IMG/VR virus record: IMGVR_UViG_3300031707_000001 | Span: 124,001-188,000 of that record | DNA length: 64,000 nucleotides | Reading direction: 5' to 3' (one strand) | Shown: in pieces, positions 1 to 64,000 of the stretch | Layout of the letters: the number at the start of each line of letters is the position of its first letter | Numbering within the stretch: the stretch's first letter is position 1 | Notes under the pieces: generated by a model | The model's database searches: none | Seen by the model: the letters and a program-made list of their open reading frames with translations, nothing else | What the model was told of the DNA's origin: nothing | Made by a program: the position numbers and the translations under genes

Positions 1-2
1 TT

Positions 3-1124
3 ACGGCCGACTTCAGTAAGAATGCCAATCGCAAGGCGTATATCAATGTCGAGGACGATGGCAGTATTATCATGCGGGATGCTTGGGGCTCTGAGATCAT
101 CATGGGCTATGGTGGTATTACCATCAACTGTGCCGGCAACATTATGATTCGAAGTGGACAGAGTACGGTAGTATTGGCCGGAAAAGACTTCATTGGCAAA
201 GCTAAGAATTGCATGGACCTGTCAGCGACAGACAAGGATGTACGTATCAAGGCCGAGAACAATATGCAGATTCATGGCAAGGGTGTATTGGTGGAAAGTA
301 CAGCTACGGTTGAATCTGCAGCAGCTGACAACCCTACTGGAGTTATTTTGAAGGCCAAAGATTCTCGTATCCTGGCAATCGGTAAGAAGGTGCATCTTGC
401 CGGTAAGGAATCTGTGCTTGTTGACGGGAAAGACGATCAAGGCAAGATGCAAGGTAATATGTATGTGGCAGTGAAAGAATTCAATGTCATAGCTACAGAG
501 ATGGCAAACGTTATAGCGGGCAAGGAAGCCGGGTTGCTTATGACGCCTCGTTCTGCCGCTCTCGCTGGCGGAGATGCTTCCCTTGTTGGTGGTGCCAACG
601 TTGCCGTATTGCATGGTGCAAAGGCGTGGGTTCCTTTGTACGAAGCAGATATGACTAGTAATTTCTATGCGATCTTAGCACAATATTTCGTCACCATATA
701 CAACATCTATATCACAGGAAACGGCTGGCTTGATCCGTTCAATCCTAGTAACCGGTACAACGTGGAGTTTTTGTTCCGTTCATCTTCAGAATATGGTACA
801 TTACAAGCAATGACGTTGGAAGGCGCCAGTGAGTTTCATGTCTATCAGGCTACGTGGACTTGCTTGGCTAACCAACACCAATCGATGCTTTCAGGTGTTA
901 CGGTTGTACCATGGAAAGAAAATAGTGTGAACGATACATATCCGTGGCCGGGTGCGGATATCTATGACAGAGAATCAGGATATGTAAAAGTCGATCCTGA
1001 ATCCAATAAGTCAAATATCGAGGATTTTCAAAACGAAATAGCAAAAATACGGAAGGAGGTTGTCAATCAGGTTGACAATCTCAAAGCAGTAGGATTCGAC
1101 GAATACGAAGTCGCACAAACATAA
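3..1124 (+). CDS. Baseplate hub/spike (VgrG/gp5-like) protein, 5'-truncated by the window
   Basis: Frame is open from position 3 (TADFSKNANRKAYINVEDDGSIIMRDAWGSEIIM...). Short repeated beta-strands (ITINCAGNIMIRSGQSTVVLAGKD) resemble gp5/VgrG C-terminal regions. It lies upstream of the chaperone and tape-measure genes. Confidence 0.5.
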   Translation, partial: TADFSKNANRKAYINVEDDGSIIMRDAWGSEIIMGYGGITINCAGNIMIRSGQSTVVLAGKDFIGKAKNCMDLSATDKDVRIKAENNMQIHGKGVLVESTATVESAAADNPTGVILKAKDSRILAIGKKVHLAGKESVLVDGKDDQGKMQGNMYVAVKEFNVIATEMANVIAGKEAGLLMTPRSAALAGGDASLVGGANVAVLHGAKAWVPLYEADMTSNFYAILAQYFVTIYNIYITGNGWLDPFNPSNRYNVEFLFRSSSEYGTLQAMTLEGASEFHVYQATWTCLANQHQSMLSGVTVVPWKENSVNDTYPWPGADIYDRESGYVKVDPESNKSNIEDFQNEIAKIRKEVVNQVDNLKAVGFDEYEVAQT

Positions 1125-1134
1125 GGAGCAGGTC

Positions 1135-1842
1135 ATGGACCTAAAAGAAAAACTAGCAGAAAGACTGGCACAAGGTGGAGCAATTGGTTCAGCAGACGTG
1201 GCTGAATTTTCCACCCCTGCCAAAGATAAAAAAGAGGTTAGTGGTGATGTTAAAACGCCTCTAACCGAGAATGCCAAAAAGGATCCTATCCTGAAAGCAT
1301 CAAATGATGGCGGAGTTGCCAGGGCGTTGGCGGATGAAGTTTCAACGTCTGCAATTTCCGAACCTGTGGTAATTTCGGACAAGGATAGAGAGGCGTTCTT
1401 GGATGCCTTGGTATCAGGCGCCCGGTTCGAATTGCCTTTCGAACTATTCAGAGGAAAAATCAAAGGACGTTTTCGTTCCCGTACTCAAGCTGAGACAGGG
1501 GCCGTTATATCCTATGTCAGCTATGAATGTAGGAAAGAAAAGGTCATCACAGGTATTGAATATTCCAATCGCCTGCGTAATATGCTGCTAGCAACACAGG
1601 TGAAGGAACTCAATGGTTTGGCATTTCTACCATTGAAGGATCCGCTCTTACGCACTATGGATGGCGAAAAGGCTATTGAACCTGGGTGGTTGGATCAGGT
1701 AACATATTGGGAAAAGCAGGGTGATGGTTTGGTCAACGCAATTTACAAGGAATTGCAAATATTTGAGCGGAAGTATTGGACAATGGTCGACAACGCCGGA
1801 GATCAAAATTTCTGGAATCCCGCAGGATCTACCTCCAAGTAG
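1135..1842 (+). CDS. Tail assembly chaperone (gpG-like)
   Basis: AAGGAG RBS. Ends just after an in-frame slippery heptamer and lies two ORFs upstream of the tape-measure-like gene. Confidence 0.7.
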   Translation: MDLKEKLAERLAQGGAIGSADVAEFSTPAKDKKEVSGDVKTPLTENAKKDPILKASNDGGVARALADEVSTSAISEPVVISDKDREAFLDALVSGARFELPFELFRGKIKGRFRSRTQAETGAVISYVSYECRKEKVITGIEYSNRLRNMLLATQVKELNGLAFLPLKDPLLRTMDGEKAIEPGWLDQVTYWEKQGDGLVNAIYKELQIFERKYWTMVDNAGDQNFWNPAGSTSK

Positions 1843-2180
1843 CGACTCTCCTGCGGGCAAGCCATGCTCCATTACAATTTGAGCATAGACACTCAGCATT
1901 GAGTATGCAGCTGAGAATGGACGTACACGAGTCGGTACTGTACCAGGAAGCCGGGCTAAGTTACATGATAGCCCTGGCGGCCTTGCATGCTCATGAAGAT
2001 TCGAATTTTGCAAAGGCCGGGGCGTTAGTGAATAAGATGTATTTCGATGCTATGGGTGCCATCCCATACATGACGGAAGGCCGTTCCGGAGACGAGATGG
2101 CAAACGAAGAACGTAATAAGGCTATCGAACGGTTCGAAGAGTATCGGAAGGCTACGATAAAAGAAGGACCAAGAAGGTAA
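1776..2180 (+). CDS. Tail assembly chaperone C-terminal extension (gpT-like), probably made as a 1135-2180 fusion by -1 frameshift
   Basis: ORF is in the -1 frame relative to 1135..1842, overlaps its end, and has no convincing start or RBS of its own at 1776. Confidence 0.7.
   Translation: MDNGRQRRRSKFLESRRIYLQVATLLRASHAPLQFEHRHSALSMQLRMDVHESVLYQEAGLSYMIALAALHAHEDSNFAKAGALVNKMYFDAMGAIPYMTEGRSGDEMANEERNKAIERFEEYRKATIKEGPRR
1806..1857 (+). other. Programmed -1 ribosomal frameshift signal
   Basis: In-frame A_AAT_TTC (X XXY YYZ) at 1806-1812, then a 6-nt spacer, then a perfect 9-bp stem CCCGCAGGA (1819-1827)/TCCTGCGGG (1849-1857). Confidence 0.85.
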
Positions 2181-2186
2181 CAGAAC

Positions 2187-5100
2187 ATGGCCTATGTACC
2201 CACAGATTTGTTGCAACGGATGCAAGGTGGTTCTACGACGCCCAGCTATGACCCAATAACCGGGCAACCTACGTATGCTCAACCGCAAGCGCCGGGGCTT
2301 CCGTTTATCTATGGGCAAGCACAGATGCCCGGCCCGCCCAATACGGGAAATCAATATGCCAACTTGGCTCTTGGCGTATTAGCACCAATTGCAGCCCAGA
2401 TGATGGGTATGCAGAATCCGCAATTTCAACCACAGGCTGGTCCAGGCGTAACACCTTCCATGGCCTATTACATGAGGGATGTGCAAGCACCCATCTTCCA
2501 GGCGGCACAGCAGCAATATCTGTGGCAATGGGGTGGTATGATGGGCGGTGCTGTTGGAGCCATGACTGGCAATGCACAAATACAGCAGAACATGATCAAT
2601 GCCGGTCAAAGCGATATTGGGCGTATGATAACACAGATGGTCATGAGTACACCCATAGCACAGAATATCATGGGTGGCGATCCCATGCGCATGCAGGAAT
2701 CCATTTTTGCTGCTCGTGGTTCCTTTGCTGGTAACCAGTTGGTAGATCCCAGGAACCTTTCAGCACAAGTGGGTATGGCCCGCCAGACCAACGACTTCAT
2801 AATGAATCTCACCGGCGCCATGTATGGACGTCCTGATGGCGGTATGGGAATCACACCTAACTTCTCTTTTACCAGAGGGTTCGGTGCCCAGGATATCGGT
2901 ACGCTGGCGCAACAGATGGCGATCCGTGGCACGCCAGGGTTTGTTGGTTTGACCGAAACTGCGGGAATGGACCCAGGACAGGCCAGGGCTGTGGAAGGTG
3001 TACGGTCGACAGGTCGGGTGCAGCAATTAGGACAGATGCTAGGAACAGTATCGGCGCTCAGCGAATTGATGGGTGGCGGTACTATGAACGAACTTATTAC
3101 TACATTGGATAGGTTGACAAATATGCGTTGGCCTACACTCAATGCTGCCAGATTGGAGCAGACATTTCGCCAGATGTCTGCGACGGCACAGGTGATCGGC
3201 GTAAGCGGACCAACAATGATGGCAACGGCGGAGAACTTCCAGCAGGGTATGAACATGGCGGCGGGCATTGGGCCGGCACAAGCGGCGCTGGGCGTTACGG
3301 CCGGTGGATATGCAGATTTGCCTGTTGCAGGGTACCTGACCAATCTGACTCTTGGTGGAGCAAAGGCCCGGGGTGTTCAAGGTGATCCTGTAGCCGTGGC
3401 CCGTATGGCTGCGCAACAGACGGCTTTGATGAACATTGGTTTCAACGCCCCATTTGGACGAGATGCCAGATTGATGGGATGGTTGGCAGAAACCGGGCAG
3501 ATCGATGTAGGCACGTTCAATAACTTTGTACAGTCAACGAATCCAGAACAAGCCCAAGCTTTTGCAAACCAGGCTTTCACCAGTGCGTTTGGGACCAATG
3601 GGCCTGCTCGGGCCCGACGCATGATGTTGGATCCAGCCATGGCGTCCGTGGTTACACAAGGTACACAATACTTTGCTGGGCCGGTAACCGAAGGCATTGT
3701 CAATTTTCAGAATGTGGAGTTTGCCGAGCGTGCGCACCGTGGATTGATGCAGACTGAAGCTGGATTTGCCAGACGGTTGGCTACTGAAGCTGGAAGACTA
3801 CCTGGCCTACCTGTACCGTTGGCAGCGCATGCACGTATGCAGGGAACGCTTGATTACTTGACTGCCGTAGCCCGGGAGCCCGGTTTGGCAGCTGATGTTC
3901 GACAAATATTCGATCAGGCAACAGGTGAAGGATTGCAGCCACAGCAGGCAATGGCAAGGGTTCAGCAGTTCATGACAGCTAATCCGGCTTTTGAACCCCA
4001 TCGAATGGCTATCCGGCAAGCCCAACAGGAATCATTGATGGGTGAAGAGACAAACCGTATTGCCTTCTTAAGTCCTGAGTTGCAGGAAGATGCTATTACA
4101 AGAGCACAACGTCGGGTGTGGCGTACGGATCCATCTTTACGTCCACTCATTGGCGAAATTGATGGAATGTTTGCTCGGGCCAATCAGATGGAGAGAACAG
4201 GCGATCAGACCGGTGCAAGTAAACTTCGTGAAGATGCACGGCAAAAACAGATACACGAACTTGAAGGTCATATTCCTCCTCATTTGAAAGATGCAGGCGA
4301 GCATGTACGAGCATTCAAGTCAAAGCAACTTATGGATATTCGTGCTCGGTCGGGTGCCGCCAGACTAGCCGGCGAGGCCATTGATGCGGGTAGAAAAGTA
4401 GGTGCAGACATCGGTACGGTCGTTGATGAGCAAGCTGCTATTATGCGAATGTTCGAAGCCGTAAGAGGTGGACAAGATTATACGCCGATTCTGATGCAAT
4501 TGCATGCCACGACAGATCCAGCAGAGTGGAGAGCAGGCGGACGCATGGGCAATATTGCGCTGGCGCTTAGAGAGGGTACAACGTCCACTAAGTTCCTCGA
4601 ACAAGAGGCCGGCCAACGAGCAGTTTTGGGCGCTTTGCGTTTGCAATATGGAAGCACAGAGGCCGCACAAGGCGGGTTTGCTGGTACAGGTCAGGCAGTT
4701 TCAGATCGCATATTAGGCGCCATCGTTACTCGATCGGTGGCAGGTACTGCCCAGGAGTTGGCTCAAAGTAAGAAACTTTCTGATTTGAGACAGTCTGGTG
4801 CCTATAGAACATTTCAACAGAGAGTTACGGAAGGACTTACAGGTGAAATATCTCCAGCAGACGTTTTTGGATTGGAAGGCTTAAATGAACAACGCAAACT
4901 GTCTGCCCGTGATGAACGTTTGCAACAGGCTTTGGAAGACGTAGGTGTAGGAAGCACAGGTGCGGCATTTTTATTGGATGCCAAATTGTCATCGAAACAA
5001 AAAGAATCACTGGGAATAAAGAGCAAAGAAGATCTGATGATGGCAGCAGGAAGTAACGCCGAAGCTATCAAAAAATGGGATGTAAAGGCACGGCGAGCAC

Positions 5101-5258
5101 TCGGTGAAGCAGCGTTGCAGGTTTCAGAAAAAGAGTCTAAAGAACGAGGCGAAGGCGACGGTAAAGATCTTGGTCGAGTCAGATTGACTGGCGAACTGGT
5201 TTTGAAGCAGAACGGTGTAACGATTGGAACGGTCCAACGTATGCATAGCAAATCATAG
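2187..5258 (+). CDS. Tape-measure-like protein
   Basis: 1023 aa, rich in A/G/Q/M, looks helical, and directly follows the frameshifted chaperone pair. Confidence 0.7.
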   Translation: MAYVPTDLLQRMQGGSTTPSYDPITGQPTYAQPQAPGLPFIYGQAQMPGPPNTGNQYANLALGVLAPIAAQMMGMQNPQFQPQAGPGVTPSMAYYMRDVQAPIFQAAQQQYLWQWGGMMGGAVGAMTGNAQIQQNMINAGQSDIGRMITQMVMSTPIAQNIMGGDPMRMQESIFAARGSFAGNQLVDPRNLSAQVGMARQTNDFIMNLTGAMYGRPDGGMGITPNFSFTRGFGAQDIGTLAQQMAIRGTPGFVGLTETAGMDPGQARAVEGVRSTGRVQQLGQMLGTVSALSELMGGGTMNELITTLDRLTNMRWPTLNAARLEQTFRQMSATAQVIGVSGPTMMATAENFQQGMNMAAGIGPAQAALGVTAGGYADLPVAGYLTNLTLGGAKARGVQGDPVAVARMAAQQTALMNIGFNAPFGRDARLMGWLAETGQIDVGTFNNFVQSTNPEQAQAFANQAFTSAFGTNGPARARRMMLDPAMASVVTQGTQYFAGPVTEGIVNFQNVEFAERAHRGLMQTEAGFARRLATEAGRLPGLPVPLAAHARMQGTLDYLTAVAREPGLAADVRQIFDQATGEGLQPQQAMARVQQFMTANPAFEPHRMAIRQAQQESLMGEETNRIAFLSPELQEDAITRAQRRVWRTDPSLRPLIGEIDGMFARANQMERTGDQTGASKLREDARQKQIHELEGHIPPHLKDAGEHVRAFKSKQLMDIRARSGAARLAGEAIDAGRKVGADIGTVVDEQAAIMRMFEAVRGGQDYTPILMQLHATTDPAEWRAGGRMGNIALALREGTTSTKFLEQEAGQRAVLGALRLQYGSTEAAQGGFAGTGQAVSDRILGAIVTRSVAGTAQELAQSKKLSDLRQSGAYRTFQQRVTEGLTGEISPADVFGLEGLNEQRKLSARDERLQQALEDVGVGSTGAAFLLDAKLSSKQKESLGIKSKEDLMMAAGSNAEAIKKWDVKARRALGEAALQVSEKESKERGEGDGKDLGRVRLTGELVLKQNGVTIGTVQRMHSKS

Positions 5259-5268
5259 GAACTATACC

Positions 5269-5784
5269 ATGTACGTATTTGGATACGATAACCGCATGGC
5301 CGGAACATTTACAGCTGTGGATTTGAACACTGAAAAGGGACACGGTGCGTTTTTGGAATTGGTCCAGGGTGCAAATCTTCCACAGGGTTTTTTGGATTCG
5401 ATGATTGTAACCGGGATAAGCTTTTCCGAAAGAGAAAAGTTTCATATTGTAGATTGCTTTAACGACGTTGCTCATACATATGCTTTTGGTCACGATCCTA
5501 CATCAAGTATGGTTTCGATCAGCTATGTCGGATTTTTGGTTTCACCGTGCACAAAAGGAGCAGGAGGAGAAGCAACATTTGATTCGTTAACTCGCATGTT
5601 AGAGGCATACTCATCCAACCGAATATCTAAAAATCCTGTGGCATTGAATGTGCATCTTGGAGCTACGTTGCTGAAGGGATTCCTCATTTCAATTCAATCC
5701 GGGACATCTAGTGTGGACTACAACCTTCAAAACTATTCCATGGAACTGCTTGCCGTGGATGTGATCGAGCCTAACTATGGTTAA
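5269..5784 (+). CDS. Hypothetical tail protein
   Basis: AGGA RBS before ATG 5269; follows the tape measure in the tail operon. Confidence 0.55.
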   Translation: MYVFGYDNRMAGTFTAVDLNTEKGHGAFLELVQGANLPQGFLDSMIVTGISFSEREKFHIVDCFNDVAHTYAFGHDPTSSMVSISYVGFLVSPCTKGAGGEATFDSLTRMLEAYSSNRISKNPVALNVHLGATLLKGFLISIQSGTSSVDYNLQNYSMELLAVDVIEPNYG

Positions 5785-6583
5785 CCAAACACGTACAATT
5801 CTGCTTAATCGGCCGTCGCCATACTTCGATGGAGTTGTGGGTTCCGAATACATTTCGCCGGAGTTTTCGCCGGCCATCCTGGATACGGAAATGACCCGCA
5901 TTCATGATCTATTATTTCCTCAAGGCATCGATAAGTTCACGGAAAACTACATCGTGGCTTTGTTGCTGCATATTTTGCATACACCTGAATTGTTGTCTTA
6001 CACCCTTTATCCGGACGATCGAATTACTTATGACTTATCCCAGGACGCCACGGGACACATCACTAATGCTCCTGTCGTTATGACCTCGATTTTAGTCGGA
6101 TCCAATGTGGTGCCATCCTATAAATTGAATGCGGACAACTATCCACAGAATCTGATTTACGCCGGCGAACATACCTGGGTTTGTACGAAGACCGGAGCAA
6201 CTCAGTTAAGGATCGTGCATAACGAAATGACAGAAACGGTAAACATTGCAGCAGGAACTCGTAGTGAGTTGATCGAACTCCTTCCCGGATATCTCTATGC
6301 CTATTTTGATATGCCTTCACAGCAACTAACAGGTACAGTCCAGGTAACCTATACTACCAAAGTGGCGCCACCGTATAACATTGCTGCCAAGTTTGATGAA
6401 CTATTACAGTTAGTGCATCAGGAGGGTATGCTGGCTGACTTGTTTGCACCGGCGCCGGGATATTCTGTACAGCTTCAGAATTTGAGGGATGCATTGAACA
6501 ATAGCCCAGAGATTACACTTCGTTTTGGATCGTTGGTGTTGGCATTCGTATATCATTGTGCTTTGTTATCCAAGGTAACTTGA
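5777..6583 (+). CDS. Hypothetical structural protein
   Basis: 268-aa ORF overlapping the previous stop in a tightly packed operon. Confidence 0.55.
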   Translation: MVNQTRTILLNRPSPYFDGVVGSEYISPEFSPAILDTEMTRIHDLLFPQGIDKFTENYIVALLLHILHTPELLSYTLYPDDRITYDLSQDATGHITNAPVVMTSILVGSNVVPSYKLNADNYPQNLIYAGEHTWVCTKTGATQLRIVHNEMTETVNIAAGTRSELIELLPGYLYAYFDMPSQQLTGTVQVTYTTKVAPPYNIAAKFDELLQLVHQEGMLADLFAPAPGYSVQLQNLRDALNNSPEITLRFGSLVLAFVYHCALLSKVT

Positions 6584-6584
6584 C

Positions 6585-8222
6585 ATGGCTGATAAGATTC
6601 CCAATATTGAAAACGTATACACCTTCAAGAATGTAAAGTTTACCACTACTGAAACGGAAGGTGGAAATTCGAAAGACTGGTGTGTCTCTTACATAGAAAT
6701 TGTTTTGGTCGAAAACGGAATACCTAAGATTGAACTACACGTTGATCCTATGCATAAGCCAGACGATAGTACTGGTGCATCTAGCATTGAAGGGCTGAAA
6801 ACGTTTGCTGCTTGGAATCTGGAAGTCCAAAGACTTGCATCAATAAAAGCAAATGCTTTACTGGAGTTTGAAGTATGGCGAGGGGATAAGAAAGATCAAT
6901 CCTTTGCTATTGAAGATTGGATAGTTACTGAAGGTGGATTACTAACGGGCCACGGTAATTTTGAACTGGTCATAGTGATCCAACATCCTTTGGTATTGGC
7001 GAATTTCTTTAGTACAAGCATCAGTAATCTCGCTGTGCCGGAAACGCCTATGACAGATGCTATCTTAACTACAGATATGGTGGAAGCTATTGCCAGTACT
7101 TTGGAACTTTATGCAATATCTACATTCAATACTGTATCTACTGAACCGCCGTGTGCCAACATTGTCGCACAAGAGCCTGAAGTAGATATTGCCGCCCAAT
7201 TTGCGTCTGAAATGTCTGAATTGACAAGTACCATACGTACCGAACTGAAATGGAATGGTGGATTCTACGATCTACCCGGCGGAACAACATATGCGTTTTG
7301 GCCAGTATGCAACGGAGAATTGACATCATCAGTGGAGTATATGGGAATTTCACTTGCCCACTATTTTTGGGGTTTGCGAGACACAAACGTGTGGGATATT
7401 ATTGCACAGCAAATAGTTGGGCACTGGTGTGTTAGTATTCTTCCTACATATTGGAAAGCGTTAACGTTGACTCCGACTACACCGTGGGCAAAACCTTCGA
7501 TCGTAATCGATGATACCAATATTTCAGAATCTCAATTTCCGGGCTACGAACGCAATATCATTGCTGGTGTGGTCCTATACATGCAAGGACCTAATTCAGG
7601 TGTGGGTTATACTGATTGGTTAGGCGGCGAAGCTGATGAAGAACAAATGACTGATGGTGTTGTTTATCGTCTGCCAAACAATGCCATAGGGGCGATTGAG
7701 GACCACAATGTTCCCGGTTGGTTAAGCAGTGTAATGATGGCCGCAGCTTCGGCGTCAGGTGAATACGGTGCAAGTAACCAGGCAAGCAGCAATATGGTGA
7801 CACCGAGCAATACACCACAAGGGAATGCCCCAGACGCTACAACCGGAAATCTGTATTTACAGAGCGCCGAAGAGTTTCGATGCGCCCTTTATCACTGTGC
7901 ACATCAGATATTTCTGACACAGTTCAAAAGCGGTACGCAGGCCAATGTCAGTATGCGTTTGATGCTTTCCCAAAAAACTGCAGCAGATAACCACGACGAT
8001 GACATCATCCCGGGTAAAAGTTGTCGTATAACTTCGAAAGGTCAAGCTGTTTTGGACTTCTACATCACGATGGTTGTTCATCGTATTGACTTTGCTCACT
8101 CAGTAGCCGATACTACTTTGGCGGGTAAGTATGTGCGTCCTCCGAACGGATTTGAAAATTTGTTGGACACAACCTCTACGGTACCGAATCCAGCCTATGT
8201 TGAATTAGCAGGAGCAGGTTAA
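6585..8222 (+). CDS. Putative baseplate hub/tail protein
   Basis: 545 aa. The C-terminal IIPGKSCRI...FYITMVVHRID pattern resembles the end of gpD/gp27-like hub proteins; context supports this. Confidence 0.45.
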   Translation: MADKIPNIENVYTFKNVKFTTTETEGGNSKDWCVSYIEIVLVENGIPKIELHVDPMHKPDDSTGASSIEGLKTFAAWNLEVQRLASIKANALLEFEVWRGDKKDQSFAIEDWIVTEGGLLTGHGNFELVIVIQHPLVLANFFSTSISNLAVPETPMTDAILTTDMVEAIASTLELYAISTFNTVSTEPPCANIVAQEPEVDIAAQFASEMSELTSTIRTELKWNGGFYDLPGGTTYAFWPVCNGELTSSVEYMGISLAHYFWGLRDTNVWDIIAQQIVGHWCVSILPTYWKALTLTPTTPWAKPSIVIDDTNISESQFPGYERNIIAGVVLYMQGPNSGVGYTDWLGGEADEEQMTDGVVYRLPNNAIGAIEDHNVPGWLSSVMMAAASASGEYGASNQASSNMVTPSNTPQGNAPDATTGNLYLQSAEEFRCALYHCAHQIFLTQFKSGTQANVSMRLMLSQKTAADNHDDDIIPGKSCRITSKGQAVLDFYITMVVHRIDFAHSVADTTLAGKYVRPPNGFENLLDTTSTVPNPAYVELAGAG

Positions 8223-8920
8223 TGACTATCCCTGAATATGATGTATGGAAAAAGGAACCTTCGCCGGAGAATATGGCCAAGGTGGTAACAGCGTTGGATC
8301 CTACAATCAACGCCGAGATCCAGCGGTATAACGGGCCGAAGCCCTTGCTGCGAAGCAAAGCCAAGCTGCTGGCGGTGAATGCTGTGCGAACGTATGATCC
8401 CAATAGGGGAGCCCATATTCGATCCTGGCTTGTGACGCAGCTTCAGCCACTAAGCCGGTATGGACAGCAACTGCGTCCTGTGCATGCTTCGGAGATGGCT
8501 ATACGCCAGGCGGCAGAACTGAACCGCCTTGAAAAGGAGTACGGGGATAAGCACGGCCGGAATCCCACCTTACCGGAATTGGCAGACGAGGTTGGGATAC
8601 CTGTGGCTCGCATCAATAAGATTCGTAAGCAGGTAAAACCTTCAATATCCGAATCTGCTTTCATGGAGGCAGATGACGACGAGGGGAAATCCATGCCCGG
8701 AACGCAAGCTCCAGATGTGCTAGGCATGGCTGAGGAAATAGTGTATGATTCTTTGAGTCCACGGGATCGGATGATTCACGATCTCAAAGTGGGGCGCCAC
8801 GGTAAGCCTGTATTGCCCAATCAGGAAATAGCCAAACGGCTGGGCGTAACGCCGGCGCTGATCAGTCAGCGTAGTCAGCAGATTGCCATGCAGATACAGG
8901 ATATAGCTTCGAAGAGGTAA
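8222..8920 (+). CDS. Sigma-70 family RNA polymerase sigma factor
   Basis: Region 2-like AVRTYDPNRGAHIRSWL, region 3 GRNPTLPELADEVGI, region 4 HTH LSPRDR...NQEIAKRLGVTPALISQR. Confidence 0.85.
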   Translation: MTIPEYDVWKKEPSPENMAKVVTALDPTINAEIQRYNGPKPLLRSKAKLLAVNAVRTYDPNRGAHIRSWLVTQLQPLSRYGQQLRPVHASEMAIRQAAELNRLEKEYGDKHGRNPTLPELADEVGIPVARINKIRKQVKPSISESAFMEADDDEGKSMPGTQAPDVLGMAEEIVYDSLSPRDRMIHDLKVGRHGKPVLPNQEIAKRLGVTPALISQRSQQIAMQIQDIASKR

Positions 8921-8921
8921 T

Positions 8922-9353
8922 ATGTTTTCGGATGCCATCAAATATTTTGATAAGTATCGCCAGGACCGGGGCGAAGCTTTGAACAACCAAAAGCGTATGC
9001 GCTGGTCTACCAGCGATGTAAAAGATCTGAAGTCCTTGCAAGAGACATTTTCGTCGACCAAGGAGAATGCGGATTGGCAAAGCAGCTACGATAAGCTAAA
9101 GACGGCACAGAAAACCAAAAAAGCTGTACCGCAAGAAACGATTTCCAAGCGACAAGCACAGCAAATGAAGATCAGCTTTCTGGCGGGTTGTCGCCGGGAT
9201 TTGAGAATTCTATTCATTTCCGGAACGAATGCTATGAGGACGCCGTTGGATTGGGACCGTTATGAATTCATGAAAGTAGAATTCCATCGGCAGAAGTTGG
9301 CATTGTTGGAACAGGCAATCCACGAACGTGAAGGCAAGCCGAGCGGAGGATAA
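8922..9353 (+). CDS. Hypothetical protein
   Basis: 143-aa ORF with GAGG RBS, packed in the operon. Confidence 0.6.
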   Translation: MFSDAIKYFDKYRQDRGEALNNQKRMRWSTSDVKDLKSLQETFSSTKENADWQSSYDKLKTAQKTKKAVPQETISKRQAQQMKISFLAGCRRDLRILFISGTNAMRTPLDWDRYEFMKVEFHRQKLALLEQAIHEREGKPSGG

Positions 9354-9355
9354 GT

Positions 9356-9856
9356 ATGCCCACATTCATGCCTTACACGGATGATTATACGAATAGACAG
9401 GTAGACATAGAGTTGCTGCAGTCTATTTCTCAACCTGTAGATTTGAAGCAGGTGTCGATTAGCTCAGTCACTTTGTCACCCAAGGCTGTTACTGGCATTC
9501 AGAAACTAGTTCAACGTTATGCATCTGCGTTGTTGGCATATCTAGGATCAGTACATTTTGCGCAGGATTATGGTACCAACTTGATATCAACTGTACTGGC
9601 AGGTGGAGTACAGAACATTGCTCAGCTTCAGGCTGCCTTTGCCAGTGCAAACAGTTTGGCTATAGGTTCGTTACGAGCAGACGATCGTAAGACAGTAATA
9701 TTCGGGGCGCTTCCAGACGACGAAAATATAGCCTCTGCTCAGTTGCTGGACCAACAGATCGTTTATGAGACAGCAACGGTCAACCTGAAAGTATTGATAA
9801 CAACGCTGGCTGGTGATAGCGTTACATTCGTTGTTCCAGCAACAACTTCGAGGTAA
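9356..9856 (+). CDS. Baseplate wedge protein (gp25/gpW-like)
   Basis: TGIQKLVQR...GS....DYGT motif, size, and position just before a baseplate J-like gene. Confidence 0.65.
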   Translation: MPTFMPYTDDYTNRQVDIELLQSISQPVDLKQVSISSVTLSPKAVTGIQKLVQRYASALLAYLGSVHFAQDYGTNLISTVLAGGVQNIAQLQAAFASANSLAIGSLRADDRKTVIFGALPDDENIASAQLLDQQIVYETATVNLKVLITTLAGDSVTFVVPATTSR

Positions 9857-9860
9857 AATT

Positions 9861-11474
9861 ATGCCAACATTGAACGACGTAACCCAAGCTCAATTTGATG
9901 CGGCTGAGGCGGTAGTGATTTCCTTGGTTCGAGCAGCATATCCTTCGTTGGATTTGCGCCGTGGAACAGTTCTTCGGGACATGCTGATTCGGCCGAATGC
10001 TGCTATCTATGCCAACAACGCAGATATGCTGGCAGAACTACAGACTCGTATGTCACTGGTGAACCTGGCTGCCAGTCCAACACCTGTTCCGGCAGAATGG
10101 GCAAACGCTATTCTGGCCAATTTCGGTGTTACACTGAATGCAGGTACCGCAGCTACCGGACTTGCCAAAGTTGTTGTAAACGGAGCCCGGACCTACAATC
10201 TTTCCATAGGGTTCCAGTTGACAACATTGAGTGGTTTGCTTTATGCAACTACGCAGAACTACACCGTTAAAGTTGAGGCTGATACGTCTACTGGGGAGAT
10301 AGAACTGGTCCCAGTAGGTGATGGCAACTACTATTTTATTCTTCCTGTGACAGCCATAGCCACTGGGTCCCAATACGTTATTACGCAAGGTACAGCGTTG
10401 GATGACGTGACAACACTTTACAGCTTTGTTGCAGCAGAAGCCTATATAGATTTCAGTGGCGGAACATCAGCCGAAACCTTGGATGAAGCCCTAGTGCGTC
10501 TACCGGCAGCGGTTTCCTATAGGGCTTTGGAATCCAGAACCTCGATTTATACAAAACTGCATAACGCATTTCCGGTAATTCAGGCTTTGGGAATCCAAGG
10601 ATACGGCGATCCGGCACAATTACGAGACAAACACAATCCTATGGGGTTTGCTGTGGGTAGTCGGGTAGACATCTATGCTCGTACGTTTACGATGCCGGCG
10701 ACTGTGGTACTGACAAAGACAGCCACGCAAATCGGAGCCAACACGTTCCAGTTTACGATTGGGCGCACAGAGGCTCCTGGCTACTACATAATCAAATCGA
10801 TCACCGAGACGGATTCGTCGGTTAGTCCTGGAAGTTCAGCAGTACCGATAGGTTCGTATACTTTTACTGAAGTACGGGAAGCAGACGGATTGCAGAATAC
10901 TTTCCATGATATTGATCCAGCCAATGGTATGATCGAGACAGCTTACTCCATCTACCAGAAATCGACCGTGATCGTTACAGGTGTACCTGTTGTTGCAACC
11001 ACGCACAGTTTCAAGGTTACGGTTTATGTGGCGCCATCCTTGACAGAAGTGCAGAACTATGTGGACAATGCAGATATCCGAAATCTGGAAGGCGATTATG
11101 TTATGCGTTGTCCGTTGATGTGTTTGGTAGAATTGACAGCGCCCGTGCACTACAAGGCCAAGACGCCTATTGATGTAGAAAAGATGCGTACAGATGTGTA
11201 TAATTACATCAACGCACGCAATTTCGTGGGTCGTTTGACACGTTCCGAACTGGCTTCGATCTTAAGGGACGATGGGGCGGCCTGGGTCGACCTCGCACCA
11301 AACGGTATGATACTAAATGGTACAATAAGGGATGCCGCCGGCGCCATTCTGCATTTGACCGGCGATGCTTTGGATATCGAAACCGTTTATGATCCTCAAA
11401 AACTGGTGACGGCGGATACGGTGGTCTTTGCCACCGAACTATCCAACATAAACATCGTGGCCATACCCGAATGA
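9861..11474 (+). CDS. Baseplate J-like protein
   Basis: DLRRGTVLRDMLIRP, ATGLAKV, VTAIATGSQY and FSGGTSAET patterns typical of gpJ/gp47; GAGG RBS. Confidence 0.75.
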   Translation: MPTLNDVTQAQFDAAEAVVISLVRAAYPSLDLRRGTVLRDMLIRPNAAIYANNADMLAELQTRMSLVNLAASPTPVPAEWANAILANFGVTLNAGTAATGLAKVVVNGARTYNLSIGFQLTTLSGLLYATTQNYTVKVEADTSTGEIELVPVGDGNYYFILPVTAIATGSQYVITQGTALDDVTTLYSFVAAEAYIDFSGGTSAETLDEALVRLPAAVSYRALESRTSIYTKLHNAFPVIQALGIQGYGDPAQLRDKHNPMGFAVGSRVDIYARTFTMPATVVLTKTATQIGANTFQFTIGRTEAPGYYIIKSITETDSSVSPGSSAVPIGSYTFTEVREADGLQNTFHDIDPANGMIETAYSIYQKSTVIVTGVPVVATTHSFKVTVYVAPSLTEVQNYVDNADIRNLEGDYVMRCPLMCLVELTAPVHYKAKTPIDVEKMRTDVYNYINARNFVGRLTRSELASILRDDGAAWVDLAPNGMILNGTIRDAAGAILHLTGDALDIETVYDPQKLVTADTVVFATELSNINIVAIPE

Positions 11475-13093
11475 AAACACTTGCTATACCGATTGAGAAC
11501 TTCGTAAAGAACGGCAATACCCTTGTCGACTGGATGGGTACTTTCTGGACTCGAATCTACGAAAATTCCGACCTGGTCAAGAATGTACAGCAAGGGGGAG
11601 GATTGCTGCTTGCCCAACTTTACCTGGACTTCATGGAAAGTGTGTCGCTCATAAACCGAAACGAAGTTCCTGCATTTCATCGGGAACGTTGGATGCCTCT
11701 GGTCATACGCCTGTCTCAAGCCGGGACTGGAAAGGCTACGTTGATAAAAGCAGGTATGGTTCCAACGCCAGTGATTGGACCTCAGACAGGTTCGGAATTT
11801 GTGCCCGGAGAAGTCTTCAAGGTGGGTGGAAATGCCGAATATGCCGCTGCAATAAGTTATCCACTAAGCGTTGATATTGAAGATGTCATAACGTGCATTT
11901 CGGATAACATTCTATCACCAAAGGTGGTGCTTGTTCGTGACCAGGATTTCATTGTAGAAGAGAACACAATCGTATTCTTGAAACAGAACGATCCGTTCAA
12001 GATGAGTGCTTTTCCGCAGCGTGACCTGAATAATGACAAAGAGATACTCCTGTGGGCCTGTGATACGCTCGTGGATAAGGAATACGTTTACAAGTACTTA
12101 AGCTATGTATTGGGGATCGAGGCAACTTCAACGGAGTACTTCCAAAAGATGGTAAATGCGCTGTGGAATGCCTATAACTATGGCACTCCGATAGGCGTGT
12201 TCAAGAGCGCCGTGGGAGCCATTTTGGGTGAGCCTACGATAATACATGCAACTGAAACGGTACAGGCCATCATTGCCGGCAACGCCTATACCCAGGTGAT
12301 TACGGATAAGGAAGTTTACAACGTGTCGAAAGCGTCGACACTCAGGGACGTATGTGTCGTTGGTGGAATCTTGCAGATGGGTGAATTTCTAACCGAAACC
12401 GTGCGCTTGTATGAAACCCTGGATCCGATGAAACTGATGGCCGTAAGCGAATTCGGAAACAGGTTCCGGAACGATGTTCGTAGTTTGTTTTTTGAAAAGG
12501 CGTTGCTTCGAAGTCCGTTGCATTTTGGCGTGGGCGCCAGCTATGATGAGTCAGATATCGTAGTAGCCGGATTGGATAGCCAAGGCAACCCACGGATGAA
12601 GTTTACGGTTTATGGAAATCCTGATGACATCTCGTTGTTTTGGCAGGACTTCTGGCAATATCTGGAAGACCACAATATTACAAGTGAGACTTGTTTTCAG
12701 GCATATCTTGATGATATAGTATTGCCTGTTGACGGTACTGTTGTCGGGCATGTTCCTCCGCTGGAATACTTTCTTCGATACTTCATGCGGGCTAATGCCA
12801 TGGTCCTTGTGGTAGAAAGGAACAAGCTGGCAACTCCACCAGAAGGTATTGATCCGGTTGGACGTTTGCAGTTGTTGCGTCCTGTGCTTCCAGCCCATAT
12901 CATGTTGATTACGGTAGAGCATCAGTATCCCGAAGCACAGGAATATGATTTGGATGATTTAGGCAGTAATCTTGAACAAATGCAGGCATTGACGGTAACA
13001 AGTTCAGCGGTGCCAGGTGGTCCGTCTACGGCAACGTTGACATATAAGGATCGTCCTCCGGTAATACGGTGGATCGCACAATGTGGGAGTTAA
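11471..13093 (+). CDS. Baseplate wedge/tail protein (gpI-like position)
   Basis: ATGA overlap with the J-like gene; C-terminal LRPVLPAH motif as in gpI-like proteins. Confidence 0.55.
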   Translation: MKTLAIPIENFVKNGNTLVDWMGTFWTRIYENSDLVKNVQQGGGLLLAQLYLDFMESVSLINRNEVPAFHRERWMPLVIRLSQAGTGKATLIKAGMVPTPVIGPQTGSEFVPGEVFKVGGNAEYAAAISYPLSVDIEDVITCISDNILSPKVVLVRDQDFIVEENTIVFLKQNDPFKMSAFPQRDLNNDKEILLWACDTLVDKEYVYKYLSYVLGIEATSTEYFQKMVNALWNAYNYGTPIGVFKSAVGAILGEPTIIHATETVQAIIAGNAYTQVITDKEVYNVSKASTLRDVCVVGGILQMGEFLTETVRLYETLDPMKLMAVSEFGNRFRNDVRSLFFEKALLRSPLHFGVGASYDESDIVVAGLDSQGNPRMKFTVYGNPDDISLFWQDFWQYLEDHNITSETCFQAYLDDIVLPVDGTVVGHVPPLEYFLRYFMRANAMVLVVERNKLATPPEGIDPVGRLQLLRPVLPAHIMLITVEHQYPEAQEYDLDDLGSNLEQMQALTVTSSAVPGGPSTATLTYKDRPPVIRWIAQCGS

Positions 13094-13095
13094 CC

Positions 13096-13710
13096 ATGCG
13101 AATGAACAGTAATATGCAAAATTGGGCTAGGGGTCAGGTTCGTGGATATTTCTTCAACCCTAAGACCCTCGAACAGTGGGGCCACTTCCACATTAAGAAT
13201 GTAATCACCTACCGTGCTGCGGACATTATGGCACGCTTGCTTGGTGGAGACTCCAGCTACGTTCCGGGCTACATGGGTTTTGTCTATGGGGCATCAGCAA
13301 CTCCAGGTGCTGCGTTGATTGAACCGCCAACAGACCGGGAACAGACATGGGATAATTTGGCCGTTGAATTGGGCGATCCGGGAGTAACCGGAAATGTATT
13401 GATTACGCCTTTGACTGCGGGGCCAAGCTATGTTGTGGATGGCGATGCAAACAAATACAATGGCAACTCTGTTAACCTAGTAGCGCATACGGGCTCCCGG
13501 TTGGAATATGGTTTTCCTACCAGTTCACCGTATGCCGGCGTGTTGGCTGATGGGAATTACTTTTATCACGCCATGCTAATCACTCGTCTGGTTTCTGGAT
13601 CCACAATTACCTATTTACCTTTTGCCAGAGTTACATTGAAAGGTAGCAGTTATCCACAAAAGTCGGTCGGAAGTGAATTGGCGTTGTTTTGGAACGTTTC
13701 GTTTTTCTAA
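13096..13710 (+). CDS. Hypothetical baseplate/fibre-attachment protein
   Basis: KNVIT...FARVT...K....LALFWNVSF pattern resembles phage tail-fibre attachment domains. Confidence 0.5.
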   Translation: MRMNSNMQNWARGQVRGYFFNPKTLEQWGHFHIKNVITYRAADIMARLLGGDSSYVPGYMGFVYGASATPGAALIEPPTDREQTWDNLAVELGDPGVTGNVLITPLTAGPSYVVDGDANKYNGNSVNLVAHTGSRLEYGFPTSSPYAGVLADGNYFYHAMLITRLVSGSTITYLPFARVTLKGSSYPQKSVGSELALFWNVSFF

Positions 13711-13717
13711 TAATCAC

Positions 13718-14353
13718 ATGAACGTTATCTATTCTATAAGTAATTGTGTTGATGGGCAGACCTATATAGGCCAGTCATGCATAGGTTACAAAGAGCGTTG
13801 GAAGCGTCACCGTTTGCTGTTGAATGCTAATGCACACTTTAATACGCATTTGCAACGTGCATGGAATAAGTATGGAGCAGACAACTTTGAATTTAAGGTG
13901 TTATCACAGAATATTCCTGAATCATGGTTAGATCTTTCAGAGAGAGGTTGGATATTATTTCATAGACATACTTCTGGATGTTATAACCTTACTTCTGGCG
14001 GTAATACCCGAAAGCATTTTGCAGAAGAAACCAAATACAAAATTAGTGTTGCTACGCAGGGTCGGATACCTTGGAATCAGGGTAAACATACGTGCACTGA
14101 AGCACAAAGACAGATGTTGCGAGAACAGATGCTTGGCAATACACATGCTTGTGGTACAATACATTCAGCAGAGTTTTGTCGTCAAGTTAGTTTGCGTAGT
14201 TTGGGTAACAAGTTCTGGGCAGAACGTATCGGATATATGCATTCACCAGCGACCAAACAAAAAATGCAGTTAGCACACATTGGTTGCTGTCATTCAGAAG
14301 AGACCAAACAAAAACTCCGGGACGCTGCAAAACGTCGCTGGGCGAAGGAGTAG
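13718..14353 (+). CDS. Free-standing GIY-YIG homing endonuclease with NUMOD3-like repeats
   Basis: VIYSI...TYIGQS...RWKRH...HFNTHLQRAWNKYG...YNL; C-terminal HSxETKxK repeats. Confidence 0.9.
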   Translation: MNVIYSISNCVDGQTYIGQSCIGYKERWKRHRLLLNANAHFNTHLQRAWNKYGADNFEFKVLSQNIPESWLDLSERGWILFHRHTSGCYNLTSGGNTRKHFAEETKYKISVATQGRIPWNQGKHTCTEAQRQMLREQMLGNTHACGTIHSAEFCRQVSLRSLGNKFWAERIGYMHSPATKQKMQLAHIGCCHSEETKQKLRDAAKRRWAKE

Positions 14354-14358
14354 ATAAA

Positions 14359-17352
14359 ATGAGTCTTTGGGTTGCCGTACATGGCTTGGTTAATAACACG
14401 GATAAGTTGGATGCTGAAACTCTCAATCGGCCCATCTTCGAACTGACGGAACGCACGAACTATCTCTATAATAATCTGCAGTCGTTGATGGCAGCGGGTA
14501 TTTTTGAATCAGTTCGGCTCCCCGATGCTTCCCTGATTACTGTAGGAGCCGCTGCACCGGCCGTAGGAGATTTTGTCTACCTGCATCCCGTGGAAGGGAA
14601 GTATGCCAAAGCACAGGCAGACGTTGATGTTGATACTTTGCTGGCTACTGACTCTTCACTGGCCGTTGGACTGCTGATCTACAAAAATGGCAGCACAGGC
14701 ACAATCGTGCTATATGGAAAAGCTGAACTAACCGGACAGAACTACAGTACGATGTTGGAGTCTGGAGAATCATTCCGCAACGGTCCGTACTTTCTGTCGG
14801 CGTTGACAGCCGGCAAAATGACAGCGGCACCATCTGGCCCTTCGATCTACCTGGGCTATTTCATGCAAGATCCTTTGAACCCGGGCTATGGTGGATATGC
14901 ACTCCTAAGCCCACAATACAAGGATGTAGACGAAGCCCACGTACATCGATCTTATCCATTGTTTGCGCAGCCTGCGGGTACCCAATTTGTATCAGGTCCG
15001 ACACCGACTGATACGCATGCCGTTCTTGGTTTTGAACCCGTTATGCCGGCAGCAGGTGGGGACCATCTTTCTCGCACAGTCATAGCTGGTACCTGGGCGG
15101 GTTTGGAAGATGTTGACTATACGATCTGGTTGTCGGCTTCTTCGGATCCCAACGAGGTATTGGGTGCAACGACCAAACCAACTGATTTCAGCGATGCTTA
15201 CCTGCATTGGTCTTCCAGCGATATCCTGGAAGGCAAAGGCGCCGTGCGTGTATGGTCATATGATACTGTGTATGCATTCGGTACAAAAGGAGCAACCATA
15301 GCTCTACAGAATCCAGATACTACGAGTTGGAATACTCCATATACGTCCGCATCGGACGATGAAGATAAGCGTACATGGATTGTCAATGTGCCAAGTCAAA
15401 CGGCAGGGTGGCTTGCCCGTTATTCTCGATTGTACTTTGACGATCACCCAGCAGTAGACAATAAGTTTTCTTTCATCCTTCAGGGTGGGCCTGCCGACAA
15501 CGGTGACAGCAGGGAATGGGACCAGGTTACAGTAAAGGCCGGAGAACTGCATCGGATTGTATATACTACCAATCCTTCAGCAGCGCAAACGGTGACCATA
15601 GGTACAACGGTATTTGAGTTCAATACGGTACTGACAGTCGGAACCGTTCTTGTTGGTATTGGTACAGATGCCGATGAGTCGTTCCAGAATCTGTTGAATG
15701 CGATCATCAATGCAGGTTTGACGGGTATTGATGCAGCATTGAACATAGACGATGGACATCTCATGGTTTGTACGCCAACTACGACAACCGTATCCACGAC
15801 AGTAACAGGTGCATCAGCTAGTACAGTCTTTACTCCTGGTACTGGTAACCTGGCGTCAGGAACGGCAGCATTCTTGGTATATGATCAATATCACAAGGCA
15901 TTGGTGGCCACAACATCCTATTGGGGTGCTGCAATATACTGGACACCCAAAGCACTCAAGAACAACCTTAGCATTATTCCAATTCCGTACGATAGCGATG
16001 GTGCCGCCGCAACGGCAGATACCGTTGCTGTAGGCGATTACTGGGATGCGGAATATTCAGACGAGGCGCCTGGAGCGTATTTTGTATACTCTATGGGTAT
16101 GCATTCCAGCTTGAATGTATACTACCCACCGCTTCCGATAAGTGCTGCAGGTTTGATTCTGAACGGAGTGGAAATGGATTCCATGGACCAGTTCCCTCTC
16201 GATCCTACATATCGGACTGGTCGCAGCAGCATTTACTGGTATCCAGATTTGTTGGGTTCGGTGCCTTGGCCGAGAGATTGGGTTGATGTCAATAATCCAG
16301 GATCGTTGGCATATCAACAGCATTTGCTGTTCCGTTTCGTCACCATGTCAACCGGAGAAACCGGTTTGGTTACATCATGCCAGCCGGCACCAAATTCACC
16401 GATCAAGATTCTGCGTTGCGGAACAAACGAACCAGCAACATCGGGCGATCTTGCTTTCGATTTGAATCTGGAAATGTCCGAATCGAATGAGAACCTGGCA
16501 GGCTATCAGGTATTCAAACGGGCAACGGGTTCGAAGTTGCGTAAGGGGCCGGTGGTCGAAAAGGTTACATCCCGGGATGGGACGGTTGTAATCAGCTCCA
16601 GCAGCGGGGCGCCATCTGGTCAGGGCATAGTGGATCTAAGCGTAGGCTCCTTCCGCTACGAAGGCGACTTCGAAGAAGTGGCATTGCAGAATGCCAAACA
16701 GGAACTGATTGGCATGTTCCCGTATATTCGGCTGTTAGCTTCAACCAGCATACCATCCGGATTCGTGGCCAAGTTCCGTGTGCCACACACAGCGGGAGAC
16801 GCTACATACAAGGTCATTGTGTACATGACAGTATTTGGGGAAACGAGCATCCCGTATGTTGGTGGAGGATCCAAGCAATATGCAGGCGTTGACTTCTCAT
16901 ACTCTATATTGCCGGATTACACCCCATCCACACCACCAGGCGATCCGACCAATTATCCAGCTTGGAACTCGTTGGATCAAAACCTATCTGTTACCGATCG
17001 GTTAGGAATCATGGCTACAGGTACTCCAATCCATGCGGATATCCCGATCGGTAAATTTGACATCACAGGCGCTACTCCAACCTATACGGCCTATGATCCT
17101 ATGCTGATCCACAATAATCCGGCAGAACTGCCGGCTACCGATGAAGATCGTAAGATTGCCCAGGTATTGGGCAATCCGTTCCCGACAGCAGGAGACCTGG
17201 TATACTGGGATGTTGGCGCCTGGGGCGATCCAGACGTCCGGCCGGGCAGTCTGGTGGCTATCCGTATCCAGCGGTCAAATGCTGTGGCTACGCCGGCGTA
17301 CACTGGTACTTTGGGATTCATAAGTATTCGGTGGCGTCTGGTAGCAGTATAG
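14359..17352 (+). CDS. Large virion structural protein (tail/baseplate-associated)
   Basis: About 1000 aa, beta-rich. N-terminal NRPIFELTERTNYL and GDFVYL...AVGL...YFLSA..AGKMT motifs are seen in phage structural proteins. Confidence 0.6.
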   Translation: MSLWVAVHGLVNNTDKLDAETLNRPIFELTERTNYLYNNLQSLMAAGIFESVRLPDASLITVGAAAPAVGDFVYLHPVEGKYAKAQADVDVDTLLATDSSLAVGLLIYKNGSTGTIVLYGKAELTGQNYSTMLESGESFRNGPYFLSALTAGKMTAAPSGPSIYLGYFMQDPLNPGYGGYALLSPQYKDVDEAHVHRSYPLFAQPAGTQFVSGPTPTDTHAVLGFEPVMPAAGGDHLSRTVIAGTWAGLEDVDYTIWLSASSDPNEVLGATTKPTDFSDAYLHWSSSDILEGKGAVRVWSYDTVYAFGTKGATIALQNPDTTSWNTPYTSASDDEDKRTWIVNVPSQTAGWLARYSRLYFDDHPAVDNKFSFILQGGPADNGDSREWDQVTVKAGELHRIVYTTNPSAAQTVTIGTTVFEFNTVLTVGTVLVGIGTDADESFQNLLNAIINAGLTGIDAALNIDDGHLMVCTPTTTTVSTTVTGASASTVFTPGTGNLASGTAAFLVYDQYHKALVATTSYWGAAIYWTPKALKNNLSIIPIPYDSDGAAATADTVAVGDYWDAEYSDEAPGAYFVYSMGMHSSLNVYYPPLPISAAGLILNGVEMDSMDQFPLDPTYRTGRSSIYWYPDLLGSVPWPRDWVDVNNPGSLAYQQHLLFRFVTMSTGETGLVTSCQPAPNSPIKILRCGTNEPATSGDLAFDLNLEMSESNENLAGYQVFKRATGSKLRKGPVVEKVTSRDGTVVISSSSGAPSGQGIVDLSVGSFRYEGDFEEVALQNAKQELIGMFPYIRLLASTSIPSGFVAKFRVPHTAGDATYKVIVYMTVFGETSIPYVGGGSKQYAGVDFSYSILPDYTPSTPPGDPTNYPAWNSLDQNLSVTDRLGIMATGTPIHADIPIGKFDITGATPTYTAYDPMLIHNNPAELPATDEDRKIAQVLGNPFPTAGDLVYWDVGAWGDPDVRPGSLVAIRIQRSNAVATPAYTGTLGFISIRWRLVAV

Positions 17353-17361
17353 GAGGTTCAT

Positions 17362-17958
17362 ATGCGAGCGATTAGCTTACCCGCTTCATATGGTGTGAAC
17401 TATACCCTTGGTGATATTGGTTTTCAATTCGTAGACAATAGCTTTCTATCGGAAGGTATTGTGTTTTTTACTGGATGGGAAGCCATGTCAGATATCAAAG
17501 TATCACACTCATTCGTGATAACCGGACAAAACGAATGCATCGAATCGTTGAGTAATGGTGTGGATCAATCCACACTAGCGGAACGATTTGCCAGTTCGCA
17601 TACCCACGTAACTATTCGCCGTCCTGTAGATCTTACATTGCAGAGGGGTATGGATATTGTGAAGCGGGCGACATCGCTTTTGGGCACACCATATGATTTT
17701 CGATTGCTTGCTGGCATGATAGCAGCTAACAGTCGCCTGGTGAGATGGTTGCCAACAGTAATTTACATGGCCTATCGCCGCAAGGTTTGTTGGTACGCCC
17801 ATACTGAAGGTCAGTTGATCTGCGATGGCTTGTGTGTGAAGGCTTTGAACGCAGTACCCGAATATGCAGCAGCGTTGCCAGAAGAGTATTATGTTTATGA
17901 TCCGCAGATGCTTTTCGAGGACACAGTTGTATTCAAACCGTGGAAGAAGACTTTATGA
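17362..17958 (+). CDS. Permuted papain-like NlpC/P60 (YiiX/YaeF-like) protein
   Basis: GDI, then SHS (His), then A..LLGTPYDF, then ICDGL (Cys): His-before-Cys permuted order. AGGAGG RBS. Confidence 0.75.
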   Translation: MRAISLPASYGVNYTLGDIGFQFVDNSFLSEGIVFFTGWEAMSDIKVSHSFVITGQNECIESLSNGVDQSTLAERFASSHTHVTIRRPVDLTLQRGMDIVKRATSLLGTPYDFRLLAGMIAANSRLVRWLPTVIYMAYRRKVCWYAHTEGQLICDGLCVKALNAVPEYAAALPEEYYVYDPQMLFEDTVVFKPWKKTL

Positions 17959-18866
17959 GCAACATCAATGCTGAATGGCTCAACGAAAATTCTCTGCGCA
18001 ACTACCCATTTCGGGAAGATGCCCGGCTGATGCCGGTCGACGGTAGCGGCACAGTAATCTCGGACATTCGTATTCCCAACTATCTGGTTGTGGATTTCGT
18101 AATGACGATGCCCAGCGACCTGCCACAACATGTCTACCTGTCTCAACTTTCCAAGGTGGGTAAGCTTTTGACATTTGTCATCGTCGATGGTCTCGGCACG
18201 GTTATTACTACGCTGGCAGTTACCTATCCAACACCTGGCGCAAACCAGGAATATGACTTGGTTGGAAGTTTTGATTACAGCGATGCACGAGGAAAAATTG
18301 TACTGGGCGATCTTTCCCGTATTGACGAGGACCTTCCTGAAGGAATCTACACGTTTCAATTGACCGATGCTGAGTTCGAATTTACCACAGTTCGGCCGGC
18401 CGTTCGTGGCGTTCGCACACTGCAATTGGACAATAATGGTACGCTATCAGGATACATTACTGGACACGTCAAGTTGCTGGCTGGCGACAATGTACGGCTG
18501 ACGTACTTGCCAGCCTACAATGCCATTCGGATCGATGCAATCAGTAGCGGTGGCTTGAACGAGGAGTGCGATTGTGCCACAGTAATCGGGCGGCGAAACA
18601 TTGTGCGTACAATCAACGGTATCGCTTTGGAAGACTTAACAATTACGGGTGATGGGCAATGCGTTACCGTGGAGACGGCAGATAACAAAGTGGTTATCAG
18701 CGATGTTTGCTCCACACCTTGCTGCGGATGTCCGGAGTTGGAATTTCTGACGCAACAGCTCAAGATACTGGATGCCACGTTGTCCAATTTACAGAGCTAT
18801 GCCAATCAGCTCAACAATCAAATCACGACGTTCGTGAGTACGTTCGTCCTTACAATAGGCGCATAA
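17955..18866 (+). CDS. Structural protein, paralogue 1 of the N.N..R.YPF family
   Basis: EWLNENSLRNYPFRE; VRTINGI; PCCGCPEL; C-terminal coiled coil. Confidence 0.6.
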   Translation: MSNINAEWLNENSLRNYPFREDARLMPVDGSGTVISDIRIPNYLVVDFVMTMPSDLPQHVYLSQLSKVGKLLTFVIVDGLGTVITTLAVTYPTPGANQEYDLVGSFDYSDARGKIVLGDLSRIDEDLPEGIYTFQLTDAEFEFTTVRPAVRGVRTLQLDNNGTLSGYITGHVKLLAGDNVRLTYLPAYNAIRIDAISSGGLNEECDCATVIGRRNIVRTINGIALEDLTITGDGQCVTVETADNKVVISDVCSTPCCGCPELEFLTQQLKILDATLSNLQSYANQLNNQITTFVSTFVLTIGA

Positions 18867-18883
18867 CATTTTACGGATAAATA

Positions 18884-18912
18884 TTGACATAAAGCGTTTT
18901 ATGTAATAGACT
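18884..18912 (+). promoter_or_regulatory. Sigma-70 promoter with an internal palindrome
   Basis: TTGACA-17 nt-TAGACT; ACATAAA-gcgt-TTTATGT inverted repeat at 18887-18904. Confidence 0.75.
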
Positions 18913-18918
18913 ATGCTT

Positions 18919-19053
18919 ATGAAGATAATAAATAAGGCCGCCCAAGCACTTGGTAGACTGGGAAAAGGTAGACCTAAAACGCTTTCAAAAGCAGAACGGA
19001 AACGCCGCTCTGATTGGATGATACATCTTAATGGAATTAGAAAATTACAATGA
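18919..19053 (+). CDS. 44-aa basic protein, probably leaderless, coupled to tnpB
   Basis: MKIINKAAQALGRLGKGRPKTLSKAERKRRSDWMIHLNGIRKLQ. ATG lies 6 nt after the -10 box and the stop overlaps the tnpB start (ATGA). Not in the supplied ORF track. Confidence 0.7.
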   Translation: MKIINKAAQALGRLGKGRPKTLSKAERKRRSDWMIHLNGIRKLQ

Positions 19054-20102
19054 TCGTCCGAACACTAAAACTTCGTTTGACAAAAGTGCAAGAAACCATA
19101 CTCAATCAGTGGCTTTGGCATCTTACTGGAGTCTGGAATTGGGCCATTAAGAAGATTGAACACGATGCACACGATAAGATTTATCATTTCAAATTTAACT
19201 TTATTAACCTTGTAGCTAATCATAGTAAATGTATGGGAGTTCCCTCGCACGTTATGCAAGGCATTCTTAGCCAAGCATATTTATCGTGGCAACGTTGTTT
19301 CAAGAAATTGGGCGGAAAACCACACCTTAAAGGACAACGCAATAAGCTTAACTCCATCCCGTTTCCGGATCCAATCAAATTTCCCAAAGATGGCAAAATC
19401 GGTATTCTGGGAATCGGAAAGGTCAGATTTTACAAACAGGATCTTCCTGATGCTAAAATCAAATGTGGGCGTATTGTTCACAGAGCGTCAGGTTGGTACC
19501 TTTGTTTATGGTTTGATTGTGACCACAAGTTTTTTGTAAAGCAAACAGATAAAGCTGTTGGTATCGATCCTGGCTTCAAAACTTTGCTAACGCTTTCCGA
19601 TGGCGTTAAAATTGAGAACCCGAGAGAACTTCATAGGGGTTCTGAACGTTTAGCACAAGCGCAACGAGGCAAACGTAAGCATCTTTCGGCTCGTTTGCAG
19701 GAACGTCAAGCCAATCGTCGGAGAGACCGAAACCACAAGATTTCCAGAAAGCTTGTTGAGAATTACAAGACTATATGCTATTCTGATGACAGTTTCAAAG
19801 GGATGGTAAAGCGTTTTGGAAAAAGCGTTAGCGAGGCAGGACTATCACAATTGGTACAAATGCTTGCGTACAAGTGCCGTACAGGCAGTCGTGAGCTAGT
19901 GCCAGTTGAATCTTTCAATACCACCAAGACCTGCTCGGTTTGCGGAGCCCTAACCGGCCCCACAGGACTTAGCGGGCTTGCGGTAAGGCAATGGACGTGC
20001 TCCGCTTGTGGGGCGGATTTGGACCGGGACATTAATGCGGCCCAAAACGTTTTGTTTGCCGGGCTCGGAGCGAGCCACTTGACAGAAATCCCCGGAGGTT
20101 AA
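19050..20102 (+). CDS. tnpB: TnpB-family RNA-guided endonuclease-like protein (IS200/IS605/IS607 type)
   Basis: N-terminal RTLKLRL...VWNWA, RuvC-I VGIDPG, zinc finger CSVC...CSAC, RuvC-III DRDINAA. No tnpA nearby. Confidence 0.92.
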   Translation: MIVRTLKLRLTKVQETILNQWLWHLTGVWNWAIKKIEHDAHDKIYHFKFNFINLVANHSKCMGVPSHVMQGILSQAYLSWQRCFKKLGGKPHLKGQRNKLNSIPFPDPIKFPKDGKIGILGIGKVRFYKQDLPDAKIKCGRIVHRASGWYLCLWFDCDHKFFVKQTDKAVGIDPGFKTLLTLSDGVKIENPRELHRGSERLAQAQRGKRKHLSARLQERQANRRRDRNHKISRKLVENYKTICYSDDSFKGMVKRFGKSVSEAGLSQLVQMLAYKCRTGSRELVPVESFNTTKTCSVCGALTGPTGLSGLAVRQWTCSACGADLDRDINAAQNVLFAGLGASHLTEIPGG

Positions 20103-20103
20103 T

Positions 20104-21552
20104 ATGGGGGGTGCTCAGTTTCTCACGTCTAATCTGCAGATAGCTTATCCTTTCCGGGAGAACGCTTCCGGATTGGCACGTACGGTTCCATCTACTCACG
20201 GCGGTGCCGCCTCTCTTCCGTTAGATTTCCTTGTCGATGCTTACTTCTCGATTCGAGCAGACGACAGCTTATTGTATCTAAAAGAAATAAGTGCACTTGG
20301 GGGTACACAATATTCACTTGTCTTTGCCAACGTAGGTGGTACTCTGCAAGCATCAGTAACGGTGGATGTGGCGGGTTGGTCGCCTTTGATATCCTACGAT
20401 AGGGTCTCTGTTGAAGACGTATCCCACGGAGTTTATGGCAAACTGGTAATCTACATACCCTCAGCATTGGCTTATCTGGCAGGAACTGTCGGTACAGACA
20501 GCTTCGGCAATGGGTTGCCATTGGAGAATTCTGTAGCGGTACCACGCAATGCTTGTGTAGATACTTTTGAGTTATATGATGTGCTTCCACCTGTGCCCGA
20601 TCCGGATACGCCTGGTCCCATCAACGGAAACGTACGATTGACCAGCGGATATAACGTTGTTACGGAACTTGAAGCTGTAGCAGCCCAGGATTTGACAAAC
20701 ATCAACCTTTCAGCATCGCCTAAAAACCAGGCTCCTTGCACGCACGAGGATTCAACATACGTCAAAGGACTTATGCAGTTGCTTCCGGACGAGAATGGTA
20801 ACATACAGATTACCAGCGGCGATGACGGTTGCTATTCGATCGTCTTTGTATCGGCTACGGTAATGCAGATCCAAGGCACATGTACAGCTTGTTGTACGTG
20901 CGATGACTATAAGAACGTTGCAACCGCTTTGGAGAATTTGCTGATTAGGGCCAAGGCGGCTTTGGATATCTTGGACGATGCACACCACAACCCATTCCAC
21001 GGATATTCGTACGGAGTCGAGTATTTCAACAGCGTGGTGGCGCCGGAACGCATAGTGCCCAAGTTGTTGGCAACTGGGCACGCAGGAGCGGCTTGGTCCC
21101 AGGATCCTACTCTCCGAAGTGGTTCGTTGCAGTTGGCCACAATAACGCTTATTGTTCGACACAACTGGCGCTACAAGTATATGTTGATTACAAACTATAC
21201 GTTTGCTACGTCTGGCATGTCTGAAGTAGTTTCCTTGCGGGAATGGAGCACAACAAAGAATGGAACCGACAAGGTGATCTATAGGGGACCATTGACAAAC
21301 CTGGTTGGATTCAATTACTCTGGTGTGTTTCCGGTACCTCCGCCTTATCCATGGAATGCACTGCAGCAGTTGGGCCGGGGAGAGGAAATCCAGCATCATC
21401 TGTTGATCGAAGTTCCGTACTATGATGCTTCACCTATTACCTGGCATGTTCAGATTTCAGCAACCGCACAAGGCTTCAATGCCGTCGATGGTGGCGGTGC
21501 TCCTATCATTCTTGAATCTATGCCGTTGACGCAAAGCATGTTATTCACATGA
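20104..21552 (+). CDS. Structural protein, paralogue 2
   Basis: QFLTSNLQIAYPFRE; LLPDENGNIQI; CTACCTCDDY. Confidence 0.6.
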   Translation: MGGAQFLTSNLQIAYPFRENASGLARTVPSTHGGAASLPLDFLVDAYFSIRADDSLLYLKEISALGGTQYSLVFANVGGTLQASVTVDVAGWSPLISYDRVSVEDVSHGVYGKLVIYIPSALAYLAGTVGTDSFGNGLPLENSVAVPRNACVDTFELYDVLPPVPDPDTPGPINGNVRLTSGYNVVTELEAVAAQDLTNINLSASPKNQAPCTHEDSTYVKGLMQLLPDENGNIQITSGDDGCYSIVFVSATVMQIQGTCTACCTCDDYKNVATALENLLIRAKAALDILDDAHHNPFHGYSYGVEYFNSVVAPERIVPKLLATGHAGAAWSQDPTLRSGSLQLATITLIVRHNWRYKYMLITNYTFATSGMSEVVSLREWSTTKNGTDKVIYRGPLTNLVGFNYSGVFPVPPPYPWNALQQLGRGEEIQHHLLIEVPYYDASPITWHVQISATAQGFNAVDGGGAPIILESMPLTQSMLFT

Positions 21553-22250
21553 GAGATGTATCCTACATACAGTGGTGCAACGAGAACGCTGGTCGGGCTT
21601 ATCCGTTAGCAGAAACGGCTTCTCGAAAGGACAATGATGGAAACGTCATGCCTGACAACATTCTTCTGGACATGTGTTTGTTGGTGCCACCTATCCATGC
21701 CGATTGCTTTGTCAGTTCGATGCGTGTGACAGACAACATCATTTCCTTTGGTATCAGTTCGTCTACCAGCGGGTTGTTTGTGTTTACAGCTGCCTGGGCC
21801 AATATACAGTCAGGCGATTTTTCTGAATGGCTGTCTTATCCGTTGTCGCCGGTAATCGAAGACATCAGCGGATGGGTTGTACTGAATCGGAAAGAACCCG
21901 GCATGACAGGATACTGGAGGTTTTCGTCTAGCATACAGAGCGGTATTGAGACCCGGGCACTTAGGATCGTGGATAGTTTGCCCATTCGTAGTATCATTCG
22001 GAAGGATATGAATCCCTTGTTCTACATGGGTGGGGTAGTCAAGTTGCAGAGCGGCTCAGGAGTACAGATTGTCCGGGACGACGTCAACCCACAAAAGATA
22101 CTTGTGAAATTGACTCCGGACGCTAAAACGGCCATGCTTAGCCCATGCAATAAGCCGGCCGACGCAAAAATTTGTGGCGTGCCACCATTGCGGTCAATCA
22201 ATGGCGTTTGTCCTGATGAAAACGGCAAGATCACCATAAGGTTTGAATAA
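21549..22250 (+). CDS. Structural protein, paralogue 3
   Basis: QWCNENAGRAYPLAE; LRSINGVCPDENGKITI. Confidence 0.6.
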   Translation: MRDVSYIQWCNENAGRAYPLAETASRKDNDGNVMPDNILLDMCLLVPPIHADCFVSSMRVTDNIISFGISSSTSGLFVFTAAWANIQSGDFSEWLSYPLSPVIEDISGWVVLNRKEPGMTGYWRFSSSIQSGIETRALRIVDSLPIRSIIRKDMNPLFYMGGVVKLQSGSGVQIVRDDVNPQKILVKLTPDAKTAMLSPCNKPADAKICGVPPLRSINGVCPDENGKITIRFE

Positions 22251-23377
22251 TGCAACCCATACTATTAGGCGAATATAGAAATCAGAACAGCCGGCGAAAC
22301 TATCCGTTCCGGGATGGTGCTTCGTTGACGGATCAGACTGGTGTAGTGTTGCCAACTGATTTCTTGATTGATGCCTACATCTTTCCCATTGTCCTTCGGG
22401 AATCTGACACCGATCTTCGGGTAACCCAACCTATTGGCGACAGCATTTTTATATCCAAGATCGATCTCACTGAAAGAAAGATCTACATCAACAGCGTGTT
22501 AAGTGGCGTGGTATACGGCATTGCCGAATTCGAAGAGGGCGTGTATACAGCCTACGTCTATGAAGAGCCCAACTACCATCGGCAGATCGGCGTATTGGTA
22601 TTTGGAGACGGCTTGACTGCCGTTCTTCACGGAGCACCTGTACGCACCTTTGTGCCGTGGGCAACATCGTTTACTCCTTCAACCTTTACTATTCTGGACC
22701 AGGTTGGTGTACGAGGCTTTCTACTGGAAGATGGGTCGCTGATAACCGGTGACGTGATCATCGAAGGCCAAGATGGCATTGAGATAACCAGTTACATTAG
22801 TGGTGGCAGTAATACGTTGAAGTTTGAAGTAACAGGGCAGGCACCAGCCAAAGAAGCATGTGCTCCAAGTCAATGTCCGTTTATCAAGGAAATCTGCTTC
22901 GAACGGGCGGACGATAGTGAATTCATGATTGCTCAGCAGAGTACCAATACGGTCAATCTCAATGCGTTTGGGTTTACGTTGGACGATATCTGTGCTGCAC
23001 AGAAGGCACAGGTATTGCCCGATGAAGATGGCAATCTGCCGGCAGCGCCCAAAGCTGGGGATGATCCTTGTGGTACGATACCTACGCCGCCGGTACCGCC
23101 TACGCCTGTTGTGACGGCGCCGATTTGTTTCACCTTGGAGGGTTTGGGTGGAAACATCTTCATCATGACACCGTCAGCCCCTGGCGCTCGTAATCCGGTG
23201 GGCGTGAAGGAAGTAGATCAAAGTGGAAGTCAGTCGCTGGTACGTATCATTCAGGACAAGCCAATAGCTGGGTACCAGGAAATTACTGAACTGACCAATC
23301 AGGTAGCTACACCGCCTTATCTGGCGGGTGGGCTTGTTGTCTATTTCAAGGGCCTCAGAACCCAGAAGAGGAATTAA
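22250..23377 (+). CDS. Structural protein, paralogue 4
   Basis: EYRNQNSRRNYPFRD; LPTDFLIDA; LPDEDGN. Confidence 0.6.
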   Translation: MQPILLGEYRNQNSRRNYPFRDGASLTDQTGVVLPTDFLIDAYIFPIVLRESDTDLRVTQPIGDSIFISKIDLTERKIYINSVLSGVVYGIAEFEEGVYTAYVYEEPNYHRQIGVLVFGDGLTAVLHGAPVRTFVPWATSFTPSTFTILDQVGVRGFLLEDGSLITGDVIIEGQDGIEITSYISGGSNTLKFEVTGQAPAKEACAPSQCPFIKEICFERADDSEFMIAQQSTNTVNLNAFGFTLDDICAAQKAQVLPDEDGNLPAAPKAGDDPCGTIPTPPVPPTPVVTAPICFTLEGLGGNIFIMTPSAPGARNPVGVKEVDQSGSQSLVRIIQDKPIAGYQEITELTNQVATPPYLAGGLVVYFKGLRTQKRN

Positions 23378-23378
23378 C

Positions 23379-24155
23379 ATGCCACGTCAAGTTGAATGGT
23401 TGAATGCAAATGCCTACCGACGTTATCCGTTCGTCGAAGATCAGCAACTGGTATCTGGAAGCTTGACCATGGACGATTCCGTGATCCTGGACTTCAGTGG
23501 TGTCAGTTATCTTCAAGATCCTCGCCCAGTGGCCCTGCAGAGCGTTATGATTATACCAGGTACTCCCAAACAGGGCGTCTTCACTTTCATGTATGTAGGT
23601 GGTCCCGCCGTGTACAATCCATTCAGTTTTATTGTACCGGAGAATGCGGCTGTGCCTTACCAGGCTGTCTTGCACACCGTTGAGGCACATTATTTGGTTT
23701 GTGTTTTTGGGGAGGGACTACAGTCTTTTCTTCAGAATGCTCCAGGAACGTACGTATTTGCCGGACTCCCACAGATCGAGCCGGCGTTGGTTTCCTTTCA
23801 ACCTAATCACCGGGTAACGAATATAGTAGGAACCGGAGCGGGAAGTATAGACCTCGGTAACGGCATGATCCTTCTTGAAGAAGGACATAACTGTCAGATA
23901 GACCTCAACTGGTATTTGAATGCCATTAGTATTTCAGCTATACGTGGAGCTGGCGCAGGGATTGATTGCGCTCCAGTTACAACTGGTGTATTATTGTGCG
24001 AGGATGTTCTCTTGCGCATTAACGGAATGCACGGGAACGATCAAGGGGATTTTATCTTAGGCGGGGGCCCTGGTGTGGAAGTAATTGGCGTGCCAGACGA
24101 GCATAAGGTCATCATTAGGGCCAAGACGTTTGACGAACGCCAGTGTGGAGATTAG
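23379..24155 (+). CDS. Structural protein, paralogue 5
   Basis: EWLNANAYRRYPFVE; LLRINGMHGNDQGDFIL. Confidence 0.6.
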   Translation: MPRQVEWLNANAYRRYPFVEDQQLVSGSLTMDDSVILDFSGVSYLQDPRPVALQSVMIIPGTPKQGVFTFMYVGGPAVYNPFSFIVPENAAVPYQAVLHTVEAHYLVCVFGEGLQSFLQNAPGTYVFAGLPQIEPALVSFQPNHRVTNIVGTGAGSIDLGNGMILLEEGHNCQIDLNWYLNAISISAIRGAGAGIDCAPVTTGVLLCEDVLLRINGMHGNDQGDFILGGGPGVEVIGVPDEHKVIIRAKTFDERQCGD

Positions 24156-24156
24156 C

Positions 24157-25302
24157 ATGCGTTCAGCCTTTCATTTCAGCAGCGAATGTACAGTTATGGC
24201 AGTAAGCGTGGATATCTATAACTTCACGCCCAGCGGACTGCCTTTCTGTAGCATTCCCCCGTTTACAACACCCACAATGATTCCACGGGAACCACAGATC
24301 ATACTGCCACCCGTTGTTCCTCCCGATTTGTGTCACTGTATTACGTTTCTTTCGGCCGATACTACCATTCGTGTTGGAGGAGACATATCAACGCCTGCCT
24401 TCAATGTAGACATTCGTCGGTGTACTGAAGACTGCTGCAATCAGCAATTCAGCGTGCGTGGGACTTTGGATATTCCTTGTATGCCATTCAACGTGCAGTT
24501 GGACAAGACAATCCACGTAGGCAGTATGCCTGCTGTAAATTTTACTGGGGGTATGGTTGCCGGAACAGCTGGCGAATGCAGACTTAGCTTGAACCTAGAC
24601 ATTCAGATTCCCGGTGTAACCCCTGTCAATCTAGAAATGACGATTGGTGAGGTAATTATTAGTGTGGGTACTATTCCTTCGTTGGGGTTGGATTTTACCC
24701 AGCCGGCGCCCAACGTATGGGAGTTAGATGCTCATATTCGGTTTCCGTTAGGAGGGTCGACGCCACCCATACCTGTTTCCATTTGCAACTTGTTCACGGC
24801 AACAGCTATGGTAAGCGTACACGGATCAGGAATTTTCCAGGCCGATTTGTACTTCGGAGCATCGTGTACTTTGTACGGATCGTTCTATGTAAGCTTTCCA
24901 CATTTTAGCGGTGGCAGTGGAAATTTCAGTTGTGGTTTGTTGGAGGCTGGTTATGACATAGCCATTTATCCTACTGCTGGTCGATGCCTGATCCAACATA
25001 CAATCCCAGATTGGCAAACGCATGCTCGTACCTACAATGCAATAAACAATTTGACGGGTGGCGATGGGGGGACACTTTTTGGTATCTGGAGAGAGTTACA
25101 CTTTGTGCAGGATACGCCGTTTCGTGGACATTACACTATAGATATATCAACCTATGGAACGCATAAGTGGGGCGATGAATATGGCTTTGGCAATATTTTT
25201 GTGCTTCCGAGAGGTGGATTGCCTCGACAAGTTCTTCAAAGAGTGAATAACTTTTGGGAAGGTGATCATTTTACCTGGGATTGGGTGCGTGTCCACGATT
25301 AG
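24157..25302 (+). CDS. Hypothetical Cys/Pro-rich structural or fibre protein
   Basis: GGAG RBS; C-terminal LPRGG...QVL......D..W motif seen in phage fibres. Confidence 0.5.
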   Translation: MRSAFHFSSECTVMAVSVDIYNFTPSGLPFCSIPPFTTPTMIPREPQIILPPVVPPDLCHCITFLSADTTIRVGGDISTPAFNVDIRRCTEDCCNQQFSVRGTLDIPCMPFNVQLDKTIHVGSMPAVNFTGGMVAGTAGECRLSLNLDIQIPGVTPVNLEMTIGEVIISVGTIPSLGLDFTQPAPNVWELDAHIRFPLGGSTPPIPVSICNLFTATAMVSVHGSGIFQADLYFGASCTLYGSFYVSFPHFSGGSGNFSCGLLEAGYDIAIYPTAGRCLIQHTIPDWQTHARTYNAINNLTGGDGGTLFGIWRELHFVQDTPFRGHYTIDISTYGTHKWGDEYGFGNIFVLPRGGLPRQVLQRVNNFWEGDHFTWDWVRVHD

Positions 25303-25316
25303 CATGGAGACCAATT

Positions 25317-26417
25317 ATGCCTGCTCCTCTTAATCCTTTTACCCCGATAACGGACGGAACAGATTTGCAAGACAAAAAGATAATCAATGAGATTATCCTT
25401 GCTTTGTATGAACGTCGTAAAGCCTATGACGAGTATCCGCCTCCTCCAGCTCCAGACTCTATTCCGTCCGGTTATAAATCGGCAGCGTACTATCGTGAGG
25501 CCGGGGATTCGCTTCAATCTCAAGGCCTGTGGTGGGAGTTACAAGTTTATCTGTCTGGGCGTATTGGATATTTCATCGACGATCTCCAACCTATAGCACC
25601 AGGAAATACAAGTTTCAAGTATCTGGATTTCAAAACTTTATGTGATCCTTCTCACGCTAATATATGCGATCCTGCCAATCCCACAACACGTTATGGTTTC
25701 AGGAGAGTTCCTTATGGAAACGCTTGGCCTACCGATTGGACCGATTATGGTGATGCACAATATAAGTATTGGAGCGAACCCCCGGGTACGGGAGGCAATG
25801 TTCAAACTGACGACATACTCGGTCCTTGGTTGTTTGTTGATCTTCAAAGGGCATTAAGCGCAATGAAGTGGACAGCATTTGCCGGTGATTGGAATAGCAA
25901 TGAACCTCTTAGCTGGTGGATACAAACATCAGCATCGAGTTCTCCGATTTGTTCTACTGCACTCACAAATCACGATAATTCTTGGTCTGATCCATCATCT
26001 AAGGATATTCCGGGTTATCATTATGAGGTAGTAGCAAAAGGAACTAAGGTTAGTGGATCATATGCGTTTTATTCAGTACGCTACGCTTTTGGTCGCCCCT
26101 GGCTATACCAACCTCCAACTTTTCGTAAAAGTGCATACAGTTTGTATGTGATTCCTGAACCTGTTCAATTCTTTGATACTTTCAAAGATATAGATAGTTG
26201 GACTCCGCCACTTGTTCAGGGACAAATATACAAACTTGAAGACAACCCTGTGGTGTCTGATGCTGCACCCAGAAACAGCCCAAATACTTTTGGAAATTAC
26301 AACGGCGCACCGGTAGAAGCTGCTGGGCTGGGTTGTAGTCCGGATGTTTTAGGTCAATATAGTGTAGCATTCAGCGATACGTATTGGATTTTGAAATGGG
26401 AATTTGCTAATGCATAA
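25317..26417 (+). CDS. Hypothetical protein (possible tail tip/receptor-binding)
   Basis: GGAG RBS; aromatic- and Pro-rich, 366 aa, at the end of the tail module. Confidence 0.5.
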   Translation: MPAPLNPFTPITDGTDLQDKKIINEIILALYERRKAYDEYPPPPAPDSIPSGYKSAAYYREAGDSLQSQGLWWELQVYLSGRIGYFIDDLQPIAPGNTSFKYLDFKTLCDPSHANICDPANPTTRYGFRRVPYGNAWPTDWTDYGDAQYKYWSEPPGTGGNVQTDDILGPWLFVDLQRALSAMKWTAFAGDWNSNEPLSWWIQTSASSSPICSTALTNHDNSWSDPSSKDIPGYHYEVVAKGTKVSGSYAFYSVRYAFGRPWLYQPPTFRKSAYSLYVIPEPVQFFDTFKDIDSWTPPLVQGQIYKLEDNPVVSDAAPRNSPNTFGNYNGAPVEAAGLGCSPDVLGQYSVAFSDTYWILKWEFANA

Positions 26418-26429
26418 AGGAGAAATAAA

Positions 26430-26831
26430 ATGTCAGTAAGCATCACAGTAAAGTATTATCGAAGCGAGCCAACACCGTTGCTTCAAAGTTACGACCTCAA
26501 AGCCGTAGTTGAAGCAGCAACAGATATGCCCAAGGAAATCTTCGTCTTCCAGCGGGGCGTGGCACCGGCAACCCCTGACGGTGTACAGCCGCCGGGCGAT
26601 CGTTTTGTCTGCATCGCTGACCCGGTGGACCTGGAAGAGTTTCCTCCGAATGCTCCGGCGCTTGATGTGGAGATGCCGTACTACCGCCTCAAGGAAGTCA
26701 CGGTGCGCTTTCGCAGCCTCACGGAATTGGAGTACACTCGGGAGCTCATGGACGAGGATATTCGCCGCCTGGTGAATGCACTGAAAGCGACAGAGACACT
26801 GCCCGTGACGGAAGAAATCGTGTATGACTAG
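26430..26831 (+). CDS. Hypothetical protein
   Basis: AAGGAG RBS, 133 aa. Confidence 0.65.
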   Translation: MSVSITVKYYRSEPTPLLQSYDLKAVVEAATDMPKEIFVFQRGVAPATPDGVQPPGDRFVCIADPVDLEEFPPNAPALDVEMPYYRLKEVTVRFRSLTELEYTRELMDEDIRRLVNALKATETLPVTEEIVYD

Positions 26832-27132
26832 ACCTGTTATTCTTTCAGAAACGATGGTGCTGAAGGCATTGGCTGATCCAAAGTTTATAGCCCAAGCACC
26901 AGAATTTTCGGGTCTCCAGAGCAGGGCTAAAAGCCTGCCGCCCAAGCCATCAGGCTGTAGGCACTGTTACCAGGTTCGAGCTGTTACATCTTTACTGCGG
27001 GACTTCATCTATATGGCTATGGCGCTATCAGAGGAACCACGAGCACGAATGAAGAAGTACTTTGGGATCGAAGCCCTTATGTTAAATACGCACAATCCGA
27101 AAACCAATCAAGTCGAGGTAAAGATCATATGA
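26824..27132 (+). CDS. Hypothetical protein with CxxC
   Basis: Overlaps both neighbours; GCRHC. Confidence 0.6.
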   Translation: MTRPVILSETMVLKALADPKFIAQAPEFSGLQSRAKSLPPKPSGCRHCYQVRAVTSLLRDFIYMAMALSEEPRARMKKYFGIEALMLNTHNPKTNQVEVKII

Positions 27133-27764
27133 CACCCGAAATAAGTGCGAAGACTATAGTCGAAAATGCTGTGGCCGGCTGGCAACTTCCGTCAGGACTT
27201 ATATACGGAAGAGGTTTTGCAGATTGGAAGCCGGGCGCTTTACAACATAGCATTGAACTCATTTCTTTCGTGGAAGATCTTGTGGGTATGCAACAACATG
27301 GGATTGCATTGGAGATTGGCTTGGACAAAGGTGGTACTCACCTTGTGTGGAAACACCTCTATGCCAAAGTCATTTCCATAGACATCAATCTTAGCAATTC
27401 TGTAATGTTTGCATCGGGCCTTGTGCATAAACCTGAAGCAAGCAAGATCATTGTATCAAACTCACAACTTCCTTTGACGACTATACTTGTTGCTCAGGAG
27501 TTGAAAGGTGCGTTGGTGGATATGTTATTCATCGACGGGGACTACAACTACAATGCCGTTGAATCCGACTATCTCAACTACGAACCTTACGTGCGATCTG
27601 GAGGTATAGTTGCTTTCCACAATACAATTGGGCAGCAAGGTGTTAAGCAGTTTGTTCAAGAGTTGACGGCGGGCACGCATCCTGTAATCAAGCGTAAGTT
27701 TGCGTTTAAGGCATTTGTAGGCCCAGACAGACCACAAGGTATTGCCTATTATGTCAAGTCCTAG
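27129..27764 (+). CDS. Class I SAM-dependent methyltransferase (Methyltransf_24-like)
   Basis: LEIGLDKGGT; DMLFIDGD; GGIVAFHN. The usual DGDH and FHD motifs are altered. Confidence 0.85.
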   Translation: MTPEISAKTIVENAVAGWQLPSGLIYGRGFADWKPGALQHSIELISFVEDLVGMQQHGIALEIGLDKGGTHLVWKHLYAKVISIDINLSNSVMFASGLVHKPEASKIIVSNSQLPLTTILVAQELKGALVDMLFIDGDYNYNAVESDYLNYEPYVRSGGIVAFHNTIGQQGVKQFVQELTAGTHPVIKRKFAFKAFVGPDRPQGIAYYVKS

Positions 27765-27788
27765 TATAAAAAATATTTTCGAAATATG

Positions 27789-27817
27789 TTGACACTGGGA
27801 TTCAGTCATGATACATT
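27789..27817 (+). promoter_or_regulatory. Sigma-70 promoter, extended -10
   Basis: TTGACA-17 nt-TACATT, preceded by TGn. Confidence 0.7.
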
Positions 27818-27823
27818 TGTCTC

Positions 27824-27940
27824 AGAATGAAGGTAGTAGAAGGTAACCTACGACTTTTCTACACCAGCCTTTGCCCGAGGCTTGATTGTCCTTCCTTCAC
27901 CGTGGGGGTCCAGTCTAACGATTGGGCCCCCACTCCTTTT
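27824..27940 (+). ncRNA. Candidate structured small RNA or attenuator leader
   Basis: TGAAGG/CCTTCA closes two hairpins (GTAGAAG/TTTCTAC and AGCCT/AGGCT), followed by a terminator hairpin. No family recognised. Confidence 0.4.
27902..27940 (+). terminator. Intrinsic terminator
   Basis: GTGGGGGTCCAGTC-taac-GATTGGGCCCCCAC, then TCCTTTT. Confidence 0.7.
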
Positions 27941-28012
27941 GGCTTAATATCTCTCGTATTCCAGCTATAACTATTGAAGCAGAAAGTAGCCATTAACCAA
28001 AAGGAGGTTCAA

Positions 28013-28687
28013 ATGAGAACCCTAATTATACTGGCAGTGTTGATGTTCTCGAATGTTGTGTTTGCCCAAACCAAAGCGCATAAGCCTATGCCCAATAGGA
28101 ACGTGCCAACAGCACCGGCGGTAGCTGATCCGCCTATTGCTGTAACAACACAAACGCAGTCGCCCGAGCCGGACGCACTGGTCGAGTTGCGACAACAGCA
28201 TCAAAAGAAAATTGACGCTGTTGTTCGTCCACTGGCACAAAAATACGTGAAGGATCTTCAAAGCCTTCAAGAGACGTTTACCAAAGCCAACATGTTGCAG
28301 GAAGCGCTGGCTGTTCAGGCGGAGGTCAAATCGGCGCAAGATGAGCTTAACGTCGATAAACCTGTATTGGGTAGCATAGGCAAACATACGCTGAAAGTTC
28401 GGTTGACCGTCGACGGTACGGACAAGTTGATCCTGTCCAGATCCAGTCTGACGTATCAACATTTTGAATCCGCACCCGCCACAGGTGCTACGGTAAACGG
28501 GAAAGCATGGAGTCTGTCTAGCGCCTATGACATTAGACCAAACATCCCCAGTACGAGAAGTATGACGGCGAAGAAGATTGCCGGGCGAGGCAGAGTAAAC
28601 ATTGTCGAAACCAAAGATGGCGTCGTTGCCACGATTGAAGATCCAATACCCTATACCGATGTTTACGAAGTTGAGTTTACCTGGTAA
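28013..28687 (+). CDS. Exported protein (signal peptide), moron-like
   Basis: AAGGAGG RBS; MRTLIILAVLMFSNVVFA-Q signal peptide; helical Y...L..L...FTKA...EA.AV segment. Confidence 0.75.
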   Translation: MRTLIILAVLMFSNVVFAQTKAHKPMPNRNVPTAPAVADPPIAVTTQTQSPEPDALVELRQQHQKKIDAVVRPLAQKYVKDLQSLQETFTKANMLQEALAVQAEVKSAQDELNVDKPVLGSIGKHTLKVRLTVDGTDKLILSRSSLTYQHFESAPATGATVNGKAWSLSSAYDIRPNIPSTRSMTAKKIAGRGRVNIVETKDGVVATIEDPIPYTDVYEVEFTW

Positions 28688-28712
28688 TTACTGATAAGTT
28701 CGTGTCCTTGGG

Positions 28713-28739
28713 AAAAGAAGGCCACAGGGCCTTCTTTTT
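28713..28739. terminator. Bidirectional intrinsic terminator
   Basis: AAAAGAAGGCC-acag-GGCCTTCTTTTT. Confidence 0.75.
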
Positions 28740-28744
28740 AACTA

Positions 28745-28773
28745 TTGCATCCAACACATTGTTCTGTTACATT
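28745..28773 (+). promoter_or_regulatory. Sigma-70-like promoter
   Basis: TTGCAT-17 nt-TACATT with TGn extension. Confidence 0.55.
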
Positions 28774-28794
28774 GATGGCAACCATGGAGTAGCT

Positions 28795-29262
28795 ATGTAC
28801 TATATCAAGCCGCAGCCTATGGGCGTGACGCCACCGGTAGCTGAGGACGGCATTCCGCTTTGGAAGGCTGTTAGCGGCGATAAACTTGTGCTTCGAAGTC
28901 CTATTACGCTTTTGAACGGGACCCCCGTCAATCCTGGCAATTCCGTTCTGACGTTCGTTCTAACAGAAAATAGATTCGATCAGTTGGCTCTTTGGACGGG
29001 CGTTTGGCGTGACGGGATTGCAGAAGTGGATCCTGTCAATCATCCTGGCCTCGTTGAAGTTAGCATACCTCAGGACTTGGCCAACCGTCTGCGCCGGGGC
29101 ATATACAACTTTTCTTTGACTGTAACCGGACGCTTGGGACAAGATCCGGCCGTGACGCTGAAAGGCTCTTTGTTGATGGAGTACGAACCTTCGTCACCTG
29201 AGCACAACATACCCTACAAACACCAGGAATCGGATCACTACAACTATGAAGATTACCCCTAA
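28795..29262 (+). CDS. Hypothetical protein
   Basis: GGAG RBS before ATG 28795; beta-sandwich-like. Confidence 0.6.
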   Translation: MYYIKPQPMGVTPPVAEDGIPLWKAVSGDKLVLRSPITLLNGTPVNPGNSVLTFVLTENRFDQLALWTGVWRDGIAEVDPVNHPGLVEVSIPQDLANRLRRGIYNFSLTVTGRLGQDPAVTLKGSLLMEYEPSSPEHNIPYKHQESDHYNYEDYP

Positions 29263-29695
29263 CGAATTGTACGGTCTGGCCAGTTTGATTAAGGTAGCTC
29301 AAGAGAAACCTCCTGAGAAAAAGCGTAAGGAGCCCGAATATTCGGCGGCTTATCCTTCATATAGCAAATCGTTGGTAAGTCAGTTGCATGAAAACCCCAC
29401 GGGTGCGGGACTTCGGCGGGGACTTACGGCAGGTACACTTGGTGCAATCCTAGGGGCGTTGGCGACTCGTATCGCAACAGATCGTCCCGAGTTGATAGCT
29501 GCAGGGGGTTTGGGTGGCGGGCTGTTAGGGGCCATTCCCGGATATCAATCTGGCAAGCAAGAAGCACAAAGCGAGAACTCTCGTCGTTTATTTCTACGTC
29601 GGCTTGGTATTTCCCGACCCGGGGAATTGGAAGCTTTGATCCGCAAGTATCCTGAAGCGGAAAAAATGGTTCTTCAGGAAGGAGCAAACATCTAA
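29246..29695 (+). CDS. Glycine-zipper protein (possible internal virion/ejection protein)
   Basis: GTLGAILGAL and GGLGGGLLG motifs; N-terminal LIKVA. Confidence 0.55.
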   Translation: MKITPNELYGLASLIKVAQEKPPEKKRKEPEYSAAYPSYSKSLVSQLHENPTGAGLRRGLTAGTLGAILGALATRIATDRPELIAAGGLGGGLLGAIPGYQSGKQEAQSENSRRLFLRRLGISRPGELEALIRKYPEAEKMVLQEGANI

Positions 29696-30315
29696 TGCCT
29701 ATGGATCCAGCTACAATTGGTAAGGTGTTGAAAGTACTTGGTGGTGCGACTGCCGGTGGCGCCCTTGGCTATTACGCCAACCCTGAGTTGTTTGGCTATC
29801 AGGAGGTACCGGCAGCTCGTCGTACATCCATGACGCTTAATGCTGTTTTGGGTGGTTTACTTGCAGGTATGGGCAAGGGTGGCATAAAGTCAGTATGGAA
29901 GGGCCCTGTAGGGGAGACTTCAGGCAAATCCCTATCCAGACATCTGGCTATGCTAACAGCCCCAGCAATGGGCGAAACAATTCCGATCGTACAGGCCGGG
30001 TTACATCAGCAACGGGAAGCTGCTCGGGACGTGGGCAGCGCAGCCAGGGAACTAGCACAGTCGCAGGAGCAGTACAGTATACCTGGAGGCCTCAAACAGT
30101 TGCTTACCAGCAACGTTGGACGTGGAGCGGGTATGGGAGCTGCAGGGGCGGGATTGGCTGCCATTCTTACAGGACTTAAGCGTCGGCAGACAGAAGGAGA
30201 ACTGGAAGAAAGGACGCCTCGTGGACACATGGTAGGGAAGGATTTCCTAAAGTATTTGATACCTGCCGTTCTAGCCGGTGGCATTGCTGGCTCGTTCGTG
30301 CCAAAACAACAATGA
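29695..30315 (+). CDS. Glycine-zipper protein
   Basis: Several GxxxG hydrophobic segments. Confidence 0.55.
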   Translation: MPMDPATIGKVLKVLGGATAGGALGYYANPELFGYQEVPAARRTSMTLNAVLGGLLAGMGKGGIKSVWKGPVGETSGKSLSRHLAMLTAPAMGETIPIVQAGLHQQREAARDVGSAARELAQSQEQYSIPGGLKQLLTSNVGRGAGMGAAGAGLAAILTGLKRRQTEGELEERTPRGHMVGKDFLKYLIPAVLAGGIAGSFVPKQQ

Positions 30316-30345
30316 AATACGAACAACATAACGAAAGACGAATAT

Positions 30346-31230
30346 ATGAGAACGATGGCCGCAGGTCCGTTCGTCGGTGAATTCGGCTACGAACTTTTCG
30401 ACTGGCAAGGTTATCTTCGTACACTTGCTTCAACATTTGATCGTGTAATCATATCCACTCGCCCTGGCCACGAAGCACTTTACACTGATTTCTGTCAGGA
30501 ATTTCGGCCTTACTTTTCGCCTACACCAGCTTGTGTAGGTCGAAAGAACTTCATAACATCTCTTCCTGAAATTGTGTCCAAAGATGTATTCGCTGACATG
30601 AAGGATCCTAGGATTATTAAACTTCCTGGTGGTCAGCAATTCAGAGACACAGCGCCCAAATACATCAGGTATGGTGTTGCTTCGCCAGAGCTGAAGTATG
30701 ACGTAGTGTTACATGCACGATCTCTTAAGATTGTACCCAAAACTAAACTGGGTCTTTCGGCTACCATGAGAGCGCTTAAGGAAGCTAGAAACTGGTTACC
30801 GGAATATTGGGTTGAGTTGGTTGGTTTGTTACCTGGATTTCGCATTTGTTCCATTGGTGCCATAGATGGTGCACTACATGTTCCCGGTACAGAAAATCTA
30901 TTGGGAAAGCCTTTACGTGAACTAGTAAACGTATTGGCGAGCAGTACGGTAACTGTAGGCCCGTCGAGCGGCGCCATGCATCTGGCAACGTTGTGTGGTT
31001 GTCCACAGGTAGTATGGTTTGACCAGGATGCAGCAGCAGGTCCTGCTAATCTAAACGCTCGGTACACCCACGATTGGAATCCTTTTGGGGCCTACGTAGA
31101 GCTTATTTCTGATTCCTGGAAACCTACACCGGTTCGTGTAGCAGATGCCATCAAACGTACTTTTGAACTTCTTTCCAAGTCTCCGGAACGTAGAGCTTCC
31201 ACACCCGTTCCCGTTGGTGTTCCCGCCTAA
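30346..31230 (+). CDS. Glycosyltransferase, GT-B/GT9 (heptosyltransferase-like)
   Basis: RNW..EYW.EL; VGPSSGAMHLATLCGCPQVVWF. Confidence 0.8.
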   Translation: MRTMAAGPFVGEFGYELFDWQGYLRTLASTFDRVIISTRPGHEALYTDFCQEFRPYFSPTPACVGRKNFITSLPEIVSKDVFADMKDPRIIKLPGGQQFRDTAPKYIRYGVASPELKYDVVLHARSLKIVPKTKLGLSATMRALKEARNWLPEYWVELVGLLPGFRICSIGAIDGALHVPGTENLLGKPLRELVNVLASSTVTVGPSSGAMHLATLCGCPQVVWFDQDAAAGPANLNARYTHDWNPFGAYVELISDSWKPTPVRVADAIKRTFELLSKSPERRASTPVPVGVPA

Positions 31231-31915
31231 AAGCTACAAGTTTTTCGTCTGCATTTCGTTTCAAGGCGCAGACGTCGTGTGTAGCTGGATTTTCTTCCAA
31301 CCAGCCTTTTTGATGTGCCAGTACAATTGCTGGAATCCTGCTTTGCTGCATGATCCAGCCTACTTGGTCATCAATCTTGCCTGGAAGAAGTTGATGCCAT
31401 TTGATTCGCAATAAGTCGGTGTGGTAACCCATTGTGCCCGTACCCAAATGATGCACGATAACATCTTTCGATACATCGCCTGCCATATGAACTAAGAGGT
31501 ACGTTGAGGGTTGCATGCCATCTTGGGGTTCAGCATAGAACAGGCCATGAAAAGCAACTACAGCCTGACGTTTGTACTTTTCGATTCCTTGGATCGTGGT
31601 CCAAACGTAATTTGGAGGATATACAATATCATCGTCAGCAGTAATGAAATATCCGCATGTTCGGGCGGCGTAGTAAAACTTTCCTCGTGGACCCGTTTCT
31701 CTTGGCTGTCGAATGACATTGACTTTTGGATCGTCGAAAATTTTATTGTAGTAGCCTATTGGATATCCGTTGAGGCAGACATCAAAGTGATCGCATTGTG
31801 GGAGCAATGCTTCTATGGTACATTCCATTCCAATCTCTCGTTCGGGAATGGTAGCCATGGATACGGTTATCTGTTCGTTGTCATTCAGCGGACTTACCGA
31901 CGGGAATTCGTTCAT
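31151..31915 (-). CDS. Glycosyltransferase, GT-A fold (GT2-like)
   Basis: VSMATIPER; ITADDDIVYP (DxD motif); GTG; DD. Confidence 0.8.
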   Translation of the reverse strand: MNEFPSVSPLNDNEQITVSMATIPEREIGMECTIEALLPQCDHFDVCLNGYPIGYYNKIFDDPKVNVIRQPRETGPRGKFYYAARTCGYFITADDDIVYPPNYVWTTIQGIEKYKRQAVVAFHGLFYAEPQDGMQPSTYLLVHMAGDVSKDVIVHHLGTGTMGYHTDLLRIKWHQLLPGKIDDQVGWIMQQSRIPAIVLAHQKGWLEENPATHDVCALKRNADEKLVAFRREHQRERVWKLYVPETWKEVQKYV

Positions 31916-31916
31916 A

Positions 31917-34742
31917 TTATGCTCCTGCGATCATTCGTGGTAGCTGTACTACGTTGCTATTCGTTACCATACGTAAAACAATAGGCTCACCAATAATGTA
32001 TTTGTTCCAAATCATTCTGTCAAGAATCCAATACCGGTTGCGGTCGATGTCGAAGTCTTTGGCGGGGTGAATATGGTTGTAGCGTTCAAAATCTACACTA
32101 AGACTAGGCGGATTGAATACATTGCTATGTCGTCCCCACACATTTACAATATTGACTACACGGTGATCTATACAAACACAATCTTGCATCACGAAGATAG
32201 TAGGCAGATTGTCCTGGAGTTCTTTTTGGGTTGGAAATCCTTGGACGACACGAATAGGGCTCTTGTTCTCTGAAATTACTTCACCTAAGGCTTGCATGAA
32301 CATGTAGATGCAACTGATGCCATTGGCGGTGTAATAGTGCTTGATTACGTTTTCCATTTTCGTGTTGATGGGAACCCCAAGCGTACGGCACATGAGATGG
32401 TAAGCAGCCACGGCCGGAATTTCGGTATTGCGAAAGTCAGAGCGTTCTTCCACCGTCAATGTTTGGCTGGTTAATTCAAGCAGGATGCCAGGCAAGCTGG
32501 CTTGAAGTTGCATAATGTCTTCTGGTGCCAACGTATAGGTCTGTTGGGCCGTATAATCCGGGGTATCGATAAAGCTGATGCGGCTGTCACCCGTCAAAGC
32601 GATTGCAACTTCACTGTCAACAACTGATATGAGATTGACATCCAGTTCACCCAAAAGCTGCTTAATGCGATTGCAGGAAATATTGGGAAGTATCTGTATG
32701 CATGGCAGTGCGCCCAACTGCGATAGCTTCGCCAGATATTGTGTTACCTTTACGCTGGGCATGCGGGATACCTCATCGATATCGGCAAAGAGTTGATTCA
32801 GTTGTAGGTAAATAGGTGTCCAGATACCGGGGGTGGGTTCAACAAACAGCAAATGCTGTGGCACAGGCATTACCTTGTTTTCGTGACGGATTAGAGCGGC
32901 GATCAGATTATGTACGATGTGGCAAAAAGCGAATAAAAATCCGGCGATGTAAGGGTTTGTTTCGGCAACTTCCAGAAGTCTGCGCATGCTTGTGGACGAA
33001 TCGATAACAGCTGCTTCGTACCGCAATCCGTTGTAAAGCCGTAGAATGTCACGATCCAGTGTGAATACCTGATGTTGAGGCTCGACAAGTTTTCGGGCTG
33101 TATCAAGCACGAAATTTGGAAAATGTATCAGGGAGGAATTCACGCCAAGCGTTACGATTTCGTGGCGTACGTTTTTCCCTTCTGCCAATTTTGCCAGGAT
33201 ATCGGGCCAGGCAAATCCTTTTATTTCATAGAATGCAGGGTAGATCGATAGGCCTTGCCCAATAAAGACGCTACGGACGGCCTGCCGAAGATGGGCGGCC
33301 GATGTGAAAGCGTTCGAATGTAGGACTGCCGTAATAGCTGGGCCATCGCTGTCTGCACGTAATTTACAGACATATTTGATATCTTCACTTCGAGTCAATA
33401 TGCATTCTTCGACGGTGATGGCCACGTTGCTTAGTCGACGTTCTTCATTGTCAAATCCTAATGCCAAAAGTCCTGTGGTCGTCTGACGCAGTTCCCTGCC
33501 ATTAGCCAAACGTATTACGCTTTGTGGAAGCTGTCCGATTGTTTCGAGCAACGTAATCAATTCTGGAGGCACGACCATCGTGGCTGCCTTTTCGAGAAGC
33601 TCCGTACGTTGTTCCTTGGTTACGTTGTTGCTTTCAAAAGCTTTATAGATGACTTCGACATCTTTGTCTTCGATCAACTTGGCGAGCTTGTGTATGATCC
33701 ACGTATTCAAGGCTTCAGCAACGTGGTTGGGCTTAAGTGTTGGCGCTTCCAACGTATGGAGCGGAATGCTTTCCATCGGCCGGCCTTCAGGACCAACAAA
33801 GATAGGTACCTTCTTGTCCGGATGACCTTCAACAACTTCCGGGGCTGAAAATAGATGAAGGGCAAAAGCAAGGCTGAACTTGTATTCCTTGCTCGGCAAA
33901 ACTATGAGCCGTTCGATGTTGCGAAACCGGTGGGGTAACGGTAGGCCAGCCAAGCCAACCAGCGGCGGAGGTCGGGTTGAATATTCAGACCACCGCCGGT
34001 ACAAGTTGCAACAGACCATTTCGCTGGTAGCAGCAAAAAGGTCCTTGGTCGTATCCGAAACGTTGTTTTCCATGAACAGACCGATGTCCTTACGAACGAT
34101 CGGTATGGTTTGACTTGGAAGTGAATCTTCATCAAAATTCTGTACCCGAACATGCGTTACTTGTCCGTTGTACGTGTAGGGGTAAAGCGCACAGTGGGCT
34201 TTGCTGTGAGGTTTGAGTCCACGCAAGACTGGGGGTAAATCGTCTGGAATGAGCAATCCCAGCGTCTTGGGTACGTCATTCAGCGTCTGGCTGCCATATT
34301 GCAGGGCGCCGTGGGCAGCCATTTTATTGCGGAGCTTGGTGCCCTTAAGTGACTTTCTGATAGCGTTTTGTGTCTGAAGAAGGTAGTTGGAAATAGCCAA
34401 CTGGTTGGATTTGGAGTTGCGATACTCGTCTAACTGGCTGCCTGTAAAGTCTTCTTCAAGTATCGAAGCAAGTTCTTGTCCGGGAAGAAATAATCCAAAA
34501 GCTTCGTCCAACGAGATTTTTCGGACCTGCGCCAGCAGCATTACGGCATCCCCACTGAAATTGCAGTGGCTCTCGTTGCAGGTGAAACGCCAGGCGCCAT
34601 GGTCCGGATCACAAGCATCCCGGGCGATTCGAAGTGTATTTCCTAGGCCCGAATGGAGGGGGCAGGGCTGCAACGCTTCGGGTGTCGGATTCGTTATTGT
34701 GCAGCCAAGCTTCGTAAGAAATTCTATCCAGCGAATCTGCAT
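31917..34742 (-). CDS. Large primase-like protein with an N-terminal zinc-binding domain
   Basis: CPLH...FTCNESHCNFSGDAV.L......S..EA resembles the CHC2 zinc finger of DnaG. Downstream catalytic motifs are not recognisable. Confidence 0.5.
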   Translation of the reverse strand: MQIRWIEFLTKLGCTITNPTPEALQPCPLHSGLGNTLRIARDACDPDHGAWRFTCNESHCNFSGDAVMLLAQVRKISLDEAFGLFLPGQELASILEEDFTGSQLDEYRNSKSNQLAISNYLLQTQNAIRKSLKGTKLRNKMAAHGALQYGSQTLNDVPKTLGLLIPDDLPPVLRGLKPHSKAHCALYPYTYNGQVTHVRVQNFDEDSLPSQTIPIVRKDIGLFMENNVSDTTKDLFAATSEMVCCNLYRRWSEYSTRPPPLVGLAGLPLPHRFRNIERLIVLPSKEYKFSLAFALHLFSAPEVVEGHPDKKVPIFVGPEGRPMESIPLHTLEAPTLKPNHVAEALNTWIIHKLAKLIEDKDVEVIYKAFESNNVTKEQRTELLEKAATMVVPPELITLLETIGQLPQSVIRLANGRELRQTTTGLLALGFDNEERRLSNVAITVEECILTRSEDIKYVCKLRADSDGPAITAVLHSNAFTSAAHLRQAVRSVFIGQGLSIYPAFYEIKGFAWPDILAKLAEGKNVRHEIVTLGVNSSLIHFPNFVLDTARKLVEPQHQVFTLDRDILRLYNGLRYEAAVIDSSTSMRRLLEVAETNPYIAGFLFAFCHIVHNLIAALIRHENKVMPVPQHLLFVEPTPGIWTPIYLQLNQLFADIDEVSRMPSVKVTQYLAKLSQLGALPCIQILPNISCNRIKQLLGELDVNLISVVDSEVAIALTGDSRISFIDTPDYTAQQTYTLAPEDIMQLQASLPGILLELTSQTLTVEERSDFRNTEIPAVAAYHLMCRTLGVPINTKMENVIKHYYTANGISCIYMFMQALGEVISENKSPIRVVQGFPTQKELQDNLPTIFVMQDCVCIDHRVVNIVNVWGRHSNVFNPPSLSVDFERYNHIHPAKDFDIDRNRYWILDRMIWNKYIIGEPIVLRMVTNSNVVQLPRMIAGA

Positions 34743-35302
34743 AACGTATTCCAGCGTTTTAGATAATCAATTGCTCGTTCTAAATACTTCGTGTTGTCGT
34801 GGAAGCTGCCCAGGCCTTTATTACAAGCACTACATAATATACCTCGAACTTGGTTGGTGTTGTGGTCGTGGTCCGTACTTTTATCTCGATCGTTTATAAA
34901 AACTTGTTGGCATATAGCACAAACACCATCCTGTTCAGAAATAAGTTTATTGCGCTCATCTAAGGTTATACCATAGTGTTTTTGAAAATACCAGTTTCTT
35001 CGTTGTTGGGTAGTACGTATTGTCCAATCATGATGCCACTTCCTTGCATATTCAAGATGATTTTGTCGCCAAAGTGTGGCCTTAACGCTTTGGTTTTTTC
35101 TATGACATTTTGGGCAACGGTACTGCGTTTTTCCGGTTTTGGTAAACGGTTTGTGGCAGTCTATACAAGTTGGAATTTTTTGCGTTCTAATTTTGTTACA
35201 AAGTTCAATACATTCAGAACAACGTTTCTGATAACGTATTCTGAAAAATTTCGTATGACAAAGTGTGCAGGTTGAAGTTTTAGGCATATGCTTCTTTTTC
35301 AT
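34724..35302 (-). CDS. Endonuclease VII-family HNH homing endonuclease
   Basis: YGITL...QDGVCAIC...DHDH.T.QVRGILC..CNKGLG.F.DN...L.RAI.YL; N-terminal CxxC repeats. Confidence 0.92.
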   Translation of the reverse strand: MKKKHMPKTSTCTLCHTKFFRIRYQKRCSECIELCNKIRTQKIPTCIDCHKPFTKTGKTQYRCPKCHRKNQSVKATLWRQNHLEYARKWHHDWTIRTTQQRRNWYFQKHYGITLDERNKLISEQDGVCAICQQVFINDRDKSTDHDHNTNQVRGILCSACNKGLGSFHDNTKYLERAIDYLKRWNTLCRFAG

Positions 35303-35306
35303 TGTT

Positions 35307-35444
35307 CTACTTGCCCTTGTTTCGTACTCTAGGCTTATTCCAATATGGACTTTTGCAGCGTGGACACCAACGTGGTATTTGTACCGTTCGTGGTAACCAC
35401 TGATGCTGACAACGATTGCATTGGACGCTTGATACTGTTATCAT
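35307..35444 (-). CDS. 45-aa zinc-ribbon protein, probably leaderless
   Basis: MITVSSVQCNRCQHQWLPRTVQIPRWCPRCKSPYWNKPRVRNKGK, translated by hand; not in the ORF track. Confidence 0.85.
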   Translation of the reverse strand: MITVSSVQCNRCQHQWLPRTVQIPRWCPRCKSPYWNKPRVRNKGK

Positions 35445-35450
35445 GTCTAA

Positions 35451-35480
35451 ATATTACTATGATCGTATGTTCTCTGTCAA
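35451..35480 (-). promoter_or_regulatory. Sigma-70 promoter for the minus-strand operon
   Basis: TTGACA-18 nt-TAATAT, with the ATG 6 nt downstream. Confidence 0.65.
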
Positions 35481-35559
35481 TTACTTTTCTAACATTTGCA
35501 ACTAGACAGTATAAAGTAAGCGTGATAAGCTATTGACGAACTTAAAAAAGGAGTTGCGT

Positions 35560-36657
35560 ATGGACTTGCTACACGATCTGAGTGGACGACGTTGGCTGGA
35601 ACTTGCTGATCGGCATGAAGCTATCATACCTGCGTATGTGATGACTTCGGAAATGCCAAGCAAAGAAGCTGCAGCAGAATTGGAAGATGCGTTGTTTGCG
35701 GATCCTGCTCGCAGACTCTTTCCTGTTGATACACCAGCGGCGACCTGGTTATCTGCAGCCTACTTCTTGAAAAATGCAGCAACACTTCCTTACAAGAAAG
35801 ACGAAAAGGCTTTCGTCTTGGCTCGCATCGAAAAGGCGGCCGAAATCCATGGGGTCAGGGGTGATACAGAAAAGATTGCCGCAGCCATTCAAGCAGAGGA
35901 TGGTACGGAAAAGCAAGCCGAAGATAACGATGAGAATTACGGCTGGGTCATGGTAAGCGAAGCCACGGGACAGGTACTTGCACGCAAGTATCCCATGTTC
36001 GACGATCGTGGCGTCAAAATGGCTAGCTCGTACTTCGACGAAAACCGCAGTCATTATCCGATGGCCATACGCCGGACGATCGCCCGCAACATTATGAAGC
36101 GGGCAGAAGTCCACGGCGTTGGCATCGATGAACTACATCCTTCGGTGTTGCGTGAGGCCGGCTATGGAATTCCTCGCAAGGACGTATTGATGGAGGAAAT
36201 CCTGGAACGAGCCTACCTGACCAAGGACGCTGAATGTGCTGTTCTACTGGCCAACATCAACGAGATGATTGCTGCTCTGCCGGAAGAAGACATAGCACAG
36301 AGCCTGGACAAGATTGCTGAAGTCATTGAGGCTTACGACAGGACGTCGGATCTTACTCGTTACTACGGCACGAAGATCCTGATGCCTGCCGACTTCCTGT
36401 TCGACGTCAATATGAAGACGGCGGAGGAACTTGTGGCCGATGCGGTTGAGTTGGACCGTCATGTGTTCAGCCTGACCAAGTTGGCGGAATTACCGGCGCA
36501 GATGTACCAGGAAATTCTTGGCGAAGAGTTTGCTAAGGCAATCGTCAAGTCCGGTACGACGCAGGTCGACAAGGAAAAGCTTGCCGATAATCTGTACTCG
36601 TTACCCAAGCCGGATAAAGTTGCCCTCGAAGAGCATCTCGCCGAAATCTTCGGTTAA
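35560..36657 (+). CDS. Hypothetical protein with an internal duplication and many K-x-A motifs (possible head morphogenesis)
   Basis: AAGGAG RBS. Repeated unit RLFPVD...SAAYF...IEKAAEIHGV / RKYPMFD...ASSYF...IMKRAEVHGV. Confidence 0.65.
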   Translation: MDLLHDLSGRRWLELADRHEAIIPAYVMTSEMPSKEAAAELEDALFADPARRLFPVDTPAATWLSAAYFLKNAATLPYKKDEKAFVLARIEKAAEIHGVRGDTEKIAAAIQAEDGTEKQAEDNDENYGWVMVSEATGQVLARKYPMFDDRGVKMASSYFDENRSHYPMAIRRTIARNIMKRAEVHGVGIDELHPSVLREAGYGIPRKDVLMEEILERAYLTKDAECAVLLANINEMIAALPEEDIAQSLDKIAEVIEAYDRTSDLTRYYGTKILMPADFLFDVNMKTAEELVADAVELDRHVFSLTKLAELPAQMYQEILGEEFAKAIVKSGTTQVDKEKLADNLYSLPKPDKVALEEHLAEIFG

Positions 36658-36684
36658 CAACCGTCGATCAAACAGGAGGTGCTC

Positions 36685-37350
36685 ATGATGGGGGAACTCC
36701 AGGCTAAGCAATCTGCTCTCCAGACGCCTGAGACCCTGGCCACCGTGGTCCATGCCATTGTGCGAAAGCAATATGGCGAGGACGCATATGGTTGGGATCC
36801 AACGACGGTCTTTCTGGAATTGCAAGCAGACTTCCATGCCGACGTCGATACAACAGTCTTGGACCGCTGGTCAGCCATTTCGGTTATCATGACCAGTGAT
36901 GCTTTCTTCAAACGGTTGGATGCCTTCATGGGCATTTGCAATACGCTATCGTCTGGAGAACCGTTTTTCCAAGTATTCGACCCGGTAACGACGGAAGAGG
37001 TAGCTTGGGCTGTTGCTGAGGTTTCCTTGAATAGGGAACTTCTGCCGTTCAGTTATCCCATTCGGAAGTACATGAGGATGATGCTGGAGCAAGACGGTTA
37101 TGATCCAATGAACTATCCTGATCTCTTTCAGGAAATCATGGGGAAGAACCCCCGTGCCGAGGAAATCCGGAAGATCATTGGTCCGAGTACAAATCCGAAC
37201 CAAGGAAACATCGACGGTTATATTGACGAGCAACTGAAGGATATGGTATACCAGCTCAACAAGATTCCTGATTTGAAGGATTTGGATGACATCATCCTAC
37301 AACGTTCAATGGACGAATTTGTTGGAACAGTGGTAAAGAAAGTCGTGTAA
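36685..37350 (+). CDS. Hypothetical protein
   Basis: AGGAGG RBS; acidic, 221 aa. Confidence 0.7.
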   Translation: MMGELQAKQSALQTPETLATVVHAIVRKQYGEDAYGWDPTTVFLELQADFHADVDTTVLDRWSAISVIMTSDAFFKRLDAFMGICNTLSSGEPFFQVFDPVTTEEVAWAVAEVSLNRELLPFSYPIRKYMRMMLEQDGYDPMNYPDLFQEIMGKNPRAEEIRKIIGPSTNPNQGNIDGYIDEQLKDMVYQLNKIPDLKDLDDIILQRSMDEFVGTVVKKVV

Positions 37351-37354
37351 TATC

Positions 37355-38173
37355 ATGGCAGAGTACGCTCCAGTAACACTCGGGGTGCAAAAGCAGGGAC
37401 CAAACGTCGCTCTGATCAAACAAGGTCAACCGAACCTGTGCAGGCAACCTGAGACGCCTTCGTGTTTACCTGTGGCCGTTACTGGAGCCACTCTGTCCAA
37501 TGCAGCAAAGAAGTATTGTTACAAATGCAGACAAGATGTTTCAATAACCTGTTTTCGTAAAAATCGGGCTAAGAAAGACGGATTAAGTGATGAGTGTAAT
37601 TCGTGTCATGCCAAATATCAAAGGTACCGATGGTGGCATCAAACGATTACAGAACAAATGCGTACTAAGCATTATGCTAGAAACAAGCGTTATAGTAAGA
37701 CAGAAAAAGGAAAACTGAGTCATAGAAGAAGCTATATTAAATGGGCGCATAGTGCGAAAGGTTTGCTTTCTATTCGGCGTAGTATCAAAAAATACAATAG
37801 TTCACCAACAGGACGTTTGCGTTGCAGTTTGACACAGCACTTGTATCGAGCATTAAAACAAAATAAAGCAGGGCGTGCTTGGGAACAATTGGTGGGATAC
37901 AATGTGCATCAGTTAAAGGCGCATTTAGAATCTCAATTTGAGCCTGGTATGACTTGGGAAAATTATGGCCGAAATGGTTGGAATATAGACCACATTGTTC
38001 CAATCGTTGAGTTTAGTAAATATGCATTTGATTCCTCAGCAATCCAAACGTGTTTTGCACTTTCCAATCTTATGCCTCGTTGGGAGACTACCAAGATTGC
38101 ACAGACGTATGGAAGCGCACAAATTGGAAATTTCAATAAAGGGTCCAAAATACTCCAAGGTATGACAATATGA
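37355..38173 (+). CDS. HNH homing endonuclease
   Basis: CYKC...KDGL...CNSC N-terminal zinc module; LKAHLESQF..GMTWENYG...WNIDHIVP...CF...NL...N..KG. Confidence 0.9.
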   Translation: MAEYAPVTLGVQKQGPNVALIKQGQPNLCRQPETPSCLPVAVTGATLSNAAKKYCYKCRQDVSITCFRKNRAKKDGLSDECNSCHAKYQRYRWWHQTITEQMRTKHYARNKRYSKTEKGKLSHRRSYIKWAHSAKGLLSIRRSIKKYNSSPTGRLRCSLTQHLYRALKQNKAGRAWEQLVGYNVHQLKAHLESQFEPGMTWENYGRNGWNIDHIVPIVEFSKYAFDSSAIQTCFALSNLMPRWETTKIAQTYGSAQIGNFNKGSKILQGMTI

Positions 38174-39924
38174 AAGAATATGCACCAGGAATTGTTAACA
38201 AGGAAAATTATGGGGATCCAACCCGAAGTCTTGAAGCCGGGCAGTTGGCCGATTATGTCCTTCAACACCATACCACACACCGACATCCTAATACGCCTCA
38301 TTTGGATTTACGCATAGGCACACCAGCGACGGGTATGCATTCGTGGGCAATTCCTAAGGCTAAACTTCCAACAGCCGACGAGAAAAATTTAGCTATACAA
38401 ACGCAAATCCATTCCCCCGGATACAATACATTTCAGGGAAGCATTCGTAGTGGCTACGGCGAAGGTTTTGTTCGAAGACAGGATTTAGGAAAAGCACTTT
38501 TAACGAAAGTAACCCCCAACAGCGTATCGTTCACCATTTCTCATACCAAAGTTCCGGTGCGATACTCTTTGATTAGAATGGGAACTCGGGACGGAAGAAA
38601 CGGAAGAGATTGGTTGCTTGTTCACAAAGCTATTCCAAAAACCGTTGAAGGCGTTGGAGACAAGCCCAAGTACAAACTTATTGAGGCGGTCGATTTAGAT
38701 GATGCGCTTGAGCAGGCAACTGAAGTACAGGAAAAAATAGATGGTGCTGGAGGGGTCTACGAAATTGGATCTAAAGGTGAAACCGAAGCCTATAGTGTTA
38801 ATCCCCGGAAAACGGGTGAGCCAATTGTTCATACTGAGCGTACGGGATTGACTGGCGTAAAATCTCCTGAGGCTTTGTCAGGTACGACTCTTAGAGGTGA
38901 AATCTATGCCACGGATCCAAAAGGAAAGGCTATTCCTTTTCAAGAGTTGAGCGGGATTTTGAACTCAACGATCGCTAAAGCAGTAGAAACACGCCGAGTC
39001 AAAAAGCTGAAGATGCAACACGCTATATTCGATATTATTAAACACAAAGGTAAGGACGTATCCCAATTGCCTTTTGAAGAACGTAAGTCCCTTTTGAAGG
39101 AAGTAGTACCGCAGTTACCGTCCGAACACTTTCATTCCCCGCTATCGGCCACGGAAGAAGAGGATAAGACCCGGATGTTGGAAGACATTCGTACCGGAAA
39201 AAATCCCCGAACTTCTGAAGGTATTATCATGCACCTTCCCGGTAATAAGGTGTGGAAGTACAAGTTTCGTCCCGAATCCCGGGGATACGTTACGGGTGTC
39301 TTTCCGGGCAAAGCCGGCCGTACGGGATTGCCTGGCGGCGTAACATTCTCGGAGACCCCAGGCGGTGAAGAACTAGGACACCTTGGCTCAGGTTTCACGG
39401 TAGATGAACTCAAAGATATTGCCAAGAACCTGGAAGCCTACAAGACCAAACCAATGCGAATCACGCACATGGGCAAGTTCCCAGCCGGTACGCTACGAGC
39501 GCCCGTGTTCAGCGGATGGGAGACCGATGTAAAGGAAAGTACTGATATGCGCATGAAGATTTCTCCTTTGGTACGTGCTTTTGTCAAACAGGCTTTGACG
39601 GCCACTACAAGCGGACAGACGGCCGATGCTACAACAGCACCGCAGGCTGGTTATGCCATGAAGCCTTACGGCGATCAAGGCTACGATGCTTCGTTAACGC
39701 CTCAACGGGATCTTGCCCGTACAGGCTCTCCTGGAGCGCAGATACAACCCGGTCCCGAGATCCAACCGTTCTACAATCCGGCAGCAAGACCCGGTGTACC
39801 TGCAGGCGTGGTAGCACGACCTGGGACGGGTACATTGACAGCCAGTGAATCCGGACAAGCCGGGCAGGTCAAGAAATTCCTGACACCAAAAGGTGGTCCA
39901 ATCGCTACAGCAACAGGAACCTAA
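38170..39924 (+). CDS. ATP-dependent DNA ligase fused to an N-terminal LigD-type 3'-phosphoesterase domain
   Basis: PE domain: Q.H.......HLDLR...SWAIPK...LAIQT..H...Y..F.G.I..GYG.G. Ligase motifs: EKIDG, RGEI, FDI, EGII, KYK, GSGFT, LRAPVF. Confidence 0.9.
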   Translation: MKEYAPGIVNKENYGDPTRSLEAGQLADYVLQHHTTHRHPNTPHLDLRIGTPATGMHSWAIPKAKLPTADEKNLAIQTQIHSPGYNTFQGSIRSGYGEGFVRRQDLGKALLTKVTPNSVSFTISHTKVPVRYSLIRMGTRDGRNGRDWLLVHKAIPKTVEGVGDKPKYKLIEAVDLDDALEQATEVQEKIDGAGGVYEIGSKGETEAYSVNPRKTGEPIVHTERTGLTGVKSPEALSGTTLRGEIYATDPKGKAIPFQELSGILNSTIAKAVETRRVKKLKMQHAIFDIIKHKGKDVSQLPFEERKSLLKEVVPQLPSEHFHSPLSATEEEDKTRMLEDIRTGKNPRTSEGIIMHLPGNKVWKYKFRPESRGYVTGVFPGKAGRTGLPGGVTFSETPGGEELGHLGSGFTVDELKDIAKNLEAYKTKPMRITHMGKFPAGTLRAPVFSGWETDVKESTDMRMKISPLVRAFVKQALTATTSGQTADATTAPQAGYAMKPYGDQGYDASLTPQRDLARTGSPGAQIQPGPEIQPFYNPAARPGVPAGVVARPGTGTLTASESGQAGQVKKFLTPKGGPIATATGT

Positions 39925-40319
39925 TGGACGAAGTTACATTACATTTTGTGGATAAGGCGGGCAATGTCAAAGCCGAAGTAGCTGCCGAGATTGCAGAAAC
40001 ACCAGCCGATCGGCGTATGGGGCTTTCCAAGCGAGCATTTCTTCCATCCGGTAGAGGCATGTTTTTTGACAAGGCTGGAGCCTTTTGGATGAAGGATGTC
40101 AACTTTCCATTGGACATCGTTTTCTTGGATAAGCAGGGAACCGTACTTGAGAAACAGCATATGCCACAGGTCGAAGAGCCTACAGCATTGAAGCCACTTT
40201 ATGTGTCTTCGTCCAAGGAAGCTGCACATGCTTTGGAACTGCCGGCTGGCTGGTTTGATCGTCAAGGTTTGGCTGTAGGAATGAAACTTAGGCCAGTAGA
40301 GAGCAGACTGGACAGATGA
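39924..40319 (+). CDS. DUF192-family protein
   Basis: EIAETP..R..GL..R..L....GM.F....FWMKDV.FPLDIVFLD...ALELPAG. Confidence 0.9.
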   Translation: MDEVTLHFVDKAGNVKAEVAAEIAETPADRRMGLSKRAFLPSGRGMFFDKAGAFWMKDVNFPLDIVFLDKQGTVLEKQHMPQVEEPTALKPLYVSSSKEAAHALELPAGWFDRQGLAVGMKLRPVESRLDR

Positions 40320-40337
40320 TAGAAGCTTTGATACTAT
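40309..40337 (+). promoter_or_regulatory. Sigma-70 promoter (extended -10) for the secreted-protein cassette
   Basis: TGGACA-17 nt-TACTAT with TGn. Confidence 0.6.
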
Positions 40338-40376
40338 GGGTTGAAATTGAGTACATTTTGATCAAGGAGAAAACAC

Positions 40377-40766
40377 ATGAATTGGAAGAATGGATTGACC
40401 TCGATAGTCGTTATGTTGGTGGCGTTTTCGATTACAGCATTTGCTCAAACTCCCAGCGGAAACCGGGTGAATAACAGCGAAACGATTTTGATGACCAACA
40501 ATACGGTGAGGATCACGTTGGCCCAGACAACACAACCGGTAAGTCCTGCCCAGGTTGAACTGACGTTCAAGGCTCCGGTAACTGCTACCTTCACCTTCAA
40601 CTATGAGCGTGGGGCTTACACCAATATGGTGATCAACAGGACCCTTACAAACCTGGTAACGTATATTTGGAACTGCCCTCGGGATTTGAAGCTGGTGGGA
40701 AACGATACACTGGTATTCACCAAGTCTGTCAGTGATCGGGCTCAGTTAACGATCAATTGGAAGTAA
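40377..40766 (+). CDS. Small exported beta-rich protein
   Basis: Signal peptide MNWKNGLTSIVVMLVAFSITAFA-Q; AAGGAG RBS. Confidence 0.75.
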   Translation: MNWKNGLTSIVVMLVAFSITAFAQTPSGNRVNNSETILMTNNTVRITLAQTTQPVSPAQVELTFKAPVTATFTFNYERGAYTNMVINRTLTNLVTYIWNCPRDLKLVGNDTLVFTKSVSDRAQLTINWK

Positions 40767-40779
40767 GGAGACAGTATTC

Positions 40780-43068
40780 ATGAAGAAACTGATTCATGTG
40801 TTTTTCGGTTTGTTGTTGGCGGTACTGCCTCTTGCAGCCCAAGAGATTGATAACGGAGCGCCGGTATACGTCGTTGAGATTATCAATGGCGTTCCGTATT
40901 TATCTGGCGCCGGCGGAGGTGGAGGCACCCCGGTCGATCTTACACCATATCTAAAGAAAGACGGTACAATCGCTTATACGGCCGATCAGAACGGCGGCGG
41001 ATTTGGAATTACCAATCTTGGGGCATTGATACCGTTTGGAAGCAATACTGTAAACTTGGGATCGCTGCTACATCCATGGGGAAGCATATATGCAAGCGGG
41101 CATACCATCTATTTGGACGGCATTCCAATGCTTTCGGTATCGAACAGTCAATTAGTTGTAGCATATCCAGTAGCCTCCAGCAATGGAACAACCTACACGA
41201 CAACAGTTGATCTTAGTGGTTTGTCCAATCAAGTTGCAGCCATAGAGGCTCGTACTAACGCCTGGAATACTGGATCCGCTGAAGGCAACTATGCTTCGAA
41301 CTGGATCGGTACGTATGGACCAGTTTTGGCCAGCACAAGTTATGTTGATAATGCTGTGTCCGGATATGCGCCCACCTCATCGATCAATGGAGTCTCTGGG
41401 CGTGTTTCTGCAATCGAAAGCAAAACCAATGACTGGAATACAGCTTATGGTTGGGGCAACCATGCTGTTGCAGGATACGCCGGTACAGGATCTGTGAACG
41501 CCGTTTCGGCGAGAGTTGGTACGATTGAAAGCAAAACCAATGACTGGAATGCTGTCTATTCCTGGATGCAGTCCAATTCTAATGGTTTGAGTTTTGTATT
41601 TTCTCAAACCAACTCGTGGACAGTAGGCGCCTCAGCGGGTAACTATGCATCCAATTGGATCGCAGTCTGGAGTCCAACTCTTGCCAGTACAAACTTTGTT
41701 ACTGATCTTTTGACTGGCTATGCTTCGACCTCAACGGTAAATGCGGTTTCTAGTAGGGTCGGAACCATCGAGGGACAAACTAACGCTTGGAATACAGCTA
41801 CAGCTTATGTAGCAGCAAAGTCGAATAACTGGGATACGGCGTATAACCATCTTTCAACCTTGTTTGCTGGATCGGGTACTACTGGCAATGTAACAAGTGC
41901 CACTGCCAATACCAACCAATACCTTCGTGGCGACGGTACCTGGCAGACTGTTGCAGCCTCAGGGGCTGGCGATGTTTTCAAGGGTAGTAACAATACCTAC
42001 TCTGCCGGAACAACTCAGTCCATGCCATATGCGATTATCAATAACGGATTGGAAGTGTATGGGAACACAATTCATACAAATTGTGGAGTTAGTTTGGGCT
42101 CTACAGATACAACCAAGGCCAAATTTTATGTCAATGGCGAGAGCGGAGCATATACAAACAAGCCTCTTGTCTGGTTCAATAGGAGTGCAGCGGCTACAGG
42201 CCCTATCTTGCAGTGGGGAACCAATGGTGTCCTTCTTGGGAGTATTGATGTGAATGGAAGCGTCTCTGTTCCATCAATAGGTATCTCAAACAATCTTACA
42301 CTCGGTGGGGTTACAGTGAGTTCCTTCTCGACGAACACTCCGATCTTTGCGGATGGCTCCCAGCCATTCAACGCCACTATGAATGCTGGAACTTTCGGAG
42401 TAACGAATCTTGGCACATTGCTTCCATTTGGCAGTAATACCTGTGATCTTGGAAGTGCCGCTCTTCCGTGGAGAAATGCGTATTACGTTTCGCATACGAT
42501 CTATATGGGCGGGTGGCCTATTTCTGTTGACGATGGCACCGGAAAACTCCTTGTACCGGGAGTTCAGTATTCTGCTCCACAATACACTATAAAGTCTGTG
42601 GCCGCTTCTGATATGATGCTTCGTGGTGCCGCTACTGATCCTGCATGGGATGGGCTCAAGGTTCGTATGACCTTCTCTGGGACGAATCTGAACGGGGTGA
42701 GTTTCATTTGCGATCTTCCGCAGTACAGTCCCGAAACCGATATAGTTCCGTTGATCTTGTGGGAAGGAAATGATGTGAATGTTTCCAATGTAATCTGGCA
42801 GATGGATTACATCTGGCGCAATATAGGTGATATTTCTACCTATGGAGATTGGACTACGCTTGCTGTGACTAATGTCAATCCTGCTTTGAAATGGCAATCT
42901 AAGGTATCCCGTTTTCCGACGGTTTCGGGAGCAGGGAAGAATAAGAATTCTGTCATTCAAATCAGACTGCAACGCCGTGGTGACTTGGACGATAACAACG
43001 ATACTGCGAGTCTTCTTTTCTTCGGGCTTAGGTATGCAATCCAAGCCACAGGTGAGGATGCACAATAA
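40780..43068 (+). CDS. Tail-fibre-like protein with a Sec signal peptide
   Basis: MKKLIHVFFGLLLAVLPLAA-Q; fibre motifs YLKKDG...ITNLG, P..SNT.DLGS...W (twice), TAYGWGNHA.AGY, YLRGDGTW. Confidence 0.75.
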   Translation: MKKLIHVFFGLLLAVLPLAAQEIDNGAPVYVVEIINGVPYLSGAGGGGGTPVDLTPYLKKDGTIAYTADQNGGGFGITNLGALIPFGSNTVNLGSLLHPWGSIYASGHTIYLDGIPMLSVSNSQLVVAYPVASSNGTTYTTTVDLSGLSNQVAAIEARTNAWNTGSAEGNYASNWIGTYGPVLASTSYVDNAVSGYAPTSSINGVSGRVSAIESKTNDWNTAYGWGNHAVAGYAGTGSVNAVSARVGTIESKTNDWNAVYSWMQSNSNGLSFVFSQTNSWTVGASAGNYASNWIAVWSPTLASTNFVTDLLTGYASTSTVNAVSSRVGTIEGQTNAWNTATAYVAAKSNNWDTAYNHLSTLFAGSGTTGNVTSATANTNQYLRGDGTWQTVAASGAGDVFKGSNNTYSAGTTQSMPYAIINNGLEVYGNTIHTNCGVSLGSTDTTKAKFYVNGESGAYTNKPLVWFNRSAAATGPILQWGTNGVLLGSIDVNGSVSVPSIGISNNLTLGGVTVSSFSTNTPIFADGSQPFNATMNAGTFGVTNLGTLLPFGSNTCDLGSAALPWRNAYYVSHTIYMGGWPISVDDGTGKLLVPGVQYSAPQYTIKSVAASDMMLRGAATDPAWDGLKVRMTFSGTNLNGVSFICDLPQYSPETDIVPLILWEGNDVNVSNVIWQMDYIWRNIGDISTYGDWTTLAVTNVNPALKWQSKVSRFPTVSGAGKNKNSVIQIRLQRRGDLDDNNDTASLLFFGLRYAIQATGEDAQ
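41416..41550 (+). repeat. 24-bp direct repeat within coding repeats
   Basis: GAAAGCAAAACCAATGACTGGAAT at 41416-41439 and 41527-41550. Confidence 0.85.
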
Positions 43069-46000
43069 TGAGATTTCTAACTTCTGTTGTGATGCTCCTT
43101 GGGCTATCCCTGTGTGCGTCAGCGGTTGATTACACATGGGACGGTGGCAATACTGCTGGTTATCAGTGGACCGCTCCTACCAACTGGAATCTGGACGCTG
43201 GTGCTCCCACTACTACGGCAGACAGGGCAATTTTTAACACTACAGGAACCACTAAGAATCCTACCGTTGATGTAAATATTGCTTTGGATGAATTTGTAGT
43301 TGGTGGAACTACGGGTTGGACGTGGTATCGGATAGGTGATATTACAAGTTTGGATATGCTTACCTACGGAAGCAGTGGAAGTTCCACAATGAATCCCGCT
43401 ATCACCGGGAAACGTCTTCTTGTAACTAACGGTATTCTCACTTTGAATGCTTCCAACAACTTTTCTGATACCGTTACGTTTCTGGCTGGTTCTGTTGTAT
43501 TAGGTACATCAGGTCAGATTGGAACAAATACTCCAATTCATATGGACGGATTTAGTGTATTGACGCTGAATTCTAGTAATAACTGGTATTCTTCTCAAAC
43601 TACTACAGTAGATTCTGTCATTGGCGGAACGGGCACGATAGAGTTGAAGTATAATGGAGCACCCATTCCTGTCTCAACAAATTCGTCTGGTGTTGTATCT
43701 GTTAATCAGGTCTCGTATAGCTATCCTCTTGATCTTGCATCAATTGGTATGATGTATCTCGGTTCCACAAATTTAGGAACCAATACTGCAACCAGTCTTG
43801 GAGTGGGTTCCGATGGAAACTATAGGATAGGCGCAGGTGGTGGAACAATAGCATTTGATTCTGCGGGTAGTGATCTAGGCGTGTTTACAGGAGCATGTAA
43901 TCTTGTTGTTGGAAGAAACGGTGGTGGAGTTAAGTATACAGGAACAGCCGTGCTGTCCGATTCCAATACCTTCTCTGGAACGATAATTGTCAATCGGGGA
44001 AGCACTCTAACAGGGTTGGCAATGACCAACAATAGTGGAGGTAGTCCCTTTGGAGCCACTAATGGAGTAGTCACGCTCAATTCGGGGGTTCTTAAATTGT
44101 CTCGTGGGTCGGCTACTACTATCAGACAACCTGTTGTTAAAGGAGCCATGAATCTTACTGGAGGTTCTACTGTTTATCTGGATGGAAATCATGCCACGGC
44201 AAATGTTCAGATCACTTTCGATTCAATTACGAAAGACCCCATATATGATTCTGCTCTGACAATTCAATATGTCAGTGCTCTTGGAACAAAGGAGAGATTT
44301 TTTGTCAATACTGGGGATTCGTATATCACAAACGATGCTCAGGGCATGATAAACGCTATGTATGTTGGGCTACAGGGAACTACCCTTTATTATCCTCTTA
44401 CCAGAAGTGGAGCATCTTCTCCTTACGAACTATTGACAACAAACTATACTTATACGACAGGGGCCGCTAGTCCATTCTCTAATTCTATACCTACAAGTAT
44501 TGTTTTGGTGTCTAATGCTGGAGGTTATAGTCCAGAACTTATTTACGGCCAAACGATCACGAATTGGGCAACAGCTTTTGCTTGGAATGGTCATTGGAAC
44601 TCGTCTGCTGGTTCAACTATAGTAATTCAAAGTGGTTTATTGATATACGAATATTCAGGTGGTCCTAGCTTCCGGTCCAACTTGGATTTTTCACTTGCAT
44701 CTCAGGGTAGAATAGTTACGATGTCTGGTGGAACCCTTAATGCACTTGGGAATATTACTTCTCCATATCTTGTAAAATCAGGACCGGGAGGACTTAGTCT
44801 GGGTTCGGCAGCTCCGGGACATACGGGGATCAATGGAAAGCTATTAGTTTCTGAAGGTCTTGTGGAATTTGATCAGATTGGAGGAGCCGATTTCTTTTCA
44901 AACATACCTAATGCAACCAATCTAATTTTAACCGGCGGAAGTATAGCTTGTACTGCGGGAAGATGTAGTTTCCAAACAAACATTACTGTCATAATAGGTC
45001 CAACCGGAGGAACTATCACATCTGGTGACTATATGTCATTTTATGGAAAGGTTACTGGTCCCGGTTTGATGTGTTGGAATGGACTTGCCGGTAAAGAGTT
45101 AAGATTTAGGGGTGTGGGTAACGATTGGTCTGGTGGTTTGTATGCTAGTTTAGGGATTGTCACTGTTTATGATGGAAGTAGTTTAGGAAGTGGTCCTATA
45201 AGAATGGCTGCTGGAACTACACTTAATGTCAGAACCAATCTGGATATTTCTTCTCTTCGAGGCAGGGGTGCTGTAGTGATTGGAAATGATGTGGCTACTG
45301 GAACTAAATATCTGACCGTCGGAAGCGGAAACACGGACGATAACTTTCCGGGTGTCATAAGCGATCAAGCATCTACTAGAAATGGATCGTTGATTAAAAC
45401 GGGAACAGGGACTATGACATTATGGGGACCGAATACCTTTACTGGCGGAACAACAATCAATGGGGGAATTCTGGCTGTTACAGGATTCTCCTTGCATGAT
45501 ACGGGTACGGTAACTGTTGCTGGTGGAACTTTGAGTATGATTGATAGTGAGACTGTTGGGAATGTAACTTTGAATTCTGGTTCAATTACTGGAAATAGTA
45601 CATTAACTACTGGAAATTTATATCTCAATCAAGGGACAGTAGATTCTATTCTCTCTACCGCATCTAACTTCGTGAAGAACACTTCGGGAACTGTTACGCT
45701 GAACAAAGCGAATACATTTTCCGGGTCGGCAATCATCACAAACGGATTGTTGCTCGTCCAAGGAAGCATTGGTGCAGGCACAACACTTACAAACTATATG
45801 GGCACACTTGGCGGGACTGGGACTGTGTATCGTCATGTTGAAATGATGCCGGGAAGCTATCTTACACCCGGAGCTTCGATTGGAACGATTACTGTTAGCA
45901 ATTTGAACTTTGAAGTGGGCAGCACTGTGGACTTTGAATTGGCGACAACGAATGCAAGTGACTTTGTTCAAGTCAATGGATTGCTGGGGTTGGGTGGCAA

Positions 46001-46238
46001 TATTCGAGTTGTGCCGTCAACGGGATTCGGATATGGAGTATATCCGCTCTTTGGATATACAACGATCACAACGAATCAAGCACCGAGGATTATCACGCCT
46101 GCCGGGTATGCAGGAACTTTGAGCACTGACGATTCCGCCAAGAAGGTATATTTGACAATAGGTTCTGACGCTCTTCGACCTGTCAAGTCGGGAACGTCTT
46201 TACTTTTGAAATCGGGTAAGATATTGTTGAGTAAGTAG
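43068..46238 (+). CDS. Exported beta-helical adhesin with autotransporter-associated beta-strand repeats, no translocator barrel
   Basis: Signal peptide; TWDGG....W....NW start; LIKTGTGTMTLWGPNTFTGGTTINGG and FVKNTSGTVTLNKANTFSG repeats; GTLGGTG...LTPGASIGT. Confidence 0.85.
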   Translation: MRFLTSVVMLLGLSLCASAVDYTWDGGNTAGYQWTAPTNWNLDAGAPTTTADRAIFNTTGTTKNPTVDVNIALDEFVVGGTTGWTWYRIGDITSLDMLTYGSSGSSTMNPAITGKRLLVTNGILTLNASNNFSDTVTFLAGSVVLGTSGQIGTNTPIHMDGFSVLTLNSSNNWYSSQTTTVDSVIGGTGTIELKYNGAPIPVSTNSSGVVSVNQVSYSYPLDLASIGMMYLGSTNLGTNTATSLGVGSDGNYRIGAGGGTIAFDSAGSDLGVFTGACNLVVGRNGGGVKYTGTAVLSDSNTFSGTIIVNRGSTLTGLAMTNNSGGSPFGATNGVVTLNSGVLKLSRGSATTIRQPVVKGAMNLTGGSTVYLDGNHATANVQITFDSITKDPIYDSALTIQYVSALGTKERFFVNTGDSYITNDAQGMINAMYVGLQGTTLYYPLTRSGASSPYELLTTNYTYTTGAASPFSNSIPTSIVLVSNAGGYSPELIYGQTITNWATAFAWNGHWNSSAGSTIVIQSGLLIYEYSGGPSFRSNLDFSLASQGRIVTMSGGTLNALGNITSPYLVKSGPGGLSLGSAAPGHTGINGKLLVSEGLVEFDQIGGADFFSNIPNATNLILTGGSIACTAGRCSFQTNITVIIGPTGGTITSGDYMSFYGKVTGPGLMCWNGLAGKELRFRGVGNDWSGGLYASLGIVTVYDGSSLGSGPIRMAAGTTLNVRTNLDISSLRGRGAVVIGNDVATGTKYLTVGSGNTDDNFPGVISDQASTRNGSLIKTGTGTMTLWGPNTFTGGTTINGGILAVTGFSLHDTGTVTVAGGTLSMIDSETVGNVTLNSGSITGNSTLTTGNLYLNQGTVDSILSTASNFVKNTSGTVTLNKANTFSGSAIITNGLLLVQGSIGAGTTLTNYMGTLGGTGTVYRHVEMMPGSYLTPGASIGTITVSNLNFEVGSTVDFELATTNASDFVQVNGLLGLGGNIRVVPSTGFGYGVYPLFGYTTITTNQAPRIITPAGYAGTLSTDDSAKKVYLTIGSDALRPVKSGTSLLLKSGKILLSK

Positions 46239-46253
46239 TGAAAGGATAAAGCA

Positions 46254-46412
46254 ATGAGAATTCTGTCTGTTCTGCTCGTAATTGTAATGGGTGCCTTTCT
46301 GATGGGTTGTGCTGGAACTAAATCGGCCGATAGTAAAGCGGGCCCGAAGAGTCCGGCAAAGATGATGGTAAAAGATACACGTCCTCGTCCGCTTCCGGCC
46401 GGCATAAAGTAA
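46254..46412 (+). CDS. 52-aa lipoprotein
   Basis: MRILSVLLVIVMGAFLMG-CAGTK... has a lipobox; AAGGA RBS; not in the ORF track. Confidence 0.75.
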   Translation: MRILSVLLVIVMGAFLMGCAGTKSADSKAGPKSPAKMMVKDTRPRPLPAGIK

Positions 46413-46430
46413 CATCGAATGGGGGTTCTT

Positions 46431-47726
46431 ATGTGGAAATGGTTGCAGAATCTTATTGATCAGATTTCCAAATGGATCAAGCCGAAGCCCACACCAACAC
46501 CTCCGGCGCCAGACAACCCTTCGCAACTCAGAGGTTACGGTATGGTTTGTCATTGGATGACGCTACCTGATTTTATAGCCTTCGCAAAGGCCATAAAGGA
46601 TAGTGGTTGCAACTGTACCTCCATAGAACTGTTCGGCAGGGAAGAGGATAGTTGGATCAACCGCCAGGACTTCTTGAAACAGCAACTGTCTAATCTCCTT
46701 ACTGCGTGTCGAGCCAACGGCATAACGCTATTCGTCAATATGGTAAACTGGGGTAGTGGTAGTTTGACAAGCCAACCTGATACGTGGTTTCAAGGATGGT
46801 TGGATTTCATCAAGCAATTGGGGCCCGACAAATTGATTGTCCAGGCTGCCGCAGAGTGGCATGATGGCAAGGCTGCTGCGTGGTGTCAAATGGCTGAGTC
46901 GACCTTGTCCGGCTTTAAGCTGTCCTGGAATCAAGGATCCAGGCCTTCTACAGCTTCTGCCAAGTACGCTTACATCGACTATCATTCAGCTTCCATAGGT
47001 GATTACGGAGTGTCGAATAAACGCATAATCTGCAACACCGATAGTGGAATACTTACCGAGATGGAGAATGGTGGCATAATGGGGCAGACGTTTATACCTG
47101 AGAAAGTCACACAATTTGCGACTGGCGCTCTGGCCCAGGGCAAGTCTGTCAACTTGTACGGGTACAATCATAAGAGCCTTGATGTCGAAGCAGTAAAGAC
47201 TTTGGGAAAAGTTGGAAATCCTAATCCAACGCCAACTCCGACCCCGAGTCCGGACGGATTTGTCTTTGGACAGAATTGCATTTGGCTGGGAGACATACCT
47301 TGCTCTAAAGACGCACAAGTAGCGCCCAATGCGAAGATACTAACTGCAAATGCTTCAAATACGAGCTATGTCAATCTTACATACGCTTCCGAGGCTAGTC
47401 AGCAGTGGTGGAAGCCTTACGACCAGTTTTGCTACGGACCACACGGGGCTCAATACAAAGCAGCCGACGGTAATTGGTACGCCGGTCGTGCTGATTGGTT
47501 TCCTATACAGTTGAGAAACAAGATTGAGATAGGGAACTATTGGAAGAGTGATACGCCATTTAAGGATCATCCCCCTGTAGTCGGCAATCCTTTCTACTTC
47601 TTTGTGTATTCGTCCGACGGGAAAAATCGATCTACAGCCATACAAGTTGTATGGAAACTGGGATTCTTCCGCTCCATATGGCGGAGATTGAAGACAACGA
47701 ATAAGAAGATGCGAGGTATTAAATGA
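46431..47726 (+). CDS. Putative glycoside-hydrolase-like protein with Pro/Thr linkers
   Basis: TIM-barrel-like alternating pattern (ACRANGITLFVNM...AAEW...YIDYH...NTD), two PT linkers, amphipathic termini. Confidence 0.45.
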   Translation: MWKWLQNLIDQISKWIKPKPTPTPPAPDNPSQLRGYGMVCHWMTLPDFIAFAKAIKDSGCNCTSIELFGREEDSWINRQDFLKQQLSNLLTACRANGITLFVNMVNWGSGSLTSQPDTWFQGWLDFIKQLGPDKLIVQAAAEWHDGKAAAWCQMAESTLSGFKLSWNQGSRPSTASAKYAYIDYHSASIGDYGVSNKRIICNTDSGILTEMENGGIMGQTFIPEKVTQFATGALAQGKSVNLYGYNHKSLDVEAVKTLGKVGNPNPTPTPTPSPDGFVFGQNCIWLGDIPCSKDAQVAPNAKILTANASNTSYVNLTYASEASQQWWKPYDQFCYGPHGAQYKAADGNWYAGRADWFPIQLRNKIEIGNYWKSDTPFKDHPPVVGNPFYFFVYSSDGKNRSTAIQVVWKLGFFRSIWRRLKTTNKKMRGIK

Positions 47727-50700
47727 CTTGGAAAAGGCTTATCGGATTTTTGGCAGGTGTAGCGGTTGCTTCTGTGGCTTTTGCCCAGAGTCAAAATAAC
47801 GTGTTGTCACAACTGGGCGTAAAAGGCGTTACCGATCAGATCTATGGTACGAATCCAGCGCTCTATGCCGGCTATTTGGTTAAGACTGGAACGAACGGGC
47901 TATTCAGTACATCGATGATGTCTACGGATATTGTGCCACGGCGTTGGTTTGAGACAGTTTTTCTGGATAGCGTAAATGGGTTGAATGCAACCAATTCCGG
48001 AACTGCGACCTGTCCGTACAAGACCTTCGCCTACGCCGCTGCTCGAACGACAAACGATACCGCTTTCGTATTCGCTCCCGGGACTTATGCGGGGGATACG
48101 ATTACGAACTCGCATGTACACCACGTAGCGTTGATCGGCTTGGATCCTACCAATACAACCATGACTGGTATATTGAACTTCAACGCCAATCTTATGGCCG
48201 GTACCCAGGACATTTCGGTGGATCTGTATGGTATCAACGTTGATACTGTGCGTCAGTATCAATATGGGTTGTTCAATGTTGGTCTCTACAATAGAGCAAA
48301 GGTAACAAGTCAGATTACAAGACTTTCTACCAATCTCAATAGCTCGTTGACACTTTTCATGGATCCTTCAACTTATTTGGCATCACCGATCACTACGAGC
48401 AACGCAACGATAGTTATCAAGGCTTATGTGCCACAAGGAACAGCCGCAGGACAATTGACGTGTTGGGACGGCGCTAATTGGGCAATCGTAGCTGCTGGCA
48501 CAACGAATCAAGTCCTCTATGGGGGTACTGTTCCGTTTTGGGGAAGTGCGTCGATCGTATACACGAATACAGCTATACCTGGAGACTTTACGCCTGCTAT
48601 CAGCAATAGATATAGCATAGGTTCTCAAACTATGCCCTGGAGCAACGGTTGGTTTGCTACAGGTTTGTATGTGGGCGGGTCGAACGTGTTGAACAGCATT
48701 TACGTGGGTAATTACGCATCCAACTGGATTTCGGTATATGGGTCTGCTCTTGCTTCTACGAATTATGTGAATGCGAGTATCTCCAACATAACGCTTGCTA
48801 CAGTTGTGGCCAACGGAAGCAATGCTTTTTCTTCCGTGGTGGTAGATGGAATACGAACTCCAGATGATGCGCCATATGTAGCTCTTGCTGTAGGCGTTAC
48901 CAATCGAACGCTTAATTATCAAGGAACAGAAGTTGTTAACTGGAGTTTAGGCGGCGTTAATAACGGTTGGCTAATGAAACGTCCTCTTCGTAGTGATTCC
49001 GACGGCGCCCCGAGTTTCGATCCAAACGAACGGGCTTTGATGGGGGCCTGGATCGCAAGTAACAATTTAACCGTGTGTGATTCACTATTTGTCAGCAACA
49101 ACATATCTGAGGCAGGCACTAACCTGGTATTGAAATATGCGTCTGTTCTTGAACCATTAGCCGTTGCAGCCAGTAACCACGCCTTTTATGCTTCTGAAGC
49201 CGGGCATTCCACAAATGCGGACAACGCAATGCAACTCAATTCTATCGGTGCGTCGGCATTTGCTCGGAGAGATACTACCAATACTTTCACTCAGCCACAG
49301 ACTATCAGCATTAATAGCGCTGCAACTATAGTATCAGACGCAACTAACTCCAACTCCAGCGGAGGAGCTTTATACCACATTGCCGGGGATACTGGAGAAT
49401 ATCTGCAACTCGGTGTATTTGGTTCGGCGTTTGCACTTCCAGGTGTTCGCCAACAGGGCTTTATCGGCTGTTCCACAAACATAATCATCGGGCTGGATAT
49501 GGATGTAGCATCTGGTGGAACGAGCGTATTTGATGTCTATACGGGAGGCTATCTTGCGGTTACTCCAACGCTTCGTGTTTCCGGAACCAACATCATGGAA
49601 AACGGGGTAGCATTGGGCAACAAATATGCGCCTAAAAATATAGAAACGTTGCAAACTGTGACAACGAGAGGGAACACTTCCGATCAGGATTTGGCTCTGA
49701 GTGGATCCAAAATTATCGTGGGTGGGTTGATAGGAGGTCCGGGAGGACAAACAACTTGGGGATTAGGTGCGTGGGGTGCAGATTTTGGAGTTCTAAATCC
49801 TTACGGAATTCAAAATCTTGATGCCAAAGCAACGTGGAATTTTGGATATTGCAACGGCTTTCCACCTAACATCTACGCCGCTCAAACTAACCAAGGTTAC
49901 GGATCGCTAAATCTAGGCTATATCAATTGTGCTGTATCTTCGGCTGCTCAGCTAATGACTGGTCGTGGTTCCTTGAACGTAGGTAACCTGGCCAACGGTG
50001 AATATCAAAATACAAGCGGCAACGGAGCGTTAAACGTCGGCGCCAACAACACGTTGACACACGACTATTCTGCTGTCTTCGGCAATGGCCAAGTCTCGTA
50101 TGAGACCAATTCAGTATCTGCTCGCAAGTATTACGAAGCTGGAGCCGCCCTGTCCAACAGGTATGCTGGAATTGCTATTGAAGGATGGACCAACAATTGG
50201 AATATAGGAGCAGCAGAAGGCAACTATGCTTCTAATTGGGTCTATACTTGGGGCCCTGCTTTGGCCACTACGAATTATGTGAATGCTAGTATCTCCAACG
50301 TGACTCTTGCTACAGTTGTGGCAGCGGGAAGTAATGCTTCTGCAGTAATCACCGCATATGGCGTGCGAAATGAAAATGAATCTCCTATGCTGGTCCCATC
50401 AGTTTGCGTAAGTAATCGGACGTTAAACGTTGGCGGTGTTCCATATCTAAAATGGGACAGTAGTTGGTTATACTTTCTCCAGCCCATACGAAGCAACGCA
50501 GATGGCGGAGAGAGCATGGAAGCTAACGATCGTGTCTTGTGGGGCAACTGGGTTGCAACAAACGATTTCGCAGTAGCCGGCACGATTACCGAGGGATCAC
50601 AAACACTGAGTCAGAAGTATGACTCCAAAATACGCCCAGTGGAAGTAAAGACTGACAACTACAACGTGCTTACGAATGATGTCGCAAAAACGTTTGTAAT

Positions 50701-50959
50701 GAATACGGCTTCAAAGACCAATTTCCTGCCATCAGTAGATGCTTCTAATGTGGGTATTTGGTATACCTTCGTGAAGCATAATACCGGCACGTTGACGATA
50801 AAGGCGGCAGGTATCACTCAGATAGCCGACAGCGGACAGGGTGATACGATTTATGATTCTCAGGCTGCCGAAGTCTATGCCACAGTAACGCTCCAACTTG
50901 TCACCAGCACGAACTGGGTAATAACAGGTGCCCACGGAACTTGGACAACCACGGACTAA
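47723..50959 (+). CDS. Tail-fibre-like protein with a Sec signal peptide
   Basis: MTWKRLIGFLAGVAVASVAFA-Q; G....PYKT..YA and PGTY motifs; ETLQTVTTRGN; GNYASNW repeats shared with 40780; C-terminal KTDNY.V...D...LP......G..Y domain. Confidence 0.75.
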   Translation: MTWKRLIGFLAGVAVASVAFAQSQNNVLSQLGVKGVTDQIYGTNPALYAGYLVKTGTNGLFSTSMMSTDIVPRRWFETVFLDSVNGLNATNSGTATCPYKTFAYAAARTTNDTAFVFAPGTYAGDTITNSHVHHVALIGLDPTNTTMTGILNFNANLMAGTQDISVDLYGINVDTVRQYQYGLFNVGLYNRAKVTSQITRLSTNLNSSLTLFMDPSTYLASPITTSNATIVIKAYVPQGTAAGQLTCWDGANWAIVAAGTTNQVLYGGTVPFWGSASIVYTNTAIPGDFTPAISNRYSIGSQTMPWSNGWFATGLYVGGSNVLNSIYVGNYASNWISVYGSALASTNYVNASISNITLATVVANGSNAFSSVVVDGIRTPDDAPYVALAVGVTNRTLNYQGTEVVNWSLGGVNNGWLMKRPLRSDSDGAPSFDPNERALMGAWIASNNLTVCDSLFVSNNISEAGTNLVLKYASVLEPLAVAASNHAFYASEAGHSTNADNAMQLNSIGASAFARRDTTNTFTQPQTISINSAATIVSDATNSNSSGGALYHIAGDTGEYLQLGVFGSAFALPGVRQQGFIGCSTNIIIGLDMDVASGGTSVFDVYTGGYLAVTPTLRVSGTNIMENGVALGNKYAPKNIETLQTVTTRGNTSDQDLALSGSKIIVGGLIGGPGGQTTWGLGAWGADFGVLNPYGIQNLDAKATWNFGYCNGFPPNIYAAQTNQGYGSLNLGYINCAVSSAAQLMTGRGSLNVGNLANGEYQNTSGNGALNVGANNTLTHDYSAVFGNGQVSYETNSVSARKYYEAGAALSNRYAGIAIEGWTNNWNIGAAEGNYASNWVYTWGPALATTNYVNASISNVTLATVVAAGSNASAVITAYGVRNENESPMLVPSVCVSNRTLNVGGVPYLKWDSSWLYFLQPIRSNADGGESMEANDRVLWGNWVATNDFAVAGTITEGSQTLSQKYDSKIRPVEVKTDNYNVLTNDVAKTFVMNTASKTNFLPSVDASNVGIWYTFVKHNTGTLTIKAAGITQIADSGQGDTIYDSQAAEVYATVTLQLVTSTNWVITGAHGTWTTTD

Positions 50960-50969
50960 GGAGACTACG

Positions 50970-51860
50970 ATGCCAGACGTATCAGTAAACAGATTTGGAG
51001 CGGCAAAGGGACTCATAATGTCGGACGTTACACAGACCAATGTTAACTTGAGTTCTTTGTTAAGCTGGATTTCTCAGAACAATAATATAGACCTAAGAGA
51101 TTTCAAAGCAGCTACTAATGTAGTTTTAGGGACTTTGCCAAATAAAATACGTGGTATAGATATAAGTGGTCTACCTTCTTTGACTAGCTTATCTATAACT
51201 TCTTCGGATTCTAATTCCCGACCTTACCTTCGGATAAGAGATTGCATTTCGTTATCTTCTTTTGGTAGTGGTAGTGCAGGATATTTTCGTAGCGTGGATG
51301 CTAGTGGTTGTACATCACTTACCACTCTAACGGCAGTTATTAAATGGCAGGCGGGCGATCCTTATCCTATAGCATTTGCTGGATGTAATGCTCTTACTAA
51401 TTTGGACTTTTATGGTGGAGTAGGGGCTTCTGATTTTGGAGCAATTACTATGGACTTCAGTGCTCTTCCTGCTTTGAGATATATTAACTCAAGAACTGCT
51501 ACTGGCCTTGTGGGGTTTATTGCGCCACCTTGTTCTTCCAATGCGTACTTCAGTTTTTACAACTGCACAAGTTTACTTACTGCTGATCTTTCTTTGGCTA
51601 CAGATTTGACCAATGTAAGTTTTCAACAGTGTTCTGCGTTGACTACTATAACAATTTCTCCGAGCATTACAGCAATTACTTTGGATGCTGCGTTGTGTTA
51701 TCTTTCTGAAGCCTGTGTGAATGACCTTGTAGCCAAGGGTGTAGCCTCTGGATTGAGTAGTCAAACTTTGCATATAGGGGGAGGAAATAACCACGCACTA
51801 ACTGGTCAGGGTATTACGGATAAGGCTACTTTGCAGGGAAGAGGTTGGACAGTTAATTGA
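50970..51860 (+). CDS. Leucine-rich-repeat-like protein
   Basis: Repeats ISGLPSLTSL, ASGCTSLTTL, FAGCNALTNL, FYNCTSLLTA, FQQCSALTTI; AAGGAG RBS. Confidence 0.75.
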   Translation: MPDVSVNRFGAAKGLIMSDVTQTNVNLSSLLSWISQNNNIDLRDFKAATNVVLGTLPNKIRGIDISGLPSLTSLSITSSDSNSRPYLRIRDCISLSSFGSGSAGYFRSVDASGCTSLTTLTAVIKWQAGDPYPIAFAGCNALTNLDFYGGVGASDFGAITMDFSALPALRYINSRTATGLVGFIAPPCSSNAYFSFYNCTSLLTADLSLATDLTNVSFQQCSALTTITISPSITAITLDAALCYLSEACVNDLVAKGVASGLSSQTLHIGGGNNHALTGQGITDKATLQGRGWTVN

Positions 51861-51878
51861 CAAGTTAAAGGAAAACGA

Positions 51879-52265
51879 ATGAAAACAAAAATTCTAGTGT
51901 GGGCGTTAATGGCGTGTTTGGCTACTCCGGCAATTGCGTATGATTGGTTGACAACTATGCAGGCACCGGTGGAGAATCGGCTTCTATCTATTGGTATATG
52001 CTCGTACAGCGAAAGTGCGCATCCTTTAGCTGCAGCCGCTTATTTCAACTTTTGTCCTCTTACTTTCTTCGATGATCATCTTCGTATTGGTGTTGGTATG
52101 CTTGGTGGCTACGATGATGGGGACGTGCTGTTCAAACTTCATACTTCCGTGAGTACTAGGATCTTTGATTCATTGGAGGTCGGTGTGTGGTATGCACCGT
52201 TTTGGGGCTTGTCCCGGTATGAAGATCCATACGGCGTAATGGTTGGATACGTATTCAAACTCTAG
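51879..52265 (+). CDS. Small exported protein, possible outer-membrane beta-barrel (subunit)
   Basis: Signal peptide; alternating amphipathic strands; ends in YGVMVGYVFKL, similar to a beta-signal. Confidence 0.6.
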   Translation: MKTKILVWALMACLATPAIAYDWLTTMQAPVENRLLSIGICSYSESAHPLAAAAYFNFCPLTFFDDHLRIGVGMLGGYDDGDVLFKLHTSVSTRIFDSLEVGVWYAPFWGLSRYEDPYGVMVGYVFKL

Positions 52266-52273
52266 GAGACGCT

Positions 52274-53092
52274 ATGAACTATAGACTTGGTTGGATACGA
52301 GACTTTGCAGACATCAGAGATTTTCACGTTAAACACGAAGAGGTGCTGCCGTACAAGTTGGAAGAAGCACCGTTAGAGCCTGAATGTAAAATTGCAATCC
52401 TGCCGCCCATAAAGAACCAGGACCAACTCGGCAGTTGTACGGCGAACGCCGGCACCTACATGTACGAGACGTTTGCTTTGCAACTCCAAGGCGCCGGTAC
52501 CGTTCCGGCTTTGAGTAGGTTGTTCCTGTACAAAGCTACTCGGAGATTGGAGGGGTCGAAAGGAGACACAGGTGCTCAACTTCGAGATACAATGAAGTCG
52601 TTGGTACTATTTGGACTTCCTCCTGAGTCATATTGGCCGTACGACATCTCGAAGTTTGACAACGATCCTACTGCCTTTGAGTACAGTATGGCTCAAAACT
52701 ACCAGGCTCAGACTTACTACCGGTTGGATCCACAGGGCAAAGATGCAGAAAGCGTTATTGCTTCGATCAAGTTGAACTTAGCTGCTAATCGAGCCTGTAT
52801 ATTCGGCTTTACGGTCTATCACAACTGCATGAATAACGGTAACGGAAACGTAAGGCTGCCCGGGCTCTTTGACTTCGTAGATGGCGGCCATGCCATATGT
52901 GCCGTAGGATATGACGATACTCGGGTTATCGAGGGATCTACAGGGGCCTTCATATTTGCCAATTCCTGGGGTACCGTCTGGGGAGATGCAGGTTTCGGTT
53001 ATCTGCCCTACGATTACGTGCGAAAAGGCTTGGCCACCGACTGGTGGACCATGATGAATGGGGAATGGGTCAATTTGGACGTTTTCAAGTAA
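52274..53092 (+). CDS. Papain-like cysteine protease (C1 family)
   Basis: NQDQLGSCTANA (Q, C), GGHAICAVGYDD (H), ANSWG..WG..G.G (N). Confidence 0.93.
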   Translation: MNYRLGWIRDFADIRDFHVKHEEVLPYKLEEAPLEPECKIAILPPIKNQDQLGSCTANAGTYMYETFALQLQGAGTVPALSRLFLYKATRRLEGSKGDTGAQLRDTMKSLVLFGLPPESYWPYDISKFDNDPTAFEYSMAQNYQAQTYYRLDPQGKDAESVIASIKLNLAANRACIFGFTVYHNCMNNGNGNVRLPGLFDFVDGGHAICAVGYDDTRVIEGSTGAFIFANSWGTVWGDAGFGYLPYDYVRKGLATDWWTMMNGEWVNLDVFK

Positions 53093-53393
53093 CAGACCTA
53101 CATAGCCTAATTACCTGTTTCTAGGGCTTAGGAGCCCTTATAGGGGCTTTATTTCCATAGGTGGTGGTAAGATGCCTACCCCTAAATCTGGGGCTAAAAC
53201 CGGTTATAATTAGGTGTAGAAGAACTAGCATTTGCCATATATGGGTCGTTAGCAGAATACGTGCTAATGCATAGGTACGAAAACACTCTGCGGCAGCCAA
53301 CGTTGGAGTGACAAGTACCAAGGTCTTCAGCCACTGGCTGGTGGAGCTGAATACCCGTTTCGACGCTTACCCGGCGTATAATCTCCTATCCTC

Positions 53394-55142
53394 CTAGAGT
53401 TTGATGGAGGCAAGAATATCCCGAGGATCAATGTGGTCTATAGTTGGCGCCTCGCCCGACAGCGCTCTTTCTTTACCCAAGGCGTGGGCCGGTATGACAT
53501 CTACCATTTCGCTATTCATCAGCTTCATGGCTACCATAGAGGCAAAGCATAGTGCGTGGGCAAAGTCGTCTGGCCGGTTGGGGTTACGCATAAAATGCCG
53601 GTAGTCCATACCACCAGATTCTACGGCTTCTTCGTAGGGACTCAGCAGATCGGCGGTGTAGATATCGAACTCTTCTTTAGGTGGGAACTTCACCCGACCG
53701 TACCTGATAGCTAAAAAAAGAAGTTCCAGGGCTGTTGTTTTGTCCACTGTCCAACGAGTATGTCCCAACGTAGGGTTGTATGCCAGAAGGTGGTTCTGCC
53801 GGGTGTACATGATCTGGACAACAGGTAATCCAAAGCGTTGTTCCAGCATGACGTTCTGGGTAAACCCCACACCATAGTCTGCTGCCAAAATGCGGCAGTG
53901 ATAGAAGTGATGTGCCTGGGCGACTTCGCTTAGAACGGTATCGGGGTCAAAGCCCACGAACCGGCGGGCCCAGAGGACATCCAGATTTCCGTCTGCTCGT
54001 ACGCCAATGATCGTATGAACGGTAAATGAGTCTTGTTCGGCAACACCCCAGTCTATACCACCCACAGTGAAAATGTACTCATGCATCCGCTTCTGTAATT
54101 CCTTGATGCTGGGAAGCGTGCTGTTTCGATCGATATCCTCTTGGGTGATAATGCGTGCGCCCAAGGAGCAGGAGATCCCCAGGATTTCCTGCATAACGAT
54201 CGGAAGTGGAAGACGCAGTACTTTTCTAGTCAATGTTGACCACTTGTATGGATCCTCCACAATGGCCGGCACGACTATTTGGGGAATGTGAAATCCTCGA
54301 AACAAGTGATGACGATCCGGATGGGCAGCCACAAATTGTCCGTCCCTAACATTTAACAGTTTACCACATTTGATGCAGTGAACACCGTCACCTTGAATCA
54401 TGTTGAGAACTTTGCCTTCAGTGTTTGGGATATTCCAGAAATTACATGCTGGACACTTCATGACCCACTCACACATGGATGATTCTTCCCACAAGGATTC
54501 GATGGTGTTATCGGTTGTCTTGGCGGTCCCTGTGAATCGACGAACTCCCCAACTGGATGCTGTCAACGATTCCGAGATAATCGGAATGTTGTCAACCAAC
54601 TGGTCCTGGATTTCATCAAAATCGATTCTATCTGCATAGATACCACGAGCTCGATCGCTTGAGGTTTTGGCATATGTAAGTTGTATGCCTGAACCGTTAG
54701 CGAAGCCGTGATTGTGGACGCTCTTGACGATCTTTGAGTCCGAAAGGACGTTTTCCAGTGATTGCCTTTGAAGCCAGTTTGCCATATGACAAGAAGCAAT
54801 GGCTTCGTTCAGATACTGCGTGGAATAACGCTGTGTCTGGGCTTGCAGTGGCGCCACATACAACAGTTGCATATGGGGCACCATAATGAGATCCGCTATC
54901 TCGGAACGAGAAAGGTTCATTGTCTTACCGATTTGCCGCCCACACATGAAAATAGTGTCCGGCACGTATTCGGGACTATACATTTCTCGAAATTGAGGCC
55001 AGCGGTCTAAACTATATGGTTGCCCACGCACTCGAAACAACAGTGGTAACAGGTCGGCCCGGTGTATGGTGGATTCCACCGTACATTCGGGATTCTGTAA
55101 TACCTTTTCGAGGGAATCTAAATTAAGCGTGGGGTTATCCAT
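53394..55142 (-). CDS. terL: Terminase large subunit
   Basis: GRQIGKT Walker A, FDEIQD Walker B, TGT coupling motif, CxxC..CxxC insert as in gpA-like terminases, nuclease GIDWG and PDDFAHA. Confidence 0.88.
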   Translation of the reverse strand: MDNPTLNLDSLEKVLQNPECTVESTIHRADLLPLLFRVRGQPYSLDRWPQFREMYSPEYVPDTIFMCGRQIGKTMNLSRSEIADLIMVPHMQLLYVAPLQAQTQRYSTQYLNEAIASCHMANWLQRQSLENVLSDSKIVKSVHNHGFANGSGIQLTYAKTSSDRARGIYADRIDFDEIQDQLVDNIPIISESLTASSWGVRRFTGTAKTTDNTIESLWEESSMCEWVMKCPACNFWNIPNTEGKVLNMIQGDGVHCIKCGKLLNVRDGQFVAAHPDRHHLFRGFHIPQIVVPAIVEDPYKWSTLTRKVLRLPLPIVMQEILGISCSLGARIITQEDIDRNSTLPSIKELQKRMHEYIFTVGGIDWGVAEQDSFTVHTIIGVRADGNLDVLWARRFVGFDPDTVLSEVAQAHHFYHCRILAADYGVGFTQNVMLEQRFGLPVVQIMYTRQNHLLAYNPTLGHTRWTVDKTTALELLFLAIRYGRVKFPPKEEFDIYTADLLSPYEEAVESGGMDYRHFMRNPNRPDDFAHALCFASMVAMKLMNSEMVDVIPAHALGKERALSGEAPTIDHIDPRDILASIKL

Positions 55143-55170
55143 GGAGACATTAATCCAGAACTGGACCAAT

Positions 55171-55264
55171 TTGCTTGCGGGTTCGGTTCGTTGTATAGTA
55201 TCATACTTTCAGACCTTGGAATCTGCTTTGCATATAGAGTATGCAAAAACAGGGCAGATGTCAA
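55171..55264. promoter_or_regulatory. Face-to-face sigma-70 promoters with an inverted repeat
   Basis: Plus strand TTGCTT-17-TATAGT (55171-55199); minus strand TTGACA-17-TACTCT (55264-55236); palindrome TTTGCATA-tagag-TATGCAAA (55227-55247). Confidence 0.6.
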
Positions 55265-55282
55265 TAAGGTGTTACCAGGAGT

Positions 55283-55480
55283 ATGAACTCAATGATAAGC
55301 AAGTCAGCGACACAATACCTGAGACTACGATATACCCGAGATTTTCTGCGGGTCCTTCCGGACCTTCCCGAGACAGCGATGCCTCGGTACCAGGAGTCAA
55401 TAAGTCTATCGCATCGCAGGGGACAAAAGCGGTTGAGCGTTTGGACGCAATACCGCAAACAACTATTGTGGACGCCATAG
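55283..55480 (+). CDS. Hypothetical protein
   Basis: AGGAG RBS, 65 aa. Confidence 0.5.
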   Translation: MNSMISKSATQYLRLRYTRDFLRVLPDLPETAMPRYQESISLSHRRGQKRLSVWTQYRKQLLWTP

Positions 55481-55609
55481 ATGATTGAGGTAACATTGGC
55501 CGGACTGGCCATCTACACCCTTTACAAGGTGCAGCTTCTGATGGCTAGGGTGGACCACGTCCTGCAGGAGGAGGCCAACAAAAACAATCCTCCTGAAACT
55601 AAACAATAA
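55481..55609 (+). CDS. 42-aa membrane-anchored peptide
   Basis: MIEVTLAGLAIYTLYKVQLLMARVDHVLQEEANKNNPPETKQ; abuts the previous stop; not in the ORF track. Confidence 0.55.
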   Translation: MIEVTLAGLAIYTLYKVQLLMARVDHVLQEEANKNNPPETKQ

Positions 55610-55629
55610 GCAAACAATAAGGGGTACGT

Positions 55630-55824
55630 ATGCTTTTCGGATCAGTACTGGTGATCGGAGCATCGTTTTACTTCTTTCGTTTGATGAAGAACTATGAACG
55701 GCAATGGGAAGACTTGAAAAGGTCGACCGAGCAAAAGATTGCCGAGGCTGTGGAACTGGAGCAGAAGTGGGATGAAGAGAAAAGTCACACCGACGATCCG
55801 GAACCTACGCCAATAGAAGTCTAA
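55630..55824 (+). CDS. Small membrane-anchored protein
   Basis: N-terminal hydrophobic helix with a charged tail; AAGGGG RBS. Confidence 0.65.
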   Translation: MLFGSVLVIGASFYFFRLMKNYERQWEDLKRSTEQKIAEAVELEQKWDEEKSHTDDPEPTPIEV

Positions 55825-55850
55825 CCATCATTCAATCGAAAGGGAAGACG

Positions 55851-56249
55851 ATGAGCAAAGGTGGATGGGCATTCTTAGGAGTCACTGCTCTCATGGCAGC
55901 CATGGACGGAGCGTTACTGGCAACACTTGCTGCGGCAGGTCTTGGCGTGGTGGCGTTTTCCATCTTGTGTCGCCAGGCCCACAAGCCGGGCGAGACATTG
56001 GCAAAGATTGAAGAACAGAAGATCCGTGATCGTGTCCTTGTTTGCAAGAACAAGGAAATGCGCAAACGTATGGACGAGGCAATCAAGCACGACTTGACTG
56101 ACTTGTCGAAAGCCCGGGAGCTTGACAAATACGGAGGACGTGAGGCCGCTAAATGGGCAGGAATAGGCATATTCGCCTGTCCTATCCTGGCAGTGGCATT
56201 GATCGCCCAACTTGTAATTGCCAAGCGTCGGGCAGAATTTGTGAAATAA
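55851..56249 (+). CDS. Membrane protein
   Basis: Two or three hydrophobic segments. Confidence 0.65.
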   Translation: MSKGGWAFLGVTALMAAMDGALLATLAAAGLGVVAFSILCRQAHKPGETLAKIEEQKIRDRVLVCKNKEMRKRMDEAIKHDLTDLSKARELDKYGGREAAKWAGIGIFACPILAVALIAQLVIAKRRAEFVK

Positions 56250-56255
56250 GTGGCA

Positions 56256-56296
56256 AGCCGCCTGTGGGGTTAATTCCCTGCAGGCGGCTACTTTTC
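56256..56296 (+). terminator. Intrinsic terminator
   Basis: AGCCGCCTGTGGGG...TCCCTGCAGGCGGCT, then ACTTTT. Confidence 0.7.
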
Positions 56297-56350
56297 TGCT
56301 GGTAATTCGGTTCGCTCTTAGCTATCATAAACACAATCGAAAGGGATAAT

Positions 56351-57238
56351 ATGCCGAAAAGCGAAATCATAAACAAAGATCCATTCTGTGAAGTGCGCCT
56401 GGAGAATATCACCCACGGTGGGCACAAGACGGACAAATTCCTAATCGCCCTTCAACATCCTGAAGCTCCTGAGACGTTTCTGGAAATTCCGGGCGTTGGA
56501 ACCGTCCACAGCGCCGACTATACGCTTGTGACCAACAAACAAGTTCACGACATGGCCAGCCAGGTCATCGTTGATTCCCACATGACATTTGAACCCGTCC
56601 CAACCTGGGGTGAGGGACATTCCAAGAATCTTTATTGGAACGGTCGTCGTTTCAGCGAGAAGTGGTTCTGCAAGGATACGGCCGTTGCCGTGCCTGGCGG
56701 TTCGTCCATGATGCTGGGAATGGAAGTTACGAACAGTTACGACGGCAGCGCCAAAGTGGGCTTGGCCTTCTTTGCCATGCATGTTGCCTGTTCGAACCAA
56801 TTCTATAGCTGCAACATGATGGGTCAACCCTTCGAGTTTCCACACGTCAACCGTGGTGGTAAACTGGAAGAGGATATTGGTGATGCTATGCTGCAGATTC
56901 AGGAAAAAGCCAGTACCTTTGGCAAGATCGTTCCGAATATCAAGCGTATGCAGGAGACCCACGTTGCGTCGTTCAAAGGTTTCCTGAACTTGCGTAAAGA
57001 GCTTACGACTACGACTGGCGTAGAGATTCGGGACAAACAGTTGCTGGATGAATTGTCCGGAGAAGGCATTACCAGTGAATTGAAAATGCACGATGTACAT
57101 TACAAAGATCCTTCTAGTTATTGGGATATTGCCAACGCTTATACGGCGGTGACAACCCACTTGGTTTGTGGGCCAAGAGGTAGTGATCATTCACAGCGGG
57201 TGGTGGACTTCTTACTAAAGAGGGCCATTGCAGCGTAG
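56351..57238 (+). CDS. DUF932/DUF945-like protein
   Basis: VHSADY.LV.N...V.NSYDGS...ACSN...H motif. Confidence 0.75.
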   Translation: MPKSEIINKDPFCEVRLENITHGGHKTDKFLIALQHPEAPETFLEIPGVGTVHSADYTLVTNKQVHDMASQVIVDSHMTFEPVPTWGEGHSKNLYWNGRRFSEKWFCKDTAVAVPGGSSMMLGMEVTNSYDGSAKVGLAFFAMHVACSNQFYSCNMMGQPFEFPHVNRGGKLEEDIGDAMLQIQEKASTFGKIVPNIKRMQETHVASFKGFLNLRKELTTTTGVEIRDKQLLDELSGEGITSELKMHDVHYKDPSSYWDIANAYTAVTTHLVCGPRGSDHSQRVVDFLLKRAIAA

Positions 57239-57247
57239 TTAAACGTC

Positions 57248-57278
57248 GGGAGTGGGGCTCATTGCCCCACTCCCTTTT
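57248..57278 (+). terminator. Intrinsic terminator
   Basis: GGGAGTGGGGC-tcatt-GCCCCACTCCC-TTTT. Confidence 0.8.
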
Positions 57279-57289
57279 ATGGAGGTCGC

Positions 57290-57730
57290 ATGCACGCAAT
57301 TTTACATCTTACAGTGTCTGATGATATAATCATCGACCCAGCTACTACCAAACAGCCAGCTGTTGTTCGTAAGGTCGATATAGTGGATAAGATGGAACTC
57401 AATATCGATGTTGTCTACGAGGAATTCAAACGAGCGTGGAGTAGTTCTGTGGCAGCTACACTCGGCTCATTGTTCGAACACGCTTTTGATAAATTCGAAA
57501 CAGCTGCCAAAACTGCTATAGCGATCGCTCAAGAAGAAAAGATGGCTGCTGCAGAAAAGGCGGCGGCTGAAGCCAAGGCAGATGCAGCCAAGAAATTGAC
57601 TGAAGGCGTGGCGCCTAAGGAAGAAGTGAAAGTGGCAACTGCAATTGAAGTTGCAACTTCTACGAAAAAGGAACCAACAGCAGTACAACCAACGCCTGCT
57701 GCACCGAAAACGCAATCGAAGGATAAGTAA
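57290..57730 (+). CDS. Hypothetical protein with an Ala/Lys/Glu-rich tail
   Basis: GGAGG RBS. Confidence 0.65.
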   Translation: MHAILHLTVSDDIIIDPATTKQPAVVRKVDIVDKMELNIDVVYEEFKRAWSSSVAATLGSLFEHAFDKFETAAKTAIAIAQEEKMAAAEKAAAEAKADAAKKLTEGVAPKEEVKVATAIEVATSTKKEPTAVQPTPAAPKTQSKDK

Positions 57731-57733
57731 CAA

Positions 57734-58360
57734 ATGGCAGAGTCAGTTCAACGCAAGTGTCCCAAATGCGGGGAACTTCGGGATTTACATCTTTTCGAAT
57801 ACAACCCGAAAACCGGCCGCAGAAATTACTCGTGCGCCTTCTGCAAACAGCAGAAAGTCAATCTTCCGTGGGATTGGGCTTGTGCCCTCCGGAAGTCGAC
57901 TCGGATGCATGTTGGCAAAGCGCAAGGCAGGGAAGGCAAGTACTTCGATGCCCTGGACGAGGATATGATCCGGGCGTTGATGAGGGCACAGGGCAATAAG
58001 TGTGCATTGACTCAAGCTGTTTTGCAATTGCCTTCCTCTGACCAACTCAAAGTACTCTCCTCTGACAAGACAGGTAATAACGTCACGCTGACGGCGTGGA
58101 AAGCAACCTTACCGCCTCATCTACAGAAATTCGTGCCCGTTGTTGTTAGAGTAAGCACGGAAGGCTCCTGGATTCCTGGCAACGTTGTTATCATATGCGA
58201 TTATCTAAAGGAATTCTACGAGGCTGCCGGAAATATTGGTTTGCTTCAGGATTGCTGCAAATTGATCATGAGCAATACACCTATGTCAGTTCCTCAAAAG
58301 GTGTTTCTGGACAAGATACGTCAGGACATCCTTGAGGAGAATTTGAAAGCCAATTTATGA
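57734..58360 (+). CDS. Zinc-finger protein, possibly a degenerate HNH-like nuclease
   Basis: CPKC...CAFC; QGNKCALT...GSW.PGNV.IIC. Confidence 0.55.
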   Translation: MAESVQRKCPKCGELRDLHLFEYNPKTGRRNYSCAFCKQQKVNLPWDWACALRKSTRMHVGKAQGREGKYFDALDEDMIRALMRAQGNKCALTQAVLQLPSSDQLKVLSSDKTGNNVTLTAWKATLPPHLQKFVPVVVRVSTEGSWIPGNVVIICDYLKEFYEAAGNIGLLQDCCKLIMSNTPMSVPQKVFLDKIRQDILEENLKANL

Positions 58361-58860
58361 ACCCCCATGCTTATCTGTTCGTCGACGGCTCGTCGTCACG
58401 GAAGGACGATGTCGGCGCCTGGGCAGCAATAGCTGCAACGGCTACACAACGTAAAGTACTTTATGGGCTTTCCTATCCGACAACTATTAGTCGTATGGAA
58501 CTCACACCAATCATTGAAGGGTTACGGTGGATGCGAAAGAACTGGTCCAGAGAGTCGCCAGGTTTTCGAGTTACCGTGACGTCGGATTCTGAATATACCG
58601 TAAAGACATTGTGCGGGCTATATCCCAGGCACAAGAACGAAGATCTTTGGCATGCTTACGATGAGATAGCCAAAGGTATGCAAATCAAGTTCATATGGCG
58701 GGAACGCAATAGTCTCGACTATATGGAATTCTGCGACGGCATCTGCAACTCGTTGCGGAGAACCGTTATTGACTCCCTTACGAAAGCGATAGGGGACGCC
58801 CGAAATTTAGAACAGCTGATACCAATTAGCACATTGCAAGAGGAGACAGAAAAAGTATGA
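58357..58860 (+). CDS. rnhA: Ribonuclease HI
   Basis: FVDGSS...GAWA; TISRMEL; SDSEY; KNEDLW; terminal CD. Confidence 0.9.
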   Translation: MNPHAYLFVDGSSSRKDDVGAWAAIAATATQRKVLYGLSYPTTISRMELTPIIEGLRWMRKNWSRESPGFRVTVTSDSEYTVKTLCGLYPRHKNEDLWHAYDEIAKGMQIKFIWRERNSLDYMEFCDGICNSLRRTVIDSLTKAIGDARNLEQLIPISTLQEETEKV

Positions 58861-59603
58861 GTTTTCTTACACCGCTACGACACCGAGAACCGGCATATAC
58901 ATTGGAAGATCAAATAGCGAACTTTTGTTATGCACGTAAAGCCGACGGTTCGATAGCTAACTATGATGATAATCGAGCGTCTCGTACACGTACGGACTTT
59001 AGTCTTTATACTCGACAGTATATAGCAGGTCCAAGAAGTCCCGAAGTGTCATTCCATATAATTACTACCTTAGAGGGGCATGTTTATTGTATTGCCAATG
59101 GCACGCTGGATGTTGAGGTCAAACAAAAGCTGACACAGTATGATGTGACTAAGTGGTCGCTACTTCAAAATTTGAATTTGACACCAGACGATATTTGGAT
59201 ACCCGAGAACGAGTCGTTTATTGAGGATACATTAAGTGTCAATAAAATGTGGGGGTGGGGCAATTGGAATTCTACTTTAATCATACAAAATTGGGTTCCA
59301 GAAGACGGACGAGTCTATTCTGTGGTAATGGGTACTTGTGATCTCGTGTTACAGCATAGACTCAATCAGCAAGCAAATCGTCAAGTTGGTGATGAACTTA
59401 AAGGCAAGGTCATTTTGGATCTGCGTATCGGAACCAGAATCTATGGTGAGGATATTAGCAAGTCAGAAATATTATTACCTATACTATTGCAAAAAGCTAC
59501 TGACATAGGTGCAACAAAGACATTGTTGACAAAAGAGCAAAACGGAACGCCCAGAACACCGGAGCAAATTCAACACGATTTAGCAACCAAAGGTATTGTT
59601 TGA
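58857..59603 (+). CDS. Hypothetical protein
   Basis: ATGA-coupled 248-aa ORF. Confidence 0.6.
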   Translation: MSFLTPLRHREPAYTLEDQIANFCYARKADGSIANYDDNRASRTRTDFSLYTRQYIAGPRSPEVSFHIITTLEGHVYCIANGTLDVEVKQKLTQYDVTKWSLLQNLNLTPDDIWIPENESFIEDTLSVNKMWGWGNWNSTLIIQNWVPEDGRVYSVVMGTCDLVLQHRLNQQANRQVGDELKGKVILDLRIGTRIYGEDISKSEILLPILLQKATDIGATKTLLTKEQNGTPRTPEQIQHDLATKGIV

Positions 59604-59606
59604 AAT

Positions 59607-60701
59607 ATGAAAATCGTACACACTGCGGATCATCACCTGGGCTATCGCCAGTATGGCTTTGCCCAGCGAGAAGAAGACTTCATGAAAGCCTTCCGCCACG
59701 TCATTGAGCGTGCCGTGGCGTTGAAAGCAAATATGATCATTATTGCTGGTGATCTCTTTGATATACCTAAGCCAGCCGCTTACGTGGTACAGGGCGTATG
59801 TGAAGCCATAGCTTATGCTAAGGCGGCCGGACTGTACATAGCTGGCATTGACGGCAATCACGACGTTACCAGCGGTAATTGGTTAAAGGTCTGTGGCATT
59901 AACGATCTTGAAACCAGTGAAAAAGAGCCCCGCAGCTATAGCTATATGGGTGTTACGATCGCAGCGCTGCCATATTTGCGTCCGACCGTATTCAAAGATC
60001 GTCTGAAGAAAATGGCGGATGCCGGTATTAAGGCCGAGGTCTTTGTCATGCATCAAGCCGTAGCCGAGATGGCTGATTTTGCCGCACAGGAGATTACGCT
60101 TATGGAGATTGCTCCGTGGTTGAATCAAATGGGCGTACGGTATGTAGCTATGGGTGACATCCACAACTACAAGGAAATGGAATTCGCCGGCATTCGCTTT
60201 GTCTATGCTGGATCCACTGAGGTATGTGCCATCGACGAACACAGGGACAAGAGTTTCTCGATCGTTGAATTTGGTGCACACAATGCAATGACGACGGCAA
60301 CAGAACCTATACCGATTCGCCCCGTTGTGGAACGCTACCTACAATCGGAAAAGGACCTGGACGAGTTGCTGGTGCAGCTTGCCGGCGATCCTTTGGCCAT
60401 TCTGTGGTACGAGCCGGAAAAGGCGGATCTTGCCAGACGGGCAGAAGCCCTGCTCCTCGACAAGAAGATCCTTCATCGGATTTGTCCCACGGCAGCAAAG
60501 AGCCTGGCTACGATTACAGCACAACTGAATCGTGAGCAGCTTGAACGAAAGGGCGCCCTCATACGATTGAAGGATGCTGTGAATGCATTCTTCGAAGACA
60601 ACAGTGAGCAACAAGAACTCATATACCAGTTATTGAATACTCCAGATGCAGTGGAAAATACAGTAAAAGCATATCTATCGTCCAAAGGGGTACTACCATG
60701 A
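59607..60701 (+). CDS. sbcD: Mre11/SbcD-like metallophosphoesterase nuclease
   Basis: HTADHHLG, AGDLFD, GNHD, MHQ, MGDIH, YAGS. Confidence 0.93.
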   Translation: MKIVHTADHHLGYRQYGFAQREEDFMKAFRHVIERAVALKANMIIIAGDLFDIPKPAAYVVQGVCEAIAYAKAAGLYIAGIDGNHDVTSGNWLKVCGINDLETSEKEPRSYSYMGVTIAALPYLRPTVFKDRLKKMADAGIKAEVFVMHQAVAEMADFAAQEITLMEIAPWLNQMGVRYVAMGDIHNYKEMEFAGIRFVYAGSTEVCAIDEHRDKSFSIVEFGAHNAMTTATEPIPIRPVVERYLQSEKDLDELLVQLAGDPLAILWYEPEKADLARRAEALLLDKKILHRICPTAAKSLATITAQLNREQLERKGALIRLKDAVNAFFEDNSEQQELIYQLLNTPDAVENTVKAYLSSKGVLP

Positions 60702-60973
60702 ACACAGAAAGCCTAATTGCAATGGCAAAAGACTATGACGTCGACTATGATGCAGTGAGTGTAGCAGCAATTGCTACTGTACTGACACGACGTAGCGGTG
60801 AGAAAAAGGATCTGAGAACGCTATTTGACAACCTCCAGCGCATTCTGGACACAGATGAACTGGTCGATGTAGTCAAATGGGGTACATGGGTAAAACACGC
60901 AAACAAGGAGGATCTGCAAGGCAAGACAGCTCAAGAGCTAATGGCTTTGCAGAAAGAAACAGCCTATGCCTAA
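60698..60973 (+). CDS. Hypothetical protein
   Basis: Coupled ORF, 91 aa. Confidence 0.6.
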   Translation: MNTESLIAMAKDYDVDYDAVSVAAIATVLTRRSGEKKDLRTLFDNLQRILDTDELVDVVKWGTWVKHANKEDLQGKTAQELMALQKETAYA

Positions 60974-61283
60974 AACATCCAAAACAAGCACAAGAAAGAC
61001 AGTCATTCTGGGAGGATACGGAGCGCAGGTACATGCCGAGCGAGATGCTCAGGAATTCATGCGCCCGGATGTCTTCCAGTACAAGACAGCCTTCTTTGCC
61101 AACCCTATCAACTTTGGCATTGAAGCCAAGGTGACCAAGGCGGAAGCAATCAAGGTAGATAAACCCGATAGTCCGCTCTATCCGTGGGGCGTCAAGATGA
61201 CAGTCAGTGCCAAAGGACCGAAAGCGGTGAACTGGATGACTGACTTCGAAAACCGCATTCGGATACATCGGGTCAACAGATGA
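60966..61283 (+). CDS. Hypothetical protein
   Basis: Coupled ORF, 105 aa. Confidence 0.6.
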   Translation: MPKTSKTSTRKTVILGGYGAQVHAERDAQEFMRPDVFQYKTAFFANPINFGIEAKVTKAEAIKVDKPDSPLYPWGVKMTVSAKGPKAVNWMTDFENRIRIHRVNR

Positions 61284-63478
61284 AGTTAAAGAAGTTAGTT
61301 CTTCACAACTATAAGCAGCATCCCCACCTGGAACAGGATTTCGTCGGGAACGTAATCGGTATTGTCGGCCGTAACGGTTCTGGTAAGTCCAACCTTCTGG
61401 GTGGGTTGCAGTTTGCTTTTGCCGGTGAACAGCCTGGTTTCAACAAGGTAGATCTTCTGAGTTGGGGTTCCACGGACGGATATGTCCAGGTCGATTTCGA
61501 CCACGCAGGGAAGCCCGGGCACATTGAGAGAAGCCTGACAGGAAGCTATGCGCTGTTCACATACGGCGACGAAACTTATCGGGGAATCAACAAAGTTGGG
61601 GAAGGCATCCAACTTCATCTTGGTCTGGACAAGGACCTGCTCAAGCAGGCTATCTTTGTTCGCCAGGCAGAAATTGATTCTATCCTCTTTGAGGATCCCC
61701 GGGAACGAGAGTTGGCATTCCAGAAGCTTTGTGGAATTGGCGATGCTGCTAAGATCCATAAGAAGCTGGGTGACGAACTTGTCAAGCTAAGCGTATTGCC
61801 GCCCAACTACGATGAGCAGATTGCTGAAGGGCAGAAGCGTTATAGTGAGATGGCTGATCGTTTACGGCAGCTCAAAGACACGGCAGACGCTGCTGCATCC
61901 CAACACGCCAAACTGCCCAAGTTGGCTTCACTGCAGGGTACGATCATGTCGTATGCCAGTATGCTAAATACCCTGGGGCAATACGTTAAGATCAGCAACG
62001 ACCTGGCACAAGTCAAGGTCCGGCTGGTGGAACTTGAAGACAAGCTGTTGATTACTCCAGATAATGGAACCGAGGATATTGGTAAGCTCGATCAACAGCT
62101 GGTCGAACTCGATAAGTCTATTCGTTTGGTAGAGGAGTATCAACGATGTCTCAAGAGCTTCGAGGATTCCGGTAATGCTATTGTAGCATTAGGGGATACC
62201 CCTAAGCCGCCGACGTTGCCGTTTACGGATGCACAGCTTGTTGAGCTAATGCAGAAGGCAGAAGCTTTCAATAAGGCATATGCCGACGCAGCGGCTAACG
62301 AACGTCTTTATGCCGATTTGGCTCGAACGCTAAAGGACAAGCCGCTTACGGAATGTCCAATCTGTGGTGGTCCCATCAAAGACTTACAGCGTATCCAACA
62401 GAAAATGCAAGAGTATCACGTGCAGACGATTAATATTTGTAGGGTCAACTATGCAGCACAGCATCACGAGGCAAAGACCAAGCAAGAGCAAGCCATTGCC
62501 GCCTACATGGAAGCAAGTACACGCTACAACGCAAAGTATGCTATGCTGCTGGCTCAGTTTGGTAAAGCTGAAACAGCTATGAAGTCGGCGCCAAAAGTCA
62601 ACCAAGCCTTGACAGAATTGACGGCTGCGGCGCAGCGTGCTCAGGAAAAACGTACACAGTTGACCAAGCTTCTACGGGAGATCAGTGCTCAGCAACAGGA
62701 ACGCAAAACCTGTGGACAACGTATTGAACAGTTGTCCAAGGAACTAAGTTGCCTGCATACTACAATCCTGGGTATGGAAGACGTGGCCAAACAGCTAACG
62801 TTGGGTGTAAATACTGTGCCCGGTTACATTCAACGATGTATGGCACAGTTGAATGAACAGATTACACAGATCCAGGCATTGGATCAGCAACTGGCGCAAC
62901 TCAACGGAATGATTCGAGAATTGGCTAACAGCCTTCAAATATTGGAAGATACGCTTAAAGCGTTGGATGACAAACGTGCTAAAGAGGGCCCGTTTAGGGC
63001 AACGCTCAAAGTGTTAACCGAGGTCCGTGACTGGTTTCACTACAACAACGGACCACATACGTTGGCTACAGCAGTATTGGCAGAAATGAACCAGGATGTG
63101 AATAGCTTCTTGGGACAGTTCTCCGCTCCGTTCTCTGTAATCCAGGGCTCGGAATCACTTGGATTCAAATGTATCTTCCACGATGGTCGAGCCGTACCTT
63201 CGGAACCACCGGATGCACACCACCTATCGGGAGGACAGAAGATCCAGTTGGCGATAGCATTTCGATTCGCCAGTTACTGTATGTTTGCAAGTAAACTGGG
63301 CCTCTTGAGTCTGGATGAACCTACCGTTTATCTCGACGACCAAAATGTAGGCGCCTTTTGTACGTTGCTTCAAAAGATAAAGGAAGTAGCACAAAAGATG
63401 GACCTGCAAGTTTTGATAGCCACGCATGAGCGGGCTGTTATGCCGTTTATTGATACAGTAATCAGCTTAGCTGATTGA
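61280..63478 (+). CDS. sbcC: Rad50/SbcC-like SMC ATPase
   Basis: GRNGSGKS Walker A, coiled coils with CPICG zinc hook, LSGGQ signature, LDEPT Walker B, ATH. Confidence 0.95.
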   Translation: MKLKKLVLHNYKQHPHLEQDFVGNVIGIVGRNGSGKSNLLGGLQFAFAGEQPGFNKVDLLSWGSTDGYVQVDFDHAGKPGHIERSLTGSYALFTYGDETYRGINKVGEGIQLHLGLDKDLLKQAIFVRQAEIDSILFEDPRERELAFQKLCGIGDAAKIHKKLGDELVKLSVLPPNYDEQIAEGQKRYSEMADRLRQLKDTADAAASQHAKLPKLASLQGTIMSYASMLNTLGQYVKISNDLAQVKVRLVELEDKLLITPDNGTEDIGKLDQQLVELDKSIRLVEEYQRCLKSFEDSGNAIVALGDTPKPPTLPFTDAQLVELMQKAEAFNKAYADAAANERLYADLARTLKDKPLTECPICGGPIKDLQRIQQKMQEYHVQTINICRVNYAAQHHEAKTKQEQAIAAYMEASTRYNAKYAMLLAQFGKAETAMKSAPKVNQALTELTAAAQRAQEKRTQLTKLLREISAQQQERKTCGQRIEQLSKELSCLHTTILGMEDVAKQLTLGVNTVPGYIQRCMAQLNEQITQIQALDQQLAQLNGMIRELANSLQILEDTLKALDDKRAKEGPFRATLKVLTEVRDWFHYNNGPHTLATAVLAEMNQDVNSFLGQFSAPFSVIQGSESLGFKCIFHDGRAVPSEPPDAHHLSGGQKIQLAIAFRFASYCMFASKLGLLSLDEPTVYLDDQNVGAFCTLLQKIKEVAQKMDLQVLIATHERAVMPFIDTVISLAD

Positions 63479-63512
63479 ATACAGTGCACAGTGCAGCCTA
63501 AAGGGTAAGTAA

Positions 63513-64000
63513 ATGAGTGAAACAACAATAGATAAAGAATTAGCTCCAGCAATCCAACAGATGACTGCTTTGTACAAGCAGCTCATGGAAAAACTGGGAC
63601 AAGCAACGCCGGAACTGAAGGTCATAAGGGTTAAGGCTTCGGCCAAAACCAAAACGTCCAAACGTTGCATAGCACCTCAGTTGGTGCATGAGTTTGTCGA
63701 ATGGTTTATCAAAACACCAGAAGATCAACTCTATAATGTGAAACGGGGACAATGGGAATGCAAAGTGGGTGACTCTGTATCTAAGACAGCACATACGCTG
63801 GTCTTCCACAGTAGGATTACCAAAAACCGTGTAGATGCTGCAGACGTAATCTGCATCCGTCCTCCGGGCGTCAAGTTGGCTATTTTCAATGCCAGCCGAA
63901 TCGCCTACGGTACGTCATATGCCGCACAAAAGGAACCACAAGCCATTGCCGAACGCTGTGGGGCAGTTCCTATTCCGTTCCAGAACGTAGTAGCCAAGGA
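63513..64000 (+). CDS. Hypothetical protein, 3'-truncated by the window
   Basis: MSETTIDKELAPAIQQM... stays open to the window end. Confidence 0.6.
   Translation, partial: MSETTIDKELAPAIQQMTALYKQLMEKLGQATPELKVIRVKASAKTKTSKRCIAPQLVHEFVEWFIKTPEDQLYNVKRGQWECKVGDSVSKTAHTLVFHSRITKNRVDAADVICIRPPGVKLAIFNASRIAYGTSYAAQKEPQAIAERCGAVPIPFQNVVAK

What the first reader, a model, noticed from the sequence alone, without database searches (positions are those of the whole stretch)
18867..20125. TnpB without TnpA, behaving like an RNA-guided homing endonuclease
Seen: tnpB with its own promoter lies between two paralogous structural genes. There is no transposase in the window, and only 1 nt separates its stop from the next ATG. 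Established: TnpB omegaRNA overlaps the 3' end of tnpB and takes its guide from the right flank. Inference: the scaffold lies inside the coding sequence (ending near GAAATCCC, about 20087-20094) and the guide would be the RBS and start of the next structural gene. It would then target the empty allele in co-infecting phages.
Basis: partly seen in the sequence, partly recalled or inferred. Interest (0 to 1): 0.65.

Follow-up and report, generated by a model that had tools for sequence, protein, structure and literature searches.

The report
Stranded TnpB element feeding a phage gene
A 1.25-kb TnpB insertion sequence with an intact guide RNA is stuck in a large phage between two structural genes; it has lost its mobility signals and now supplies the start of the next gene, so it is a locked-in selfish element rather than a shown homing nuclease.

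Summary
Window 19050-20102 encodes a 350-aa TnpB. It has its own promoter, no TnpA in the window, and sits 1 nt before the next ATG, between two paralogous structural genes.

Six related phage lineages have the two genes 4-5 nt apart and no tnpB, so this is an insertion (18867-20118).

Comparison with about 100 related copies defines the family:
- target motif (TAM) TGAA;
- left end: C + spacer + hairpin + GTTAGG + promoter;
- right end: GGAATC-hairpin-GAGGTTCAA;
- a roughly 130-nt omegaRNA with five covarying helices and a pseudoknot.

A covariance model built without the window matches 19998-20118 (77 bits). The scaffold therefore runs through the RBS and the ATG, which lie in the last hairpin's loop. 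The guide starts at 20119 (codon 6), not at the RBS.

The left-end hairpin is deleted. The 23 nt of the ancestral site, including the gene's own start, are gone. The gene's first five codons come from the element.

The three IS-free alleles with DNA lack TGAA and mismatch the guide at 2-6 of 16 positions. Homing is therefore possible but unsupported.

The family is nearly virus-only, often replaces TnpA with miniproteins, and repeatedly donates start codons to downstream genes.

The parts
17940..18866 (+). Upstream structural gene (308-aa ORF; called as 303 aa). It forms the left flank of the insertion, with stop TAA at 18864-18866.
   Evidence: It is 76-87% identical to the 304-aa genes of IS-free relatives, right up to the last residue.
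18867..18883 (+). Left-end remnant (CATTTTACGGATAAATA). It keeps the first base C and the spacer. The TnpA-binding hairpin and GTTAGG motif (about 45 nt in relatives) are missing.
   Evidence: Intact relatives read TGAA|C + 11-15 nt + GCAAT-hairpin-GTTAGG + about 10 nt + TTGACA. The spacer of the IS-free alleles starts with A, so C18867 is not phage DNA.
18884..18912 (+). Element-borne sigma-70-like promoter: TTGACA, 17 nt, TAGACT.
   Evidence: The -35 hexamer is invariant in six aligned left ends.
18913..19053 (+). 46-aa basic miniprotein ORF (NKAAQALGRLGKGRPKTLSKAERKRR...). It overlaps the tnpB start by ATGA and occupies the position that TnpA holds in autonomous copies.
   Evidence: Homologues sit in the same position in L003, L035, L057, L080, L083 and L105. 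It matches no Pfam or PHROG family.
19050..20102 (+). tnpB, 350 aa. RuvC-I is D173, RuvC-III is D327 (DRDIN), and the zinc-finger cysteines are C295/C298/C317/C320. The RuvC-II Glu position is Ser245, as in the whole family.
   Evidence: It deviates at only 1 of 121 family-conserved positions.
19987..20118 (+). omegaRNA scaffold: long-range helix 19987-19991/20056-20060; hairpins 20002-20016, 20021-20043 and 20062-20076; terminal hairpin 20089-20111; tail to 20118.
   Evidence: A covariance model built without the window hits 19998-20118 at 77.3 bits, E 5e-20, over its full length. The family shows covariation, with 27 of 32 pairs changed on both sides and 0 of 500 shuffles as high.
20068..20116 (+). 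Pseudoknot: loop GAGC 20068-20071 pairs with tail GCUC 20113-20116, just 5' of the guide.
   Evidence: 97.7% of cells are paired in 54 sequences, and 3 of 4 pairs show compensatory changes. The window shares the GAGC/GCUC variant with L002. This is analogous to the pseudoknot of ISDra2 omegaRNA (PMC10097598).
20089..20111 (+). Terminal hairpin, formerly the right-end TnpA hairpin. The outer stem UCCCC/GGGGG is kept and the inner stem is recoded. The 13-nt loop 20094-20106 holds the SD GGAGG (20094-20098), the tnpB stop (20100-20102) and the ATG of the next gene (20104-20106).
   Evidence: A PWM test of the last 12 nt against the 34-nt right-end class gives p about 7.5e-4.
20104..20118 (+). First five codons (MGGAQ) of the downstream structural gene, encoded by the element's right end.
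   Evidence: Six of seven relatives begin M-x-x-G-[TV]-[ED]-[FY]-LTSN, and the seventh (P0127) begins MNEYLTSN. Similarity to the window starts exactly at 20119.
20119..20134 (+). Predicted fixed guide and self-copy of the target: TTTCTCACGTCTAATC (codons 6-11, FLTSN). The length is assumed to be about 16 nt.
   Evidence: It is the sequence directly 3' of the scaffold end. It has no other match with 2 or fewer mismatches in the window.
20104..21552 (+). Downstream structural gene (482 aa). It is a paralogue of the upstream gene and forms the right flank.

Best explanation
Window 18867-20118 is a single-copy IS200/IS605-family element of a TnpB lineage found almost only in viruses. It is stranded in a roughly 211-kb phage.

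Shown:
- It is an insertion relative to six related phage lineages.
- It has no TnpA and its left-end hairpin is deleted.
- The 23 nt of the ancestral site are missing. These comprised the 5-nt spacer, the gene's own ATG and five further codons, ending at the place where a TAM would sit.
- The right end now provides the SD, the ATG and the first five codons of the downstream structural gene.
- The TnpB protein and every helix of the omegaRNA, including the pseudoknot next to the guide, are intact.

Inferred:
- The element can no longer be excised or transposed.
- It cannot be lost without destroying the start of the next gene, so it is locked in.
- From its own promoter it probably still makes the miniprotein, TnpB and an omegaRNA with a fixed guide (20119 to about 20134).
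- Such a complex could cut only IS-free genomes that carry a TGAA-type TAM directly before a near-perfect match. None of the sampled relatives does.
- Any homing or exclusion would therefore be confined to near-identical IS-free siblings and is not needed to explain persistence.
For: Insertion: six IS-free lineages keep the two genes 4-5 nt apart. The junction DNA is in L025, L201 and L202.

Family anatomy, from about 100 loci: right-end consensus; left end and TAM. The TAM is TGAA because joining the flanks after TGAA and after TTCAA restores ORFs of 131+109 codons (L005) and 186+200 codons (L045), and the native deformylase N-terminus in L096.

omegaRNA: covariation and the covariance-model hit at 77 bits ending at 20118. 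The pseudoknot has a compensatory pair in the window.

N-terminus: the break in similarity falls at 20118/20119.

Protein constraint: 1 of 121 conserved positions deviates, which equals the family median.

No TnpA and a single copy.

Stability: the same arrangement is seen in 8 contigs.

Right-end-donated starts recur in L096 (deformylase), L085 (patatin) and L030.
Against: Nothing here shows expression, RNA binding or cleavage.

The canonical RuvC-II Glu is a Ser. It is family-wide and also present in copies with TnpA, intact ends and TAM, and such rearranged sites are described as probably active (PMC10691335).

The route to the present structure is not resolved. It needs an insertion at a non-canonical TAM (AGAA, as at L038, or ATAA) plus two deletions.

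A rival reading cannot be fully excluded: the right-end hairpin was deleted, so the right end stops at GGAGGTTAA (20102) and the guide starts at 20103. It fails the pseudoknot test and the N-terminus test.

An intact tnpB with no sign of decay is also what active selection for nuclease function would give.
Confidence: 0.5

Rival explanations
1. TnpB with its omegaRNA acts as a TnpA-independent RNA-guided homing or exclusion nuclease. In co-infections it cuts the IS-free allele of sibling phages, and repair copies the element, or the rival genome is destroyed. This would be why the module is kept intact.
For: TnpB and the omegaRNA are intact, including the pseudoknot. The guide lies in a conserved coding stretch (FLTSN). 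IS-free relatives with about 90% identical flanks occur in the same sample series. The self allele has no TAM before the target, reading CTCAG. The family is nearly virus-only, and most copies lack TnpA yet are widespread. The concept is established for plasmids and proposed for phages (PMC13565253, PMC10690162).
Against: All three IS-free alleles with DNA lack TGAA at the TAM position (AGAG, AGAA, AGAA) and mismatch the guide at 2 (positions 6 and 9), 6 and 5 of 16 positions. The insertion is found in one of seven lineages only. The base before TGAA is never C in 13 left ends, but it would be C here.
Confidence: 0.25
2. An inert relic. The element is dead cargo. TnpB is inactive (no RuvC-II Glu) or the omegaRNA no longer works because its last hairpin was recoded. 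Only the right end matters, as the start of the next gene.
For: S245 sits at the Glu position. The inner stem of the terminal hairpin is lost and its loop has grown to 13 nt. Both TnpA hairpins are degraded. G+C of 0.38-0.44 against 0.48-0.50 in the phage suggests a fairly recent arrival that has had little time to decay.
Against: S245 is invariant in 25 aligned family members, a family that includes autonomous, TAM-flanked copies. The ORF is intact with 120 of 121 conserved positions kept. All 5 consensus pairs of the terminal stem and all 4 pseudoknot pairs are kept although the loop was rewritten.
Confidence: 0.13
3. An ordinary non-autonomous IS (IS1341-type) that is still mobilised in trans by a TnpA in the phage or its host.
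For: Relatives at 59-75% identity carry a Y1 TnpA directly upstream. Most family copies lack TnpA.
Against: The left-end hairpin and GTTAGG motif are absent, the TAM is absent (ATAA), and the right-end hairpin keeps only 5 bp. There is one copy in 210.7 kb. No cognate TnpA was found. Precise excision would leave the next gene without a start.
Confidence: 0.05
4. A domesticated regulator. TnpB-omegaRNA acts without cutting. Either it is TldR-like, or binding its scaffold covers the SD and AUG in the hairpin loop and so gates translation of the structural gene.
For: The SD, stop and AUG lie inside the scaffold's last hairpin. The guide matches the phage's own gene. Nuclease-dead TnpB repressors exist (PMC10705468).
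Against: RuvC-I and RuvC-III acids, the zinc finger and the full C-terminus are present, unlike TldR. There is no TAM next to the self-target. The same protein features occur in mobile copies.
Confidence: 0.05

Closest known systems
ISDra2 / IS608-type IS200/IS605 elements with TnpB and omegaRNA (Karvelis 2021, PMC8612924; Nakagawa 2023, PMC10097598)
   Same: The domain set is the same. The omegaRNA overlaps the tnpB 3' end, has a hairpin before the guide and a pseudoknot formed by the last bases before the guide, and takes its guide from the right flank. The family has a 4-nt target motif at the left end and a right end finishing in TCAA, as IS608 does (the IS608 motifs are from my own knowledge). 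A Y1 TnpA is present in autonomous relatives.
   Different: This copy has no TnpA and no left-end hairpin, and its TAM is lost. The RuvC-II Glu is replaced by Ser. Protein identity to ISDra2 TnpB is low. The lineage is almost confined to viral contigs.
TnpB-only (IS1341-type) non-autonomous elements, and the RuvC-II-rearranged TnpB clades of Altae-Tran 2023 (PMC10691335)
   Same: tnpB stands alone with an omegaRNA. The catalytic-site rearrangement is conserved across a clade, and some such clades are reported as virus-specific. Immobilised single copies are described.
   Different: I could not assign it to a named clade. In this lineage the slot upstream of tnpB holds one of two miniproteins instead of TnpA, and the right end serves as a translation start for the neighbouring gene. 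I did not find either feature described.
Free-standing phage homing endonuclease genes (Seg/Mob of T4; 'intronless homing') and 'transposon non-restorative homing' (review PMC13565253)
   Same: A nuclease gene sits between two conserved phage genes, is absent from related phages and has its own promoter. The proposed target is the nuclease-free allele of a co-infecting relative.
   Different: Recognition would be by RNA plus a TAM. The available nuclease-free alleles do not meet the TAM-plus-guide rule, and there is no sign of spread to other lineages. A true protein homing endonuclease (GIY-YIG) sits 4.5 kb upstream in the same module.
TldR (nuclease-dead TnpB-like repressors; PMC10705468)
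   Same: It is an immobilised TnpB relative next to a structural gene, with a guide matching a gene 5' region.
   Different: TldRs lack RuvC residues and the C-terminal part. Here RuvC-I, RuvC-III and the zinc finger are intact.

Membership tests
IS200/IS605 TnpB (OMEGA RNA-guided nuclease) | OrfB_IS605 RuvC core plus the C-terminal zinc-ribbon (TNB) domain | tested here: met
   Pfam PF01385 at 1e-10 and PF07282 at 2.5e-19. NCBIfam NF040570 at 197 bits against a cut-off of 100. PDB ISDra2 TnpB at 2.5e-18.
IS200/IS605 TnpB (OMEGA RNA-guided nuclease) | RuvC D-E-D catalytic triad | tested here: inconclusive
   D173 and D327 align with D191 and D361 of ISDra2 TnpB, but E278 aligns with S245. S245, D247 and E262 are invariant in the family. 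Rearranged RuvC-II sites are described as probably active (PMC10691335). No coordinates were available to test for a substitute acid.
IS200/IS605 TnpB (OMEGA RNA-guided nuclease) | Structured omegaRNA overlapping the tnpB 3' end, with a pseudoknot next to the guide | tested here: met
   Family: 32 pairs, 93.5% paired, 27 with changes on both sides, 0 of 500 shuffles as high. Window: covariance-model hit at 77.3 bits, 19998-20118, with all pseudoknot pairs kept.
IS200/IS605 TnpB (OMEGA RNA-guided nuclease) | RNA-guided, TAM-dependent DNA cleavage | not testable with these tools
   This needs expression and a cleavage or interference assay.
Mobile IS200/IS605 element | Subterminal hairpins at the left and right ends for Y1 TnpA | tested here: not met
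   Only 17 nt lie between the flank and the -35 hexamer, where relatives have about 65 nt including the hairpin. The right-end hairpin is reduced to 5 bp with a 13-nt loop.
Mobile IS200/IS605 element | Target motif (TAM) directly 5' of the left end | tested here: not met
   The family TAM is TGAA. The window has ATAA before C18867.
Mobile IS200/IS605 element | A TnpA in cis or in trans, and multiple copies | tested here: not met
   No TnpA in the window. The contig is not among the 80 best TnpA hits. There is one tnpB locus in the contig. The 147 kb outside the window were not read directly.
Homing endonuclease behaviour (non-restorative homing) | Nuclease-free alleles of the same site exist in related genomes | tested here: met
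   Six lineages: P0122/L202, P0123, P0124, P0125/L025, P0131/L201 and P0133.
Homing endonuclease behaviour (non-restorative homing) | The nuclease-free allele carries a cleavable target (TAM plus guide match) that the occupied allele lacks | tested here: not met
   L201: AGAG with 2 mismatches. L202: AGAA with 6. L025: AGAA with 5. Closer siblings were not available.
Homing endonuclease behaviour (non-restorative homing) | The same insertion is found in diverged genetic backgrounds (evidence of spread) | tested here: not met
   Only the window's own lineage carries it: 8 contigs with an identical protein.
TldR (nuclease-dead TnpB-like repressor) | Loss of RuvC catalytic residues and C-terminal truncation | tested here: not met
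   The protein is full length with D173, D327 and four zinc-finger cysteines.

The most novel reading that the evidence does not exclude
This virus-restricted TnpB lineage may be built to live inside densely coded phage genomes. Its right end carries an SD-like tail and an outward-facing (A/G)UG GGG AGG UUC AA| start, in phase with the AA of the TGAA target. Insertions at xTG-AAn, including ATG-AAn gene starts, would then regenerate a translatable gene. TnpA is often swapped for a miniprotein, and the TnpB-omegaRNA is kept as a weapon or homing device against IS-free sibling phages. The window would be a matured case in which the element has fused with an essential structural gene.
Probability: 0.2. 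Interest if true: 0.7.

Novelty: new variant of a known kind. Interest (0 to 1): 0.45.

Why it matters
TnpB elements in phages are common, and the homing idea is already published, so the bare finding is ordinary.

Three things are less ordinary. First, the element and an essential structural gene have merged: the gene's ribosome-binding site, start codon and first five codons lie inside the guide RNA's last hairpin. Second, this donation of start codons by the right end recurs in independent insertions of the same lineage. Third, the lineage is almost virus-only and replaces the transposase with small unknown proteins.

If the nuclease is active, this is a natural, well-defined test case for RNA-guided competition between phages. 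The guide, the candidate TAM and real IS-free alleles are all known.

Tried and rejected
- DNA search of 17000-22500 against 50,697 phage records found no match, so the phage has no sequenced close relative.
- Rfam at gathering thresholds found nothing in the window.
- A second 350-aa ORF at 72-1124 is unrelated to TnpB. There are no long repeats or a second copy.
- Single-protein scans of IMG/VR with the flanking proteins returned only the window's own contig. An alignment-based scan added one distant locus.
Its right end could therefore not be compared.
- I first read the right end as a hairpin deletion ending at GGAGGTTAA (20102). I rejected this because of the collinear covariance-model alignment, the PWM test, the pseudoknot pair and the N-terminus break.
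- I first took the TAM as TGAAC. I corrected it to TGAA after the empty-site reconstructions. L056 fits one extra base better, but weakly.
- A single-sequence RNA fold of 19975-20138 is no better than shuffles (z 0.22), so it is uninformative for this G+C-rich stretch.
- The predicted complex of TnpB with the miniprotein gave no verdict. It is not evidence either way.
- The genome-contig scan gave only 10 MAG contigs from unrelated phyla, so there is no host assignment.
- Structure prediction was not run, because the tool returns no coordinates and so could not settle the RuvC-II question.
Full report
**What is there**

The ORF at 19050-20102 (+) encodes a 350-aa protein. It carries the OrfB_IS605 and Cas12f1-like TNB domains. 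It scores 197 bits against NCBIfam guided_TnpB and aligns with ISDra2 TnpB structures.

- Its stop (20100-20102) lies 1 nt before the ATG (20104) of a 482-aa gene.
- Upstream, after the stop of a 308-aa gene (18864-18866), come 17 nt, then a promoter-like site (TTGACA 18884-18889, 17 nt, TAGACT 18907-18912), then a 46-aa ORF (18913-19053) that overlaps the tnpB start by ATGA.
- The flanking genes are paralogous, at 24% identity over 286 aa.
- G+C falls to 0.38-0.44 inside the element, against 0.48-0.50 outside.
- The window is part of IMG/VR contig UViG_3300031707_000001 (210,732 bp), which holds a single tnpB locus.
- The identical protein with the same neighbours is seen on 8 contigs.
- No cognate Y1 TnpA is detectable in the window or among the best IMG/VR TnpA hits.

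**It is an insertion**

Relatives of the downstream protein (51-70% identical) and of the upstream protein (76-87% identical) come from six other lineages. In all of them the about-300-aa gene (298-306 aa) is followed 4-5 nt later by the about-480-aa gene (468-489 aa), with no tnpB. Three of these have DNA:
- L201 and L202 read ...GGCGCATAA ATGCT ATG GCT GCT GGA ACA GAG/GAA | TTT CTT ACT TCT AAT CTG....
- L025 is similar.

The window reads ...GGCGCATAA [C ATTTT ... GGTGCTCAG] TTT CTC ACG TCT AAT CTG.... The element (18867-20118) thus stands in place of 23 nt of the ancestral site: the spacer, the gene's own ATG and five further codons.

Six of the seven relatives begin M-x-x-G-[TV]-[ED]-[FY]-LTSN, down to 32% identity; the seventh (P0127) begins MNEYLTSN. 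The window's protein begins MGGAQ-FLTSN. Similarity starts exactly at 20119.

**The family**

The protein search found 2,546 relatives at E up to 1e-10. The nearest are 67-80% identical, all about 350 aa, and almost all from metagenomes. I fetched 21 loci from IMG/VR and 80 from metagenomes.

In one genome for each of 185,579 species, only 10 loci appear. All are MAG contigs from unrelated phyla. The lineage is therefore essentially viral.

Directly upstream of tnpB, always with an ATGA overlap, lies one of three genes:
- a Y1 TnpA of about 130 aa;
- a zinc-ribbon miniprotein of about 45 aa;
- a basic miniprotein of 42-48 aa, as in the window.

Neither miniprotein matches Pfam or PHROGs.

Right ends read GGAATC, a G+C-rich hairpin, then GAGGTTCAA followed by the flank. 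Left ends read TGAA|C, 11-15 nt, GCAAT-hairpin-GTTAGG, about 10 nt, then the TTGACA promoter.

Joining the left flank after TGAA to the right flank after TTCAA restores reading frames across the joint:
- 131+109 codons in L005;
- 186+200 codons in L045;
- 65+88 codons in L013;
- the native N-terminus MSRLLNKIVRD... of a peptide deformylase in L096.

The target motif is therefore TGAA. Variants AGAA, TAAA and TGAG occur. The base before it is A, T or G in 13 left ends.

**The omegaRNA**

An alignment of the last 170 nt of 53 elements plus the window gives a consensus of five helices. I added a pseudoknot between the loop of the fourth hairpin (GAAC) and the tail just before the flank (GUUC).

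Counted on the alignment, 93.5% of cells pair and 27 of 32 pairs have changes on both sides. No shuffle of 500 and no slid register comes close. The pseudoknot is 97.7% paired and has compensatory variants: GACG/CGUC, GAUG/CAUC, GAAU/AUUC, GGAC/GUCC and GAGC/GCUC. It corresponds to the pseudoknot seen in the ISDra2 omegaRNA structure (PMC10097598).

**The window's copy**

A covariance model built without the window matches the window once, at 19998-20118. The score is 77.3 bits, E 5e-20, over the model's full length.

- All helices are kept.
- The pseudoknot is G20068-C20071 with G20113-C20116. It is the GAGC/GCUC variant, shared with L002.
- The terminal hairpin keeps the five consensus outer pairs (U20089-C20093 with G20107-G20111), but its inner stem has been rewritten.
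- Its 13-nt loop GGAGGUUAAUAUG contains the SD, the tnpB stop and the next gene's AUG.
- The last 12 nt score in the top 0.075% of all 12-mers of the window against the profile of 34-nt right ends.

The scaffold therefore ends at 20118 and the guide starts at 20119. That is 26 nt too early.

I first favoured a reading in which the hairpin had been deleted and the right end stopped at GGAGGTTAA (20102). The pseudoknot, the collinear alignment and the N-terminus break argue against it.

**State of the element**

- The left end keeps only its first 17 nt. The hairpin and GTTAGG are gone.
- The motif before it is ATAA, not TGAA.
- The right-end hairpin is reduced.
- There is no TnpA and no second copy.

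It therefore cannot move by the family's normal route. Precise loss would leave the next gene without a start.

In contrast, TnpB deviates at only 1 of 121 positions that are at least 95% conserved in 119 relatives. That equals the family median.

The canonical RuvC-II Glu aligns with Ser245. This Ser is invariant in the 25 aligned family members, and the family includes copies with TnpA, TAM and intact ends. Conserved RuvC-II rearrangements, some virus-specific, are described as probably active (PMC10691335).

**Does it home?**

The concept that a TnpB could convert the orthologous IS-free site of a co-infecting phage or plasmid is already stated as 'non-restorative homing' (PMC13565253; see also PMC10690162). 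I found no experimental phage case.

Here the self allele is safe, because CTCAG precedes the target. The three IS-free alleles with DNA read as follows at the TAM position and against the 16-nt guide:

| Allele | TAM position | Guide mismatches (of 16) |
|---|---|---|
| L201 | AGAG | 2 (positions 6 and 9) |
| L202 | AGAA | 6 |
| L025 | AGAA | 5 |

Only one of seven lineages carries the element. These relatives are about 90% identical in the flanks and come from the same sample series, so encounters are plausible. By the family's rules, however, they are poor targets.

Homing into near-identical siblings cannot be excluded, and the intact module is compatible with it. It is not needed to explain persistence.

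**How it may have arisen (inferred)**

AGAA is a TAM variant used at L038. An insertion after ACA GAA| would put the right end directly before TTT CTC.

Many family right ends carry (A/G)TG GGG AGG TTC AA| in the 3' arm of the hairpin. In the short-linker subgroup the tnpB stop lies in the loop. In L096 (deformylase, Pfam position 10 at residue 12), L085 (patatin, position 1 at residue 8), L030 and L076, the only start that gives a full-length product is this right-end codon. A right-end start could therefore have rescued the split gene at once.

Later events would be loss of the orphaned 23 nt (AA microhomology), loss of the left-end hairpin, and tuning of the loop into a strong SD and ATG. 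An insertion in the spacer followed by a deletion on the right is an alternative. The data do not decide between them.

**Verdict**

This is a real, well-defined TnpB-omegaRNA element of a known kind. It is immobilised and fused to the start of a phage structural gene. The homing interpretation remains an untested possibility that the available IS-free alleles do not support.

Noticed in passing
window 18913-19053; L003 5876-6004; L080 242-373; L005 5864-6004; L043 181-321 and others: In this TnpB lineage the slot directly upstream of tnpB (ATGA overlap) holds a Y1 TnpA, a roughly 45-aa zinc-ribbon miniprotein (CxRCGHxW...CPKCxSPYWD), or a 42-48-aa basic miniprotein (NKAAQALGRLxKG..KTL..E..RR). 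Neither miniprotein matches Pfam or PHROGs, and I found no description of them.
   Followed up: partly
L096 2589-3209; L085 1190-1771; L030 2585-3691; L076 2579-2911; window 20104-20118: The right end of this IS family carries an outward-facing start, (A/G)TG GGG AGG TTC AA|, and an SD-like tail (GGAGGT). In several independent insertions it is the only start that gives a full-length downstream protein (deformylase, patatin, BNR protein, lipoprotein-like). In L096, joining the flanks restores the native N-terminus, and the right-end start is in phase with it.
   Followed up: partly
window 13673-14353: A GIY-YIG/NUMOD3 homing-endonuclease gene sits between the 213-aa and 1022-aa structural genes. 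The related contig carrying P0123 has the 204-aa and 996-aa genes adjacent, so this is a second mobile insertion in the same structural module.
   Followed up: partly
window 17940-24155: A run of five paralogous genes (308, 482, 233, 375 and 275 aa) share an N-terminal motif (N..RNYPFRE / AYPFRENA) and match no Pfam or PHROG family. They are conserved in order in related roughly 200-kb phage contigs.
   Followed up: no
L041 1182-1351; L009 7062-7102: Some family copies carry duplicated right-end pieces. L041 has two right-end hairpin units about 100 nt apart, and L009 has a GGTTCA-GGTTCAA repeat. This suggests that right ends can be reiterated.
   Followed up: no
L090 about 1000-1009 (same element as L106 2612-4053): The stop codon of the gene upstream of this autonomous copy lies inside the element's left end (CTT GAA|CAG TAA). 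Left ends can therefore also finish a neighbouring gene.
   Followed up: no
window 17362-17958: A 198-aa protein has a weak match to the permuted papain-like amidase family C92 (E 2.8e-4, below the cut-off). It lies among the structural genes and may be a tail-associated lysin.
   Followed up: no

What the first reader, a model, noticed from the sequence alone, without database searches (positions are those of the whole stretch)
37355..38190. HNH gene that captured the ligase 5' end and supplies a recoded copy
Seen: the HNH ORF starts ATGGCAGAGTACGCTCCAG (MAEYAP). The downstream ligase, whose start overlaps the HNH stop, begins ATGAAAGAATATGCACCAG (MKEYAP), nearly the same peptide with different codons. 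Inference: the element inserted after codon 6 of the ligase, uses the old start for itself, and restores the host gene with a cleavage-resistant recoded start. This would let it invade a gene without splicing.
Basis: partly seen in the sequence, partly recalled or inferred. Interest (0 to 1): 0.7.

Follow-up and report, generated by a model that had tools for sequence, protein, structure and literature searches.

The report
Homing nuclease fused to ligase relic
In this 211-kb environmental phage, a selfish nuclease gene sits inside the old front end of the phage's DNA ligase gene. It is read from the ligase's original start codon and is followed by a complete ligase gene whose front end is a diverged replacement copy, a layout previously described mainly, in mirror image, in fungal mitochondria.

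Summary
ORF 37355-38173 starts MAEYAP, and the ligase (38170-39924) starts MKEYAP with an ATGA overlap.

- **Native start confirmed.** An HNH-free relative (L089/L090) has the ligase directly after the upstream gene. Its first 19 nt are identical to window 37355-37373.
- **The relic is longer than six codons.** All of 37355-37513 aligns colinearly with ligase codons 1-73 of that relative. It lacks about 60 nt (codons ~10-29) and carries a compensated frameshift.
- **Nature of the leader.** It is absent from all 98 collected homologues of the nuclease, has host-like GC, is predicted disordered, and its peptide is not conserved.
- **No start codon at the nuclease core's own N-terminus.** The core (37514-38173) has 39% GC, in the lowest 0.3% of genome windows.
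- **The working ligase copy is diverged at its front.** Its first ~115 codons are 56-61% identical to relatives that are 72-82% identical to each other. After that it is 82-86% identical to its nearest relative.
- **Shared derived start.** Both nuclease-bearing lineages start the ligase with ATGAAAG..TAT.

The likeliest reading is a free-standing homing endonuclease travelling with a replacement 5' ligase segment. Cleavage, immunity and translation from the captured start are inferred, not tested.

The parts
36685..37350 (+). Upstream gene 'up223' (221 aa, unknown function). It is the conserved left neighbour of the ligase in relatives; its stop lies 4 nt before the captured start.
   Evidence: 163 homologues. 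Synteny DUF6582 gene - up223 - ligase in L006, L017, L024, L027, L046, L047, L050, L053 and L089.
37355..37373 (+). Original ligase start (ATG plus codons 2-6 and the first base of codon 7), now the start of the nuclease ORF.
   Evidence: 19/19 identical to the ligase start of HNH-free L089/L090, and 17/19 to L027 and L047. The working ligase copy matches at only 14/19.
37355..37513 (+). Leader: a decayed relic of the resident ligase 5' end (codons 1-73 of the intact gene). It lacks about 60 nt (codons ~10-29, deletion point near 37383). It has a -1 shift near 37395 that is compensated by +4 near 37420. It stays open and in frame with the nuclease core.
   Evidence: Alignment A5. Leader nt 20-159 versus L089 ligase: local score 33, z = 7.4, 0 of 2000 shuffles. 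GC 54% and GC3 51%, like the flanking genes. Absent from 98 nuclease homologues. pLDDT below 55 with no secondary structure. Nucleotide identity to the L055 leader is 79% but amino-acid identity only 58%; to L056 the figures are 70% and 24%.
37514..38173 (+). Nuclease core: a CxxC...CxxC zinc ribbon, a helical region and a DH...N motif (probable beta-beta-alpha-Me / HNH-type homing endonuclease). It has no start codon at its own N-terminus; the only in-frame alternative is the GTG at 37472, inside the leader.
   Evidence: Family alignments A1 and A6 start at K53-Y54-C55. At least 565 relatives in viral contigs, none next to a ligase among the 80 examined. GC 38.6%, in the lowest 0.3% of genome windows, and GC3 31%. 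PHROG 1035 at E = 1e-8. Core pLDDT above 90.
38170..38173 (+). ATGA overlap between the nuclease stop and the ligase start (a translational-coupling arrangement).
   Evidence: The same overlap is present in L005 and L022.
38170..38515 (+). The strongly diverged 5' tract of the working ligase (codons 1 to ~115), carrying the replacement copy of the region also represented by the relic.
   Evidence: 56-61% amino-acid identity to L005, L089, L006 and L027, which are 72-82% identical to each other. Terminal branch 0.97 against a median of 0.35. 57% nucleotide identity to L089 over codons 1-73. GC3 35%.
38170..39924 (+). Complete ATP-dependent DNA ligase with a LigD-type 3'-phosphoesterase domain. 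From codon ~116 it is closest to L005 (82-86% amino-acid identity). Low GC3 persists to about 39160.
   Evidence: (family-invariant residues present).

Best explanation
The 272-aa ORF is a chimera.

**What the sequence shows**
- Its first 159 nt are what is left of the phage's own ligase 5' end. This covers codons 1-73, now carrying a 60-nt deletion and a compensated frameshift.
- The remaining 660 nt are a low-GC zinc-ribbon nuclease of a family that is very common in phage contigs. The nuclease core has no start codon at its own N-terminus.
- Immediately downstream, overlapping the nuclease stop, is a complete ligase gene. Its first ~115 codons are abnormally diverged, and its start (ATGAAAG..TAT) is a derived form shared with the other nuclease-bearing lineage.

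**Inferred mechanism**
- The nuclease is a free-standing homing endonuclease that travels together with a replacement copy of the ligase 5' end.
- Its arrival displaced the resident 5' end upstream, where it became fused in frame to the nuclease.
- The nuclease is therefore translated from the old ligase start, coupled to the stop of the upstream gene 4 nt away. The ligase is then re-initiated at the ATGA overlap. The host gene stays whole without an intron or intein.
- The diverged 5' copy, and the deletion in the relic, would remove the nuclease's target from its own genome.
- Spread to nuclease-free relatives would be by double-strand-break repair with co-conversion of the adjacent ligase sequence.

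**Shown:** the relic, its homology and extent, the presence/absence polymorphism, the composition break, and the mosaic ligase.
**Inferred:** nuclease activity, target location, immunity, use of the captured start, and a foreign donor.
For: - **Nuclease-free ancestral-type state.** In L089/L090 the upstream gene's stop is followed by 4 nt and then a ligase start identical over 19 nt to window 37355-37373.
- **Colinear homology of the whole leader.** It aligns with ligase codons 1-73, and the same ~60-nt deletion is shared by the leaders of the window, L055 and L056. The test excluding the first 19 nt gives z = 7.4, 0 of 2000 shuffles.
- **The leader is foreign to the nuclease family.** A1/A6 and 98 homologues show family members starting 1-12 residues before the first CxxC. 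The 80 viral loci examined contain no leader and no ligase.
- **Sharp composition break at 37513/37514.** GC3 runs 51 (leader), 31 (nuclease core), 35 and 40 (ligase 5' tracts), then 49 (ligase 3' part); flanking genes are 56-57.
- **The leader peptide evolves freely but stays open.** Nucleotide versus amino-acid identity is 79/58% and 70/24%, against 78/85% for the neighbouring gene. AlphaFold2 predicts residues 1-50 as disordered.
- **Mosaic ligase.** Residues 1-120 are 56-61% identical to all relatives, while residues 120-409 are 82-86% identical to L005. The breakpoint is near codon 115, and the two segments place the window differently in trees.
- **Second nuclease-bearing lineage.** In L005/L022 the tract next to the nuclease is the most diverged part: codons 1-45 are 58-66% identical in nucleotides to L089, against 89% for codons 46-75. 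That lineage has the same ATGA overlap and the same derived ATGAAAG..TAT start.
- **Presence/absence polymorphism and a variable slot** at this locus in relatives.
- **No + strand promoter-like site** between the upstream genes and the ligase beyond chance, which is consistent with one operon.
- **Known precedents.** Co-conversion, start/stop overlaps and gene-invading free-standing endonucleases in T4-like phages (PMC2988022). Endonuclease ORFs carrying a foreign gene terminus and displacing the native one in fungal mitochondria (PMC3630166).
Against: - There is no biochemical evidence that the nuclease is active or what it cuts.
- No curated HNH model reaches threshold, and structure searches give only weak beta-beta-alpha-Me and zinc-ribbon matches.
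- No donor lineage for the diverged ligase tract was found. Its long branch could equally reflect accelerated evolution in place.
- Low GC3 extends to about 39160, well beyond the amino-acid-divergent tract. One simple co-conversion event does not explain everything.
- The founding event that duplicated codons 1-73 is not resolved.
- The open frame through the leader could be partly luck. P(no stop in 47 codons) is about 0.14, before the frame requirement.
- An in-frame GTG at 37472 cannot be excluded as the real start.
- Contigs L005 and L022 end before the nuclease N-terminus, so whether they carry the relic is unknown.
- No nuclease-less variant of this phage itself was seen in four sediment runs, although those are contigs, which hide rare variants.
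Confidence: 0.7

Rival explanations
1. The element inserted after codon 6 of the ligase, and its 3' end supplies a recoded six-codon start.
For: Similarity visible by eye stops after 19 nt. The two starts differ mostly at synonymous positions.
Against: The leader beyond nt 19 is still ligase-derived, up to codon 73 (z = 7.4). The apparent stop in similarity is an internal 60-nt deletion shared by three lineages. The diverged tract of the working copy is about 115 codons long, not 6.
Confidence: 0.07
2. Local tandem duplication of the ligase 5' end, followed by independent insertion of the nuclease between the copies. Both copies then diverged in place, with no foreign ligase segment and no element-borne replacement copy.
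For: No donor was found. The window's N-terminal tract is a long terminal branch rather than a clear member of another clade. L005's ligase next to its nuclease is only mildly diverged after codon 45.
Against: The composition break coincides exactly with the relic/nuclease junction, and low GC3 continues from the nuclease into the ligase. Both nuclease-bearing lineages share the derived ATGAAAG..TAT start. In both, divergence peaks immediately next to the nuclease.
Confidence: 0.17
3. A frozen accident. The nuclease is no longer mobile, either inactive or domesticated. The fusion persists only because breaking the reading frame would uncouple ligase translation.
For: The nucleases of the window and L005 are only 55-58% identical, while their ligases are 76-78% identical, so the arrangement is old. 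No nuclease-less variant was seen in the runs.
Against: All family-invariant residues are kept: the four zinc-ribbon Cys, D212, H213 and N238. The core is predicted with high confidence. The differing lengths of the diverged tracts in the two lineages suggest repeated exchange.
Confidence: 0.2
4. The MAEYAP match is chance, or the leader is a genuine N-terminal domain of the nuclease.
For: The leader peptide (residues 7-53) scored no better than shuffles against an HMM of ligase N-termini.
Against: 19/19 nt identity to L089 at the same genomic position. DNA-level colinear homology. The leader is absent from all family members. It has host-like GC and is predicted disordered. The peptide test failed because of the deletion and the frameshift.
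Confidence: 0.01
5. The nuclease lies in an intron or intein, and the ligase is restored by splicing.
For: None beyond the position of the nuclease inside former ligase sequence.
Against: The ligase ORF is complete with the family's native N-terminus. There is no group I or II intron match. There are no intein motifs or Pfam hits.
Confidence: 0.01

Closest known systems
Mobile endonuclease ORFs (mORFs) that create gene hybrids in fungal mitochondria: Allomyces macrogynus atp6, and Glomus atp6, atp9, cox2 and nad3 (PMC3630166)
   Same: An endonuclease ORF travels with a diverged copy of one end of the host gene. The insertion is in phase with the host gene. The native end is displaced, stays closer in nucleotides to relatives, and decays. 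The host gene remains functional without splicing.
   Different: This case is the mirror image. The 5' end is duplicated, not the 3' end, and the native relic lies upstream and is fused to the endonuclease rather than left downstream. The host is a dsDNA phage and the nuclease is a zinc-ribbon/HNH-like type, not LAGLIDADG or GIY-YIG. The relic also supplies the endonuclease's start codon.
Free-standing homing endonucleases of T4-like phages (seg and mob genes; intronless homing) (PMC2988022)
   Same: A nuclease gene between or inside phage genes. Presence/absence polymorphism among relatives. Atypical composition. Co-conversion of flanking host sequence. Start/stop overlaps that suggest translational coupling, such as mobE with UAAUGA.
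   Different: The T4 examples sit in intergenic positions or split the host gene into two working pieces. No case is described there of a duplicated host 5' end with the old copy fused to the nuclease.
Genes-in-pieces created by endonuclease insertion: mobE in Aeh1 nrdA and mobA in T4 topoisomerase (PMC2988022)
   Same: The endonuclease gene landed inside a conserved coding region, and the host function survived.
   Different: In those cases the host protein is made as two polypeptides that reassemble. Here the host gene is whole because a second 5' end is present, and the old 5' piece is a decaying relic.
Intron-encoded endonucleases read in frame with the upstream exon (organellar group I introns; from general knowledge, not checked here)
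   Same: The endonuclease borrows the translation start of the host gene by in-frame fusion to upstream host coding sequence.
   Different: There is no intron here. The upstream 'exon' is a non-functional relic, not part of the expressed host protein.

Membership tests
HNH / beta-beta-alpha-Me nuclease superfamily | Match to a curated HNH-type profile | tested here: inconclusive
   No Pfam or NCBIfam hit for the window protein. Pfam HNH and HNH_4 appear only sub-threshold, in 2-3 of 16 family members. PHROG 1035 'endonuclease VII' at E = 1e-8. Precomputed PF07510 and PF13392 on two homologues. hhalign against the window's own Endonuclease_7 protein found nothing in the catalytic part.
HNH / beta-beta-alpha-Me nuclease superfamily | Conserved catalytic His with Asn/His metal ligands on a beta-beta-alpha fold | tested here: inconclusive
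   D212-H213 and N238 are invariant in 61 sequences. The model has a strand-strand-helix at 209-233/239-251 with pLDDT above 90. Foldseek's top hits are EXOG, EndoG, Cas9-HNH and Hpy99I, but at E above 1. The best VIA-align match is the Hpy99I zinc ribbon, Z = 4.7.
Free-standing homing endonuclease gene (intronless homing) | Presence/absence polymorphism at one locus among related genomes | tested here: met
   Present in the window, L005, L022 and probably L056. Absent in L089/L090, L046, L006, L027 and L047.
Free-standing homing endonuclease gene (intronless homing) | Composition unlike the host genome, and a mosaic or co-converted flank | tested here: met
   GC 38.6%, in the lowest 0.3% of genome windows. 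Low GC3 continues into the ligase. The ligase breakpoint is near codon 115 in the window and near codon 45 in L005.
Free-standing homing endonuclease gene (intronless homing) | Site-specific cleavage of the endonuclease-free allele, and preferential inheritance | not testable with these tools
   Needs purified protein and L089-type target DNA, or a co-infection or plasmid homing assay.
mORF-type gene hybrid (fungal mitochondria) | Endonuclease ORF flanked by two copies of one gene end, with the native copy closer to relatives than the working copy | tested here: met
   The relic's start matches L089 at 19/19, against 14/19 for the working copy. The relic shows significant similarity to the L089 ligase, while its similarity to the window's own working copy is nil (z = 7.4 versus -0.5).
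mORF-type gene hybrid (fungal mitochondria) | The duplicated end is the carboxy-terminal one, and the native copy is displaced downstream | tested here: not met
   Here the amino-terminal end is duplicated, and the native copy lies upstream, fused to the nuclease. The arrangement works like a mORF hybrid but is a mirrored variant in a phage.
Intron- or intein-borne endonuclease | Ribozyme fold or intein splicing blocks around the endonuclease | tested here: not met
   No Rfam intron family at E <= 1 in 36500-40000. No intein domains. The ligase ORF is complete.
LigD-type ligase (the host gene) | 3'-phosphoesterase domain plus ATP-dependent ligase domain. A full LigD also has a polymerase domain. 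| tested here: met
   LigD_N scores 45.3 bits against a cut-off of 31.1. DNA_ligase_A_M scores 42.5 against 26.2. The motif I sequence KIDG is present. No polymerase domain is found, so this is a two-domain relative and not a full LigD.

The most novel reading that the evidence does not exclude
Phage homing endonucleases may be able to invade the interior of an essential ORF without an intron or intein. They would do so by carrying a diverged replacement copy of the gene's 5' end. The displaced native 5' end would then serve three roles: it donates the start codon and translational coupling, it acts as the left homology arm for further homing, and, after deletion of the target, it makes the carrier genome immune. 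That would be a 5'-end counterpart of the fungal mitochondrial mORF gene hybrids, and possibly a general route of gene-end exchange between phages.
Probability: 0.35. Interest if true: 0.7.

Novelty: new variant of a known kind. Interest (0 to 1): 0.55.

Why it matters
**Why it matters**
- It shows, with a nuclease-free relative as reference, how a selfish nuclease can settle inside a conserved phage gene and leave the gene working.
- It does this by duplicating and replacing the gene's front end and then living off the gene's old start codon.
- That is a third solution beside splicing elements (introns and inteins) and 'genes in pieces'.

**Practical consequences**
- Chimeric ORFs of this kind will be mis-annotated as nucleases with unknown N-terminal domains.
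- The ligase's odd N-terminal divergence would be misread as fast evolution.
- Relics of this type give a datable footprint of past homing events, and a candidate map of where the nuclease's target lies.

Tried and rejected
- **Peptide HMM of ligase N-termini against leader residues 7-53.** No signal: score -1.0, and 33% of shuffles scored as well. This was misleading, because the relic has a deletion and a frameshift. The DNA alignment to L089 was what worked.
- **Second half of the leader tested alone against L089.** Not significant on its own (z = 0.7-1.8). Its homology rests on colinearity in A5 and on the L055 leader (z = 7.9).
- **Search for the upstream gene in viral contigs with the single protein.** Only one weak locus.
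- **16-nt leader pattern in viral contigs.** 32 hits, scattered over unrelated contigs and not checked further.
- **Is the leader a remnant of the 90-103 aa membrane ORF that fills this slot in many relatives?** That ORF family is absent from the whole genome (best E = 0.016 elsewhere), and it shows no similarity to the leader.
- **Nature of the long protein behind the same leader in L055.** The representative-library search found a 550-610 aa family of unknown function and no ligase. A viral-contig scan found nothing.
- **PDB profile search, Foldseek, VIA-align and hhalign for the nuclease fold.** Inconclusive.
- **Laying contigs of four sediment runs on the locus.** No nuclease-less joints.
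- **Contigs without DNA.** The contigs for P0132, P0134, P0135 and P0106 returned gene tables but no DNA. The 1449-aa LigD_N protein that starts 3 nt after the upstream gene in the P0135 contig could therefore not be read.
Full report
**1. The observation**

The window belongs to a complete 210,732-bp virus record with direct terminal repeats and 48% GC. ORF 37355..38173 (+, 272 aa) begins ATGGCAGAGTACGCTCCAG (MAEYAP). ORF 38170..39924 (+, 584 aa) begins ATGAAAGAATATGCACCAG (MKEYAP), and its ATG overlaps the upstream TGA.

The downstream protein has a LigD-type 3'-phosphoesterase domain and an ATP-dependent ligase domain, both above Pfam's cut-offs (NCBIfam). The same arrangement is present, base for base, in independent assemblies from several sediment samples, so it is not an assembly artefact.

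**2. The nuclease and its leader**

The 272-aa protein hits no Pfam or NCBIfam model. It matches PHROG 1035 'endonuclease VII' at E = 1e-8 and has 98 homologues in the large protein collection. At least 565 relatives occur in viral contigs.

Alignments A1 and A6 show that the family begins at about K53-Y54-C55-x-x-C58. Homologues start a median of 10 residues before their first CxxC (half of them between 4 and 25). It has two CxxC pairs, a helical middle region and an invariant D212-H213...N238 motif.

Residues 1-53 of the window protein have no counterpart in any homologue. AlphaFold2, using the 61-sequence alignment, gives pLDDT above 90 for the core. For residues 1-50 it gives pLDDT below 55 and no secondary structure.

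Fold searches return only weak matches to beta-beta-alpha-Me nucleases and to the Hpy99I zinc ribbon. I therefore call it a probable HNH-type nuclease, not a proven one.

**3. Composition**

| Segment | GC | GC3 |
|---|---|---|
| Flanking genes | 48-51% | 56-57% |
| Leader 37355-37513 | 54% | 51% |
| Nuclease core 37514-38173 | 38.6% (lowest 0.3% of genome windows) | 31% |
| Ligase codons 1-115 | 45% | 35% |
| Ligase codons 116-330 | 45% | 40% |
| Ligase codons 331-584 | 54% | 49% |

The break falls exactly at the leader/core junction. It fades inside the ligase.

**4. Relatives**

Ligase homologues show that M-x-(E/D)-(Y/F)-A-P-G-I is the family's native N-terminus. This includes genomes with no nuclease nearby, such as L047 (MPEYAPGI), L027 (MADYAPGI) and P0103/P0105 (MPDFAPGI).

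The block DUF6582 gene - up223 - ligase is syntenic in many relatives, but the slot between up223 and the ligase is variable:
- A 90-103 aa membrane ORF fills it in L006, L017, L027, L047, L052 and L053.
- Nothing fills it in L046.
- The nuclease fills it in L005 and L022.

The membrane ORF family is absent from the window's genome.

**5. The decisive relatives**

Searching with up223 found closer kin.

*L089 and L090.* Their up223 is 72% identical to the window's, and they come from three samples. The stop of up223 is followed by 4 nt and then directly by the ligase, MAEYAPGIPDK.... Its first 19 nt are identical to window 37355-37373.

*The rest of the leader.* Alignment A5 shows it is also ligase-derived. 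Window 37355-37513 aligns colinearly with L089 ligase codons 1-73. About 60 nt (codons ~10-29) are missing. There is a -1 shift that a +4 insertion about 25 nt further on restores.

The junction with the nuclease core falls after AAG AAG (K52 K53), which corresponds to ligase Q71-K72-K73. That is just upstream of the conserved LAPQTQxH motif.

*Significance tests.* With the first 19 nt left out, the leader matches the L089 ligase with z = 7.4 (0 of 2000 shuffles). It shows no similarity to the window's own working ligase copy (z = -0.5). The 3' half of the leader is not significant when tested alone. It is supported by colinearity and by the better-preserved L055 leader (z = 7.9).

**6. The relic is shared and decaying**

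L055 (up223 85% identical) and L056 (79%) carry the same relic, with the same 60-nt deletion, directly after up223. It therefore arose once.
- In L056 the relic is followed by a CxxC protein that fits the start of the nuclease family.
- In L055 it is followed by an unrelated protein of more than 238 aa. That protein belongs to a 550-610 aa family of unknown function that is absent from the window's genome.

Between the window and L055 the relic is 79% identical in nucleotides but only 58% in amino acids. Against L056 the figures are 70% and 24%. For up223 over the same comparison they are 78% and 85%. The peptide is therefore not under purifying selection, yet in all three genomes the frame from the old ATG into the downstream gene is open.

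The only alternative in-frame start near the core is a GTG at 37472, which has no Shine-Dalgarno-like sequence upstream. This suggests, but does not prove, that the captured start is the one used. Chance openness of 47 codons has P of about 0.14.

**7. The working ligase copy is a mosaic**

Over residues 1-120 the window's ligase is 56-61% identical to L005, L089, L006 and L027, which are 72-82% identical to each other. Over residues 120-409 it is 82-86% identical to L005. The switch is near codon 115, about 38515.

In trees, the N-terminal segment has a terminal branch of 0.97 (median 0.35) and falls outside the clade of its close kin, with only moderate support. The next segment has a branch of 0.11 and pairs with L005.

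In L005, which also carries the nuclease, the tract next to the nuclease is likewise the most diverged part. Codons 1-45 are 58-66% identical in nucleotides to L089, against 89% for codons 46-75. Nuclease-free pairs show no such dip.

Both nuclease-bearing lineages begin the ligase with ATGAAAG..TAT. Nuclease-free relatives and the relic have ATGGCAGA(G/T)TAC or ATGCCCGAGTAC. The 5' end linked to the nuclease thus looks like a distinct allele that goes with the nuclease.

**8. Interpretation**

The structure is: native ligase 5' relic, then nuclease, then a complete ligase with a diverged 5' tract.

The best-supported reading is a free-standing homing endonuclease that moves together with a replacement copy of the adjacent ligase 5' end, with co-conversion tracts of different lengths in different lineages. 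[quoted passage not shown]

The closest described architecture is the endonuclease 'mORF' gene hybrid of fungal mitochondria. There, a foreign carboxy-terminal segment and an endonuclease ORF are inserted in phase, and the native carboxy-terminus is displaced and decays (PMC3630166). The present case is its mirror image at the 5' end, in a phage. It has the added twist that the displaced native end is fused to the endonuclease and supplies its start.

No promoter-like site beyond chance lies between the upstream genes and the ligase. The stops and starts are 4 nt apart or overlapping. Translation through up223, the leader-nuclease fusion and the ligase may therefore be coupled, which would explain why the leader frame is kept open. 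The deletion in the relic and the divergence of the working copy may have removed the nuclease's target. All of this paragraph is inference.

**9.

The details do not hold:
- There is no junction after codon 6.
- The relic reaches codon 73.
- The replaced tract is about 115 codons or more.
- The proposed target junction is not meaningful.
- Splicing is neither needed nor indicated.

**10. Limits**

- No donor for the diverged tract was identified.
- Accelerated evolution in place remains possible.
- The founding duplication event is unresolved.
- Contigs L005 and L022 stop before the nuclease N-terminus.
- Several informative contigs returned no DNA.
- Nuclease activity, target and immunity are untested.
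- I found no phage example of this architecture in the papers searched. That is not proof that none exists.

Noticed in passing
window 34724-35302 (-): A second low-GC nuclease gene (192 aa; Pfam Endonuclease_7 at E = 4e-25, with zinc-ribbon repeats) lies between the 941-aa primase-like gene and the DUF6582 gene. Relatives L006 and the P0135 contig have those two genes adjacent with no gene called between them, so this looks like another presence/absence homing-type insertion.
   Followed up: partly
window 13673-14353 (+), window 19050-20102 (+), and genome 35227-35946, 57869-58426, 88578-89339, 201576-202295, 208445-209119: The genome has about 11 islands of 40% GC or less. Most of them encode zinc-ribbon or HNH-like ORFs. 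One is GIY-YIG-like (window 13673-14353) and one is TnpB/OrfB-like (window 19050-20102), judged by eye from the sequence only. The phage appears heavily colonised by mobile nuclease genes.
   Followed up: partly
L055:1509-2222 and the P0135 contig (no DNA): In L055 the same ligase relic is fused to a different gene, from a 550-610 aa family of unknown function (P0251, P0252). About 25 nt after the relic resemble the start of the nuclease core in another frame, which hints that a nuclease was replaced there. In the P0135 contig, a 1449-aa ORF with LigD_N and ligase domains starts 3 nt after up223. It could be a relic-X-ligase read-through, but it could not be read.
   Followed up: partly
L006:4722-4994, L027:977-1261, L047:3686-3997, L052:646-957, L053:1400-1705, L017:3663-3968: A conserved 90-103 aa predicted membrane protein (MKKAWQTTEFW...) occupies the slot between up223 and the ligase in many relatives. 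It is absent from the window's whole genome. The slot is a hot spot for gene turnover.
   Followed up: partly
window 37868-37981: In the sediment runs, contig depth spikes only over the conserved ESQFEPGMTWENYG-coding stretch. Many loose ends there lead into unrelated sequence. Many other members of this nuclease family therefore live in the same communities.
   Followed up: no
window 39924-40319 (+): The DUF192 gene is separate here and overlaps the ligase stop. In several relatives (for example P0101, P0103, P0104, P0107, P0108) it is fused to the ligase as a C-terminal domain, sometimes together with a 2'-5' RNA ligase domain.
   Followed up: no
P0102 (ligase relative, 896 aa): This ligase carries a 62-aa cysteine-rich (zinc-ribbon-like) extension in front of the conserved EYAPGI motif. 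It may be another fusion at the ligase 5' end.
   Followed up: no

What the first reader, a model, noticed from the sequence alone, without database searches (positions are those of the whole stretch)
37356..37499. About 145-nt structured RNA with an arm antisense to the captured gene start
Seen: GCTCCAGTAAC (37367-37377) pairs perfectly with GTTACTGGAGC (37478-37488), extended by CAGAGT/ACTCTG and TGG/CCA. The stem encloses further helices (GGGTG/CGCCT, GCAGG/CCTGT, GACC/GGTC, CAGG/CCTG). It is read in frame as a non-domain N-terminal extension of the HNH. Inference: the element carries about 20 nt complementary to its insertion site. This could be a translational silencer of the nuclease (hairpin control of T4 homing endonucleases is established) or, more speculatively, a guide or splicing RNA of an undescribed HNH-RNA system.
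Basis: partly seen in the sequence, partly recalled or inferred. Interest (0 to 1): 0.72.

Follow-up and report, generated by a model that had tools for sequence, protein, structure and literature searches.

The report
Hairpin at a homing-endonuclease gene start
The 145-base "structured RNA" is most likely the junction left where a selfish HNH nuclease gene was inserted at the start of a jumbo phage's DNA ligase gene; its one long stem may dampen translation of the nuclease, and nothing supports a guide or splicing RNA.

Summary
That stem is the only notable structure. The enclosed 100 nt fold like shuffles (z = -0.34). Helices this strong occur at chance rate in the 210-kb phage genome (6 seen, 3-7 in shuffled genomes). 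The GC-adjusted fold energy ranks only 229th of 6017 windows. There is no Rfam match, no second copy, and no conserved counterpart in 28 distant homologues.

The segment is the first 48 codons of a 272-aa free-standing HNH endonuclease ORF. Homologues start 3-11 residues before the first CxxC. Here the lead is 54 residues, has no homologues, and is predicted disordered. Its first six codons (MAEYAP) resemble the start of the adjacent ligase gene (MKEYAP). They sit where an HNH-free relative has the ligase start.

The stem buries the AUG: opening energy is 15.7 kcal/mol, 8th of 242 ORF starts. There is no Shine-Dalgarno sequence, and the upstream stop lies 4 nt away.

Best reading: an insertion-junction segment whose hairpin probably damps nuclease translation in cis. 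Selection for this is unproven. Interest is low.

The parts
36688..37350 (+). Conserved orphan gene (220-223 aa) upstream. It has a strong AGGAGG ribosome site, and its stop TAA (37348-37350) lies 4 nt before the HNH ORF's ATG.
   Evidence: Syntenic homologues occur in L003, L005, L111 and L113.
37355..37373 (+). Start codon plus codons 2-6 (MAEYAP) of the HNH ORF. They resemble the ligase start (MKEYAP, 14 of 19 nt) and occupy the position that the ligase start has in the HNH-free relative L111 (stop, 1 nt, ATG).
   Evidence: The similarity does not extend past codon 6.
37356..37377 (+). 5' arm of the long-range helix (TGG, CAGAGT, AC loop, GCTCCAGTAAC). It contains the U and G of the AUG and codons 2-8.
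37378..37477 (+). Enclosed 100 nt with no homologues and GC content like the resident genome. Its folding is not distinguishable from shuffles. Positions 37397-37417 match 20 of 21 nt, in reverse orientation, an internal part of an unrelated gene 45 kb away (genome 116788-116808).
37478..37499 (+). 3' arm of the helix (GTTACTGGAGC, C, ACTCTG, T, CCA). It ends where the low-GC region homologous to other HNH genes begins.
37355..38173 (+). Free-standing HNH-type homing endonuclease ORF (272 aa). Residues 1-48 are the extension. Residues ~51-260 form a zinc ribbon (C55, C58, C81, C84), a helical region and a beta-beta-alpha nuclease core (D212, H213, N238). The stop TGA overlaps the ligase ATG (ATGA).
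   Evidence: The relative L004 has the same ATGA overlap.
37500..37502 (+). Out-of-frame ATG (+1) at the spot where homologues have their start codon. No in-frame ATG lies near the CxxC motif. The in-frame alternatives are GTG 37385 and GTG 37472, and neither has a ribosome site.
   Evidence: read from the sequence.
38170..39924 (+). ATP-dependent DNA ligase with a LigD-type phosphoesterase N-domain, the gene whose start the insertion abuts. Codons 1-115 (38170-38515) are mosaic. They are only 52-60% identical to the otherwise close L004 allele, which is 81-89% identical over residues 116-450.

Best explanation
The 144 nt at 37355-37498 are not an RNA gene. They are the junction segment created when an AT-rich, free-standing HNH homing endonuclease gene was installed directly in front of the DNA ligase gene of a 210-kb jumbo phage.

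The segment keeps the resident translation start: the upstream gene's stop, 4 nt, then ATG and six ligase-like codons. About 125 nt of filler with no homologues follow. This is fused in frame to an HNH body that has no start codon of its own, so the segment is translated as a disordered 48-residue N-terminal extension.

The 20-bp inverted repeat at the two ends of the filler forms a long-range mRNA helix that includes the AUG. Its most likely effect is in cis. De novo initiation on the nuclease ORF is hindered, so nuclease synthesis is low and depends on ribosomes that terminate at the upstream gene, melt the base of the helix and re-initiate 4 nt downstream. The ATGA overlap at the other end then passes ribosomes on to the ligase.

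Shown: the anatomy, the lack of homologues, the occluded start, and the marks of a mobile nuclease. Inferred: that the helix forms in vivo, that it lowers translation, and that it was selected rather than left by the insertion event.
For: Marks of a free-standing homing endonuclease.
- Relatives carry other contents at the same site. L111 has the 215-aa gene's stop, 1 nt, then the ligase ATG. L005 and L113 have a small membrane-protein gene there. L003 has a GIY-YIG endonuclease.
- Third-position GC drops from 0.52-0.62 in the upstream gene to 0.28-0.34 in the HNH body, starting at ~37500.
- Ligase codons 1-115 are as diverged from the close relative L004 as from any family member, while residues 116-450 are 81-89% identical. 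This fits co-conversion linked to distinct HNH alleles (57% identity).

The extension is not part of the HNH family.
- In the alignment of 19 homologues and in 28 further homologous loci, the start lies 3-11 residues before the CxxC motif. Here it lies 54 residues before.
- The peptide has no credible homologue among 1.84 billion representative proteins. The single hit is a 37-stretch repeat protein.
- AlphaFold pLDDT is 41-51 for residues 1-50 and above 90 from residue 51.

The captured start.

The occluded start.
- MFE structure.
- Opening energy 15.7 kcal/mol, rank 8 of 242.
- No ribosome site in front of any in-frame start, although the phage uses AAGGAG-type sites in at least 53% of long genes.
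- A stop-start distance of 4 nt, and an ATGA overlap with the ligase that L004 also has.

Precedent for hairpin-limited translation of T4-type homing endonucleases, and for illegitimate one-sided repair junctions: PMC2988022.
Against: - The helix is no stronger or more frequent than chance helices in this genome, and the interior is unstructured.
- No sequence variation exists to test covariation. The only closer relative is cut off before this segment.
- Neither the phage's other endonuclease genes (opening energy 3-12 kcal/mol) nor 28 distant homologues (median 6.7, none at or above 15.7, Mann-Whitney p = 0.23 against controls) use start occlusion.
- T4-type hairpins are short local stems over a Shine-Dalgarno site with an internal late promoter. 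Here there is no Shine-Dalgarno site, the loop is 100 nt, and no promoter was detected.
- Ribosomes translating the extension would keep the helix open once translation is under way.
- No RNA data exist for this phage.
- Codon-usage scoring of the extension cannot tell true coding from an accidental open frame.
Confidence: 0.45

Rival explanations
1. The segment is a pure by-product. The inverted repeat is a chance match or a scar of the insertion event (template switching or filler DNA during illegitimate double-strand-break repair), has no selected role, and has at most an incidental effect on expression.
For: - Chance-level frequency of such helices.
- Ordinary genome-wide energy rank.
- Unstructured interior.
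- No conservation in homologues.
- A 21-nt patch, 20 of 21 identical, to the antisense of an unrelated gene of the same genome (BLAST E about 1e-3). This is what filler DNA would look like.
- The arms sit exactly at the borders of the filler.
- One-sided illegitimate repair with microhomology junctions is described for T4 intron and endonuclease acquisition (PMC2988022).
Against: - The helix starts within 1 nt of the AUG of a nuclease gene that lacks a ribosome site, and the start ranks 8th of 242 for occlusion. A random helix landing there is unlikely; my rough estimate is a few per cent at most.
- The flanks of the 21-nt patch show no significant similarity.
- The profile of that gene family does not match the segment.
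Confidence: 0.4
2. The segment is an in-frame miniature palindromic element, of the Rickettsia palindromic element or Correia type, that inserted into the 5' end of the nuclease gene.
For: The unit from TGG to CCA (37356-37499) is 144 nt, a multiple of three. It is bounded by ~20-nt imperfect inverted repeats and is read through as protein. The comparison with Rickettsia palindromic elements rests on my own knowledge.
Against: - It is single-copy in the 210-kb genome.
- No exact-arm copies occur in the viral or prokaryotic genome collections, and there is no blastn match in the phage records.
- No target-site duplication is visible.
- Removing the unit does not restore an in-frame start.
Confidence: 0.05
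3. The ~20-bp helix is a processing site for a double-strand-specific RNase (RNase III type). Cleavage would separate the upstream gene's message from the nuclease-ligase message and remove the nuclease's start.
For: This rests only on geometry: about two turns of near-continuous duplex at an inter-cistronic border. That phages use RNase III sites between cistrons is from my own knowledge.
Against: There are no RNA data, no conservation, and helix strength at chance level. The host is unknown.
Confidence: 0.05
4. The segment is a trans- or cis-acting functional RNA of a new HNH-RNA system: a guide RNA, a ribozyme or intron, or a ribosome-bypass signal like T4 gene 60 with mobA.
For: Only the co-location of an HNH gene with a hairpin. 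A mobile cassette of mobA plus an RNA bypass element exists in T4 (abstract of bioRxiv 10.1101/2022.08.31.505936, seen).
Against: - No Rfam match and no tRNA or tmRNA.
- The interior folds like shuffles.
- The 3' arm does not match the ligase start.
- The nuclease has no RuvC or other guide-binding module.
- The flanking genes are independent genes that end and start at the same places in relatives.
- No joints appear in metagenome contigs.
- No conservation in homologues.
Confidence: 0.02

Closest known systems
Hairpin-limited translation of T4-type homing endonucleases (I-TevI, I-TevII, I-TevIII, segB, mobE of Aeh1), as reviewed in PMC2988022
   Same: A selfish nuclease gene sits on a polycistronic phage message, and its initiation region is buried in a stable RNA helix. 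The expected outcome is low or delayed nuclease synthesis.
   Different: The T4 cases are short local hairpins over a consensus Shine-Dalgarno site, with a late promoter inside the structure. Here the helix is long-range (100-nt loop) and covers the AUG and codons 2-8 rather than a ribosome site (none exists). No internal promoter was found. Relief is proposed to come from termination-reinitiation. None of this is tested, and the helix is statistically unremarkable.
Free-standing HNH homing endonucleases of phages (Mob family) and intronless homing with co-conversion of flanking markers
   Same: - An HNH gene wedged between conserved genes.
- Presence/absence and replacement polymorphism among relatives.
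- Deviant base composition.
- A mosaic neighbouring gene.
   Different: Its family is a distinct, unannotated zinc-ribbon HNH group: no Pfam hit, PHROG 1035 at 1e-8. Cleavage and target are untested. It carries a 48-residue lead, without homologues, that no homologue has.
[quoted passage not shown]
   Same: - A junction at short homology: a 19-nt imperfect direct repeat of the ligase start on both sides of the cassette.
- Filler sequence of unclear origin.
- A retained piece of the recipient's start.
   Different: This is inferred only from anatomy, because no donor or recipient pair is available. The filler shares just one 21-nt patch with another genome site.
IscB/IsrB-type HNH or RuvC nucleases with omega RNA (HEARO)
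   Same: An HNH domain protein lies next to a structured non-coding-looking segment.
   Different: No HEARO or other Rfam match and no RuvC or bridge-helix module. The 'RNA' lies inside the ORF and has no significant internal structure.
T4 mobA plus the gene 60 ribosome-bypass cassette
   Same: An HNH endonuclease travels together with an RNA-level element at a gene border.
   Different: There is no split host gene here. The upstream protein ends where its homologues end. No take-off/landing arrangement is supported by any data.

Membership tests
Free-standing HNH homing endonuclease gene | HNH (beta-beta-alpha-metal) nuclease motif | tested here: met
   D212-H213 and N238 are invariant in the alignment of 20 sequences. 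PHROG 1035 'endonuclease VII' matches at 1e-8. The model has a beta-beta-alpha element at residues 209-251 with high pLDDT. The PDB fold search gave only weak hits to beta-beta-alpha nucleases, all with E > 1.
Free-standing HNH homing endonuclease gene | Sporadic presence between conserved genes, with empty or differently occupied sites in relatives | tested here: met
   L111 has the upstream gene's stop, 1 nt, then the ligase ATG. L005 and L113 have a small membrane-protein gene there. L003 has a GIY-YIG gene. L004 has a diverged HNH allele.
Free-standing HNH homing endonuclease gene | Site-specific cleavage of the nuclease-free allele and gene conversion | not testable with these tools
   Only indirect evidence: the mosaic ligase codons 1-115 and the low-GC3 tract.
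T4-type translational control hairpin of homing endonucleases | A stable RNA structure sequesters the ribosome binding site and/or start codon | tested here: inconclusive
   The AUG and codons 2-8 lie in a 20-bp helix, and the opening energy of 15.7 kcal/mol ranks 8th of 242. But there is no Shine-Dalgarno site to sequester, and the helix is at chance level genome-wide.
T4-type translational control hairpin of homing endonucleases | A late promoter inside the structure gives a transcript that lacks the 5' arm | tested here: not met
   No sigma-70-like promoter lies on the + strand near 37356-37499. Promoters specific to this phage are unknown, so this is a weak negative.
T4-type translational control hairpin of homing endonucleases | Structure conserved or covarying among related endonuclease genes | tested here: not met
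   28 distant homologues have accessible starts and no long lead. The copies in other samples are identical. The closer allele is truncated, so close relatives could not be tested.
Known RNA families (group I intron, HEARO/omega RNA, riboswitches, sRNAs) | Match to a curated covariance model | tested here: not met
   Rfam 15 at E <= 1 over 34000-41000 gave only two chance-level hits elsewhere in that stretch. ARAGORN found nothing.
Group I intron carrying an HNH ORF | It interrupts one gene whose exons join into a conserved product | tested here: not met
   The flanking ORFs are two separate conserved genes in all relatives. The HNH stop overlaps the ligase ATG, which leaves no room for a 3' intron part.
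Miniature inverted-repeat or palindromic element | Multiple copies with conserved terminal inverted repeats | tested here: not met
   Single-copy in the genome. No exact-arm match in viral contigs or genome contigs.
Pseudogene fragment of the ligase 5' end | Homology to the ligase N-domain beyond the first codons | tested here: not met
   The profile of ligase N-termini scores -0.8 bits, and 774 of 3000 shuffles do as well. Only the window's own ligase gives a pairwise signal, and it is confined to MxEYAP.

The most novel reading that the evidence does not exclude
The nuclease gene has inserted itself into a chain of translationally coupled genes. It took over the ligase's coupled start site (stop, 4 nt, ATG, six ligase codons). 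It gates its own synthesis with a long-range helix that only ribosomes terminating on the upstream gene can open. It then hands ribosomes on to the ligase through an ATGA overlap. That would be a start-codon-sequestering, coupling-dependent control mode not described for homing endonucleases, and the helix would be a selected part of the mobile cassette.
Probability: 0.15. Interest if true: 0.4.

Novelty: new member of a known kind. Interest (0 to 1): 0.2.

Why it matters
If the helix does control the nuclease, it adds a variant (start-codon burial plus termination-reinitiation) to the known ways phage homing endonucleases are kept at low dose. It would do so in an uncultured sediment jumbo phage far from T4.

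The more solid value is anatomical. The locus shows a hot spot for selfish nucleases between two conserved genes, a mosaic ligase 5' end consistent with co-conversion, and a junction with a retained host start and filler DNA. Together these record how such a gene lands at a new site.

As a candidate new RNA class it does not hold up.

Tried and rejected
- **Known RNA families.** Rfam at E <= 1 and ARAGORN found nothing.
- **Group I intron or intein.** Rejected: the flanks are separate genes in relatives and there is no model match.
- **Guide RNA of IscB type.** Rejected: no RuvC module, no HEARO match, and the arm does not match the ligase start.
- **Multi-copy element.** Single-copy in the genome. 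No exact arms in the viral or prokaryotic collections. No blastn match in phage records.
- **Decayed copy of the ligase 5' end.** I saw an apparent R-x-P-x-T-P match by eye, but profile and pairwise tests were negative beyond codon 6.
- **Remnant of the small membrane-protein gene** that relatives carry at this site. Negative in all six frames.
- **Homologues of the 53-residue lead.** None credible.
- **Relation to 'gene X' (genome 116402-117220).**
  - 20 of 21 nt match in reverse orientation, and the protein-level local score is 52 against 25.7 +/- 4.2 for shuffles.
  - The DNA flanks are not significant and the family profile finds nothing.
  - A forward-orientation similarity is marginal (p 0.02-0.07).
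  - I kept this only as a possible filler patch.
- **Coding test of the extension.** Inconclusive: 12th percentile of true coding windows, but 4-36% of stop-free non-coding frames score as high.
- **Comparative structure test.** Impossible: other samples carry identical copies, and both contigs of the nearest allele break inside the HNH gene.
- **Transcript evidence.** No RNA runs hold the phage. Laying metagenome contigs showed no joints or empty-site allele and was fragmentary.
- **Promoter and terminator scan.** Nothing relevant.
- **Start occlusion as a family or phage-wide habit.** Not seen.
- **Ribosome bypass of the T4 gene 60 kind.** Considered and dropped for lack of any supporting feature.

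Full report
**Setting.** The window is bases 124001-188000 of a 210,732-bp virus record with direct terminal repeats, from a sediment metagenome. Around the finding the genes are as follows:
- a 941-aa gene (minus strand);
- an endonuclease VII-like HNH gene (34724-35302, minus strand) in an AT-rich island;
- a DUF6582 gene (35533-36657);
- a conserved 220-223-aa gene without annotation (36688-37350);
- the 272-aa ORF 37355-38173;
- an ATP-dependent DNA ligase with a LigD-type N-domain (38170-39924);
- a DUF192 gene.

**The observation.**
- The stem is real and lies at the stated coordinates: 3 + 6 + 11 base pairs join 37356-37377 to 37478-37499.
- The 155-nt stretch folds at -59.2 kcal/mol, z = -3.71 against dinucleotide shuffles. 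The minus strand gives z = -2.05.
- That signal comes from the outer helix alone. The enclosed 100 nt fold at z = -0.34, and 74 of 200 shuffles fold as well. The 'further helices' are therefore ordinary.
- I placed the helix in its genome.
  - Exact 11-mer inverted pairs with 20-300-nt spacers give 18 distinct helices, against 8-21 raw pairs in shuffled genomes.
  - Helices at least as stable as this one (-29.4 kcal/mol) number 6, against 3-7 in six block-shuffled genomes.
  - The GC-adjusted fold energy ranks 229th of 6017 windows.
- A reader of 64 kb should expect about one such helix by chance.
- What is not expected by chance is its placement. It begins 1 nt after the A of a start codon and ends where homology to other HNH genes and the low-GC region begin.

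**What the segment is.**
- The ORF is an HNH nuclease. The alignment has invariant C55, C58, C84, D212, H213 and N238, with C81 nearly invariant.
- PHROG 1035 matches at 1e-8, and there is no Pfam hit.
- The model is confident from residue 51: a zinc ribbon, helical hairpins and a beta-beta-alpha element. The PDB fold search gave nothing significant.
- Its 98 database homologues cover at most 86% of it. In the alignment and in 28 further loci, the start lies 3-11 residues before the first CxxC. Here it lies 54 residues before.
- Residues 1-48 have no credible homologue among 1.84 billion representative proteins and have pLDDT 41-51.
- No in-frame ATG lies near the CxxC. The ATG at 37500 is out of frame. 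None of the three in-frame starts (ATG 37355, GTG 37385, GTG 37472) has a ribosome site, although 63 of 118 long genes of the phage do.
- ATG 37355 lies 4 nt after the upstream stop, and two independent gene callers chose it. It is the likely start, so the segment is probably translated.
- Codon scoring could not decide whether it evolved as coding sequence.

**Marks of a mobile nuclease.** Relatives found through the ligase and the DUF6582 gene keep the gene order but differ at this one spot.
- L111 has the upstream stop, 1 nt, then the ligase ATG.
- L005 and L113 have a 90-98-aa membrane-protein gene there.
- L003 has a GIY-YIG endonuclease.
- L004/L011 have a diverged allele of the same HNH (57% identity over the part available) with the same ATGA overlap onto the ligase.
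- Third-position GC is 0.52-0.62 in the upstream gene, 0.50 in the extension, 0.28-0.34 in the HNH body and 0.30-0.44 in the first ~900 nt of the ligase.
- The ligase is mosaic. Against the L004 allele, residues 116-450 are 81-89% identical. Residues 1-115 are only 52-60% identical, no closer than to distant family members. The N-domain of the L004 allele is nearer to other phages than to this one.
- This is what homing with co-conversion of the neighbouring gene would leave.

**The 'captured gene start'.**
- The first six codons of the HNH ORF (MAEYAP) resemble those of the ligase (MKEYAP). Identity is 14 of 19 nt, and three of the five differences are synonymous third positions. Only 4 of 2000 shuffles reach the local alignment score.
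- They sit where the empty-site relative has the ligase start.
- The resemblance stops there. A profile of ligase N-termini scores the extension at -0.8 bits, no better than shuffles. No other ligase gives a pairwise signal.
- The rest of the segment is also not a remnant of the small membrane-protein gene.
- One oddity: 37397-37417 match 20 of 21 nt, in reverse orientation, inside an unrelated gene 45 kb away (E about 1e-3). There is short protein-level similarity on the minus strand. The flanks and a family profile do not support more.
- I read the segment as a junction: the resident start, then filler of mixed or unknown origin, then the incoming gene. Illegitimate one-sided repair with microhomology junctions is described for T4 (PMC2988022).

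**Function of the helix.**
- The 3' arm pairs with the ORF's own start, not with the true ligase start.
- Opening positions -12 to +13 around ATG 37355 costs 15.7 kcal/mol. That ranks 8th of 242 ORF starts, where the median is 8.1 and the SD 3.3.
- With no ribosome site and a 4-nt stop-start gap, the simplest mechanism is that free ribosomes cannot initiate. Ribosomes finishing the upstream gene can melt the helix base and re-initiate. The nuclease ORF then feeds the ligase through the ATGA overlap.
- This works like the hairpin control known for I-TevI, segB and mobE (PMC2988022), but it is not the same device. There is no sequestered Shine-Dalgarno site, the loop is 100 nt, and no internal promoter was found.
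- Support is only thermodynamic. The phage's seven other endonuclease genes have open starts, at 3-12 kcal/mol. The distant homologues do not differ from control genes (median 6.7 against 5.9, p = 0.23; none reaches 15.7).
- Copies of the phage in other samples are identical here, so covariation cannot be assessed.
- No RNA data exist. Laid metagenome contigs showed no joints.

**Rivals.**
- A chance or scar origin without a selected role is almost as likely as the control reading. The two are compatible: a scar can still depress translation.
- An in-frame palindromic element is unlikely, because the segment is single-copy with no copies elsewhere.
- An RNase III site is possible but untested.
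- A guide, splicing or bypass RNA has nothing in its favour.

**Verdict.** The stem is real. The 'structured RNA' is not supported as an RNA gene. The segment is the junction and N-terminal lead of a free-standing HNH homing endonuclease at the start of the ligase gene, and it may damp translation in cis. Novelty: a new member of a known kind. Interest is low (0.2).

Noticed in passing
window 34700-35500: A second selfish nuclease: a 192-aa endonuclease VII-type HNH gene (34724-35302, minus strand) in an AT-rich island (GC 0.36-0.40) between the 941-aa gene and the DUF6582 gene. A 45-aa zinc-ribbon ORF lies beside it (35307-35444, minus strand). Relatives L005 and L111 have only a short spacer there.
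   Followed up: partly
window 38170-38515 (ligase codons 1-115): The ligase is mosaic. Its phosphoesterase N-domain is 52-60% identical to the otherwise 81-89% identical L004 allele, and the L004 N-domain is closer (77-78%) to more distant phages. This fits repeated co-conversion next to different HNH alleles.
   Followed up: yes
L003:2057-2860; L005:5722-5994; L113:4700-4996: The spot downstream of the conserved ~220-aa gene is a variable site. It holds a GIY-YIG endonuclease with repeated NUMOD-like motifs in L003, a small two-helix membrane protein in L005 and L113, nothing in L111, and the HNH gene here.
   Followed up: partly
window 37397-37417 and genome G000:C1:116788-116808 (L114:2289-2309): A 21-nt stretch inside the extension is 20 of 21 identical, in reverse orientation, to the coding sequence for WIRATFGP in a 272-aa zinc-ribbon protein without annotation that has 27 homologues. 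It may be filler DNA captured at the junction, or chance (E about 1e-3).
   Followed up: yes
window 39924-40319 and proteins P0101, P0103, P0111: The DUF192 gene after the ligase is a separate ORF here, with a one-base overlap. In several relatives it is fused to the ligase, and some of those also carry 2'-5' RNA ligase-like domains.
   Followed up: no
window 37876-38009: In four sediment metagenomes, contig depth over the conserved HNH core is 5-10 times that of the flanks, with many diverging loose ends. Many different HNH genes of this family coexist in those samples, which probably explains why contigs of the related allele break inside the gene.
   Followed up: partly
genome G000:C1 58253, 60030, 88779, 114686, 137721, 202068: The phage carries at least six further HNH or GIY-YIG genes outside the studied locus. 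Most lack a clear ribosome binding site but have accessible starts.
   Followed up: partly
L003:4330-5379: The related 7.7-kb viral contig carries a 349-aa ORF that looks like a TnpB/OrfB-type transposon nuclease (C-terminal zinc ribbon), downstream of the DUF192-containing gene.
   Followed up: no
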